Origin: Octopus vulgaris
Lineage: Eukaryota
Assembly: GCA_951406725.2 (NCBI GenBank)
Contig: OX597822.1
Location: forward strand, 104,780,001 to 104,844,000
DNA: 64,000 nt
Direction of reading: 5' to 3'
Below the pieces are notes generated by a model that searched no databases, had not been told where the DNA came from, and was given only the letters and a program-made list of their open reading frames with translations. The translations under genes and the position numbers were made by a program. This document shows, piece by piece, positions 1 to 64,000 of this stretch. Each line of letters starts with the position of its first letter. Positions within the stretch are counted from its first letter, which is position 1.

Positions 1-490
1 CGTCCTCTATTGCCCTTGTGGCAATAAAATAATTTAAGTTAGGTCAGAACTAGTCTAGTGCAGCAGTAAGAACACCTACTCTTCTCTTCCCCCCCCCCCA
101 CCTTCTTCTCTTTACGTTTTTCCTTCTCCGTAAAATCTCTTTCCGTTCCAATAAATTTTAAACGCAATTATAGAAATGAAGCAAAAAAAAAAAAAAACAA
201 ACAAAAAAAAAAATTACACAAAAGAGATTCTGTTAGCTTCTTTGGTTGGTTGAGGAGATGTTTGACAGTTCTTACTATGGAAGTTGTTCCGCCTTCAGGT
301 AAAAATAACTTGTGTTTCTTCAATCCCCAGGAGGGACTTACAGCAAGGAAATGAAGTTATTGACGAGGATGCAGGCGGCACAAGGAAACCAAAATAATAA
401 AAAAATATCTTTTAAATATAATCAAGCTGGTCTTCTGTGAAATGTAAGCAGTAAATAACTTTAAGAATATGAATTACTACTACTAGTATT

Positions 491-853
491 CTCTTTTCTC
501 TTTTACTTGTTTCAGTCATTTGACTGCGACCATGCTGGAGCACCGCCTTTAGTCGAGAAAATCGACTCCAGGACTTATTCTTTGGAAACCTTGAACTTAT
601 TCAATCGGATCTCTTTTGCCGAACCGCTAAGTGACGGGGACGTAAACACACAAGCATCAGTTATCAAGAGATATTGGGTGGGGACAAACACAGACACACA
701 AACATATACACACATATATATATATATATTCATACGACGGGCTTCTTTCAGTTTCCGTCCACCAAATCTACTCACAAGGATTTGGTCGGCCCGAGGCTAT
801 AGTAGTAGACACTTGCCCAAGGTGTCACGCAGTGGGAATGGACCCGGAACCAT
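491..853 (-). mobile_element. tRNA-derived SINE group B (CORE-like), head truncated
   Basis: Reverse complement matches the 15353-15777 copy: TTGGGCAAGTGTC core, internal TA/TG microsatellite, GAAACAAGTAAAAGAG tail. Confidence 0.85.
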
Positions 854-1426
854 ACAAACATACACATATATACATACTTATATGGATGTGCATATATGGA
901 TGTGCATATATATATATCTCTATATATATACACATCCATATAAGTATGTATATATGTGTATGTTTGTATGTGTGTGTGTGTATATATATATATAGAGTGA
1001 GGGGTAAGAGAGAAAGTAGGACAAAAAGACAGTGAGAGCTACAGAGAGTGAAACACTGAAATAAATATTGGGTGAGTGCTAAATCGGACAATCCCATTGT
1101 AGTGGACCAATGAGTCTGCGCAACTTGGAATATATTCTCTAAGACATTGATAACAGGTAGATGGCACTTTGCAATAACGTGAAACAGTTGCTATTTTTAA
1201 GAGAGAACTACACCAAGATAGAACGGTAGCATGCTTTATGAATATGAATATGTTTGCTGTCATAATCTTGGAAAAGATGCAAGATTTCTCTATATGCAAG
1301 CTATGCAAGTATGGATCAGTAGGTTGTGCAAATACATGTGTGCATATATACATATACGTATATGCATATATGTATATGTATATATATATGAATGCATATA
1401 TATATATATATATGTATGTGTGCACG

Positions 1427-1482
<56 letters not shown>

Positions 1483-1813
1483 CATATAAAATAGTTTTTG
1501 CAAAGCAGTTTGTGCATTAGGCGGAGATATTGATTGCTTCTCACTGAGCACAATGTCAATACTTCGGGGTTGGCTGAGGTTTCAGAGCAAATTTCTTTTC
1601 TTTTCTTGATGTTCTTGTTGATGTCGTCGTAGTTTATTCCTGAGATTGATGCTGATTGAGTAGATCTGTAATGGAGGACTTTCTTCCAAAAACCATTCTA
1701 TTTCCCAGTGAATCCTTTTGTGTGACCTAAGGGAGAGTTGGCTACTTTACTAGCAGTTCAAACGATCGCACTGAGGCTCACGTATCAGCTAATAAGAAAT
1801 TTACTATAAATCC

Positions 1814-1882
<69 letters not shown>

Positions 1883-1886
<4 letters not shown>

Positions 1887-2187
1887 ATATAAGGGAATAC
1901 AATTCCCAACTTACAGGGAAAAATTCAATTTAACAATATATAATATATAATTAAGAGAAATAATCTCTATTAAGTAATTCAATAACGAAAGACATTATCC
2001 GCACTATATAGAAAAAAATTAAATATACTATAATCAATATCATTAAAAATATCACAAAATGAAATAAACATTTATTTAAGTTTTTGAATAATGTTTATTA
2101 TATTATGTTTAATTTTTTCTATATGGTGTGGATAATGTCTTTCACTATTGAATTACTTAACAGAGGTTATGTCTCTTAATGATATAT
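1883..2187 (-). mobile_element. Fold-back element in (TA)n, family H1 (probably Penelope-like derived)
   Basis: Imperfect inverted arms ~1944-2034 and ~2099-2187, plus an unpaired tail containing AGGGAATA...AACTTACAGGGAAAAA shared with 46426; (TA)n on both sides. Confidence 0.7.
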
Positions 2188-2198
2188 ATATATATATA

Positions 2199-2486
2199 TC
2201 ACCGTGATCACCGTGACCGACCAGGGTATCAAATGTTGCTACACATTACTGGTCACAATGCACTTCGCATTGTTTTAGCCTTCAAATGACGCCACCCCGC
2301 TGGCTAAGCGGGTGAGAGAAAGTTGCGGCGAAAGAGTACAGCAGGAATCCCCCCACTCAGCTGAAGACTCGTGGAGCTTTAGGTGTTTTCGCTCAATAAA
2401 CACTCACAGCGCCCGGCCTGGGTTTCGAAACTGCGATCCTACAACCGCGTTTCCACTGCCCTAACCACTAGGCCATTGCACCTCCA
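2199..2486 (-). mobile_element. SINE group C (tRNA head, tail variant 3)
   Basis: Head GGAGGTGCAATGGCCTAGTGGTTAGGGCAG...GTTTCGAAACCC matches the 40317 head; different 3' tail ending CACGGTGATCACGGTGA. Confidence 0.8.
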
Positions 2487-2612
2487 TATATATACGTGTG
2501 TGTGTGCGTATGCATGTATGTATGTGTGTGTATTTATGTGTATACATATGTAAATATGTACACATACATAACATTTACATCTGAGTGTGTATGCCAAGAG
2601 AGATATATATTG

Positions 2613-2830
2613 CGGTGAATCAAAGGTTTTGCAATATTTTGTCAACTTATTTGCTTTCTTCAAGTTACATCAAAAGCGGCCAAACATTAACGGTAGAGGC
2701 CATCGTGTTGCATCATCTAAAGACACCTTTCTGCCAATTCTTTGATCTCATGCTGATAATAGTTCATGTTCTTCAAGGCAAAGAACTCTTTCACCGAATC
2801 TTCCCCATCCTCTTGGTTGATGTAACGTCG
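2613..2830 (-). mobile_element. Mariner/Tc1 transposase C-terminal remnant with one probable TIR
   Basis: Minus strand reads VKEFFALKNMNYYQHEIKELAERCL*MMQHDGLY, similar to mariner C-termini (FF..K...FY..GI..L..RW......G.Y). Confidence 0.6.
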
Positions 2831-3547
2831 CAGCTCTATGAATATTTCATTGAATGTCTATTAGAATTTTTGCTGTATTATAGTGAACTGGGAAATGCCT
2901 AACTATTAAGGCTAGGAATTTTCTAATTACATTAGTCTTAATATCTACAAACAAAAGGTAGTTTGGGGTGGACGATATTATCTTCCTAGGTCTAATTCCA
3001 AATTATAGACTTATGGGACATGTTTTTATCAGAGTCATTGTTAGCCAAGACATTATTTTATAACAAGGCTACCTCATCGAATATTACTTTAGAGAAGTGA
3101 TTATATATTCTGTTGCTGATATTGGCTATAAGATTTTTAAGAACTACGATGGGGGTCACAGGAATCCGGATTAGGTATGGAGTCTCACAGAAAATGAACA
3201 TCTCTCCATTGAAATGATTTACACCAACCATCTTAATTCTACTTCGAATACAACAATATTAATTCTGATTCGAACGGACACGAGAATGTAACTCTTCATT
3301 TTCTTTCTTGAGCCTTTTTATCTTTGTTTTTTTTTTTATCTTCCTCTTGCCTATTCCCTTTTTTTTTTCATTAATGATCAGCAATATAATATATTTGAGT
3401 TCGAATTTTGTTCCGGATAGCATGATATGTTAAAAATATTCGATTCGAATTTAATATTTTTAACATGCACGTATACATGCATGCATGCATACATACACAG
3501 ATGCATAAACACATACATAAAATACGTAAATACATACATACACACAC

Positions 3548-3594
<47 letters not shown>

Positions 3595-4731
3595 CCCTAT
3601 ATATATATACATGCATAAATACATAGATATATAAATATACCTACAGAATTATGCACATATATGTATACAGAGTGGGGTGTATATGCATGTAGCCTATGTG
3701 CGTGAGTATAACCTCGTGTGCTTGTGTGTGTGTGTGTGTGTGTATGTGTGTGTGTGTGGGGGGGGTGTATGTGTGTGTTTGCGTGCGTGAGTTTAATAAA
3801 CTACGTAAAATAATCCCCAGAATATATCTTGAATTTATTTCAATAATTGATTCTAAAAATGTGTCAGAATATTTCCCGCTGATATTGATCTATATTGTTT
3901 TATTTACTTTTTGCTTTCTTCATGTTTCTCATAATGTGTTTTCAGAAATAATGTGTTTTATAAATTGAATGATACCAAATTTATGCTAATGACACTTTAT
4001 TCACACTCCCTCTTCAATATTCTTTGAAAATGAGTCACATACTGAAATAAATTAATGGGAACTGGTTCCATACAAGAAGTATTATGAGAATAATGTACTC
4101 TTATTTCTCCGAAATAATATCGTGATGATCCTGAAACTAGCGATGTGTAACGAAGTCTAAGCGAACTACTTATGGTCAATATCTAAATTTTGGTGTCCCA
4201 TTGTGCTTTAAACAAAACTGAGGTAATTTACTGTAACAGAGATTTGTCGCTCTAAATCATAAATTAATTAAAAGTTGCCGCGAAGGATCTCTGGAGTAAC
4301 GTCACTCGAGACGCTTCATTGTTGGAAGATCAGAGTGCCTCACTGTGTCGAGCCGCTATCTCTCCGCATTGCGAGATCACAGCATCGGTGCAACGGCTAT
4401 ATTATTAGTATGTCCTAGGACAAAATCGCAAGGCGGAATTTTTACGCTACACCAACCGACAGTGACCGAGAAGTAGACCAAGAACAAGATGGTTGCATAC
4501 TATCCAGTGTTTCAACAAGTCACGTTTGGGAATCCTACCAGGAAATGTAATGGTGGTTGCTTTTGATACTAGCTTATGAAGAGGGTGTCTGAAGAGCCTG
4601 CTCCTACGACACCTTCTTTTCCCTGTCTCACGACACTGCCATCCGTCTGTCTTACAATTAGTTCTTTCCTTTGACGTGTTTCGCTGAGATCAAGCACATT
4701 GCATTTGACCTTCATTCTCTTCTCCATTAGT

Positions 4732-5031
4732 GGAGGCGCAACGGCCCTGTGGTTAGGACAGCAGACTCATGTTCGGAGGATCGCTGTTTCGATTCCCAGA
4801 CCGGGCGTTATGTGTGTTTATTGAGCGAAACACCTAAAGCTCCAAGAGGCTCCGACAGGGAGTGGTGGCGACCCCTGTTGTACTCTTCCGCCACAACTTT
4901 CTCTCACTCTCTCTTCCTGTTTCTTGAGTAACGCTGCGATGGACTGGCGTCCCGTCCAGCTGGTGGGAATACATACGTCACAGAAACCGGAAAACCGGGA
5001 CCATGTGCCTGGCTAGGCTTGAAAAGGGCGA
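4732..5031 (+). mobile_element. SINE group C head with V-domain-like body
   Basis: A/B boxes (GTGGTTAGG, GTTTCGATTCC); CTGCGATGGACTGGCGTCCCGTCCAG motif; flanking TSD TCTTCTCCATTAG. Confidence 0.85.
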
Positions 5032-5300
5032 CGTTTTATTCTTCTCCATTAGGCAGTTGTGTATGGCAGTCTATGAGAGCCTGAGGTTATTACCATCCTT
5101 TAGCCCCGCGAATTTCATACCACCGCTAAGGACCGACCCGATTCATCTGCAAGATGTTGATACGTCACACCTCTCTTTGTTCTATTCGCCAACTTTCATT
5201 CATTGTTACGGTGTCGCTAACCAAATGTAAGTTATCTATTGGAGTAGGTTCTTGTATTTATTCCTATGGTCCGTGTGTTTATATATATATATATATATAT

Positions 5301-5594
5301 AATTATAAATAAGGGCAAAAGAAAAGAAGATTTCTATCCCAATATGTTCAGAATAGACTTTAAATCGTCAATCACCGCATACAATATACACGTCGTGCTT
5401 AAATCGTATATTCATAATGATGTATATTGTATGTGGTGATTGACGATTTAAAGTCTATTCTGAGCATATTGGCATAGAAATCTTTTTTTTTGCCCTTGTT
5501 TATAATTGTTTATAATTTTCACCTTTAAAGGTATTTTAATATGCTGACCACTTCGATGACAATTTTTGAAAAACATCTTACCCTATATTAGAAG
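5301..5594 (+). mobile_element. Fold-back element in (TA)n
   Basis: Inverted arms 5301-5390 and 5421-5507, plus a tail ending TTACCCTATATTAGAAG; (TA)n flanks. Confidence 0.75.
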
Positions 5595-5647
<53 letters not shown>

Positions 5648-6806
5648 GTTTATCTGTGCGTGTGCACGTGTGTTTGTTTATATATATATTTACATAAATA
5701 CATACATACATACATACATACATACACACATGAAGAGGAAATACATTAACTGTGGCCAGACATGGAGAACGATGGGTTTCACCAGATAGAATTGTGAAAA
5801 CAAAACAACTAAATATTCCACCGTTGTTGGATAAATTGTTTAAAAGCAACTTAATGAATGGTGACCAATGAAGCTTCCCTCAAGAATTTTGTGTACAATC
5901 TCCTGGGAAATATGCACCGCTTCTTTAAAACATAACTAGAAAACACCTTTCTTGCACTAGTATTAATTTCTAGCAGCTACAAACGGCTACACATACAAGG
6001 AGAGATTATGATCACGTAAACTCCCTAAGGGAGTTGCTTCTGCGTGGCCGCAGTTCAATGACTGTTACCTGCAGTAGAATAAAATAAATATTACTTTCAA
6101 GTAAATCTTATTTAATAGACACCAGTACTTTAAATGTCAATCTTTCACATCACGGATGGATGAAATGCCAAATTGACCACAAACATATTTGAACATAGTA
6201 TATAAAAGATAACTAAATATCACAAATTATTTGGTGCGATGCTCTAAAAGTTTCGCCAATTTACCGTCCTAGAACAGATTTTTAATTAAGAGTAGAATGT
6301 TAAATCATGTATATTTAAATTGCTATTGTTCGTTTTGTTTCAGTTTAGAAAGATATTTAAAACTCAAAGAAATGCTGACAGAATATCTATATTTCTCTGA
6401 TCACAACTTCAGCCAACAATTTTGTCTTCTTTAAGTTATAAATTGAAATTCTGCCAAAATAAATTTCGGTTAACTTTAGATTCTCAGATCTAACACTAGT
6501 AGCCAAATTTGTTTCCCAACCTGTTATATACGACAGGTTAGATGAAATATTGAAGCAGTTTTTAGAGGGTCTTTCATACTCTGCATAAAATGTACTTGCT
6601 CGAAGAATGTATTTTCTTTATTCTTGTAACAGATAGCGTTTCACATGATGTTGGAGGCACCTTCATTACTATTACTTCCCTGTTCTTGAAGAAGGATGTC
6701 ATACATTGTTCTTGCTAGTATTGTTTGACTTACACTTTGCAATTATATAGATTGCCTTAGCTTTTGATTTCAGTGTTTCTTCCCAAGTGCCACTGTGCCT
6801 GTATAC

Positions 6807-7231
<425 letters not shown>

Positions 7232-7576
7232 GTGGCGAAGAAAATTTTGGAAAGAAGAAATATAAAAAATATATGAAAGGTGGAAATTAAACAGGTCAGT
7301 GTGTTAGATATTAAGCCAGTATGGCTCTCCTCAGACACAAAATATTTGTTTCAACACACGAATTCATATAAAGAATCTTTAGTAACCAGATACAAAACTG
7401 AAGTATATATATATATTCATTATCCTTCTCATCCTCATTATTAATATTATTATCATTATCTAAAACAGTTTGATTCACCCGCAAGTTTCGAAGTCTTATA
7501 GGCGCCTCATTAAAGTTAGACCAATGGAGATGTGGCTGTGAAACTTTAAATTGCAGGGAGTTTGACCAAACTGTTT

Positions 7577-7618
<42 letters not shown>

Positions 7619-7633
7619 TATATATGCATGTGC

Positions 7634-7729
<96 letters not shown>

Positions 7730-8577
7730 TATATATATATACTAGCATGTGTGATAACTGAATGCCATTTTCTTTCGCTTGTCTACTCACTCGTGTGTAT
7801 ATATATATATGTATGTATGCCATATTTATGTATACCATAATGAAAGTTATAAAGACGGAGAAGAACTTCTCGTCTTCTCTGTTTGAAAATAAAGAGAAAA
7901 ACAATTAGTAATTTCTATAATGTTCATTAGATTATACTTTTTTAATGACTTTAATTTAATAATATATTCCAGAGCAGCGCATTGCAATATAGAGCGATGT
8001 AATACTACGAGGAATATATGAATATTCAATTAATTAAACATTGATTTCACAGCATTTGAGTTGCTTCTTTTCATATTTCTTCATATTTGTTATTTCTTTT
8101 ATTATACACATAACGATTCCAAAGGATATTTCGAAGTATACGTTTGTTTTCTTTTTTCGGTTAAAGGCATAATCAATAGCAATTTCATTAGTTTTATTAT
8201 ATCTATTATATATATAGTTACATACAAACGCAAGCACACATACACACAAACACATACACACACTCACGCATACACACGAACACACACATGTATGTTTCTT
8301 AACGGTACATAAATATATATTGACTCTCAATTTCCAAGATGTAAGACTTGATATAAAAGAAAATTAATATTTATTTTCAGTGTTAAAATAAGCTTAAAAT
8401 CAATCGCATCGTAGACGATCAATGGAAAAAACCACATTTCTTTTATATATTATGTACTCTGAACAAATCCATAGAAAATAAATGAAAGGAAATAGTGATA
8501 TATGTATGTATGTATATATATGTAAGTGTGTATGTATGTATGTATGCTTGTATGTATTGTGTATGCATGTATGTTTG

Positions 8578-8622
<45 letters not shown>

Positions 8623-8763
8623 TATATATATTTCATCATATACATATGTCTATATATATGTATATATATATACGCATAATATACTGTATATATATATATA
8701 TATATATAGATAAGTTACATCATGTTATATTTTAGTACATTATATTATATATTGTATACATAC

Positions 8764-8827
<64 letters not shown>

Positions 8828-8939
8828 TATTAGTTTCAGCTGGAGAACTGCGGTCATGCTGGGGCACCGCTGTTAGTTTTTCTTCACCTCCACCACTTGA
8901 ATCCGCCTCTGATACGTGGCTTTTGATGAATGAGTGAAT

Positions 8940-9330
8940 TTGATGCTGCTGCCTTCGTTCTGGGGAGTAGAGGCTTATCTTCTTTAGCCTTTCCCACTAG
9001 CTTACATGTTGCATTGATACGATCTTCTTTGTGTAGCTTCGCTGGACTCTGGCAAGTTCCGTTGTTAATTATATACTGTGTGGTGCCCATACTTGGGAGC
9101 AGTAGTCTATGCGGCTGAGAACATATGTCCTCCACGGACCATCATATTGTACTGTTCTCACGAACTGAAAGTTCTATGGATCTATCCGGCCAGCCGTCTA
9201 CATTGTTTTGCCAAATTAGTAATATGCGCCTTTATTTCCATCTTTATACATCAAGAAATTCAAATCGAATGCCCTCAACCAACGTGCCTAGTCAGAGCAG
9301 TACAGCAGTGAATGAATTCAACCGTGTATT
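8940..9330 (-). mobile_element. Degraded CR1/Jockey-group LINE ORF2 fragment
   Basis: Minus strand reads RIDYCSQVWAPHSI*LTTELARVQRSYTKKIVSMQHVS*WERLKKISLYSPERR, with in-frame stops. Confidence 0.75.
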
Positions 9331-9437
9331 ATCTGCCGAAGAGGTGGTCACCCCTCCGTGTATAAAGTCCTATATACTATTATATTATAAAAATATTTAT
9401 GTCTTGTGACGTTTACTACGCATGCCAACCACTGGTA

Positions 9438-9853
9438 TCTCTCTTTTCTTTTTTCTCTTTTACTTGTTTCAGTCATTTTGACTGCGGCCATGCTGGAGCA
9501 CCGCCTTTAGTCGGGCAAATCGACCCCGGGACTTATTCTTTGTAAGTCCAGTACTTATTCTATCGGTCTCCTTTGCCGAACCGCTAAGTAACGGGGACAT
9601 AAACACACCAGCATCGGTTGTCAAGCAATGCTAGGGGGACAAACACAGACACACACACACACACACATATACATATATATACATATATACGACAGGCTTC
9701 TTTCAGTTTCCGTCTACCAAATCCACTCACAAGGCATTGGTCGGCCCGAGGCTATAGCAGAAGACACTTGCCCAAGATGCCACGCAGTGGGACTGAACCC
9801 TGAACCATGTGGTTGGTTAGCAAGCTACTTACCACACAGCCATTCCTGCGCCT
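9438..9853 (-). mobile_element. SINE group B, full length
   Basis: Head GGCGCAGGAATGGCTGTGTGGTAAG...GGTTCAGTCCC; core TTGGGCAAGTG; AAAAGAG tail. Confidence 0.9.
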
Positions 9854-10570
9854 ATATATATTATTTATTTAGTATTTTTTTACCCTGCATCTTCTGTTAG
9901 ACAGGATTGGTTGTTTGTTTATATTCATTTGTATAAATACATAAAACACTGTTAATGAAGTTTTAATGTTGATAATTGATAATGTTTTTCTTTACTTGAT
10001 CATATTTCAGCGTGTAAAAATAATTTTTCTTTTATCCCATTAACATTTGGAAACACCTCTACAAATATGAATGGAAACTTTCTGAGGATTCACGAAACCT
10101 ACTCTTTTAGTGAAAATTGCAAAGTGTTGTAATAGGGTATTGTATGTCATCAGTGACAAATGTGACTCTTTCGAGAAATTTAAATATGATCACACATGCT
10201 CTATAATGGACAACCGATTTCATAAAGGATAGTTTCATCATCATTTAAGATCCAAATATACTTGCATAGTTATGTGTGAAGCGTCTTTGTTAACGTCTTT
10301 CCTGTGCTTTACGCATATGATAAATAGAAATTTCAGGAGATTTTAGATGTATATCTGTAAAAAATTTCAATATTTGAAATTCGTGACGTAGTTTTTAACT
10401 CTTTTTTCTTTTTGGCAACCGTTTAAATTTCCGTGATTTATCATACGTTTGTGTTTACCTTGTCTAACACACTGGCACACTGCTTCTATTTTTCTATCGA
10501 TTGGACAGTCTTTCTCTCTCTCTCTACCTACATATCTGTCTATTTATCTCTCTCCCTCTATTTATATTTG

Positions 10571-10610
<40 letters not shown>

Positions 10611-10612
<2 letters not shown>

Positions 10613-11145
10613 CTAATATTAAGGGATCAGCAAAAGAAATGCATCACCACATACCGAAGTTCAGAAAGAGCAGCCATAATCTAAGCCACTTCTTCTACTT
10701 AAAAAAGGTCTAGCATTAGCGACCGTTACATTGAGGGAGTCGTTCTAATGTTTTAGTACCTTTGGATTATTGCAGAAAAGCCATACTGAGGAGGAATGTG
10801 GTTAGTAAAGTTTATATTTTTGGATATTCTTTATTTAAAACCTAATTCCGAAACGTGCGTCTATGGATAATCGGATATTGATTGATTTTCGTTACGTTAC
10901 CCTCTGGCTGGATGAATAGGATTCAAGTATTATGGTTTCTCTGGTAGACCTTTTTTAAGTAGAAGAAATGGCTTAGATTTTGGCTGCTATTTCTGAACTT
11001 CGGTATGTGGTGATGCATTTCTTTTGCTGATCCCTTAATATTAATTTTTCTAGAATTTACCGTATAACGGTCCTGTTTTCATACCGAATTCTACTTGGTG
11101 AAATTTATTGATTACTTCGTAATTAATTAGTTTTACCCTTAATTG

Positions 11146-11146
<1 letters not shown>
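10611..11146 (+). mobile_element. Fold-back element in (TA)n, family H2, with hammerhead in the loop
   Basis: Arms ~10611-10712 and 10945-11046; tail ends TTTTACCCTTAATTGC; motifs shared with the 47135 element. Confidence 0.85.
10781..10866 (+). ncRNA. Type I hammerhead ribozyme, canonical core
   Basis: CCATA CTGAGGA GGAAT...ATTCC GAAAC GTGC GTC TATGG; stems I, II and III pair; cleavage triplet GTC at 10859-10861. Confidence 0.85.
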
Positions 11147-11185
<39 letters not shown>

Positions 11186-11412
11186 GCGTCCTTTTAAAGC
11201 CTAGCCAGGCTCATGGGACAGTTTCCCGGTTTCAATGGCGTATATGTTTCCCCAGATGGACGGGACTCCAGTCTATCGCAGCGTTATTCATTTTTGCCCG
11301 AAGCAACGTGAAATGAAATGTTTTGCTCAAGAAAACAACGCGTCGCCACGGCCCAGGTATCGAAACCAGAATCTTACGATCATGATGGTGACACTGAGCC
11401 ACGTGCTTCCAC
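11186..11412 (-). mobile_element. SINE with V-domain-like body and the same tail as the 4732 copy
   Basis: Reverse complement GCTGCGATAGACTGGAGTCCCGTCCA...GCCTGGCTAGGCTTTAAAAGG. Confidence 0.75.
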
Positions 11413-11414
11413 TT

Positions 11415-11512
<98 letters not shown>

Positions 11513-11766
11513 CGTGTGCGTTTCTCCACAACACCACTCCATCATTACCTACACTACAACCTAATTACCTTTCAGCTGAAACCCTCACGCCCGAAAATAA
11601 AATTCATCTTAACAGAGACTAAACTCAAGATTAAATTAATCGCAACACAGTGCGATCATAAGTCAGATATCCGAACTTTCGATGTCATTGCGAATACTAT
11701 TCTTGTCAAAGAATAATAAATCGAAATCCTACAGATTAATACAAAATTTATGTTCACTATAAATGA

Positions 11767-12155
11767 ACAGGAGTGGCTGTGTGGTAAGTAGCTTGTTTAC
11801 CAACCACGTGGATCCGGGTACAGTCCCACTGCGTGGCATCTTGGGCAAGTGTCTTCTACTTGTGAGTGGATTTGGTAGACGGAAACTAAAAGAAGCCCGT
11901 CGTATATATGTATATATATATATATGCGTGTGTGTGTTTGTGTGTCTGTGTTTGTACCCCTAGCATTGCTTGACAACCGATGCTGGTGTGTTTATGTCCC
12001 CGTTACTTAGCGGTTCGGCAAAAAGAGACCGATAGAATAAGTACTGGGCTTACAAAAGAATAAGCCCCGGGGTCGAGTTGCTCGATTAAAGGCGGTGCTC
12101 CAGCATGGCCGCAGTCAAATGACTGAAACAAGTAAAAGAAAGAAAGAAAGAAAGA
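11767..12155 (+). mobile_element. SINE group B with internal deletion
   Basis: Matches 15353 copy but lacks the ATAGCCCCGGGCCGACCAATGCC segment. Confidence 0.85.
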
Positions 12156-12862
12156 ACATAAACAAACTTTAATATTACACACACGTACATGCACACACAC
12201 GCACACACACACACCGACACACATACACACATACAGACACACACACAAACGCGCCGACATGTATATTACAATCATTAATAAGCTATATTTGACGAAAGCC
12301 TTTTTTTCCAGAATACTGAGCTTACATACGTCATACACATCATTGACGTTTGAACGTAGAACCGAATGTCATAGATTGTGACTCAGTAGTTTAGAATTTC
12401 TTTGAAAGTAATTTACTAATTTCCTCTCGTACCTATTGCTTTTACAAAAACAGATTGTGTTTAGTTCAAAATTGTTATTTCAGGAAACGTATGTCAAAAG
12501 CTTATCGTTAATGATCAATTTTTGATCAATTTTAGAAAAAAATACTTTCGGAATATTCAAGCTGCGTGGTATCGTGTAATTTCCTTCCTTTGTTTCACTT
12601 TCCAATGTTACAATTTAGCGGGAAAAAATATAACAATACGTTTTAGCTCCAGTAATTTGCTTCTTGTTTTGGAAGAATAAATAATAATGACGACAAGATT
12701 TGCATTTATAATACCAAAATCAAAAGATCTCAAATTTAAAACGGCAAACCTGAAATTTAAGAACGTCAATAATTGATAAAAAACCAATTGTGTACATAAT
12801 ATAATTTATTTTGTATTTAAATATGAATAAATATGAATAAATAAACGCATGAATATATATAA

Positions 12863-13093
12863 ATTTCTTTACTACCCACAAGGGGCTAAACACAGAGGGG
12901 ACAAACAAGGACAGACAAACGGATTAAGTGGATTACATCGATCCCAGTGCGTAACTGGTACTTAATTTATCGACCCCAAAAGGATGAAAGGCAAAGTCGA
13001 CCTCGACTGAATTTGAACTCAGAACGTAACGGCAGACGAAATACGGCTACGCATTTCGCCCGGCGATCTAACGTTTCTGCTAGCTCGCCGCCT
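12863..13093 (-). mobile_element. SINE group A monomer (Meta/Sauria-like central domain)
   Basis: Head GGCGGCGAGCTAGCAGAAACGTTAG, B-box GAGTTCAAATTC, central GCCTTTCATCCTTT.GGGGTCGATAAATTAAGTACCAG. Confidence 0.85.
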
Positions 13094-13461
13094 TGAATAT
13101 ATATATATAGATCTTGCCTCGGATTCATTCGGCAATTTGAAGATAATGTGGTCTTCCTCTTCATTGTATTACATTTTAACTCAGGTTAGTCTTCATCATT
13201 TGTCCCTTCCTCCTTTTATCGCAAATATTGGGGCCGATCTCAGTCCCTGTACTAACTACTACGCCCAGTGTTATCTACAATTCCCACCTTGCACAATTTC
13301 ACCGTACCGACCACTCCAGTCTCGTTGGGTGTGCAGGACTCACTGGCGCAGTATTTGTCTCTAAATCAATACTACAAACAAACATTACTGAGCATGCTAC
13401 AATCACATGTAGATTAAACGTAATCCATAGGCACACATAACGTCCCACTGTCTAACACTAC

Positions 13462-14612
13462 CTATTTCTTTACTACCCACAAGGGGTTAAACACAGAGGG
13501 TACAAACAAGGACAGACAAACGGATTAAGTCGATTATATCGACCCCAGTGCGTGACTGGTACTTAATTTATCGATCCCGAAAGGATGGAAGGCAAAGTAG
13601 ACCTCGACGGAATTTGAACTCAGAACGTAGCGCCAGATGTAATACCTATTTCTTTGCTACCCACAAGGGGTTAAACACAGAGGGTACAAACAAGGACAGA
13701 CAAACGGATTAAGTCGATTATATCGACCCCAGTGCGTGACTGGTACTTAATTTATCGATCCCGAAAGGATGGAAGGCAAAGTAGACCTCGACGGAATTTG
13801 AACTCAGAACGTAGCGCCAGATGTAATACCTATTTCTTTGCTACCCACAAGGGGTTAAACACAGAGGGGACAAACAAGGACAGACAAACGGATTAAGTCG
13901 ATTATATCGACCCCAGTGCGTAACTGGTACTTATTTAATCGAACCCGAAAGGATGAAAGGCAAAGTCGACCTCGGTGGAATTTGAACTCAGAACGTAACG
14001 GCAGACGAAATACCTATTTCTTTACTACCCACAAGGGGCTAAACACTGAGGGGACGAACAAGGACAGACAAACGGATTAAGTCGATTATATCGACCCCAG
14101 TGCGTAACTGGTACTTAATTTATCGACCCCGAAAGGATGGAAGGCAAAGTAGACCTCGACGGAATTTGAACTCAGAACGTAGCGCCAGATGTAATACCTA
14201 TTTCTTTGCTACCCACAAGGGGTTAAACACAGAGGGGACAAACAAGGACAGACAAACGGATTAAGTCGATTATATCGACCCCAGTGCGTAACTGGTACTC
14301 ATTTAATCGAACCCGAAAGGATGAAAGGCAAAGTCGACCTCGGCGGAATTTGAACTCAGAACGTAGCGCCAGACGTAATACCTATTTCTTTGCTACCCAC
14401 AAGGGGTTAAACACAGAGGGGACAAACAAGGACAGACAAACGGATTAAGTCGATTATATCGACCCCAGTGCCTAACTGGTACTTAATTTATTGACCCCGA
14501 AAGGATAGAAGGCAAATTCGACCTCGGTGGCATTTGAACTCAGAACGTAGCGGCAGACAAAATACCACTAAGCATTTCGCCCGTCGTGCTAACATTTCTG
14601 CCAGCTTGCCGC
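13462..14612 (-). repeat. Tandem array of six 184-bp SINE A units with one head
   Basis: CTATTTCTTT.CTACCCAC starts at 13462, 13646, 13830, 14014, 14198, 14382; the head is present only at 14566-14612. Confidence 0.95.
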
Positions 14613-15289
14613 TATTCTGCCTTACACTACCGAGCTCTGAATCATAAATAAAGAGACGATCCAGCAGGCCTCCGTACAATACTCTCCTAGTTAATTTCAC
14701 TCTCATGATTTCTTCAATCTGAGTCTATGGCAGAAACGGCAGCGCAGTGGGATCGACATCGGAATGTCATGATTAAAAAATGAACTTCCTAATAACTTAA
14801 CCATGCTTTCATATGATAAATTCAAAATTAAAAAATAACTTTATTGATTTAGTTCAGTGTGTGAGACTAAATAGTCGTTCCTTCATAGCTGATAGTAATC
14901 TTCACAAGTGGAATCTAGAAGTTCTTTTTCTTAATTTTTTTTATTTTCCAAAATAGTTCAAAGAAGGTGTTGAAATATATAATGTTAGAAAATATAGGCA
15001 AAAATAAATTTTAATATTATACATAAAGAAACTTAAAGATTATACTATTTCAGTAACATTTTCTTCAAAAACACACACACACGCACACATACATATGTAT
15101 TTTATTTTAATCGGAGTGATTCATTTAAACTGGGGAAAAATTTAATTTGCTAAGTTACTATGAAACCAACATCTGTTGCACGATAGAATTATTACACGTA
15201 GGTGTGTTTCAATCCCGACAAAACCTTATAATTATTATTAAAAATATACTATTCTGTAAACTGGCAAATGTCTTATTCCTATATATTCC

Positions 15290-15352
<63 letters not shown>

Positions 15353-15355
<3 letters not shown>

Positions 15356-15496
15356 CGCAGAAGTGGCTAACCAACCACATGGTTCCGGGTTCAGTCCCAC
15401 TGCGTGGCATCTTGGGCAAGTGTCTTCTGCTATAGCCCCGGGCCGACCAATGCCTTGTGAGTGGATTTGGTAGACAGAAACTGAAAGAAGCCTGTC

Positions 15497-15571
<75 letters not shown>

Positions 15572-15775
15572 TGTGTCTGTGTTTGTCCCCCTAGCATTGC
15601 TTGACAACCTATTCTGGTGTGTTTACGTCCCCGTCACTTAGCGGTTCGGCAAAAGAGACCGATAGAATAAGTACTGGGCTTGCAAAGAATAAGTCCCGGG
15701 GTCGATTTGCTCGACTAAAGGCGGTGCTCCAGCATGGCCGCAGTCAAATGACTGAAACAAGTAAAAGAGTAAAAG

Positions 15776-15777
<2 letters not shown>
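15353..15777 (+). mobile_element. SINE group B
   Basis: Near-full copy with internal (TA)(TG) tract and GTAAAAGAGTAAAAGAG tail. Confidence 0.9.
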
Positions 15778-15807
<30 letters not shown>

Positions 15808-16326
15808 CGAACACACACGCACAATACAAACACATGTATAAATATTTAAGCACGTTTAAATATTTATAATTGTGGAAGGGAATTATATGGGGATCGTTAA
15901 ACGCCTTTAAAAGTGGAGCTAAGAAATATATTACTCGTATTATTCCACTTTTGGGAGCGATTTTCTCTTTGAACTTGCCATATTGATGCAAACTGTTGCT
16001 TCAGTCAACAATTTAGATGCACGTACTTACATAGCGAGAACTTCAAAACTGTCCTGCAGTAACCTAAGGCTTCTGAGTGGTCATTCACTGTGTTGTCATC
16101 TCTGAATTATATAATCCTCTCTCTAAGATTTTACACAATTAAATTTGGCAGAGAACTGCTATGTAAACAAGGAATGGAAAGTTCGGAGATGCTCATTTTT
16201 AATAGGCATATGAAACAGTTATTGAGAGGCGAATTGCAAACTCTTTGCGGGTTTATATAACGTATGAAAGTGTTGATAAGCTTACTTGGAAATGGACGCT
16301 TGGCGTTCAATCAAATAATAATAAGA

Positions 16327-16375
<49 letters not shown>

Positions 16376-16376
<1 letters not shown>

Positions 16377-16760
16377 CCCTTAGTGGCTGACGATATGTGC
16401 ATCTCTGATCACGAGCAGAAGTAGTGGGGGAGCATCATAGCCATGTGTTGAGAGGGATTCTTTGGGGTTTGAATAATTCACCTCTGGAAACGTGGGTGGT
16501 TCTTTCAACATCCTTAAACAACCCTTATTCAGGGACCTTTTGAACGGGATGGGCTACTCAACCTGAAGAAAATTCTAACTGGGCCCCACCTGCAAGGTCA
16601 TGTGCTGTTTATCTTGATATGAGATCACCATGTCGCGGACATATGGTTGTGATGCATGTGCCTGGTGTACCCTTATCAGACGGGTAGTCATGATGGGTAT
16701 ATTGGGCTTCGTATATTTTACCCCAGTGTCACTTTGATGGCATTCACTGCTCTCTCACTC
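16376..16760 (+). mobile_element. Interspersed repeat inserted in (AAT)n, probably an RLE-LINE 3' UTR or dependent element
   Basis: (AAT)n on both sides; partial copies at 27778-27950 (-) and about 62395-62490 (+). Confidence 0.7.
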
Positions 16761-16807
<47 letters not shown>

Positions 16808-16815
16808 TAACAATG

Positions 16816-16852
<37 letters not shown>

Positions 16853-16938
16853 CAGAGATGCACATATATATTAAAATTTTTTATGTATTGATTAAGTCTT
16901 TCCTTGTTTGATTTGCAAAATAGTGGTTTTGTCTCTAA

Positions 16939-16993
<55 letters not shown>

Positions 16994-18053
16994 AAAGAAC
17001 ATAGCTCTTCATCAGTTATCAGCTGTCTATCTACACCTCATTTCGAGCATTGAATGATTATACGAGTCTTCGAAGACAGCTGCTCCCATAAGTACCAAAA
17101 TGAAATTTGGAATTTACACAGAGTCAAAGTTGGGAACAAAAACAGGACAGCGGAGACATACAAGACAAACGAAAACAAGCAATGATGGTCTTTAAAACAG
17201 AACGAGAGGAAAATAGCGAACGCTGGAGAAATATTTCCTTTGAGAAGAGAAAATACAGAAGAGAGAGACAGGATACGCTCAGTTTTTAGGACAGAGAAGA
17301 GAAAGATGATCACGTGAGAAAAAGAAAGATGGACGATGGTTACGCGTGAGCAACGAGAGAGAGAGAATAATGAAGAAAGAAGGCGAGAGAGAAAGACAGA
17401 TAGAAAACGATGAAGGGGAAAAATATATGAATTAGAGAAAGGATGTGAAACCAAGCAGCCGATGCTGTACTATTCACGCATTTTTACAGTATGCTAGTTT
17501 TACAGTACACTAGTTTTACCGAGCAGTTGTATTGAGAAGACCTAATGGCAGGTAAAATACACAAACACAAACACACATAGGGTTAACCAGGCAACCATTG
17601 GCTTAATGTTAAAGGAGATATCTCTTAACATGAAACCAATATTAGCCTGGATAACCACAAAGAATATTTATCAGCACTGTTCGAAATTAACGTACGCGCG
17701 CGTGAGCACACAAAAAAACACTCACAAAAACAAACACAGGCATATTTGTGAGTGTATATATGTTTCAAAGATGAACATCTTTGGTTTGCGAAGAATCTTG
17801 AGATCAAAGAAGGTTTTGAAATTCTAACGAAGCCCCGTCTTAGACTCTATATTAGTTATTTAGGTCTGAATCATACTTTAATTTGGAACTCTGTTATATA
17901 GCCCCACTTGTCGAAGCCGTGTATACATTCACTACAGAAATACACATATACAAACGCATGAGCGGCATGCACCTATATATGTATGTACATATTTATGTAT
18001 GTATGTACGTATGCATGTACAGGCGTAGGTATATGTGTATGTATGTATGTATG

Positions 18054-18100
<47 letters not shown>

Positions 18101-18233
18101 ATATATATGTATATATACATGTATATATATATGTGTATATATATATATATACACATATATATATACATGTATACATATATGGTAACTTATACGCTTCTAC
18201 ATAGACATATGCGCATGAGTGTAGTACCGTATA

Positions 18234-18272
<39 letters not shown>

Positions 18273-18311
18273 TATATAATGTATATATATAATTATATAT
18301 ATGTATAATGT

Positions 18312-18395
<84 letters not shown>

Positions 18396-19165
18396 GTATG
18401 TTTGTATGTTTGTATGTATATACATATGTATGCATGCATGTATGTAGTATGTATGTACGTATGTATGTATGCATGTATGTATGTACATGTGTAAGTATGT
18501 ATGTAGGTATGTATAAGAAATGTCCAACGCATAGTGAGCATTATGATTCTCCAAACACATTCAGTACAAGATTACAATGACGTAGCGTGTGCGTCTCTAT
18601 TCTAAAAACTTGCACATCTAAGCTTCAATTTCGCCAACTCTTCCTTAGTCACTTTGTCTCTCTCTCTCTCTCTCATTCCCTACCTGCCTAATATAATTGT
18701 CCCAGAAATGTGCAACATCATGTTTATGTACCATATTTTATAGAAATTCAGGCCATCAGATTCAGGATTGCCGTTGTAAATGTTCGTGTTGTTTCTCTCG
18801 GAGGATTAGGTTGTTAATGACTACGTTCTTGTGTAACGTCATGGCGGGATTCATCAAAGAAGAAATTATTGTTGATAATGACTGCTTCTATATTATATAT
18901 GGTGCCCACATTTTCCACATGATCATTTCGACGCTAGACATTTCAAATAAACGCGTGCTTTGTGCGTACGTATATGCCTATGTATGTATATGTGTGTTCG
19001 TGTGCACGTGCGTCTGTATGCATGCGCATGTATTGATGTATGTGTATATTTACCTACCTATTCAACAGATATAGGGATATGTGTGTTTGTATGAATAGAC
19101 CTATACATATATACATATATATATACATACATACACACACACTCACACACATATATAAATATGCG

Positions 19166-19198
<33 letters not shown>

Positions 19199-19318
19199 GT
19201 ATGTATGTATGTATGTATAAATATAAATGTATGTGAGTATATACAAATAAGAATGTATCTATATGTATATGTATATGTAGGTTCATATATATACACACAC
19301 ACATAATTATGTATATTC

Positions 19319-19350
<32 letters not shown>

Positions 19351-19395
19351 ATATGTATATATATATTTATATACATATGAATATACATATATACG

Positions 19396-19464
<69 letters not shown>

Positions 19465-19496
19465 GTATATATGTATATTCATATGTATATAAATAA

Positions 19497-19536
<40 letters not shown>

Positions 19537-20251
19537 TCTTGCACACACATGAAATGCGGATATTATGTATACATACGCACATACTCACATGCTCACACAC
19601 GCACACACATACCTATAGACACACACATATTTATATGTATGTATGTACGAACGTACGTATCTATGTATGTACGTATTATGTATGTATGTATGTATGTATG
19701 TATGTATGTATGTATGTATGTATGTATCTATGTATGTGTGTAAGTACGTACGTACGTACGAACGTATGTACGTATATCTGTATGCATGTACATATATATG
19801 TATATATAAATGCTTGTAGGTATGTATTTGTGCACATATTTATGGACGTATGTACGTACATATTTATGGACGTATGTACGTACATATATACAATGGATGA
19901 ATTTACGAGCGGCAACAAAAAATTTTCAAAAAAGAAACGAGTATAAACCAAAAAAAAAACCTATACAGAAATGTAAATGTGCCATGATTTATAACATTGG
20001 AAAGAAAATACAAGAGCGGACAGCTTTAATTGACAGCTAATTTACCTCCGATTTCACGGTACTTTCCAAATGCCATGAATCAGTTTTCTTTCAGTTTTGA
20101 TTATTGAAAGTGGTAAATACGTACGCGTATTGCCATTCTCGTTGTATATATTAATAATAGGGCTTCATTAGCTCATGATGTTGCAGTATGAGGAACACTG
20201 CTGTCTTTTCCTCCTGAAGTATTGAGTACTTTTCATTTATAAATCGAGATA

Positions 20252-20907
20252 CACACACACACATACACACATATACGTATGTATGTGTGTGTATGCATGC
20301 ATGCATGTATATATGTATGTGTGTGTGTATGCATGTATGTATGTATGTATGCGTGTATGTATGTATGTATGCATGTATGTATGTGTGTATGCATGTATGT
20401 ATGTATGTATGTATGTATGTATGTATGTATGTATGTATGTATGTATGTATGTATGTGTGTATGTATGTATGTATGTATGTATGTATGTGTGTATGCATGT
20501 ATGTATGTATGTATGTATGTATGTATGTATGTATGTGTGTATGTATGTATGTATGTGTGTATGCATGCATGTATGTATGTATGTATGTATGTATGTGTGT
20601 ATGCATGTATGTATGTATGTATGTATGTATGTATGTATGTATGTATGTATGTGTGTATGCATGTATGTATGTATGTATGTATGTATGTGTGTATGCATGT
20701 ATGTATGTATGTATCTATGTGTGTATGCATGTATGCATGTATGTATGTATGTATGTATGTATGTATGTGTGTATGCATGTATGTATGTATGTATGTATGT
20801 ATGTATGTATGTATGTATGCATGCATGCATGCATGCATGTATGTATGAATGTATGTATGTATGTATGTATGTATGTATGTATGTATGCATGCATGCATGC
20901 ATGCATG

Positions 20908-20938
<31 letters not shown>

Positions 20939-21055
20939 GTATGTATGCATGTATGTATGTATGGATGGATGGATGGATGGATGGATGCATGCATGAAAAA
21001 ACTGATGGTTGGATGGATGGATGGATGGATGGATGGATGGATGGATGGATGGATG
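20252..21055. repeat. Long compound (ATGT)n/(ATGC)n/(ATGG)n microsatellite
   Basis: Read directly; source of the long spurious MYVC/HTYI ORFs. Confidence 0.98.
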
Positions 21056-21062
21056 TAACAGC

Positions 21063-21143
21063 GATAGTTACTTCCAAATTTCGGCCTGCTAGCTTTCGTC
21101 TGACCGATGAAGGCTAGCAAGTCGAAAATTCGAAGTCACTATC
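21063..21143. repeat. 81-bp imperfect palindrome made of two hammerhead-core halves
   Basis: Arms CCGATGAAGGCTAGCAAGTCGAAAATTCGAAGTCACTATC and the reverse complement CAGACGAAAGCTAGCAGGCCGAAATTTGGAAGTAACTATC, about 8/40 mismatches. Confidence 0.75.
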
Positions 21144-21314
21144 AACACTCTTGTTGCAAATATAAAATGTGCACTCTACAAAGGATTATTATATGGTTTC
21201 TACAACTCAGCATAAAAACAAAAATTAAGATAAATGCATGTGTGAAGAAATAGGTGTAAGCGTGTATGTATACATATACATATGCATACTTATATACATA
21301 TGTGCTATATTATA

Positions 21315-21373
<59 letters not shown>

Positions 21374-21420
21374 TTATACATGCGATTCTCTATCTGTCTA
21401 TCTATCTGTCTATCTATCTG

Positions 21421-21524
<104 letters not shown>

Positions 21525-21525
21525 G

Positions 21526-21560
<35 letters not shown>

Positions 21561-21746
21561 GCTAGCTAGCTATAAAACATATACACATGAATACTCTTGT
21601 ACGCACACGTACATTGGATCTGAAATTTTTAGTCCAACAAAATATATCCTGTTTCGTCCGAGGACGTCGTCAGTGACTGAAGACTGTCTCAAAGGCCAGC
21701 TTTTCTTCAATAGTGCTCTAGATAGATAAGTAGATAGATAGATAGT

Positions 21747-21845
<99 letters not shown>

Positions 21846-22497
21846 GTATATAGTTAACAAAAAAATTTAAGAAAACATGGAAATAAAAATGACTGAATGT
21901 ATGGATGGTGAAGGTCCTTGTCTACAGAGTATCAAAAATAGTGGTTGCGAATAAGTGTTCACAGATTAGAGCATTGAATTATATGTATGAATGTGGTGGT
22001 TAGGGTCACGCGATTAAGAAAGCCTTTTTTTAAATCATAAAATTGCTTTAATTCTACTCGCAATTATACATTTGATCACATTTTAAATTTGTAACATTTA
22101 AATACAGAGATAGAGAACAAAAGAGTGATGAATATGGAAAAGAAGGAAAAAGAAGGGGGCAAAGCAGTAGAAGACTGATTTGGAGGGGGCTATTGGTCAT
22201 ACACACTAGAACAAGTAGTGTGCTAAACCGCGCCTCTCTTTAACGACCGATATGGCGTTGCTGTGGAGGATGGCTAGTGATACACCGTGTTGCAGCCACT
22301 CCACTCTCGCGGGGCTAATTATTTGTCAGACGGGCCAACTTTACACCGATTTGCGGACGAAGTCAGTAGTACGGAGGTTTGCAGCTTCGGGTGGCTTCCA
22401 GAATGAAGGAGGTAGAAGTGACCTTGTTGGTGATGATTGGGGGAGGGGGAAGGACTAAGGGACGAAGGAAGAACGATGTGATAACAGACAGCGAAAC

Positions 22498-22731
22498 CTA
22501 TTTCTTTACTACCCACAAGGGGCTTCACACAGAGGGGACAAACAAGGACAGACAATCGAATTAAGTCGATTACATTGACCCCAGTGCGTAACTGGTACTT
22601 AATTTATCGACCCCGAAAGGGTGAAAGGTAAAGTCGACCTCGGCGGAATTTGAACTCAGAACGTAACGGCAGACGAAATACGGCTACGCATTTCGCCCGG
22701 CGTGCTAACGTTTCAGCCAGCTCGCCGCCTT
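22498..22731 (-). mobile_element. SINE group A monomer with 15-bp TSD
   Basis: ACAGACAGCGAAACC at 22484-22498 and 22732-22746. Confidence 0.92.
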
Positions 22732-23381
22732 ACAGACAGCGAAACCGAAACAGAACAATCAAAAACTGACAGATACACACTCATAGGCGCGCATACACTC
22801 ATACATATCTTGAAGGTTGTCGACGAATTTTTTGCAAGGGCGATCATAGACAGTGAAACCGAGGAATAGAGCAGTTGTACGCATATAAATGGAAACACAC
22901 ATACGCGTGAAGACACGTACACACATCTTCAAAGACATACGTATATGCAGGCACATATACGATCACCGGTAAAGTCGTACAGGTATAGAAAAACACCAGA
23001 TCTTATAGTGGTAGGTTTTCGGAGTTGAAGAGGTCGATGGAAAATGGCAATATGTATATGAGAGTGTGTACGTGTGTGCGCTCGTATGCGCGTATGTGTA
23101 TTTTTTGTGAGCCGTGATAGATTAAAAAACAAAGAAAATGTAGATCAAAGAAGGAACGATTGAAAGAGAAAAAAAAAATCGAATAAGGAAAAAGGAAGAT
23201 GAAAATAATGAGAGAAAGAGAAGATAAATGTCGAGCGTAATAAAAACATCCGATCGAGCGACGTGGCATGCTCGTTTTCGGTATATAGAATAATATAAAT
23301 ACTGATAGAAACATGGCGGGTGTGCGAGCCTTGTTTGTAATGCTGTGTGTTTGTTGTCTGCAATAGGAAATGAAGGCCATT

Positions 23382-23550
23382 TTGACAACCGATGCTGGTG
23401 TGTTTACGTCCCCGTAACTTAGTGGTTCGGCAAAATAGCCCGATAGAATAAGTACTAGGCTTATAAAGAATAAGTTCTGGGGTCGATTTGCTCGACTAAA
23501 GGCGGTGCTCCAGTATGGCCAAAGTCAAATGACTGAAACAAATAAAAGTA
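23382..23550 (+). mobile_element. SINE group B 3' half
   Basis: TTGACAACCGATGCTGG...GACTGAAACAAATAAAAG. Confidence 0.85.
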
Positions 23551-23565
23551 AATATACATACATAC

Positions 23566-23596
<31 letters not shown>

Positions 23597-24098
23597 TAAA
23601 TTTTTCTTTTTCTTTTCCTTATTCCCTTCATTCATACCTTCAGGGGTTTTATTATTTATTTTTGTTTTTACTAATCTTCTTTCCTCTTTCTCTTTAATTC
23701 TTTCTTTCTCTCCTCTCTTTTATCTCTCCCTTTTCTTTTTGTCATTCCTCTCTTCCTGTTTTCGATTTAACCAAACTAATACACTCCCTATTTCTAGGTC
23801 AGCTTAAATACAAACCTCGAATCTGCTACATTCTATATAAATTCCCTACTGGGAAGGGCCAACTTTAAGAGAATATTACATTGCTTAGAAACTTTACATT
23901 TGGATGAACTCATATTAAACTCTGTTGGACTTTTGGATTTTACTCAAAGGATATTGGAATATTACACATATATACCATTATGCCTATAAAACGGATTTAT
24001 GAACCATACATATATTACATCTATTTTCTTTCCTCCACCTCACTCTCTATTTATATCACATCGAAACTAACTATGACTTAACTTTTTCTCTCACACCA

Positions 24099-24151
24099 TC
24101 TCCGATGAAGGGATGTAATTATTAATTAATATTCTAGAAACAGCTGTAAGA
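24099..24151 (+). ncRNA. Hammerhead-like motif with CCGATGA core in a TA-flanked repeat (~23600-24220)
   Basis: TCT CCGATGA AGGGAT...ATTCT A GAAAC AGCT GTA AGA; palindromic stem III ACAGCTGT. Confidence 0.6.
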
Positions 24152-24223
24152 CCTTCTATCTATAAATGCTCTAATATCTATACAGCTTTGGTCTTTTTAT
24201 CTCATTACACAAACAATTCATAT

Positions 24224-24298
<75 letters not shown>

Positions 24299-24328
24299 AT
24301 CAAAATAAGCAACAAGAATATTTTCGGT

Positions 24329-24418
24329 AATTTTGTACGATCGTTTCACGCTACATCATTTTATTAAACATTGCAAGTATTACAACAGTTTTAAAATGTT
24401 GAGCAATCATCAGCCATT
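24329..24418 (-). ncRNA. Hammerhead motif with canonical core and decayed stem I
   Basis: Minus strand CTGATGA TTGCTCAACATTTTA...TAAAATGATGTAGCG T GAAAC GATC GTA; palindromic stem III ACGATCGT. Confidence 0.6.
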
Positions 24419-24963
24419 TATAGAGGTTTTCCATCAATACATATACTTATTTCCATGTTAATTGATAACATTAGAAAGAGGGTAGATATACAGACAGATA
24501 TGTTGATTTGAATGTTAAGAACATTAAGGTATTAGAATCTATCTTCTGACTGAAGAATTTTCTTTAAGTTATTTTGATAAGCTAGAAAGTGGGGAGGGAT
24601 CTTCTGTTGAATGGAGACAAAAGAAATTTTCTATTTATAGTACTAGGTAGGGGCGAAATAAATGTCAGGAGTAATTCCTGAAGAAATTAAAGTGGAAGAG
24701 GGATTATATTGTACCAAATTACCGAAGATATCACCCCATGGATTTATATGGATAACACCGTACAAAATTCTGGTGCGTCTGACATAAGTACCATGAATCT
24801 AAATTTTGCTGAACGTATATATATATATATACATGTATGTATACACACACACATATATATTTAATTATATATACGCTCAGGCCATCAAGCCATTCATATG
24901 CTAGAAACAACAGCCAATCTCACAAAACTGCGATAACATACTCAAATCGAAATCTAGTACTTT

Positions 24964-25255
24964 TAATTACACTATTTACATTTGACGGATATTTGTCCTT
25001 ATCTTGTTTGTTGTTAACACAACGTTTCGGCTGATATACCTTCCAGCCTTCATCAGATGTCTTGGGGAAATACCATAGGAATGAGAACCCAGGTTCGATA
25101 TTTTCCCAAGACATCTGATGGAGGCTGGAAGGTATATCAGCCGAAACGTTGTATTAACAACAAACAAGATGAGGACAAATATCCGTCAAATGTAAATAAT
25201 GCAATTAATGTAAATAATGTATATAAATTCCTCATCTCTTAAATACAGAACTATG
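24964..25255. mobile_element. Fold-back element with a hammerhead in each arm
   Basis: Arms ~24964-25071 and 25100-25207; minus arm GACAT CTGATGA A GGCTG...CAGCC GAAAC GTT GTGTT; short right tail. Confidence 0.75.
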
Positions 25256-26093
25256 GCACTCTTAGTTTTCATACTTGTTTTCCACACATATTTTTTCACC
25301 TATTAGACTGTTTTTTTTCTCTCACGTTTTAGTGACCGGGCGCTGCCGTGATCCTTTTACTATAACGCATAGAGAAACAGACAAAACAACCGTTCATTTT
25401 CACTTTTAGACAGCGGGATGGCGGGGGTAGGTGGGAAATTTGGGGTCGAAAATTTTTAATAAAATATTTGTAATTAAAATTTGAATTTGTGTTTTTTTTT
25501 TTCCATATTCTTAATCTCCTTATTTTCTCACGTAGATAGATGCCAAAAACAAAAAAAAAATCGAAAACCGGTTTTAAAAAAAAGTAAAAGATCAAACACA
25601 AAAAACACCCCACTTTAGTTTCGCATGAATTACTTTGTCATATTACTGCGGGAAATTACTCTGCATCGTAATCTTCGTATTTTTCTACGTATTTCACATG
25701 AAAAAAAAAAAAATTCCGGAAAAAGTGAAAAAATGAAGGAGGGGATGTGGTGTGGAGGTAATTGAAATTTTGAAAATGCGACTTTTCAAAATATTTTTTT
25801 TAGAATCGGATCCTCCATAACCAAAAACGTGGGATTCCGTAAAAAAAAAAAATCAATATACATTTTACCGGAAGTTATAACTTTTCCGAAAGACCCCTCC
25901 CCACACACCCAGGGTCGACAGCGCGCATTTTTTCTTTTTTCATATTCGTTTCCTACATCCTTGTTTATTATTTTTTCTTTTGTTCCCGGGTGAAGAATTT
26001 TATATTAACCGACAAATCAATGTAAATGATATCACTTCCATGATATCACTGCATCAGGGCATATTACTGTTATTCTTATTATAATAAAAGAAA

Positions 26094-26160
<67 letters not shown>

Positions 26161-26192
26161 TATTATTATCATTATCATTATTATTATTATTA

Positions 26193-26249
<57 letters not shown>

Positions 26250-26634
26250 TACTTTATAAGGATTGACGTAACTCCCCACAAAGATAAATTGACAATACGA
26301 AGAGTGTGATGCGATTGCAAGTGATGTTTTATTGGATTGAATATTTCGACGGCATGCAAGTCTTTATTGAGTTCAGTGATAATTTTGAATTTCTATTTAT
26401 CACTTTTCAGTTTGAAATATTGTCCAAATATTGTTCAAACCAATAAAAATTCTATTAGAATCTCATCTCGCTCTTCGTATTGCCTACTATTTCTATTTCT
26501 TTACTACCCACAAGGGGCTAAACACAGAGGGGACAAACAAGAACAGACAAACATATTAAGTCGATTATATCGACCCCAGTGCGTAACCGGTACTTATTTA
26601 ATCGACCCCAAAAGGATGCCTACTATTTCTGTTT

Positions 26635-26790
26635 AGCACAGGTTTTGTTGGAGCGCCCGGAGTCTTGCATGCGTAGTGGGCTTGTTACCTGCTGCCTACG
26701 GTACTATACTATCCGTTCTTTTCAGCTATCTAATACTTTCCTGGTTATTCTGGCCGTGCCAAGGTGGCATACCATTCTTAACAATTCTAC
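26635..26790 (-). mobile_element. RLE non-LTR retrotransposon C-terminal remnant
   Basis: Minus strand CHLGTARITRKVLDS*. Confidence 0.5.
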
Positions 26791-27218
26791 TGGGCACTCT
26801 ATTTTCATTCCTGATCCAGTATTCAATTACCGTTCGATTTGCCTCCTTACCCCACCTTCTTCTTTGCATCTGGCTTTGTGTACAAGCAGTCTCTGGATGA
26901 CGACTGCGCCGGCGCTGTTCAACCACAGTGCACCGGCCGGCCGAAAGGCTTTCGCCTTTGGTTCCAGTCTCATTATGACCGTTATTTCCTGCATTTGTAT
27001 TAGACATTTTCACTCAACAATGAGATTTCAGTTTTAAGGTTAGCCACCAACCAGTAATTTTATCGAAACACCATCTCTTGTAAGATTGTCAACCAAGACA
27101 GACAGACAGAGCTCCTACAATCCATAATTTGGGCCTGTTCCCTTCGCATTTCTGTGTGCTGGGGGCCATGGTAATGTTTCTCACTAGGAGACAGGTAAGA
27201 GTCAGTTGATCCCGTATG

Positions 27219-27267
<49 letters not shown>

Positions 27268-27272
<5 letters not shown>

Positions 27273-27730
27273 TAGTTTTATTTTTATAGCGTGCTTTCAC
27301 TTCACTACCGAGCGCAGCTCTGTGTGCCTTGGGTATGTGCTGTGATTTGTTGTGATGCTCTGATGGTTATTGTATGGAAAGTGTTCTGCGTAGGATGTGT
27401 GCAGTGCCTAGTAGTGCAATTATATGTTATTATTATTATTATTATTATTCAGTAGTTTTATTTTTATAGCGTGCTTTCACTTCACTACCGAGCGCAGCTC
27501 TGTTTGCCTTGGGTATGTACTGTGATTTGTTGTGATGCTTTGATGGTTATTGTATGGAAAGTGTTCTGCGTAGGATGTGTGCAGTGCCTAGTAGTGCAAT
27601 TTTCTGTATGTTATATGTGTTTGTAAGTCCTGGTGTTTTTGTTATGTATTTGTCTGAATATTTTTTTATCATGCCTAATGCACCTATTATGATAGGAATT
27701 GTTTCTGTTTTCAGGTTCCACATACTAGTT
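27268..27730 (-). mobile_element. R4/Dong-like RLE LINE 3' end in (TAA)n, with a duplicated terminal ~155 bp
   Basis: Minus strand ETIPIIIGALG...QKIALLGTAHILRRTLSIQ; 27268-27420 repeats 27448-27600. Confidence 0.8.
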
Positions 27731-27732
27731 AC

Positions 27733-27774
<42 letters not shown>

Positions 27775-28387
27775 TATTGAGTGAGAGAGCAGTGCATGCC
27801 ATCAGAGTGACACTGGGGTAAAATATACGAAGCCCAGTAAACCCATCATGACTACCCGTCTGATAAGGGTACACCAGCCACATGCATCCCGACCATATGT
27901 GCGCAACATGGTGATCTCATATCAAGATAAACAGCGCATGACCTTGCAGGGTGTGTGCAGTTTTAGCTTCCAACTCTGCTGTTTGAATTATTTCTGTAAC
28001 TTGTCTACATGTTGGATCATGTCAATATGAAGAAAGAGTTTTTATAAAGTGGTTAGTAGAGCCATCAAATTTATCTCTCAGATCTTGATAAAATATTGAT
28101 GCTGTCTTCTTTTAGTTGTATTCGCGCCAGCGTTCTGTTCTGTCGCATATGCTACGCTCTGTTTCTCCTTAATAAGAAATGATTTTAACATTTTTCTATG
28201 AATTTCATACGGTATGCCATGTCCCTGAATTTTCACCTTATTTAGCAGGGTTGTTCTTCAACCCCGACAGTCATCGAATTACTGATTTTCTTGAGAGCGA
28301 ATTTATTACAGATTACATATGCAATGGATACGTCCGTTTTCACTGCAAAGGCGTCAGCGCTGTGCTACCACACCAGTTGAGATCATA

Positions 28388-28478
<91 letters not shown>

Positions 28479-28479
<1 letters not shown>

Positions 28480-28641
28480 AAATCGTTAGCCACTACACAC
28501 ATTTTTTCTCACCTTGTTTCTCTCCTTATTTTTTCTGTGTCCCTTTCTGTAGAAGAGTGTAGGCTCGAAACGTAAAAGACTTCTTCTTTTCCTGAGCGTT
28601 ATACTAATACATATGTTTATTTCGTCTTTTGTTTTCCTTCG

Positions 28642-28642
<1 letters not shown>
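28479..28642 (+). mobile_element. TA-embedded repeat with variant hammerhead-like motif at 28543-28578
   Basis: CTTT CTGTAGA A GAGT gtag GCTC GAAAC GTA AAAG; same family as 6943. Confidence 0.65.
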
Positions 28643-28682
<40 letters not shown>

Positions 28683-29052
28683 AAGTAAATGTTGTAAACA
28701 GCAGAGCAAAAGCTAACGATTGTTCATAGTGTACGGGGCAAATATACAGAAGCACGTGATAATTAGTGTGAACGCAAAATATGTGTATAAATTTATATAT
28801 GCATACGTGTATGTGTAATTGTAATTTTTGCTTTATCCGTTTTGTTTGTGGTACTTCATTTGTAGATTTTTGTAAGTATCATCGTTGGCAACAAAGAGTC
28901 TTGCTTTGTACCAACAAAAGTATTTATCAGAACCTGAATCTATACCAATATATGAATGCATATATATATATATATATATATGGCCGCAGTCAAATGACTG
29001 AAACAAGTATAAGAGTATAAGAGTATAAGAGTATAAGAGTATATATATATAT

Positions 29053-29500
29053 ACAAAATATGGGGGTTTAGTTCACAGGTGATCTAAACGACTAGGTACG
29101 CAGATATATAATTGTTGAAAAAGACAACAAACGTTAAAGCAAGACAAATATCTCAAGTCATATACGTTATTATTATGGGAAAAATTCAAATTCTTACAGC
29201 TGTTTCTGGGATTTCCCAAAGTATAGGATATTCCCGTCATCGGAGACAACAAGCGAAAATGAGAAAGGTAAAAATTAATGAAATGATGACACTAGGGACA
29301 GGAGAAAAGGAATAAAGAAATGAAGGAAGAGAAGAAAAAAGGCATAACAGCTCACAGTTCAACTTTCCGATGATATAGAAGTATATCCGTAACTCTTTAG
29401 TTGCAATCTTGTGTAAATCCATGTAGCTTGAAGTCCTAAAGGTGTAATTATTCAAAAATAGATGCGAAATTATCAATCTTCAATAACAGGAGGTGGCTAT
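29053..29500 (-). mobile_element. Penelope-like 3' end next to (TA)n, with CCGATGA hammerhead-like motif at 29192-29246
   Basis: Minus strand TCT CCGATGA CGGGA...TCCC A GAAAC AGCT GTA AGA; homologous to 43290-43660. Confidence 0.65.
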
Positions 29501-29524
29501 TAAATGGTAAAAAGAAAGAAAAAT

Positions 29525-30115
29525 AAATATTCCAATTTCCTTTATATTCCCCTTGATACCTTCTGATACTGTTCCCAAAGACCCAACAATAATTGGCACT
29601 ATCTTCACCTTCTTCATTTTCCATAGCCGGGCTATTTCGTACTTAGGAGGGTTCTATTTACCTTTTCGCCTTCCTTCTTGTATATACGTGGGTCAAAGTG
29701 GTATGAAACATCTCTCTCTATATAAACGGCAGTTTGTCTGTGCGTGTTTCTGTGTGTCTGTTTTCTCGTACCCTCACTCTGACCACGGCTTTCAACCGAT
29801 TCTGATGAAACTTGACACACACATAGCCTAATGTCATAATTCAAAACTAACGCAGCGAAAAGTTTGAAAAGTTCCCCCAGTTCTGAAAATCGATAAATTC
29901 GACATGGGGTCGAGAATCAGAAACACAAACCGCAAACTGTCTAGGGGACGCAACTCCACCATTTTTAACTAAAAAAAAATTTACCATAATTTTTTTTCAT
30001 TTTTTTGCTATTTTTTGGCTATAACTCTCTAAAAATGCTTTATAGTTATTTCCCTTACAAACCTGAGCAACGCCGGGCGATACTGCTAGTCAACTATATA
30101 GCTTATGTGCTGCTT
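29525..30115 (-). mobile_element. RLE LINE endonuclease remnant interrupted by a Helitron
   Basis: Removing 29711-30089 restores YIVDVSYHFDPRIYKKEGEKV...KYEIARLWKMKKVKIVPIIVGSLG (one frameshift). Confidence 0.75.
29711..30089 (+). mobile_element. Non-autonomous Helitron
   Basis: 5' TC, 3' hairpin CCTGAGCAACGCCGGG followed by CTAG; inserted between A29710 and T30090 with no TSD. Confidence 0.85.
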
Positions 30116-30516
30116 TTTGTCCACCCCCACTAGGTCCGGTCTAGTATACACTAGCACCGGATCTGTTTGGACTGGAAAATCCCAGAGGATGTGGTTAGTC
30201 TCCGACTCGGCCACTCTCTGCGATTTGGGCTCATATTACGCCTTGCCTCTCTCCAGCCCCCACTTTTCGCACAGTTTCTAATGTAGCACTTGCACAACCT
30301 GGTTGTGTCATCACAACTTGCAGTTGTTTTGGGCAAGTCTAGGATATTCGTTCGTGATATGGGCAATGGTTTTATCTGCTCTATTGCAGATGCGGCACAG
30401 CGGAAACACTTGCTCACTCTTAAGATTGGTCATCCAGTTCGTGGTCAATTGAGCTGCCGATTACCATTATTATTATCATTATTATTATTATTATTTTTCG
30501 ACATCTATTATTATTA

Positions 30517-30765
30517 TCTTCTTTCAAATTTGCTTCCATTTCTTGCCGAGTGTCTTCCCGACTCCTAGGGCAAAGAAACTCATAGTATACATTGGTAGGC
30601 CATTAAACCAAACTCAATAGTTCGTTCATTTAAAAAAAAAATTTTTTTAAGTTAAATTAAAATACATGAGCAGCAACAGTTCTCACATCGACAATGCTCT
30701 TCTCAATACGTGTGATGTACCAGTTAAGACAATCTTTTGCACTTCTTGCAGGGATGGAAAGCCAT
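30517..30765 (-). mobile_element. R4/Dong-like RLE LINE extreme 3' end in (TAA)n
   Basis: Minus strand PSLQEVQKIVLTGTSHVLRRALSM*. Confidence 0.7.
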
Positions 30766-30789
30766 TTATCATTATTATTATTATTATTA

Positions 30790-31492
30790 TTCTATGTTTG
30801 ACTTTTGCTTTATATTTGTACAAGTTGGCTCCAAGTCTCACCCAGAGACCTCAAGAGACAACAGGGTTGGAAGTTCATGTTGTTGTTATGCCTAATGTGC
30901 CATATATTTGGGGGTGGGGATGTTGTACTAATGAATGTCTAAAAAGAAAAAAAAAAGGTTTTTTTTTTTTTTTTTTTTTTTTAAACCGAAAATTATGTTT
31001 GTTTTAAACCTTGAGATTACATAGAGAGTATTTTGCGTAGGATATGAGCAGTTCCCATGAGCACTATCTTTTGAACTTCTGCCATTTTTGGGTTTCCTGG
31101 TATCTGAGTTAGGTAGCTATCAGCCCCTTTTGCTATCATTCCCAGGGCACCTATGACAACAGGTATTGTTTTAGTCTTCAGCTTCCACATTTTGCTGATT
31201 TCTATTTCAAGATCTTTATATTTGCTCAGTTTTTGGTAGGTCTTGACAGATACGTTTATATCGATTGGGACAGTCATATCAATGAGGAGGCATGTTCTTT
31301 GTTTGAAGTTTTTCAATATGATGTCTGGCCTATTTGCATCTATCTTCCTGTCAGTTTGAATGGTGAAGTTCCAGAGGAGTGAGATGTGGTCATTTTCAAG
31401 CACTGGGGGTGGTTTGTGTTCCCACCAGTTTTTTTCGTGGGGCAAATCCAGGTTTTTACAGATTACCCAGTGAATATATTGTGCAGCTCTAT
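30790..31492 (-). mobile_element. 5'-truncated R4/Dong-like LINE, restriction-like endonuclease domain plus 3' UTR
   Basis: RPDII...LLIDMTVP...KLSKYKDLEIEISKMW...PVVIGALG...QKIVLMGTAHILRKILSM; (TAA)n on both sides. Confidence 0.9.
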
Positions 31493-31493
31493 C

Positions 31494-31589
<96 letters not shown>

Positions 31590-31813
31590 CATTATTATTA
31601 TTATCATTATTATTATTATTATTATTATCATCATCATCATCATCATCATCGTCTTCCTCATCATCGTCGTTGTCATCGTCATCATCATCATCATCATCAT
31701 CATCATCTTCCTCATCATCGTCGACATCGTCGTCATCATCACCATCATCATCGTCGTCATCATCACCATCATCATCGTCATCATCATCATCATCATCATC
31801 GTCATCATCATCA
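31494..31813. repeat. (ATT)n grading into (ATC/GTC)n
   Basis: Read directly. Confidence 0.97.
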
Positions 31814-34122
31814 TTTCGCTTAAGTATGACGATGCTAATTACGTGGGTGTTAGAAATCAATATACATACGCTTAAGAACAAAGCTTCAGTGAAGCATTGA
31901 GCGGTAAAAAAAAATAAAGTAAATAAATGATAGGGAAGTAAGACATTATGCCACGCACTCCATTAGCTTACGGCTGCTCCTGCTATAAGGTGCAATTCAA
32001 TTGTGTATGCATGCATGTATGTAGATGCAAAATACTAAATTCCTAAATGAACGAGAATAATTTTGTGACTGAATTGATATACAAATACTTGATAAACACA
32101 CGTTCTCCTCTACCCACATTGCCGCCATATAACATAGACCTTATAGCTAAACTACACGTTTCTCTCTGCAACTCGAATTCGAGAGCAGCTCACTTTCCAC
32201 AGGTTATTTCCGACTCATGAAGATATCTAATCGTATTCGTCCTGCAGGCAATGAAATCTGCTTTCAGCTTGGTTTAGGATGAAAGAAACGTCGAACAGGC
32301 GTCGATTATATTCATTTGCATATCTATACATTCAGGGCAGAAAAACATTAATTAATCTTCACTGCATTAATTAATAGCTAATTTGAAGTAATGTATTTAA
32401 AGATTCTGGCATATTTACTGATGTACATTGTGATATTGCTGTTGTGTATTTGATGAACGTCTATTTTATTAGAATCACGACCACGAAGTTATGATTCTGT
32501 GAGTAATATGAATGAGAGATAGAAAGCACTTTATTCTCCCTTGGCTGTATGATAGATATTCTTTTGTCTTTGACCTAAATTTTGCCTACTTATTAATCCC
32601 TGTTCGATCGAATGCTTCTGAATAGGTTATTAGTTTTAAGTTGTTTGGGATCTATAGTTCTACGTAAACAAGTGATTACATATATTAAAAGCTTTTGTTG
32701 CAAGAATCTTAATACAAAAGCTATGACGTCATTAGCGATGGATTATTTATTTCTAAATAGGGCGGCGTTGCACTGGTAAAAATCGTTAGAGCATCGGAAA
32801 GGAAGTCCCTTGTGGTATTTATACCGCTGGATTTTACGCTCTCACTTAAAATTCTACTTAGGAAAAACGATACATTTTATTATTTCAAGGTTGAGAGAAT
32901 TAAGTATTAGTCAAACTCTAAAGTCAGTTTAATCAAACTCTAAAGTCGGGAATTGCCACAAGTTTGCTTAGCCAGTTGAGCTAAAACTCCTCAGCCAAAC
33001 CATGGAGCGCCGACGATATGTGAAGTAATACTCTACTTGCAGGACATTGCCATCAGATCAATGAGGTTTGTAATGACGTCTATTTCTGTCAGCCCAGCAA
33101 CATTCGATAGGAACATTAATGGCCTCCATCAAAATGACCTTCGAGGGTGAGCGAACACTATGCGCAATCTCACTTCCTCCAGATCCAGGAAGTAAAAAAT
33201 ACAAAACAAGACAGACAGGAACTCAGACATTTTCTCATTTCTAATACATTATTTTCCCCTTTTTCTCTCCCCCCTCTCTCTCTCTCTAAAAACATTCATA
33301 TTAAAAGTGATAGCGCAAATGAAGAAAAAGTGACGAATACAAAATGCTTCACACATCTCCACTCCTTCAGCAAATTTATGGCAATAAAGGTCTGTCTCAT
33401 GATAGAGATATTTTTAATGTTAGAAGTAAGATTTAACAGTATTGAATCTAAAATAAATTTAGTGAGGCGAGAGGATTTCGAAATTTATGTGTACACAACT
33501 AATTACATCCTTGCTAATTATTCATTAATATCATTCAAATGTTAAAGCAACTTCAATGCTTTAACTCCCTGGCGAAGAAACTCATATAATAATTTATGCA
33601 AATAATGGAAATAATACAAATAATTAACAAAAATAATGTATGCAAATGGAAAACGTAGGAGGATTTCGGAAATGATAATTATGTTTTGAAGTTAAAATAA
33701 ATAGATCTCCTAATAATAATTCTGATGTCTAATGTCTTTTTTTTTAATATTTTTGTCAAGAGAAAAGGGTCTCTCAGATTTGGGGGGGGAAAGAAGTATC
33801 CTCAAACTGGAGATTCGGTCTGAGGATTTGCATCATGTGAGCGTCACTAAATCCACCCTGCCCCCAGTGTGTCAGGTGAAGGTGTGAAATTGTGAGACGG
33901 ATTGTAGTTCCACTCAAATGGGCCATGGTGAGATTCGAACATTAAACAAAACGCTATCAATTATCCAGTCCAATTTTTGGAGTTTATACAGTTGAAAGGC
34001 TGAGAAAAAAATTTGACTCGACGAATTATGAAATTAGAATACAAAGAGTCGGAATAACTATCGTGTGGCAATTTGCGGTGTGTGTGTATGCGTATGTGTG
34101 CATCTATATACATACATACATC

Positions 34123-34181
<59 letters not shown>

Positions 34182-35180
34182 ATATGGATGTATGTATGTA
34201 TGTATAAATGGTGTGTTTAACATTCGATGATTGGTAGATCAACGAGGCATTATACAAAATTCGTTGCGGTATTTAGAACTTCTCTTTACGTTCTAACTCC
34301 AAATATGTATGTATAAATGGTGTATTTTCTTTGTATTTTCCCGTTCCGGGGTCAGTTACCTCTTCATTCTACTAGGGAAGGAGTTTAGCTCTTACGCTTG
34401 ATCATTTAATATGGTGTCTGATTCCGGCGAAGGGACAGAAATTTGAGTCAAGTCTTAGTCCTTAATCTCTGCTCCAGTGTTTGAATCGAGTTTCCTTAGT
34501 GGCGGACTCAGAGGAAATCCTTCAAGTTATTTTGTTGAACGTTCTAACTCTTCTGCCTGGCCACCGCTTTGCTGCATCATTTAATATCGGGTACTATATA
34601 TATTCCATGATATATCATGTCTTTGAGCGAGTGACCTTTGAGAATCTTTAATGTTTCGCTGCATTTATATTGTCACTTCCGTATCATATAGAAATAAAAC
34701 ATTTAATAAGAGGAAATGCTTCGGATGCTAGAAAATGATTTCAGGGGGATTTCGTTGATATTTTAAGCAGAGCGATCGAATACGCAAATTCGTTATTATT
34801 GATTCGTGTTTGATAGGGGTTATTGGAATTGATTGAAACTATGGATACACGTGGTTTGTTAATCTATGGTTAATAGACAAATTGTGCCGGGAAGAATATT
34901 AGAGGATCATAATGTTCATAACACTGAATTCGTGTTTCAAGAGGAAGTACATTATTTTAAATCAGGCTGCAATTAAAAATCTTGAAATCGACTTTTTTTG
35001 CGAATCACACTACTTCACCTAAATCTCTTCTATACTAACACAGTTCTATAGATTCATTTGCCAAGCTCTGTTTCGTTATGCAGATGTTTCGGTGAGCGTT
35101 TTGATTCTGTGAGTGTTTGTGTATTTGTATACGAAACAGATAATATGCGCACGTACAATATGCGTTATTGGTAGATCCAT

Positions 35181-35233
<53 letters not shown>

Positions 35234-36278
35234 TTATATATGTTTCCTGTTTAAGATCTGGATTTATTTTTCTCTCTTTTATTTAACGTATGCTATATCT
35301 TCGGTTTCTTTTATTTATTCTTTCTTCTTACCATTATCATTTGCTTTAGCCATGTGGAAATAGCTGCGAGCTAGATATAGTTGTTAGTGCTACATTTGTC
35401 ATGATAAACACACTCATTGATTTGCTTGTTGTTAATACCATTCTTTGTAAAAAAAAAAAGCTTCCGCAAACAACATCGACAACATGATTGTAATCTTTCA
35501 AGACAATGTTGCTTCTCTCAAAGTCTCCACACAGTTATATCTTCCAAAAACAGCCATCTATCTTTAGTCTTGCCTAATTTTATTATTTCATTTCTGTTCT
35601 TCTTCAAAATAATGAATAACGTCAATCTTCCAAAGTATATATTTTGCCTTAATAGCAAATGCTTTATGATAATTTTTATGTTCAATATTATTTATTTTCT
35701 TCACTTTCTTGTTAACGAATACACTAAATTCGTTTTATTTTTTGTTTATATATTTCATTTCATATGTTTTTTTGCGGAAAGATTACTTCCTGGGAATCAA
35801 CTTTGGTTAATTATCTGAAAGTGAGGAGACTGTTTTCTCGGCCTATTATCTCTTAGAGCTCAGTTTTCCGAACCGGTAGTTTCACAATACAGCCTATTGT
35901 TTTCGTTGTGTCAAAATTCAGTAGGCTAGCTTTTTATACAAAAGAAATTATTCAACAAAGCAGATTTCAATCGCACCTGCATATATCTTCCTCTCTCTCA
36001 TGCTCTATTCTCTCTTTTTTTTTACTCTCTTTTCCTCTCTCTCCATCTTTCTGTTTCTTTCTCGCTCGCTCCTGCTGTTTTTTTCTCTAAGCTTACACAA
36101 AGCTAGTCTCTTCTCAGAATTTATATTTTACATGAAGGTATGTATGCTGTGTATATGTATTTACAAACATGTAAACATATATGCGTAAATACAAAACCAT
36201 ACACACAGTCACACACACACATATACATACATATACATACACACACTCACACAGATGCTCACGCACACAGATACACAC

Positions 36279-36319
<41 letters not shown>

Positions 36320-36649
36320 AGCATACATACACATATATATAGAGAGAAGGAGAAAGACTAAACTTCGTACATCTCGCCTTTACTCTAATACTAGAAGGCA
36401 TGGCATTTCCACAAGGAATATCAAACTGTTCATTTACTTGGATGACATTTCAGCATGGAACTAATTCCTGTACTGCTTTCATCTTTTTTTTCTTTTTCAG
36501 TTGATTTCCGGAAGTTACGTATAAATACAATATGGCTTTATCTTAGATGGGTTAACAGTACAAAAGCAATTAATTAGTGCTATAGCAAGAGATTTCTTCT
36601 CCCTCTCACTCACATTTCTACCTTCTATACATAACGATATAACTATAAT

Positions 36650-36693
<44 letters not shown>

Positions 36694-36924
36694 TGTTGTT
36701 GTTGTTGAAGGTAGAACAAATGAAAAAAAATGAGGTGAAAGTTGCGATTCAGTCGTTCTTCATTCGCCAAGTAGCACACTGGTTACTTTCGCTTTGTGTA
36801 AACCACAAGGGAAATGATTCTGAAGAGCGTGCAGAAAATTAAGGGACAGTTCGATTGAAGCAATCGCTGTATATTACCGATATATATTGATATCGATAAC
36901 TCGCATTTTTCCCCTCCCTTTGGC

Positions 36925-37001
<77 letters not shown>

Positions 37002-37589
37002 TGTATATACGTATATATATATGTGTGTGTGTAGATATGCAGGTATGTAGATAGGTATATATGTATATATAATAAGAGTGCATAGCCTAGTGGCTAGGAT
37101 GCCGTATCTACAATCAAGAGATTGTGGTCTCAATTCCCAGACCGGGTGGTGCGTTGTGTTCTTGAACAAAACACTTCATCTCACGTTGCTCTTCGATCAC
37201 TTCGACACCTGACGTGTGGTATACCGTGCACGTACATAAATATGCATACATACATTCATACATACATAAGTGTGTATATATATACGTGCATATATAGGTA
37301 CAGGACGTCACCAACAGTAAACAACATGAAATACAAAAGCAAGATTTAAATATTCAAACAACGAAATAAATAAATGGATAACAGGTAACATATATATATG
37401 TATGTGTGTATATTATATATATATATATGCATATATATATATATATATATATTTATACATATGCATATAATTTCAATGCTGTATCTCAAAGTAAATACAG
37501 GTGTTAGTATTAGCCTGTAATGTATTGGGCTTAAACCCGTTTATATCGAAAATAGGCGCAGGACTTGAACCATTTATACACATACACGC

Positions 37590-37660
<71 letters not shown>

Positions 37661-37691
37661 CATACACGCACACACACACACACACACACAT

Positions 37692-37722
<31 letters not shown>

Positions 37723-38465
37723 CACACACACCATCGGGCCACTATTTGTTTGTTAATTTTTTTACTGACCTTCAAAGTACAAAATGTGAAGTGACCCCAT
37801 ATAAGATATGGACTCGGGGAGTAAATAGCATAACGAATTAGATCACTGTACGTCTGGCTGTCACTCTCATGATTCTACCAATCCATCACCTTTAGTCAAT
37901 GTAATAAGAATATTGCGTTATACACGTTGTAGTTTTTTCCATTGATTGCGTTTAAATAGACAGAAACTTTCGGGTCAAATTCGCGTGGATTATTTGATGT
38001 TGGTCGTAACAATGTGAGTTTGCTAACTCACATGTTTTACTTTGAACGAGGAATGTACTAATTACTTTATCTAATAACTGCGATGTGACACACAACAGCT
38101 TTGCTACCATCAAGTACTCGAGGCTGATAGAAAGGGAGACAAAGAGAGATAGGGGAAGAGAGAGAGAGATGGGGAGTTAGATGGAAGAGCTAATTTTTAC
38201 GGTGCTTTGGAACTTAGGGAACTATACAAGAAGGAGGGAGATGGAAAATGATAAAGAACCGTGTTGTCTATGGTCATCTCCAGCCCCTTTGGGAGAAAGG
38301 AATCATTAGCAGAATATTTGTTTGAGTAATTTGGTGTAATTGGTGGTACTTACCGTTCTCAGAAAGAAGCCAATATCGTGCGTCATAATAGAATTTATTA
38401 CACACATGTGAGTGAGAACACTTTGAGATATTTTTGGTATCTAACTTATGTCAGATACTGCGAGC

Positions 38466-38570
38466 GCTGCTTCTGATTGGTCAATCCATGGTGATGACCC
38501 GAGGTCACGGTGACAGTGCTGCTTCTGATTGGTCAATTCATGGTGATGACCCGAGGTCACGGTGACGGCA
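38466..38570. repeat. Direct tandem duplication of about 52 bp
   Basis: GCTGCTTCTGATTGGTCAAT.CATGGTGATGACCCGAGGTCACGGTGAC occurs twice. Confidence 0.9.
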
Positions 38571-39569
38571 CTACTTTTGTCATTCATAAGTTACAACTAA
38601 ACGTGAAGAATTTAGTTATTGGGTTAATAAAATATGGTCGTTTATTCGCTTTCGCTCGTTAGATACGTTTACAAGCCACTCGTTGTAATAAATACGGTAT
38701 AAATAGGGAACTCGTTTGGTATTCTCTATATACTAAAGTTGTTTAGAGACATTAGTGGGTAAAGTGACTGCAAGAACTTGCTCTGACACGGACGTTTGCT
38801 ACTAGTGAAAGAAGGCGAGCACCAGGGCACTGATAGTATTACTGAGTTCGATTAATCAAAAGAATTTCACATTTGGCTAATGTGTGTAATTGCCAGTGAT
38901 CAGGAAGGGTGGTAGGAGTTTTGTTGTGCATAAGAAAAAACAAAAACAATAAAAACATAAAATATGGAGAGAAAAAAACCAAATCAAAGGAAGTTTGAAG
39001 GAAAACAACCACCAGTAGCTTTATCAGCAAATCGGTTCACAGAAATATTTTGGTTGAGAATGGCGAGAAAAACATCTCACTAAAACTTGCTAAAGAAACT
39101 TTTGATATGAAGTTTTAAGGCATCGTTTGAACTCTCGAAATGGCCATAGGTGTGGATTTTAACACACTCTTCTTTGGAACTCTCTTACGCTCCTTGGATA
39201 CCTAATCTGCCAAAGATTGTCTCATTTTTAAAAACTGATTCTTTTGATAGATTTTTAATCATTGGCTAAAATTTTTTAGTCGATTGGTAAGTTTTAATAA
39301 TTCTTTAAAGCTACCTATTTTAGTAGATTTTTATATACATTTTCCCAGACAGGTCCTTCTATATATTTTTGTATTTTTTATATATAAAGATATATTTTTT
39401 ACCTTCAGTGTTCATATATGTTGAAGACCACGATATTTTTTGTATATGATTAATGTATGGGCTTATATAAAGACGTTGGCCCGAATCTAAGATTGTCCCC
39501 TAATCAATGGGTTTTGTTTCTGTTTTAATTTCACTTGAACACTACCTTTTTGTAAATAATTTCTTGTCA

Positions 39570-39623
<54 letters not shown>

Positions 39624-40316
39624 TGTGTATGTATGTGTGTGTAGTTGTATGTATGCATATCTATATGTGTCTTTATGTCTGTATTTGTTTCCCACCACCG
39701 CTTGAGAACTGGTGTTGGTGTGTTTACGTCCACGCAAATTAACGGTTCGGTAAAAGTCACCGACATAATAAGTGCCAGGTTTTAAAAAAGAAAACTACTG
39801 GGGTCAATCTATTTGACAAGTATTGTCGCCAAGACTAAAGAAGCGTTGTGTGATATGTAGTCACAAAAGATGATGACGTTAGTGAAATTCATATGACAAG
39901 ATGCAAGACAGACATTCTCAATCCAAGAAGAGATAATATTTTTTTTAATTGCTACCCAGAAGAAGAATTCGAAGAAAGAGAGAATGAAGAAATTAACTAG
40001 AGGAAGAAAGGGAAGTTCGTCATAAAGCAATCTCTGGAAATCTTTGTGTCTCTGGCATCCATTAGAGAGAAGTGAGTTATGGAGAAAATGGCTTCTACAT
40101 AAATGCCACCATCACGTAATATAATTCTAATACAAGTGAAGCCCAGATATTGTTTACAGAAAGAGGATACGATTTAAGTGTCTTAGAGAGGGAGATTGTG
40201 CTGGGCAAAGATCAAAGTACGCAAAGTTAAAAGCAAAGGCGTTCCATCCGTGGCAATGAAGTTTTTCCTTTGGACATTGTATATTTAGTGTATATTGTAT
40301 GTGAGTTACATTGAGT

Positions 40317-40697
40317 GGAGGCGCAATGGCCCAGTGGTTAGGGCAGCGGACTGGCGGTCGTAGGATCGCGGTTTCGATTCCCAGACCGGGCGTTGTGAGT
40401 GTTTATTGAGCGAAAACACCTAAAGCTCCACGAGGCTCCGGCAGGGGGTGGTGGTGATCCCTGCTGTACTCTTTCACCACAACTTTCTCTCACTCTTACT
40501 TCCTGTTTCTGTTGTATCTGTATTTCAAAGGGCCGGCCTTGTCACTCTCTGTGTCACGCTGAATATCCCCGAGAACTACGTTAAGGGTACACATGTCTGT
40601 GGAGTGCTCAGCGACCTACACGTTAATTTCACGAGCAGCCTGTTCCGTTGATTCGGATCAACCGGAATCCTCGTCGTCGTAACCGACGGAGTGCTTC
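40317..40697 (+). mobile_element. SINE group C (tail variant 1)
   Basis: tRNA-like head with A/B boxes; near-identical to 56436-56804. Confidence 0.9.
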
Positions 40698-41397
40698 CAT
40701 CACCATTGTTTACTATCTTCATGTTTGTTTCAAACAGTAGTATCCTGTTATACGCCAAATGCTAACGACTGCATAGACTGCCGAATTTCCTTTGCACTTT
40801 TCTTATTACGATTTCTTATCTGTACTTTATGACGTTTACATATTACTGTTTATTACGTCATATTCATTACAAGCAAAATCGTCTCAGAAAATCCCAGTAA
40901 ATTTTAGACGGATTAGAGTATTTATTCCAGCTGAAAAACTGTTTCACCTGTTGTTGCTCCTGTTGAGCTATTGCTGTGGAAATCACCACCGCCCTCGAAA
41001 ATGCAATGAAATACGACAACCGACGTTCCAGCTTTCCCGTTAACCACCTAACCGTTAGTCATCCATCGTAGCCTCTTTTGAAACGTAAATGGGAAAATTA
41101 AATATTTACCGTTTCCTCTTACATGCTGTGGCTCTGTATACTCAGCTGTGAAGGTAAGTCATGTATCAACATGTTCTAAATAAATTGAGGGCCCTTAGGT
41201 TATAGGCAGGTGTAGTTCTATTTAGTTTAGACATTTTCACTGATATATTAATATGGTTAGGTGTAGAGTGAGGGTTTCCACCGATAAGATATCTTAAAAA
41301 GTGTACATCATGAAAGCTTAATAGCGAAAAAATTATTAAAGAACATTCGAAATTTAGGAATACTAGTCATCAATACTCTGCGATATATGTATGTATG

Positions 41398-41431
<34 letters not shown>

Positions 41432-41582
41432 TGTATGTATGTATGTATGTATGTATGTATGTATGCATGCATGCATGTATGTATGTATGTATGTATGTAT
41501 GTATGTATGTATGTATGTATATACATATATATATATATGTGTGTGTGTGTGTATACATACATACATACATATATATATATAC

Positions 41583-41627
<45 letters not shown>

Positions 41628-41696
41628 CAGAGCGCTTTTTTCGTTTGTCTGCTTACTCATATATATGTATATATATATATAATAATAATGAAATTA

Positions 41697-42145
41697 TTGT
41701 ATACAGTGCTCAGGTACACCACAACTTGTCAAAAGTGCGTATAAAGCATATGCTGTAATGTACAAATGTCTGGAAAGTGAACAGTGCATGAGTCAGATAC
41801 ATGCTTGCGTGTGTATGGAGGGGAGAAAATTAGGTGTAGTGTTGGCAAATCTCAGGAAGCATGGAAGTTTTGAAGGGCGCACTGCTCCGACAGCTAACAA
41901 CTGATGCCGGCAGTTTGTTCCATATTTCAGCCACTCTTAGCGTGAAAAAATGTTTCCGAAAGTCATGGGAGCTGTGCTGTTTTCTGACTTTGTAAACATG
42001 TCCACGGGTGTCAGACAGGTGGTGTTTGAAAAGTTGCTCAGAGTTATTGTTAGTAAAATGGTTAATAATTTTATGGGTATCTGCCAAGTCACCTGCCAGC
42101 CGTTGGAGTTTCAATATATCTATGCCCAGGGAAGTGACATTCCTG
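41697..42145 (-). mobile_element. CR1/L2-group LINE 3' end
   Basis: GDLADTHKII...TRGHVYKVRKQHSSHDFRKHFFTLRVAEIWNKLP. Confidence 0.8.
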
Positions 42146-42977
42146 ACTTAATATATATATAGAGAGAGAGTGAGAGAGATAGAGAGAAAAGGAGGGAGAA
42201 AGATAAAATTAAACAGAGTGATACAATTGACACAATCCAATAATTTATTTATATGATAATTATCTTAATATAACATAATATACTCTCAATATCATATAAC
42301 ATGAGATAAAATAAGCAGTTATTAAAACAACAAAATGCCAACAATCTGTTTCGACCCAGATTGAATTATTTTCCTTAGTTTGTTTAAACATATATATATA
42401 TATATACAAACATATATTGTATATATGTATGTCTGTGTATGTGCGCGTGCGTGTGTATGTGTCTATGTGAGTGTGTGTGTTTGTATGTGAGTTACATTGA
42501 GATGTATACCCCGAAATAATAGACTCCATGCTCTAGTACGCATTATCATTGATGTATCTGGGTATCTTGCGGACTTCAGGCATTTCGTCTTCAGAACCAC
42601 TAGCCCAGTTTAATCGACCAAGGTTAAACATGTCTTACTTTGCATTCCCATAACTGTAAGCGCCAGGAATGCTCTCTTTATCCAAACATTTAGTTTTCTC
42701 CTCCCTCTGAGATGTATGGACCCCATATTTTTGATGCCCCAGTAAATGCTAACCTGGTCAGAGCTTAGAAAATTGAATATCTTTCAGTACTTTTGGTAGC
42801 CTACATCAGCTACTTTATGGCGTGATAGCAAACCTTATATATATATATTTATAGAGCTTTGTCTAAGAGTGTGTGAGGGGTTGGGAGAAAGAGAGAAGGA
42901 GAGTGTGTATGTGTGTAGGAGGGAAAGAATGACAGAGAAGCAGAAGTTTTGTGTATATGTGTGTATGTGTGTATGTA

Positions 42978-43020
<43 letters not shown>

Positions 43021-43289
43021 TCATCTTCTGTATCCTCGTGATGCTCCTTTAATTTAATAAAAATTGCAAGGAAATTTTCTTTTATCGATGAATACTTTTG
43101 GCAATACATATTTCTGTTGTAGCCATATATTAATATAATAATCATTAATGTAGTTATCTGCATAACGCTCGCGCACGCATACACACACATATATACACAT
43201 TTATATGTATATATATATATATATTTTTTTTTATTTTTTATTTTTTAATATATATATATATATGCATGTATGTATGCATATATATATAT

Positions 43290-43660
43290 ACAAAATATGG
43301 GTGTTTAGTTCACAGGTGATCTATAAAGACTTTAATCTACACAGGATTTACACAGGATCGCACCTACGGATTTCCGGACTAACATTTAGATGAACGGAAG
43401 TTGAACTGTGAAATTTTATGACAATTTTCTTCTCTTTCTTCAGTTCCTTATTCCTTTTCTCCTGTCCTCTGTGTCGTCATTTCATTAATCTATAACCTGC
43501 TCACTTTCACTTGTTGTCTCCGATGACGGAATATCCCATACTCTGGGATATCCCAGAACCCGCTGTAAGACTTTGGATTTTTTTCCAATAATAATTACTT
43601 ACATCACTTGAGATGTTTGTCTTACCTCAACGTTTGTTGTCCTCTTTAAGAATTATGCAT
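43290..43660 (+). mobile_element. Penelope-like 3' fragment with inverted terminus; hammerhead-like motif at 43516-43571
   Basis: GTCT CCGATGA CGGAATATCCCA tactc TGGGATATCCC A GAACC CGCT GTA AGAC; homologous to 29053. Confidence 0.65.
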
Positions 43661-43849
43661 GTATATATATATATATATATGTATGGATATATATATACGT
43701 ATTAATTAATAATTTTAAATTTAAATAATTAATTTTTTTTAATATTTTATATATTTTGTAAATTATATTAATTATTTTCATTTTTATGTTTTGGTTTATG
43801 TTTTTCACTGTTTGATTTGCCTAATAGTGGTTTTATCTCTAATTTAATT

Positions 43850-43890
<41 letters not shown>

Positions 43891-44052
43891 TTGTGTGTGT
43901 GTGTTTGTGTGCCTGTGTTTGTCCCTCCACCATGGGTTGACAACCGAAGCTCACGTGTTTACGTCCCCGTAACTTAGCGGTTCGGCAAAAAGTGATCCGA
44001 TAGGATAAGCACTAGGCTTACAAAGTACATGTATATATGTATATATACATCC

Positions 44053-44105
<53 letters not shown>

Positions 44106-44110
44106 TAGAG

Positions 44111-44241
<131 letters not shown>

Positions 44242-44260
44242 TAGATAGATAGATAGATAT

Positions 44261-44309
<49 letters not shown>

Positions 44310-45010
44310 AAGATATGTATATGTATATGTATGTATGTATATATATGTAAGTATGTATGTATTATGTTTATATATAACATTACACATTTGCATGACATAT
44401 AATTAAAACACATGCACACTCGTGCATATGATCACTCACCAAATTTTAATCAAAGTTGATTATTTACCGATTTCCCCGTCTGTATACATGTCAGCGCCCA
44501 TATTATTCTCATTCGGTTTTAAGATACGTACGATAGCGATCTCTGACTATTTTGATTCTATCTTCCTCACAGCTGACAACACTAATACAGCACTTGATGG
44601 TGTCGGTATAAATGTGCAAGAAAGAGAGAACCAGAAAGGTAGAGAGAGAGGGAAAGAGAAGGAGAGAAAGAGAAAGACAGAAATAGATGAATGTATATAA
44701 GAAATGTTAGATACCATCAAATTTATCCCCCTCCTCCCTTGCAGAAGTAACTAGAGACTATGTTTATTATTAAAACATTCTCGATATTGAAGTGAATGAA
44801 TATTTTATGCGTTTCAGTTATTTTGGTGTTGAGATTTCATTATCTGATCTCCTGAAATATTATTCGTGAACTATATTTCCTCTCCGCTTTATTATTATTA
44901 TTATTTTTTTTTTTTACTTTTTTTGCATTTCTTTTCTCATTTGTCGAAAGAAATAAAACGTAAGAAAGGAGAGAAAAAAAATCAAGACACTAAAACAAAA
45001 TAACAAGCAA

Positions 45011-45052
<42 letters not shown>

Positions 45053-45628
45053 AAATAGCTGAAAACATTGTATTAATTATTCAGGACTGTCAATTGTATC
45101 TGCTTCTGGTGCTGATGCGATATCTTTGAGAACTATAAAATTAGTCTGGGTGAACAAAGTCGTAAAATTGCTTGATTTGATGAAGGTGTAGATTGCTTTT
45201 CCATATCTATTTGTTCATTTCTTTTTATTGTTATAATCCTTCACCCCTCCCCCCCCCTCTTCCCCCTCCTCCCCCATTTCCCCCTCTTCCCCCTCCTCCT
45301 CCTCATCATCATCATCATTGTTATTACTATTATTGTTGTTGTTATTTTTATATTAAGACCATCTTAATTACTATTGCTCTTGGTTTTGTACTATTATTAT
45401 CATTATTATTGATATTATTGCATTTTTTTATCATGATTATTGTTATTGTTCTTGTTACTTTTCTGTATTTATTTTTACATATTATTGTTACTCTTTTTTC
45501 ATTATCATCATTATTATCATTATTATTCTAAACGTTATGATTGTCGTTATTGTTCTTAAAATTATTATTATTATTATCATCATTAAAATCATAATCCTCA
45601 TAATCATCATCATTATTATTAATATTGT

Positions 45629-45682
<54 letters not shown>

Positions 45683-46109
45683 CAACAGCAGCAGCCGCAG
45701 TGGTGGTGGTGGTGGTGGTGATGGTAGTGGTAGTAGTAAAAAAAAAGCCTTTTAATGATTATTGATATTCATCGTAAACTGCGATCAGACATACCTTGCC
45801 AGAAAACAGTTTATTGCATTGAGCTAATTATTTATATTATCATTGACACAGCATCACCTATTTCTATTTACTTGGCTGCCACCAACGAAAAACATTGGAT
45901 AAAGCTAAATTAGGCACTTGTGGAATCAATATACAAAACGCAGTCAGTCAACCTATGAGCGTAGATTCATTGTACGCTTGCGCTTGTACTGAAATTTGTA
46001 CACTTGTACTGAAATTCGTAATATACACATTTCATTTAAGATAAATTACGAACGGGAGGAAACTAGTAAATTAGATAGCACAAGAAACCTTTATATACGT
46101 ATATGAAGA

Positions 46110-46164
<55 letters not shown>

Positions 46165-46168
46165 CATC

Positions 46169-46227
<59 letters not shown>

Positions 46228-46229
46228 TC

Positions 46230-46284
<55 letters not shown>

Positions 46285-46425
46285 CATACATATATATATG
46301 TATACATATAACTGCGCTTGGTGGGGCTGCCGGTTTAGTCGCCGACGACCCGACCATGCAACGGGTTGTACTGGGTTACATGTTACCAGTAGCACTCGAA
46401 AGTGACCTGATATATATATATATAT

Positions 46426-46742
46426 ATTAATAATAAAATATTAGGGAATAAATCCAAACTTACAGGGAAAAATCAGATTTAGTTTTAAATCCAATTTTAT
46501 AGTATATTATATTATATTATATTATATTATATTAAATTAGAGATAAAACTACTATTAGGCAAATCAAACAATGAAAAACATAAGCCAATACATAAAATTA
46601 ATTTAAATTATATTATTTAAAATATATATCAAAAGTATTAAAAGTTTAATAAAAGTTTTATATACTTTTGATATATATTTAAAATAATATAAATTAAATT
46701 AATTGTATGTATTGACTTGCCTAATAGTGGTTTTATCTCTAA

Positions 46743-46750
<8 letters not shown>
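46426..46750 (-). mobile_element. Fold-back element in (TA)n, family H1
   Basis: Arms ~46531-46637 and 46662-46750; arm-only fragments at ~16875-16945 and ~43775-43850. Confidence 0.8.
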
Positions 46751-46781
<31 letters not shown>

Positions 46782-46841
46782 CATGTATATATACATACAT
46801 GTATACTTATACACACATATATACATATATATAGATATATA

Positions 46842-46882
<41 letters not shown>

Positions 46883-47082
46883 TAATAATAATGTGACAAT
46901 TAATAATAATGTGCTCGCATGCACATACATATACATACGCGCATGTACACCCACGTACATGTGCATATATGCATATACTCACTCACACTCGCGTGAAACA
47001 CACACATGCACCCCCCCCACACACACACATACATATATATATATGTATATCCTCTGTGTACTGCTTTTCATTTTATTTGATT

Positions 47083-47134
<52 letters not shown>

Positions 47135-47142
<8 letters not shown>

Positions 47143-47816
47143 ATTAGGGCTTAGTAAAATAAATTACTTTGCCACATACTGAACTTAGTAGAAAATTTTC
47201 TTAGCATTTCTACTACTTAAAGAATTAATTAATTAATTTTACCCTCAATTGTTGATATTATAATTCATTTCTCTCGGTCATACTGCCTCGGTTCTCGCGG
47301 TTAAAATATAATGTTTGCTAGATAGACCACGTGGGTGGAATGGGGAGTGCAGAAATTTACGCCTGCGCATTTTGAATTTGTTGACACTGTTAGTTGGAGT
47401 GGTTCATCTGAAGCGACAAGTTCGCTGATAGGTAAAGTTCCTTCTTTTTAGTGTTTCCAAATCCAAATTAAGAAATTTTGAGCTGACGAAAGAAATGCTG
47501 ATTTTATTTGGCTAATCTTGAAACGTTGACGTACTCAAACGATCTATGTACTTGTGATATTTTTCTGTATTTACCTCCAAACCTTCGTGAGCTGTCTGGA
47601 GTAAACATTATCTGAGAGAAATTTTCTTTAAGTAGTAGAAATGCTAACAAATTTTTTTTGGGCTGCTATTTCTACTAAGTTCAGTATGTGGCAAAGTAAT
47701 TTATTTTACTAAGCCCTAATTATATAATGTAATATTTTGAATTCGCCTTAAATGGTCCTTTTACATACTGAACACTTGGTGAAATTGATTAATTAATTAA
47801 TTTTACCCTCAATTGT

Positions 47817-47822
<6 letters not shown>
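47135..47822 (+). mobile_element. Fold-back element in (TA)n, family H2, with hammerhead and terminal direct repeat
   Basis: Arms 47135-47224 and 47624-47728; TTAATTTTACCCTCAATTGTTGATAT repeated with period 564. Confidence 0.88.
47477..47539 (+). ncRNA. Type I hammerhead ribozyme, canonical core
   Basis: TTTGAG CTGACGA AAGA...TCTT GAAAC GTTGAC GTA CTCAAA; cleavage triplet GTA at 47531-47533. Confidence 0.85.
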
Positions 47823-47869
<47 letters not shown>

Positions 47870-48060
47870 CATCCAGACACATATACAAAACCGCACACAC
47901 GTACACACACGCAGAATTATGTTCATGTACACGTCTCTTTACGCACATGCACAAAACTGCAGGCTGAAATGTAATGAACTGAAAAAATATATAAATATAT
48001 AAAGCAATAATATATATAAAATATATATATAAATATAAATACACGTACATACACACACAC

Positions 48061-48127
<67 letters not shown>

Positions 48128-48142
48128 CATAGACAGACAGAC

Positions 48143-48220
<78 letters not shown>

Positions 48221-48231
48221 GCATTTTTGCA

Positions 48232-48750
48232 ATCAAATATAATTATAGAAAACTATTCAATAGGTATAACCTAAAAATTAGTTTTAGCTCAACTACTAAT
48301 TTTAAAAATATAATTGCACACAACACACAAAAACAACAAAATGAAACCAGCTGTTCATGCTTGGATAAAAATTTGAGCTCACTAAATGGAGCTTGCATGT
48401 TCGAGACCATCATTTATGAAGCCACCCTAGACTGTACAACCCCGAAAGACATACTTTCGTCAAAGAGATATGTGGATCTCACAGAGGGGAATTTGAAAGC
48501 CAGATTGAGACACTGGGAAAAAAAAAAATAAATAAAATTATCCAGTTATATATGGTCTTTAAAAGAAAATGGTGTCAGCTATAACGTTCATTGGAAGATC
48601 TTAGCCTTACACCAACAGCAGCGGAAAATGCGGTCTTTGTGATATGGAAAGATGGCTTATCTGAAAAAGCTCCTTAGACCCCGCTACATTTTAAAATTAA
48701 ATTAAAGAACCGAACTTTTTGGGCCATGTGCACATATGGCTAAATAATTG
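48232..48750 (+). pseudogene. Degraded Penelope-like GIY-YIG endonuclease
   Basis: [14 protein letters not shown]...CSCLDKNLSSLNGACMFETIIYEATL...KRYVDLTEG...LSSYIWSLKENGVSYNVHWKIL...KCGLCDME...ELFGPCAH, with frameshifts. Confidence 0.8.
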
Positions 48751-49057
48751 TTACGTTTTTGGTCCCCACCAAGACCACAGATAGAATCTGCTTTTTATAC
48801 TGTGTCCACGTACAAGCATTTCATTTCTTATATATATATATTTATATTTTTACATATTTTTACATATATTTTGTTATATATTTTATTGCTTTATATATTT
48901 ATATATTTGTTTCTGTACATTACCTTTCACCCTGCTGCATTTTTGTGCATGTGCGTAAGGAGACGTGTATATGAACATAATTGTTCGTGTATGGCTATAT
49001 ATACGTGTGTGTGTACGTGCGTGCGAGCATATATATGTCTGTGTTTACATATGTATG

Positions 49058-49090
<33 letters not shown>

Positions 49091-49241
49091 GTGTAAGTGT
49101 GCATATGTGTGTTTCACGCGAGTGTGAGTATATGCATATATGCACATACACGCGGGTATGCGTGCGCGCAGGTGTATGTATGTACATGCGCCCATGTACA
49201 TATATATTTAACGGTCATTTTCATAGCATTTTTGCTTATCT

Positions 49242-49304
49242 TAATAACTGACGAGATGCCGGAGCAGGCTTCCGCCCCGAAATTCGAAATTCGGAGTTTT
49301 ATTA
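49242..49304 (+). ncRNA. Hammerhead motif in the 3' region of the 48.2-kb Penelope-like element
   Basis: TAATAA CTGACGA G...C GAAA TTCGGA GTT TTATTA; stem II irregular. Confidence 0.65.
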
Positions 49305-49459
49305 TGGCAACTGAATAATTGTCACATATATTATATTACATTATATTATATCATATCATATCATATATATAAACAGAGGCACATGTATGCACACACACAT
49401 TTATATATAGTATAGGCATATGAAACTTTAGTTTAAATAACATAGCTAACGTCAGTAAA

Positions 49460-49542
<83 letters not shown>

Positions 49543-49546
<4 letters not shown>

Positions 49547-49948
49547 GAAATGGATAAATGAATTATCTTGTTACGGATTATTCAAAATTTAACCGATACC
49601 TGTGAAGCAAAAATCACACCAGAAAAGACACGGTTGAGGTTACGACCATGGGGTATCGCAACCGTGCCTTAGTGCGGATAATTGAAGTTTTATATATTTA
49701 GTGAAGGGAAGAAATGGAGCCGAACGAAGATTCTACAAAATTCCTTTTTATTATTTTCTACACATGTTTCAAAGGCTGCAAATTCCCAAATTCGGATTGA
49801 ATAAGGAGACCAATCTGCAGCTTTCTCTTCAGGAAAATCCAGGAATTCAAAATCTCAAATTTGGGAATTTGCAGCCTTTGAAACATGTGTAGAAAATAAT
49901 AAAAAGGAATTTTGTAGAATCTTCGTTCGGCTCCATTTCTTCCCTTCA

Positions 49949-49951
<3 letters not shown>
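49543..49951 (-). mobile_element. Young fold-back element in (TA)n
   Basis: Apparently identical 94-bp arms 49699-49792 and 49858-49951, plus a tail of about 150 bp on the left. Confidence 0.85.
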
Positions 49952-49984
<33 letters not shown>

Positions 49985-51432
49985 ACAAGCAGTCAGACAG
50001 ATAGATAGAAGATAGATATATAATGAAACAAAATGGAGAGTTTAGAGATGTTCAACTTATCTATAGAATAGATATTTACTTGTTCATTAATGCACTATAT
50101 TTCATGATTGCATGAGGAGACTATTTCGTCAAGCAAATGCTTTTGAATAGCTGCCCGGTGGAGTTGATCAGCAATTAGAGCCATCATATCTTAGGGCGGA
50201 TTACTCGTCAGTTGTTGCGAATAGATATTTTGTTTAGTACTGTTTAACTTCAGTTGTATTTACATTTGATGTTACCACCCTCTTTCACAAGTTGACAGTA
50301 AGCCTTACATGTCACATGGCAATCTTTCAACCCTATAGTCATTTTATTTGGCGTATATTAATCGCATTAAATTCCTGTTAGCAAGATTTGTGCAGATATT
50401 CTCGGATTATATTTGCTTTCATCTCCAGTGTTATTCCGTCTAAATATGATTTATTTCTCATTTGAGGAATTACCTCCACAACCAGTATCTTATTCAGCGG
50501 TTATGACGAACGATCTGAATGTCAGCTGAATTTCACTCTATCCTCGTGCCTTAGTAATCTCCAGAATTGACCAATCTTTCAAGAGTTAAAGTGGGTGGAC
50601 CTCGATTGAAATCTATGCGAATTCCGATGAATGATTTGGAATTCGGGCCGATCATTTCTGGGCCTTTTCTAATCACACCCATTCTTGAATCACATCGTAT
50701 TTCTATCGATCTGACAATACGTATCTCCCTTCAATAAAGCCTTTATAAGAAGCGATCACAACGAAAAACATTCTGCATTGCATGTCTTGCAGTTGCGACA
50801 GAGAATACATACCTGAGATCAACTCTATTTAAAAAGGTGGGCTAAGGGAAAATCGTGGCGATGTGGAATTGAGCATTTCTGCTGCACTGATGATTTAAGG
50901 AGATTAAAACTTCAGATCCCCTGGAATATTCCAGATCCCTAGAAATGTTATAATACTTTTAATACTGAACCTCTCTTTTAAAAGTAAATACATATTGTCC
51001 TATTATTCTCTTCATGTTTGAGCATGTGCAGTGGATACAGGGGAAAATATACTCCGTTATGAAGAACGACTACCTTGAAGTTGAATTTTGCTGAATCAAT
51101 CGACAATCACCGTTCAAGCGCATTATGTTTATGACCAACAGCCACTTAACAACTTTACGAAGCGCAAGTTCACTCTCATTGGCGAACCGTACTTTGAATC
51201 GGGTTTACTCTGGCAGCGGTAAACACAAATTTTAGTATCCTGTTGTAGTAGATTCCGACCCTTTATTGTTCAACCGAAAATTTCTCCCTAACCATTTAGC
51301 TAAATTAAAATCACAACCTAGGTCACTCCTATCTGATTAGGACAGGAAACGTATTTCATTTGGAAAGCAGTTAGCCTTGAATATTAAACCAATCGTGGCT
51401 TCGTTCTTTACCTTGCTAGAAATCTTAGTTTA

Positions 51433-51830
51433 AGGTGGCTAGCTGGCAGAAACGTTAGCACGACGGGCGAAATGCTTAGCCGTATTTCGTCTGCCGCTAC
51501 GCTCTGAGTTCAAATTTCGCCGAGGTCGACTTTGCCTTTCATCCTTTCGGGGTCGGTTAAATAAGTACCAGTTACGCACTGGGGTCGATATAATCAACTT
51601 AATCCGTTTGTCTGTCCTTGTTTGTCCTCTCTGTGTTTAGCCCCTTGTGGGTAGTAAAGAAATAGGTATTTCATCTACCGCTACGTTCTGAGTTCAAATT
51701 CCGCCGAGGTCGACTTTGCCTTTCATCCTTTCGGGGTCGATTAAATAAGTACCAGTTACGCACTGGTGTCGATATAATCGACTCAATCCGTTTGTCTGTC
51801 CTTGTTTGTCCCCTCTGTGTGTAGCCCCTT
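51433..51830 (+). mobile_element. SINE group A dimer, fused to a SINE B fragment (-) at 51836-51975
   Basis: Junction AAAGAAATAG|GTATTTC at about 51665. Confidence 0.88.
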
Positions 51831-52433
51831 GTAGACGACGGTCTACCAAATCCACTCACATAGCATTGGTCAGCATGTAGGGCTATAGTAGAAGACACTT
51901 GCCAAGGGTGTGATGCAGTGATGCTAAACTAGCAACTTTTGGGTTGGGCAGCTCGCTTTTTACCAAAGAGCCACAATCTAAGAATTCTCTCCCTTTTCCC
52001 TCTTGAAAAAATATTTCATTAATGACTGATTTTTACCTCCCATTGATAATTGTCCTTCAGCGAAAAGGTCAGCACCAATTCCATTGATAGCTTTGTAACT
52101 CCATTTAAATTAATGTGACTCGAATCTTTTTCAATGGTATATTCTAGACTCCAGGTTTATTTATTGTTCTAATGTTTTGTATAGAGAAAACAGAATGTCT
52201 ACATGTCCAACCTGCTGATTTATTATGCTGGTAACTGTCTTCCACCTTTGCCTTTATATATATATAAATACATACGTGCATATTTTAGAAATGACGGTAA
52301 TATATAAGGGTATTTTACCCCACCCTCTAAGCTGTCTTCACAACTATTCTCCTGCGTTCGAAATCTCATTTCTGAAATGCCAACTCACTCGACATTTCAG
52401 TGTGTGTGTGTTCACACACACACAGACACACAG

Positions 52434-52467
<34 letters not shown>

Positions 52468-53580
52468 GCACACACAGACACACACGCACGCACACATAAC
52501 CAAATGTCTAGAGATTGATCTATCACAATCTTCACGCCATTATTATGTCTTCCGCGATATAGCCGTGATCTAAACATCTTTGTTTTATTTCTCCATGTGT
52601 AAACACCCATAAATCACTTTTTCTCTACATTAATTCCCCTGTCAGCGAAACGACGCATGTTTTCTTCCATTTTCACATATATACAAATAATAGCGACAAT
52701 TTCTATGCATCGTCTTCTTTTTCATCAATGTAGATCTCGTTATCCTCTGTTAAAGAAAGAATTGTAACACTTGTTAATATTCCGAGACGCTACTCTTACG
52801 AATAATCGATATATTTACGGGTCCCCACACTTTTAGTATATGCACGAGCTTTTCTGAACATGTTGGAAAGCAAATGATGCGCACTTGAAACTGGCGATTT
52901 ACCCGAGAGATTTAGTATATCTGAAATGGCATAAAGTAAATCCAAACGGTTAATCCATGACTTTAGGCAGTTTCTTGTAAACGTACAGCTATTAGCGGAT
53001 TATATTCCATTTACTAATTGTTTACTAGAACGCGTGAAATATTATAACCAATATCAATAACTTAAATCGTTAGGCTAAAATATAAAAAAGAAACAGAGGT
53101 AGATTTTTTTTTTATTGTGACTATAGCTATAAATTATGAAAGATAAAAGTCAAAACTAAATTTAGTATTATATTTTTCTCGCAGCTCTATATTTCTATTC
53201 TAGTTTTAGTAAATAACTATTATTATGAATTTGAGTATCTAACAGAAATTCGTTTTTCCTGTGAAGTAATTTTTTTTTTTTTTGCCTTTTCGTTACTTTT
53301 GTAGTTAGGTGTTGAAATTGCGTCAATCAAATGTAATATGGAAACACACAAACACCACACGCACACACAACACTCGCACACACACACACACATATATACG
53401 TATCATGATGTAATACTTGTTGTTAATATTCGCAAATATAGATTCATTTCAAAAATAATCATAGATCTTTAATATGTTCATTGTTTTTCGCTATTGTCAT
53501 AGATATTCCTTTATATTTCAAAAATCGCATTTGCACTGCCTAACAGCCATTGTATAAAAAGTGAATTATGCGTGCATACC

Positions 53581-53635
<55 letters not shown>

Positions 53636-53639
53636 GTCT

Positions 53640-53698
<59 letters not shown>

Positions 53699-54379
53699 CA
53701 TACATACATATATATATATATATATCTCATTTGAAACGTCTTCAACATATAAAATAGTAGGTTATGAACAAGAAGTCTCGAAAAGATCAATAGCAACAGA
53801 TAAAAACAAAAATGTCTGCTGCAGGTAAACATACGAAGCAAAATCGATGATATGAACATTTCGTTCTTAGAGTAACACAAGAATGTAATGTTGTGACAGA
53901 ACTTAACAAAAGCTGTATACAACAAATATCATCTCAAAATCAAATATAAAACAACACAATGGCTTTATCATCCTATAGCTCGAGACAGCATATATATATA
54001 TTCTATGCTTGAAACTGGTTATTTTATCGTACTATCAACGATGTTATACTTTATTGCGTAAGCCATTTTATGCCATTACAGTGTACTGTTATAGGATAAA
54101 AGCGTTTTAATACAATAATTTCAGAATTATAAGTGAATAAATACCTGAGGCAACGTTATCTATATTTGAGTCAATGTGACAAGCCTTATAACATAACAAC
54201 AACACTAGCAGCAGCAACAACAAGAACAAGAACAATAACAGTAATAATACTAGAAAATAGAGTAAAATAGAGAAAATCGAGTATGACTGTGCCGGTAAAA
54301 GAGTGCAATGGTATGTTAGCCGAGAGTGTATATTCAAAGTAGGATGAACATGATCTCGTGAATAATAATTACAAGGTTT

Positions 54380-54720
54380 TATGTGATCTTCCCATAAAGG
54401 CTGACCATGCTATTAAACTGGAAACACAAATATAACAGCAGAAGCCAAAAAGAAAAAAAAATTAAGATCATAGACTTCGTAATATCATATAATAATAGAA
54501 TGGATACAAAAAAATATAGAGAAATTTGAGAAAAAAAAAAGGACCTAGCCAGACAGATGAGATTATGTAGCACTAAGATCACAATTATTACTGTGGCAAC
54601 TGGTGCACTTGGTTTAACGTCCAAAATGCTGAAAAATATTGAAATTGAGAGTCGCATTGCCGACCTGCTAAAGCGTACAATTCTGTATTCTGCAAGATTC
54701 CTAAATAGATTCTTGAGGTT
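54380..54720 (+). mobile_element. Old RLE LINE remnant
   Basis: KIIDFVISY...ITIITVATGALG...KRTILYSARFLNRFL. Confidence 0.6.
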
Positions 54721-54825
54721 TGAAGAGATCTGTTGTCAATGAACATCAAGGAAAAATCTCTGCTTACTAAAATGATATGTAAGCGATTTAACAATGGTTT
54801 CAAATTTTTTCACAAGTACAGCTAT

Positions 54826-55365
54826 TTCAGGGGAGGGTGTAAGTCGATTATATCGACCCCACTGCTCAATTGGTAGTTAGATTTGCGGCTGTGGAAGGAT
54901 TAAAGACGAAGTCGACCTCTGCGGATTTTAAACTCAAAACGTACAGACGACGAAATGCCTATTTCCTTACTACCCACAAGGGGCTAAACATAGAGGGGAC
55001 AAACAAGGACAGGAAAAGGGATTAAGTCGATTACATCGACCCCAGTACGTTACTGGTACTTATTTAATCGACCCCGAAAGGATGAAAGGCAAAGTCGATC
55101 TCGGCGCAATTTGAACTCAGAACGTAGCGGCAGACGAAATAACTCTTTTTTTACTACCCAAAAGGCGCTAAACACAGAGAGTACAAACAGGGACACAAAA
55201 ACGGATTAAGTCGATTATATCAACACCATTACGTAACTGGTACTTAATTTATCGACCCCGAAACGATGAAAGGCAAAGTTGACCTCGGCGGAATTTGAAC
55301 TCAGAACATAGCGGCAGACGAAATACTGCTAAGTATTTCGCCCAGCATGCTAACGATTCTTCTAG
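54826..55365 (-). mobile_element. SINE group A multimer (two clear units plus one older unit)
   Basis: Junctions GAAATGC|CTATTTC (~54958) and GAAATAA|CTCTTTT (~55142). Confidence 0.8.
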
Positions 55366-55610
55366 TTTACTGTTTTCGTAAAAGTTTTAATGATAATTAT
55401 TATAATAATCCTTTCTATTATAGACAAAGGAGCTGAAATTTGAGATAAATGTTTAGTCGATTACATCGACCCCCGAAAAGATGAGAGGGAAAGTCGATAT
55501 TCGCGGAATTTGCCCTCAGAATGCAAAGGCATACGAAATGTCGCTAAGAATTTTGTCCGACGTACGAACTATTCTACTATTTCGTTGCCTTACTACTGCT
55601 GCTACTGCTG

Positions 55611-55714
<104 letters not shown>

Positions 55715-55732
55715 CATCATCATCATCATCAT

Positions 55733-56052
55733 CAGATACCAGGAAACCCCAAAATTGCAGAAATTCAAAAGATAGTGCTCATGGGAACTGCTCATATCCT
55801 ACGCAAAATACTCTCTATGTAATCCCAAGGTTTAAAACAAACTTTTGTTTTTATTATTTTTATTTATTTATTTATTTATTTTTTAAATTTATTTTTATGT
55901 ATTAGACATTCACTAGTACAACACCAAAAAAAAAGAAGGAAAAAAACCCCCCAAATATATGGCACAGAACTTCTAACCTGTTGTCTCTTGAGGTCTCTGG
56001 GTCAGACTTGGAGCCAACTTGTACAGACATAAAGCAAAAGTCAAACATAGAA
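55733..56052 (+). mobile_element. R4/Dong-like LINE 3' end, same family as 30790
   Basis: QIPGNPKIAEIQKIVLMGTAHILRKILSM plus the shared 3' UTR ending CAAACATAG(AAT)n. Confidence 0.88.
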
Positions 56053-56435
56053 TAATAATAATAATAATTTCAATTGCTTCAATATTGGCATTGGGTATTA
56101 CAATTGGAGATGCAGTCTTTCTGTATACTATCGACTCAGGTGCTTGACTGGTACTTTATTATATTGAAATACTGCGGGATGAAACGCGAAGCTGACCCCC
56201 TGCTGGGATTTCAACTGAGAGTATAAAATGCCAGAACATATACCGCAAGGCATTTTTTTTTCCTCTGGGTCCCTGATGATACTACCATTCTACAAGGCCA
56301 ACATCGTTACTATCAACACAAGTATTTGACTGTTACTATTGTTTTATAGGACGCGGTAATTTAAATACCAATCACCCACTGAAATACCTAGATGTAGTTA
56401 TATATATATATATTAGTGCTTTAATATAATGTCCT

Positions 56436-56804
56436 GGAGGCGCAATGGCCCAGTGGTTAGGGCAGCGGACTCGCGGTTTCGATTCCCAGACCGGGCGTTG
56501 TGAGTGTTTATTGAGCGAAAACACCTAAAAGTTCCACGAAGCTCCGGCAGGGGGTGGTGGTGATTCCTGCTGTACTCTTTCACCACAACTTTCTCTCACT
56601 CTTACTTCCTGTTTCTGTTGTACCTGTATTTCAAGGGGCCGGCCTTGTCACTCTCTGTGTCACGCTGAATATCCCCGAGAACTACGTTAAGGGTACACGT
56701 GTCTGTGGAGTGCTCAGCCACTTACACGTTAATTTCACGAGCAGGCTGTTCCGTTGATTCGGATCAACCGGAACCCTCGTCGTCGTAACCGACGGAGTGC
56801 TTCC
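56436..56804 (+). mobile_element. SINE group C (tail variant 1)
   Basis: Matches 40317; TSD-like TTTAATATAA.GTCCT on both sides. Confidence 0.9.
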
Positions 56805-56844
56805 TTTCCTTTTAATATAAAGTCCTAATATATGCAATGAATAC

Positions 56845-56896
<52 letters not shown>

Positions 56897-56899
<3 letters not shown>

Positions 56900-57132
56900 T
56901 TGAAATGAGGGCGAGAAATTTGATATTAATTTAATTAATATCAATTTCACACCAGTGGTCTAGTATATAAAAAAAGTGAAGTTTCAGTAAAACTGTATTA
57001 TATACATATGAGAAGCAAAACCACTATTTGGATGCCCTTATGCTAGAAGGGATCTAGTTCTAGCATAAGGTCAACCACATAGTGGTTTCCCTCTCATATG
57101 TATATAATACAATTTTACTGAACCTTCAGTTA
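56897..57132 (-). mobile_element. Fold-back element in (TA)n
   Basis: Arms ~56977-57048 and 57058-57128, plus a left tail starting near GAGGG. Confidence 0.8.
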
Positions 57133-57148
57133 TATATATATATATATA

Positions 57149-57205
<57 letters not shown>

Positions 57206-57876
57206 TAATAAAAAGAATTCCAACCTTGTCTGATTTTCACGTTTTATTTACAATCTTATAATGATATATTATAAGATAATATATTATAATTGAATAAAAT
57301 AAAATGAAATAGTAGAATGTTAAATATTCATTCTGATTGAACTAGTACTTTCATGCATTGAATTCTGCAATCTTCGGGTTCATGTAGTAGTGTTGACAGT
57401 CATGCTTCACAATTTTTGACTGTAGCAAGATGAGTGATTCTGTGCTATAAATACAGCTGGGTAGGCTCCAGAGTGCTAGGTTTTGCAAACTGTATTCTGA
57501 CCAATCAGTGTGTAGTATCACTCAATTACTTAAGCTGATTGGTTGGTTGAGCTGATTGGTTTAGGCATCACGCTTTGTTGGACAGGTCAAGAGTCCTGTA
57601 TCTTGACCCTGGCCGAAGCAGCAATTGTTGGGTTATTTTTAGAAATGTTGTAAATATCCTTTGTCAGAGATTTTTATATTTTTATATTTCAATGGTCATC
57701 ATCATCATTGTCAGCACCTTAATTATTGTTGCTAGTGGTGATGGTGGTGGCAATAGAACTTTTAACCCTAAATAAGATAATTTTCCTGCTATCTTCGTCT
57801 TGATCACCTTTAGTATTGTTGTTGTTGTTAGTGATCATGGTCGTAGCAGTGGAAGTAATACCTCTAAGTATTATTA

Positions 57877-58343
57877 TCATTGCTTATTTAGCTTGGGTTC
57901 GAATTTATCAATAAAATTCTTTTCTCTGATTTTCCTCTCGATTTCACTTGGGCTGTGTAATTTGTAGAATGGAAATATTATATATATTTTCCGACCACAT
58001 GTTGCTAGGTGGTTACTCAAAGGTATCTGACGGACCTCTGGGTCTCTAATCTGTTGCCGGTGTACACGTGAGCGTTCTAATAGTGCGTTTCCCGTCTGAC
58101 CTACATATATTTCTTCACAATTTGGGCATTTGATGCAGTAAATTAAATTTCTGCTTTTGCAGTTCATATTCGCGTTTGTGAATATTTTCCCGGTTTTTGT
58201 GTTTATATATTGACCGGTATGTATGAATTGGCATGTGCCACATCGGCTATCATTGCATTTAGATACCGTGAATGTTTGGTCTTTGTTGCTGAGGTCAAAT
58301 TTTGCCTTTGTTAGTAATGTTTTCAAGTTTTTAGGCTGTCTTT
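57877..58343 (-). CDS. GIY-YIG endonuclease domain of a Penelope-like element (N-terminally truncated)
   Basis: KCNDSRCGTC...CKSRNLIYCIKCPNCEEIYVGQTG...ERSRVH...HL...REKNFIDKFEPKLN; open frame up to the inversion point. Confidence 0.88.
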
Positions 58344-58490
58344 GTAATTGAGTGATACTACACACTGATTGGTCAGAATACAGTTTGCAAAACCTAGCAC
58401 TCTGGAGCCTACCCAGCTGTATTTATAGCACAGAATCACTCATCTTGCTACAGTCAAAAATTGTGAAGCATGACTGTCAACACTACTACA

Positions 58491-58535
58491 TGAACCCGAA
58501 GATTGCAGAATTCAATGCATGAAAGTACTAGTTCA
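58491..58535 (+). ncRNA. Minimal type I hammerhead with CCGAAGA core (mirror copy 57338-57382 on -)
   Basis: TGAAC CCGAAGA T TGCA gaattcaa TGCA T GAAA GTA CTA GTTCA; palindromic stem III AGTACT. Confidence 0.75.
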
Positions 58536-58714
58536 ATCAGAATGAATATTTAACATTCTACTATTTCATTTTATTTTATTCAATTATAATATATTATCTT
58601 ATAATATATCATTATAAGATTGTAAATAAAACGTGAAAATCAGACAAGGTTGGAATTCTTTTTATTAATATATTCTTCTATACACAATCACACACACCCA
58701 TATATATATATATC

Positions 58715-58746
<32 letters not shown>

Positions 58747-58797
58747 TATATGCATATATATATATATATACATATATGTATATGCATATACATACAT

Positions 58798-58848
<51 letters not shown>

Positions 58849-60029
58849 TATATATATACCCGTATGTCGCTTCTTTTATATCTCTGTTTATACATATGTG
58901 TGTGTTTGTGTGTGTGTGTGTGTGTGTGCATATATATGTACGAATGCTTGTACACATATATGTTGCAATAGAAATATAACTTTATGAGCCAAAAACAGAA
59001 ATAATTTTGACATTTCTTTTCCATTCTAAAACCTTCATAACAAATCCTGGCCTGCATAAGAAGCGCTGAGAGATTTTCCTATGGCCCATCACATTAAATA
59101 CTAACATAAACATCGCTGTCTGTTAGAGTAGAAGACTTTTCTTAACGGAATATTCGAGATAGCGTGAGAGTCTTGAGATTGCAGGCGTTGACTTGCAGAA
59201 ATGATATATTTGTCATATCCTGTTATAGTAGTGAAATCTGAGGAGCTATAACTGTTAATGCTGACATTAAGCTTCAGTTATAATGCCATATTTCATGGCA
59301 CATCACAGTACACTTCATTCGACTTTGTTCTATTTATTGCAATTTAGTTTCTGCACAGAAATGATATTTCGAGTTATTGAATTGCCCGTTAACTCCTAAG
59401 GCTAAACGTTTCTCTATGAATCAGTTAAACTCAAATGCATTCTTTTACATCCCTACATTCTTAGACTCTTCAACTTAAATATAATTTGCTGTTGAATTTT
59501 GTTCTGAACATCAAAGACATTTTTTAAATGTGGCAATTTAAAAAAAATGCATTCAGCCGTGAAGACAATCATATTCTTATTTACATGAGTGGATCCATAT
59601 CTAATCCTATTGAAATTAAAATAATAATTCCTGCAGCCGGATTCAAATTAAATAATAATATCTCCATTCTGTTTATACAGTCGCACCTGTATTCAGAAAC
59701 AAACAAACAAACAAATAAACAATATATTACAGTAATTCTATTGAAGTGACACACTAACACTTCTACAAATGTTACCGCAAGTTCCTGAGCAATATCTTTA
59801 AAATGTAATATCTTTACAAGATAAATGAATAAAAAATACTGTTACAAGCCAACGAAGCGTAATTAAAATAGTCCTACGACTTTCCAGATATAACACATTG
59901 AGAATACAGTAGTATTGACACACAGACAAAAAATACTTAAGCAACAGCTCTTACGTCTAACGTTACACAGTAGAATCGTTCCTAAAATCGTTTTTAGAAT
60001 GACTGAAATAATGCATAACATGTTTGAAG

Positions 60030-60238
60030 ATCACATATCGCGGTTCACCTATCGCGGTTTATTATTTAGGCTTACGTCGATTCCTCTGTGGTATTGTCTT
60101 GCATTTATAATAAAATAAATATATACAAATTATAAAAATAATAAAATAAATATACAGTATAGTATTGTTTCTACTTCGCGGATTTTCACCTATCACGGGG
60201 GCTTTGGAACGTAACACTCGCGATAGTCGAGGGATTAC
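60030..60238. mobile_element. Tigger/pogo-like MITE fragment
   Basis: End ...CGCGATAGTCGAGGGATTACT (reverse complement AGTAATCCCTCGACTATCGCG); repeated ATCGCGG motifs. Confidence 0.5.
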
Positions 60239-60967
60239 TCAAGTATCAATATACGATCAAAACTTAAATGAGTAGCACTCATACCTCTATCCTATGTCAC
60301 ACTTTCAAATCGCTTGCAAAATGACTGAAATAAAACCCTATACAAGTCAATGAAATGACCTCTACATGGTCTCTAGAACTGCTAGAGAAAGCAGCGAAAT
60401 CTAATTCAGATCACTCAAACATTTTCGATCCGCTACAGAACGAAAGCTCACCATGCTGTTATTGACCTCTCTATGTTAGTTATATGTCAGTCTAAAATAA
60501 CCAATTGCATGATGAACGGTTTAACCTTCTGCTGGATCGGTTTAAGAGCCTATTTGCATTTACTGGCCGATTGTGGGTGGGACGTATTATCCTCTTATTG
60601 GGACGATATATTTTATTCGTCTATGCATCTATGCTGGCAAATGACTAGCTGGACCCAATATTCTCATGTAAACCTACTTGTCTTTGCTGACCAATAGCAG
60701 GCTGGACATGGTATCCCCGTACTGAATGAGGCTGAAAGCTCAGACTCAGCTGTTGTCTCAACGATGTCCTCATTTCCGGACTAGACTATAGAGTTGCCGA
60801 CCTACGCTGGTCAATTACAGTGCAGACGGGAGTATCCCATATAGAGTCAGATGATTAATGCTTACCGTTAGTACTTTAAACACAGAATTCAAACTCAGCT
60901 GTAATTGCTACTACAGGACACATCCCGTCTGACATTTTGAAACCTCATCGATCTGGCTGTACAGTAC

Positions 60968-61197
60968 CTATTTCTTTATTACCCACAAGGGGCTAAACAT
61001 AGATGGGACAAACAAGAACAGACATAGGTATTAAGTCGATTACATCGACCCCAGTGTGTAACTGGTACTTAATTTATCGACCCTGAATGGATGAAAGGCA
61101 AAGTTGATCTCGGCAGAATTTGAACTCCGAATGTAACGGCAGACGAAATACGGCTACGCATATCGCCTGGTGTGCAAACGTTTCTGCCAGCTTGCCG
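60968..61197 (-). mobile_element. SINE group A monomer with TSD
   Basis: GCTGTACAGTAC on both sides. Confidence 0.88.
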
Positions 61198-61339
61198 CTG
61201 TACAGTACAGTACCATTGCTTTATTTATCGACTCCAAAAGAATGAAAAGCATATTTAACGTCGGCAGGATTTGAACCGAGAACGCAGAATCGGAATGTAT
61301 GCTGCAATGCATTGTATTCGAAGTCCTAACTACTTTGTC

Positions 61340-63170
61340 TCTAACAGTAATTTAGCGAGACGCAAGATTTTTCACACATCTCACAATGATATGGTTTTAC
61401 TCTTGTGTGTCTACGTTTGTTGATAACAAGGTTTGAATTATTAAAGAATAAGTAATTACATAATTCATAGTGAAACATTTTGCATTCAGTGTGTGAATCG
61501 TGTTTTATTAAATCACTATCATTGATAAAAGATTCTCAGAATATTTCGAAAGTGAAGGATTTTTCTCTACAGTGTATTATGTTGTGAACTATAAGATTAT
61601 CTACAACTACTAGGACACCGAGAAAACAAACTGGATTATGTGGAAATAGGGAAAATTCCATATGCTCTTTCACTTATAGAGAAAATAATTATCTCTTAAG
61701 ATAGAAAAAAAAATGTAGTAGACTCTGAAGCAGTGTTCTCTCCTTAAGAAAAATATTCACCCTCTCTGTAATCTCTCAGTGATCTCCCTTTTCTCTCCCT
61801 CTCTTTCCTCTTAGCACGTGAGCAACCATAAGTAGCAACAGTAATAGGTTCCAGTCAAATGCCCATATAGGATCAGAATTCTGAGAGAAATATGTCACAA
61901 TGATATGGTCTTTTTTCCTGTGGGAATATATTTGTAAGCCGCAAGATGTGAATTAAGAAATAATTTTCCGCTATTTCACATTGAAAGGTTTTTTCTCCAG
62001 TGCGTAGTCTATTGGGCGTTGATAAAATACTATAATAGTCAAAATATTTCCCACAAACATCACAACGACAAGGTTTATTTCCAGTATATAGATTTTGTGA
62101 ACTACAAGATAAAAATTACATCGTGTAACAAACTCGTTATTTGTTTTTGTCTCTGGTCAGTCGGTGTTTTTTTCCTATTTGCTTCAATCTAGAAATCAAA
62201 AGAAATAACTAGTATTTTCTCCAAACTCCGCTTTTGTGACCTAGACATCAATGATTTGAAACTAACCTATTTTCTGTTACATTTCAGACAGATTCAGTGC
62301 TGAGCTGCTGAAGCAGAATTATCGTTGTAGTGAATATTCTGGTCAATACACCATAACTATTTGTAAGTCGCTTGACCGTAACCACTTGAGCCTGATCCTT
62401 AGTGGCTGATGGTATATGCGTCTCTGATCATGAGCAGGAATAGTGGGGTAGCATCATAACCATGTGCTGAGAAGGATTCTTTAGGGTGTAAATAAATATC
62501 GTAACAAACACGAGACAGTTGCTACCCAATGAGGAAAATCATGTTACACAATGTTATTAACGAAAGTTTTTTTTATATATATCATAATAATAGTTTTTTT
62601 TAGCAGTGTGTATTCTTTTGTGAACTACAATTTGATAATTATTAATGAATGATTTTCCACAGGCCCAGTCTGATCTGGCAGTGTTGCTACAGCTGGATGT
62701 CCTTCTTAACGCCATGGAGTGGTTGGCGTTAGGAAGGGCATCCAGCTGTAGAAACACTGCCAGATCAGACCGGGCCTGGTGCAGCCTCCTGATTTCCCAG
62801 ACCCCAATCGAACCGTCCAACCTATGCTAGCATGGAAAGTGGACGTTAAACGATGATGATGATGATTGTTTCACAATGATATGTCTTATCTCTAATGTGA
62901 CAACATTTGTGAACAACAAGATTAGAATTGTTAAAAAAAATTTCTACAAATTTTACAATCATAGCATTTCTCTCCAGTGTCTATTAATCTTGTGAATGTT
63001 TCAGTGACCATTGGTAATAAACGATTTACCACATATTTAACGATGACAGCGTGACTCTCCAGAATGTATTTTTTTCGGATTACAAGATTTGAATTCTGAA
63101 GGATTACTCATATATTTCACATTCATATGGCTAACTCCAGTGCGTGTTCGTTTGTACTTTGCTAAATTAC
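61340..63170 (-). pseudogene. Decayed tandem C2H2 zinc-finger array
   Basis: YTGNKPCRCDVCGKYF...RTGEKTFQCEI; CGKSFINNYQIVVHKRIHT; IHSGESRCHR*ICGKSF; many stops, frameshifts and insertions. Confidence 0.8.
62661..62866 (+). mobile_element. SINE/LINE-type 3' end with (GAT)n tail and a 5' inverted copy
   Basis: 62661-62714 is the reverse complement of 62725-62778; tail GGACGTTAAACGATGATGATG. Confidence 0.75.
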
Positions 63171-63182
63171 TGTTATTGGTAA

Positions 63183-63412
63183 GGGGCGAACTGGCAGAAA
63201 CGTTAGCACGCCGGGCGAAATGCTTAGCAGTATTTCCTCTGCCGCTACGTTCTGAGTTCAAATTCCGCCGAGGTCAACTTTGCCTTTCATCCTTTCGGGG
63301 TCGATAAATTAAGTACCAGTTACACACTGGGGTCGATGTAATCAACTTAATCCGTTTGTCTGTCCTTGTTTGTCCCCTCTGTTTGTAGTCCCTTGTGAGC
63401 AGTAAAGGAATA
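63183..63412 (+). mobile_element. SINE group A monomer
   Basis: Full head through tail GTAAAGGAATA. Confidence 0.88.
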
Positions 63413-64000
63413 AGGATTTTTAGCACGCCGGGTGAAATGCGTAGCGTCACTTGGTCTGTCTTTAGGTTCTGAGTTCGAATCCCAACGAGGCTGACTTTGC
63501 CTTTCGCAGGTCGATAAAAGAAGTATCAATTGTCATCTTACACCCTCCCTCAAAATCGATGACCTTTGTGCTAAAATTTCAATTTATATTACTGGTTATT
63601 GACATAACATTTTCCTCCTATTTCATTACAGTAGCGTTTTTCTCTACTATGTTTTCCTTTGAGCAAGGAAACTTCATATTCTGAAGAGAACATTTTCCTA
63701 CCTATCTTGCAAGAATACTCGAAGGCATTTCCACGTAATGATGTTTGTTTACCAAATGTTTCACTTCACAAAGGATTCTCAGTATCAATTCTCAAGAGAA
63801 AGTTGAAAAAATGTCTGTTAAAATATACCTTTAATGGTACAGTTTCTTGTCATAGATTTTATAAGTCTCTGTTAACATGAGTTGAAAAGATGGAATGTAT
63901 GCTACAACGCAAAGTATACTGCAATGCATTGCAGTATATTACTTTGACTATTCGCCACCTTCTTTAAATGTTCCAATGTACCGTTTCCTTTGTTAACAGA

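Follow-up and report, generated by a model that had tools for sequence, protein, structure and literature searches.

SINE A copies, arrays and composites

The 64-kb window (the whole stretch of Octopus vulgaris DNA that was analysed) is AT-rich and dense in microsatellites, and contains eight loci, on both strands, of an interspersed non-coding element of about 234 bp, here termed SINE A, whose copies were located by BLAST and nhmmer across the window. These loci are 12863, the hexamer H, 22484, 26493, the dimer D at 51433, the composite X at 54826, 60956 and 63182. The same searches of the window revealed several copies of older, more diverged relatives (B-type), which have the head and centre of SINE A and carry other tails. 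Related SINE sequence adjoins five of the eight SINE A loci and makes up 6.5% of the window. Other old, diverged copies of the head and centre, with different tails, lie at 6151-6266, 32770-32936, 55460-55587 and 56128-56255.

A-box and B-box-like patterns are present in the head and units of SINE A. ARAGORN found no tRNA gene in the window, and Rfam, applied at the gathering level to the window and at the E-value level to the array and one monomer, gave chance matches only and no tRNA or ribozyme. The fold of the full monomer is unexceptional (z=-1.54). The central domain and the repeat landscape may resemble those of the octopus CORE-type SINEs OR1 and OR2 (Ohshima and Okada 1994, as cited in PMC4824008 and PMC4758252); motif searches of papers and their supplements for a published consensus matching SINE A gave no match. 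A search of the window for a partner LINE found none, and no LINE 3′ end matching the SINE A tail was seen there. An open frame at 31017-31490 (minus strand), with others at 30774-31107 and 55732-56068, lies beside a (TAT)n/(ATC)n tract and may resemble the restriction-like endonuclease region at the C terminus of R4/Dong-type retrotransposons; Pfam gave no significant match. At 57880-58422 (minus strand) a GIY-YIG domain (PF01541, E=2.8e-6, above the cut-off) was detected, which is likely to be the end of a Penelope-like element.

Target-site duplications (TSDs) were assessed at ten boundary pairs, each compared with 20,000 random flank pairs, of which six were significant and four were not. 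TSDs of 12-15 bp were found at all four monomer or truncated loci; they belong to the SINEBase definition of a SINE, as do a length below 1 kb, an interspersed distribution and a lack of coding sequence, all of which SINE A shows. The stand-alone monomer at 22484..22746 has an exact 15-bp TSD that starts with GGT (15/15, p=0.0003), and the monomer at 60956..61208, which interrupts an older-type copy (61214-61330) without matching its register, has an exact 12-bp TSD that starts with GTA (12/12, p=0.0009), as expected from the initial annotation, which had described both as monomers with ordinary TSDs. The same test was significant for the stand-alone monomer at 12863..13093, whose TSD is of low complexity and whose tail ends short of GG, and for the 5′-truncated copy at 26480..26631 (locus 26493), which has a 14-bp TSD and the bases 78T/81A and 110A that are typical of the arrays. 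All four are on the minus strand.

The hexamer was detected by TRF at 13459-14557 (period 184, 6.0 copies, 94% matches). Read on the minus strand, it consists of a single head (14567..14612) followed by six 184-bp units without any internal head, as had been claimed. The head holds the only A-box pattern of the array and the 5′ arm of a 12-13 bp hairpin, the loop of which lies just before the site at which each tail re-enters the body, and a B-box-like motif occurs once in each of the six units. The units are H1 (14383..14566), H2 (14199..14382), H3 (14015..14198), H4 (13831..14014), H5 (13647..13830) and H6 (13463..13646). H6, the last, has a complete tail, and the inner tails are the same as this last tail and the tails of the monomers. 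The whole hexamer is enclosed by a TSD-like pair (14617..14631 and 13448..13462, 13/15, p=0.0044), of which the 5′ copy begins with GGTA and the first four bases of the 3′ copy are likewise the GGTA of the junction. Four extra bases, possibly untemplated additions, separate the 5′ copy from the head (14613-14616, minus strand).

Two further arrays were detected by TRF, at 51482-51832 (1.9 copies) and 54895-55325 (2.3 copies). The first belongs to the dimer D (51433..51832, plus strand), which comprises a head, a unit at 51481-51664, a junction at 51665 and a second unit cut in its tail, and is a dimer, as initially annotated. The tail of its second unit abuts an opposite-strand fragment (51835-51973) of another SINE family, copies of which occur at 11768 and elsewhere, and this abrupt end suggests a deletion that joined the two. 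The second belongs to composite X (54792..55375, minus strand), in which a diverged head is followed by two SINE A units (55327-55144 and 55143-54960) and by an older-type body and tail joined in the same register (54959). Its head shows nine differences in the first 24 nt, compared with one to four in six other heads. Over the shared body, the two SINE A units have 94% and 93% identity to the SINE A majority, compared with 79% for the third body, which carries another tail. This locus, initially described as a SINE A multimer, is not a pure one.

At 63181..63580 (plus strand) a full SINE A is joined to an older-type body at a different site, head position ~17, about 30 nt further upstream than the site shared by H, D and X. 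The SINE A part has 96% and the B-type body 70% identity to the SINE A majority. A TSD-like pair (63163-63178 and 63585-63601) encloses both parts, and is significant for SINE A and B-type together (p=0.0027) but not for SINE A alone (p=0.63). The older-type bodies of the two composites, at 79% and 70%, compare with 92-96% for the six SINE A units tested, and at both 54826 and 63182 SINE A occupies, in register, a relative that is older and has a different tail. TSDs around a whole array were found at one of the three arrays: the hexamer is flanked in this way, whereas D and X (two boundaries, best p=0.09) gave no significant pair. A 180-bp segment at 27240-27607 that is unrelated to SINE A is also tandemly duplicated (97%), with a (TAT)n run in front of both copies, and looks like a microsatellite-mediated duplication or a repeat end.

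Register of the junction and its flanking bases

All eight tail-to-body junctions in H, D and X share one register, ...GAAATA|GG(T/C)ATT.... The five junctions of the hexamer are not independent of each other, so these eight represent three loci in the window rather than eight origins, and the site is used at three of the eight SINE A loci. The initial annotation had proposed a single fixed site of joining; this is upheld by the three arrays, but the join at 63182 adds a second site. At the junction that follows the second SINE A unit of X, the next base differs (GGCATT instead of GGTATT), and a C at this position was seen by eye in three of four other aligned B-type copies, which suggests that the switch to B-type sequence falls right at the junction.

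The junction had also been read as a palindrome, GAAATA-GG-TATTTC, which would make the tail complementary to the re-entry site. Our analysis does not support the emphasis placed on it. The palindrome is perfect at two of the eight junctions, with five of six pairs at five others and four of six at one; four of the five hexamer junctions read TATTAC, and H4 is the only hexamer unit to follow a perfect palindrome. When the full-length RNA is modelled, the predicted partner of the re-entry site is the hairpin arm within the head (7.99 expected pairs), and no pairing with the tail is predicted (0.0). The palindrome has as its 3′ arm the 3′ arm of this 12-13 bp hairpin, the re-entry site lies 1-2 nt past the hairpin loop, and the hairpin also folds with DNA parameters in six of seven heads. 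Predicted hairpin energies are 0 to -4.3 kcal/mol at the junctions, compared with -12.7 to -20.7 kcal/mol for the head hairpin. Of 49,176 positions outside microsatellites, 183 have a 6-bp inverted repeat with a spacer of 0-4, which makes such a palindrome uncommon, but the one at the junctions represents a single ancestral event. It was rejected as a driver of joining, in view of its two perfect instances and the weakness of the junction hairpins relative to the head hairpin, and is likely to be a by-product of the head hairpin, since the tail is similar to its 5′ arm and the re-entry site is its 3′ arm.

The relation that fits priming is instead a direct match (GGTA). In target-primed reverse transcription, priming would leave a direct match between the end of the RNA and the start of the TSD, and in three of the five insertions that have a SINE A tail and a TSD, the TSD starts with GGTA, GGT or GTA (rough post hoc p=1.6e-4), whereas the other two differ. 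On this logic, the effective 3′ end of SINE A is likely to carry the first bases of the next unit. With 291 copies of GGTA in the window, three of eight loci would be expected to fall at about 13 head sites with a probability of 0.004; a four-base match alone is therefore insufficient for targeting.

Growth of the hexamer and origin of the arrays

The units of the hexamer differ from each other by 1 to 16 bases, with one difference between H5 and H6, 5 between H2 and H4, 6 between H3 and H6 and 14 between H1 and H2; the two units of D differ at 11. Variable columns that are shared among hexamer units number 13, compared with a mean of 4.4 under a star model in which six identical copies mutate independently with CpG weighted tenfold, and this was matched in 0 of 20,000 simulations. 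In the four-gamete test, 11 of 66 pairs of biallelic columns were incompatible. Identical runs extend over 212 nt at a lag of 184, which includes H5, and over 172 nt at a lag of 368. Two bases are private to the hexamer, where they occur in five and four of the six units, and are seen in none of the other copies that cover those columns. H1 and H3 carry the 78A/81T variant and H2 and H4 the 78T/81A variant. These shared private bases and recombinant combinations point to in-place duplication and conversion as the source of the later units, and much of H would have arisen in this manner from a founder that already had both variants, a point that the initial annotation had missed. The near identity of H5 and H6 may have been produced by the assembly. 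A TSD around the whole array would also result if a monomer had inserted first and become a dimer by conversion afterwards.

Diagnostic bases separate the loci further. The three stand-alone full monomers have the head loop GCGTAGCC and 17T, whereas the four composite first units have a (G/A)CTTAG loop and 17C (Fisher p=0.029). These marker tests were post hoc, chosen after the alignment had been seen, and cover eight loci, for which p=0.029 is the smallest value that the counts allow. In addition, 110A is present in the first units of all three arrays and in none of four other head-bearing copies, while 78T/81A is present in all three arrays and the truncated copy 26493, and again in none of the four other head-bearing copies. 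There are exceptions, as the first unit of D has a head yet carries 78T/81A, and the second SINE A unit of X has 110G. The composite loci thus share diagnostic bases that are absent from stand-alone monomers, which supports a multimeric source lineage; the pattern, although imperfect, points to a multimer-forming sub-lineage rather than to random monomers multimerising.

We consider it on balance probable that the hexamer, with its one head and six units in a single TSD-like pair, began as a dimer or trimer of a multimer-forming sub-lineage and grew by unequal exchange. The RNA steps of such a history would run as follows. A sub-lineage of SINE A would spread as multimers, its template RNA running past the tail into GGUA(UUU), as from a transcribed multimer. 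A partner LINE would prime reverse transcription where the end of this RNA matches nicked DNA. At ordinary sites, a monomer or multimer would insert with a TSD; in the head of another SINE the match would be longer, and the other end of the cDNA could pair with the homologous head, giving an in-register landing and no second head. Attachment of the 5′ end by annealing is among published models (PMC2912911). Unequal exchange would then lengthen the arrays, and the junction would most likely be inherited and self-reinforcing via the multimeric source. Transcription by Pol III may sometimes end at the TATTT of the junction, which would then be a leaky terminator; in mammalian B2 constructs, TATTT was effective as a stop in 42% of cases (PMC8466645). 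T runs of at least 4 are absent from the D array and number one in the H array. However, TATTT is also present at position ~50 of every head, with TATTTT there at the start of H1, and would cut transcripts short, which counts against this proposal.

This account retains part of the initial interpretation. A non-random route had been favoured, and is supported by array flanks that lack homology and by the use of one site at three of eight SINE A loci. Among the routes then offered, a multimeric master copy or source has gained support from the diagnostic bases that composites share and monomers lack, as has self-targeted insertion from SINE A lying inside older relatives at 54826 and 63182. A bolder extension, which we hold only tentatively, is that of a homing SINE. 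Here, a guide at the transcript end (GGUAUUU..., supplied by the unit that follows, its end being fixed by a Pol III stop encoded in the junction) would steer the partner LINE to prime on the heads of other SINEs just past the hairpin loop, and young copies would enter old relatives in register, take over their promoters, regenerate the guide-making multimer and seed SINE-derived satellites at a predetermined unit.

The main rival explanation, which we regard as unlikely, operates on DNA only. Genomic multimers would act as donors from which one founder junction is copied into homologous SINE heads, through ectopic gene conversion or the repair of breaks that may arise at the head hairpin. Unequal crossing-over would come next, and retrotransposition would yield monomers only. 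This would yield the same in-register chimeras, and it is favoured by the recombination within the hexamer and by a site directly past a hairpin loop that also folds as DNA; unequal recombination has, in addition, been invoked for SINE-derived satellites (PMC10702118). The observed structures fit RNA-primed insertion and DNA-templated repair off a multimer donor alike and cannot separate the two. However, exchange between DNA copies leaves unexplained both the TSDs at ordinary sites that start with the first bases of the junction and the array-type bases in a 5′-truncated, TSD-flanked copy.

Template jumping appears rather improbable. In this case, reverse transcriptase would reach the 5′ end of an RNA that lacks the head, owing to a cut or stall at the hairpin loop, and would then jump to the 3′ end of another SINE RNA via a GUA match, producing a mixed array in one event. 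A TSD around the whole array and units of different variants, such as H1 and H2 or the two units of D, are what this predicts; the site directly after the hairpin loop is suitable, and end-to-end jumping has been described for R2 (PMC2912911). However, the older-type bodies (70-79%) are far from the SINE A units to which they are joined (93-96%), which suggests resident DNA rather than co-copied RNA, and the later hexamer units are local duplicates. We find independent local slippage improbable too, by which duplication between the GGTA at the start of the body and the GGTA after the tail would remake the junction repeatedly. The four-base direct match is present and local duplication is evident in the hexamer, but first and second units are as different as copies at separate loci and carry family-level variants, slippage is unable to make the junctions between SINE A and older-type bodies, and the element has many other 4-bp repeats.

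A circular RNA, one of the routes proposed initially, is very improbable on the present data. A headless 184-nt RNA would be closed by pairing between its tail and 5′ end, ligated and reverse transcribed by rolling circle, as in retrozymes. Of 12 headless units taken in isolation, three are predicted to have paired ends (5.2-6.1 expected pairs; a value of 5 is reached by 8 of 150 shuffles), and the unit length is within the 170-400 nt range of retrozyme circles (PMC7229834). However, end pairing in the six hexamer units is 0.0-1.75, no Rfam ribozyme and no CTGANGA core was found on either strand of the array, and the head is kept in all three arrays. The units are also not clonal, as the star simulations indicated, and this mosaic structure argues against a single rolling-circle event. 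Circular fold energies were less negative than linear ones in four of four units, which is uninformative. Segmental duplication of one locus as the source of all arrays, although it would account for the common junction and some common bases, is extremely improbable and is excluded within the window, where BLAST found no matches among the eight flanks of H, D, X and 63182 and the arrays differ in composition (six SINE A units, two, and two plus an older type).

Comparison with known systems

The closest published parallel is also in a mollusc. In the blood clam Scapharca broughtonii, arrays of the form TSD1-(SINE)n-TSD1 contain a single complete head, and their repeated units are all cut at one point of the head (PMC11481361). 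The octopus arrays likewise have one complete head and repeats truncated at the same head position, with one TSD pair in the case of the hexamer. The two differ in that the inner tails of the clam are truncated and unequal recombination is discussed there (PMC11481361), whereas inner tails here are complete, the ends of monomers carry the first bases of the junction, and young units lie in register inside an older family. SINE arrays with one head and a surrounding TSD are therefore already on record from the clam (PMC11481361), while a search of mainly open-access literature yielded neither multimers of the SINE A family nor in-register entry of a young SINE into older relatives. The passages of PMC13282606 and PMC9795677 that were searched make no mention of SINE multimers.

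The SINE-derived satellites (sSat) of squamates show recurring units and dimeric alternation (PMC10702118). Like these, the present arrays are built on a scale of 150-180 bp from units that fall short of the full SINE, with a terminal unit that is longer; one and the same unit recurs at different loci, and dimeric patterns alternate. An sSat is defined by four or more middle units, each shorter than the SINE, and a longer terminal unit, and the hexamer has four middle units and a head-bearing first unit. However, sSat can comprise hundreds of units and are often subtelomeric (PMC10702118), compared with two to six units here. A 179-bp satellite of limpets is related to Nin-SINE (PMC11121367). 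Non-LTR retrozymes, with a hammerhead in each unit and expression as circles (PMC7229834), are similar in that invertebrate genomes contain them as short tandem repeats of two or more units, but the arrays described here have a promoter-type head and, in the hexamer, a TSD, and no hammerhead or other ribozyme was found in them.

SINE multimers are also known as dimeric families such as Alu (PMC3531059) and as head-to-tail multimers of B2, B1 and Dip, of up to eight units (PMC8466645). In both cases the authors leave the origin open, and for B2 the choice is between insertion into other copies and multimeric templates (PMC8466645). B2, B1 and Dip form tandems of whole SINEs, unlike the inner units here, which are headless and joined in register. 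The formation of tandem repeats from a SINE with the same unit at many loci has, in turn, been described as non-random and unexplained (PMC10702118). The markers of SINE A, namely the fixed junction, the junction bases at monomer ends, the diagnostic bases and the young-in-old chimeras, make the question of multimer origin testable. If only gene conversion and unequal crossing-over are at work, these arrays are an ordinary case of a known type; if RNA-guided, in-register entry is true, they would offer a concrete route for the exchange of SINE heads and tails and for the seeding of satellites.
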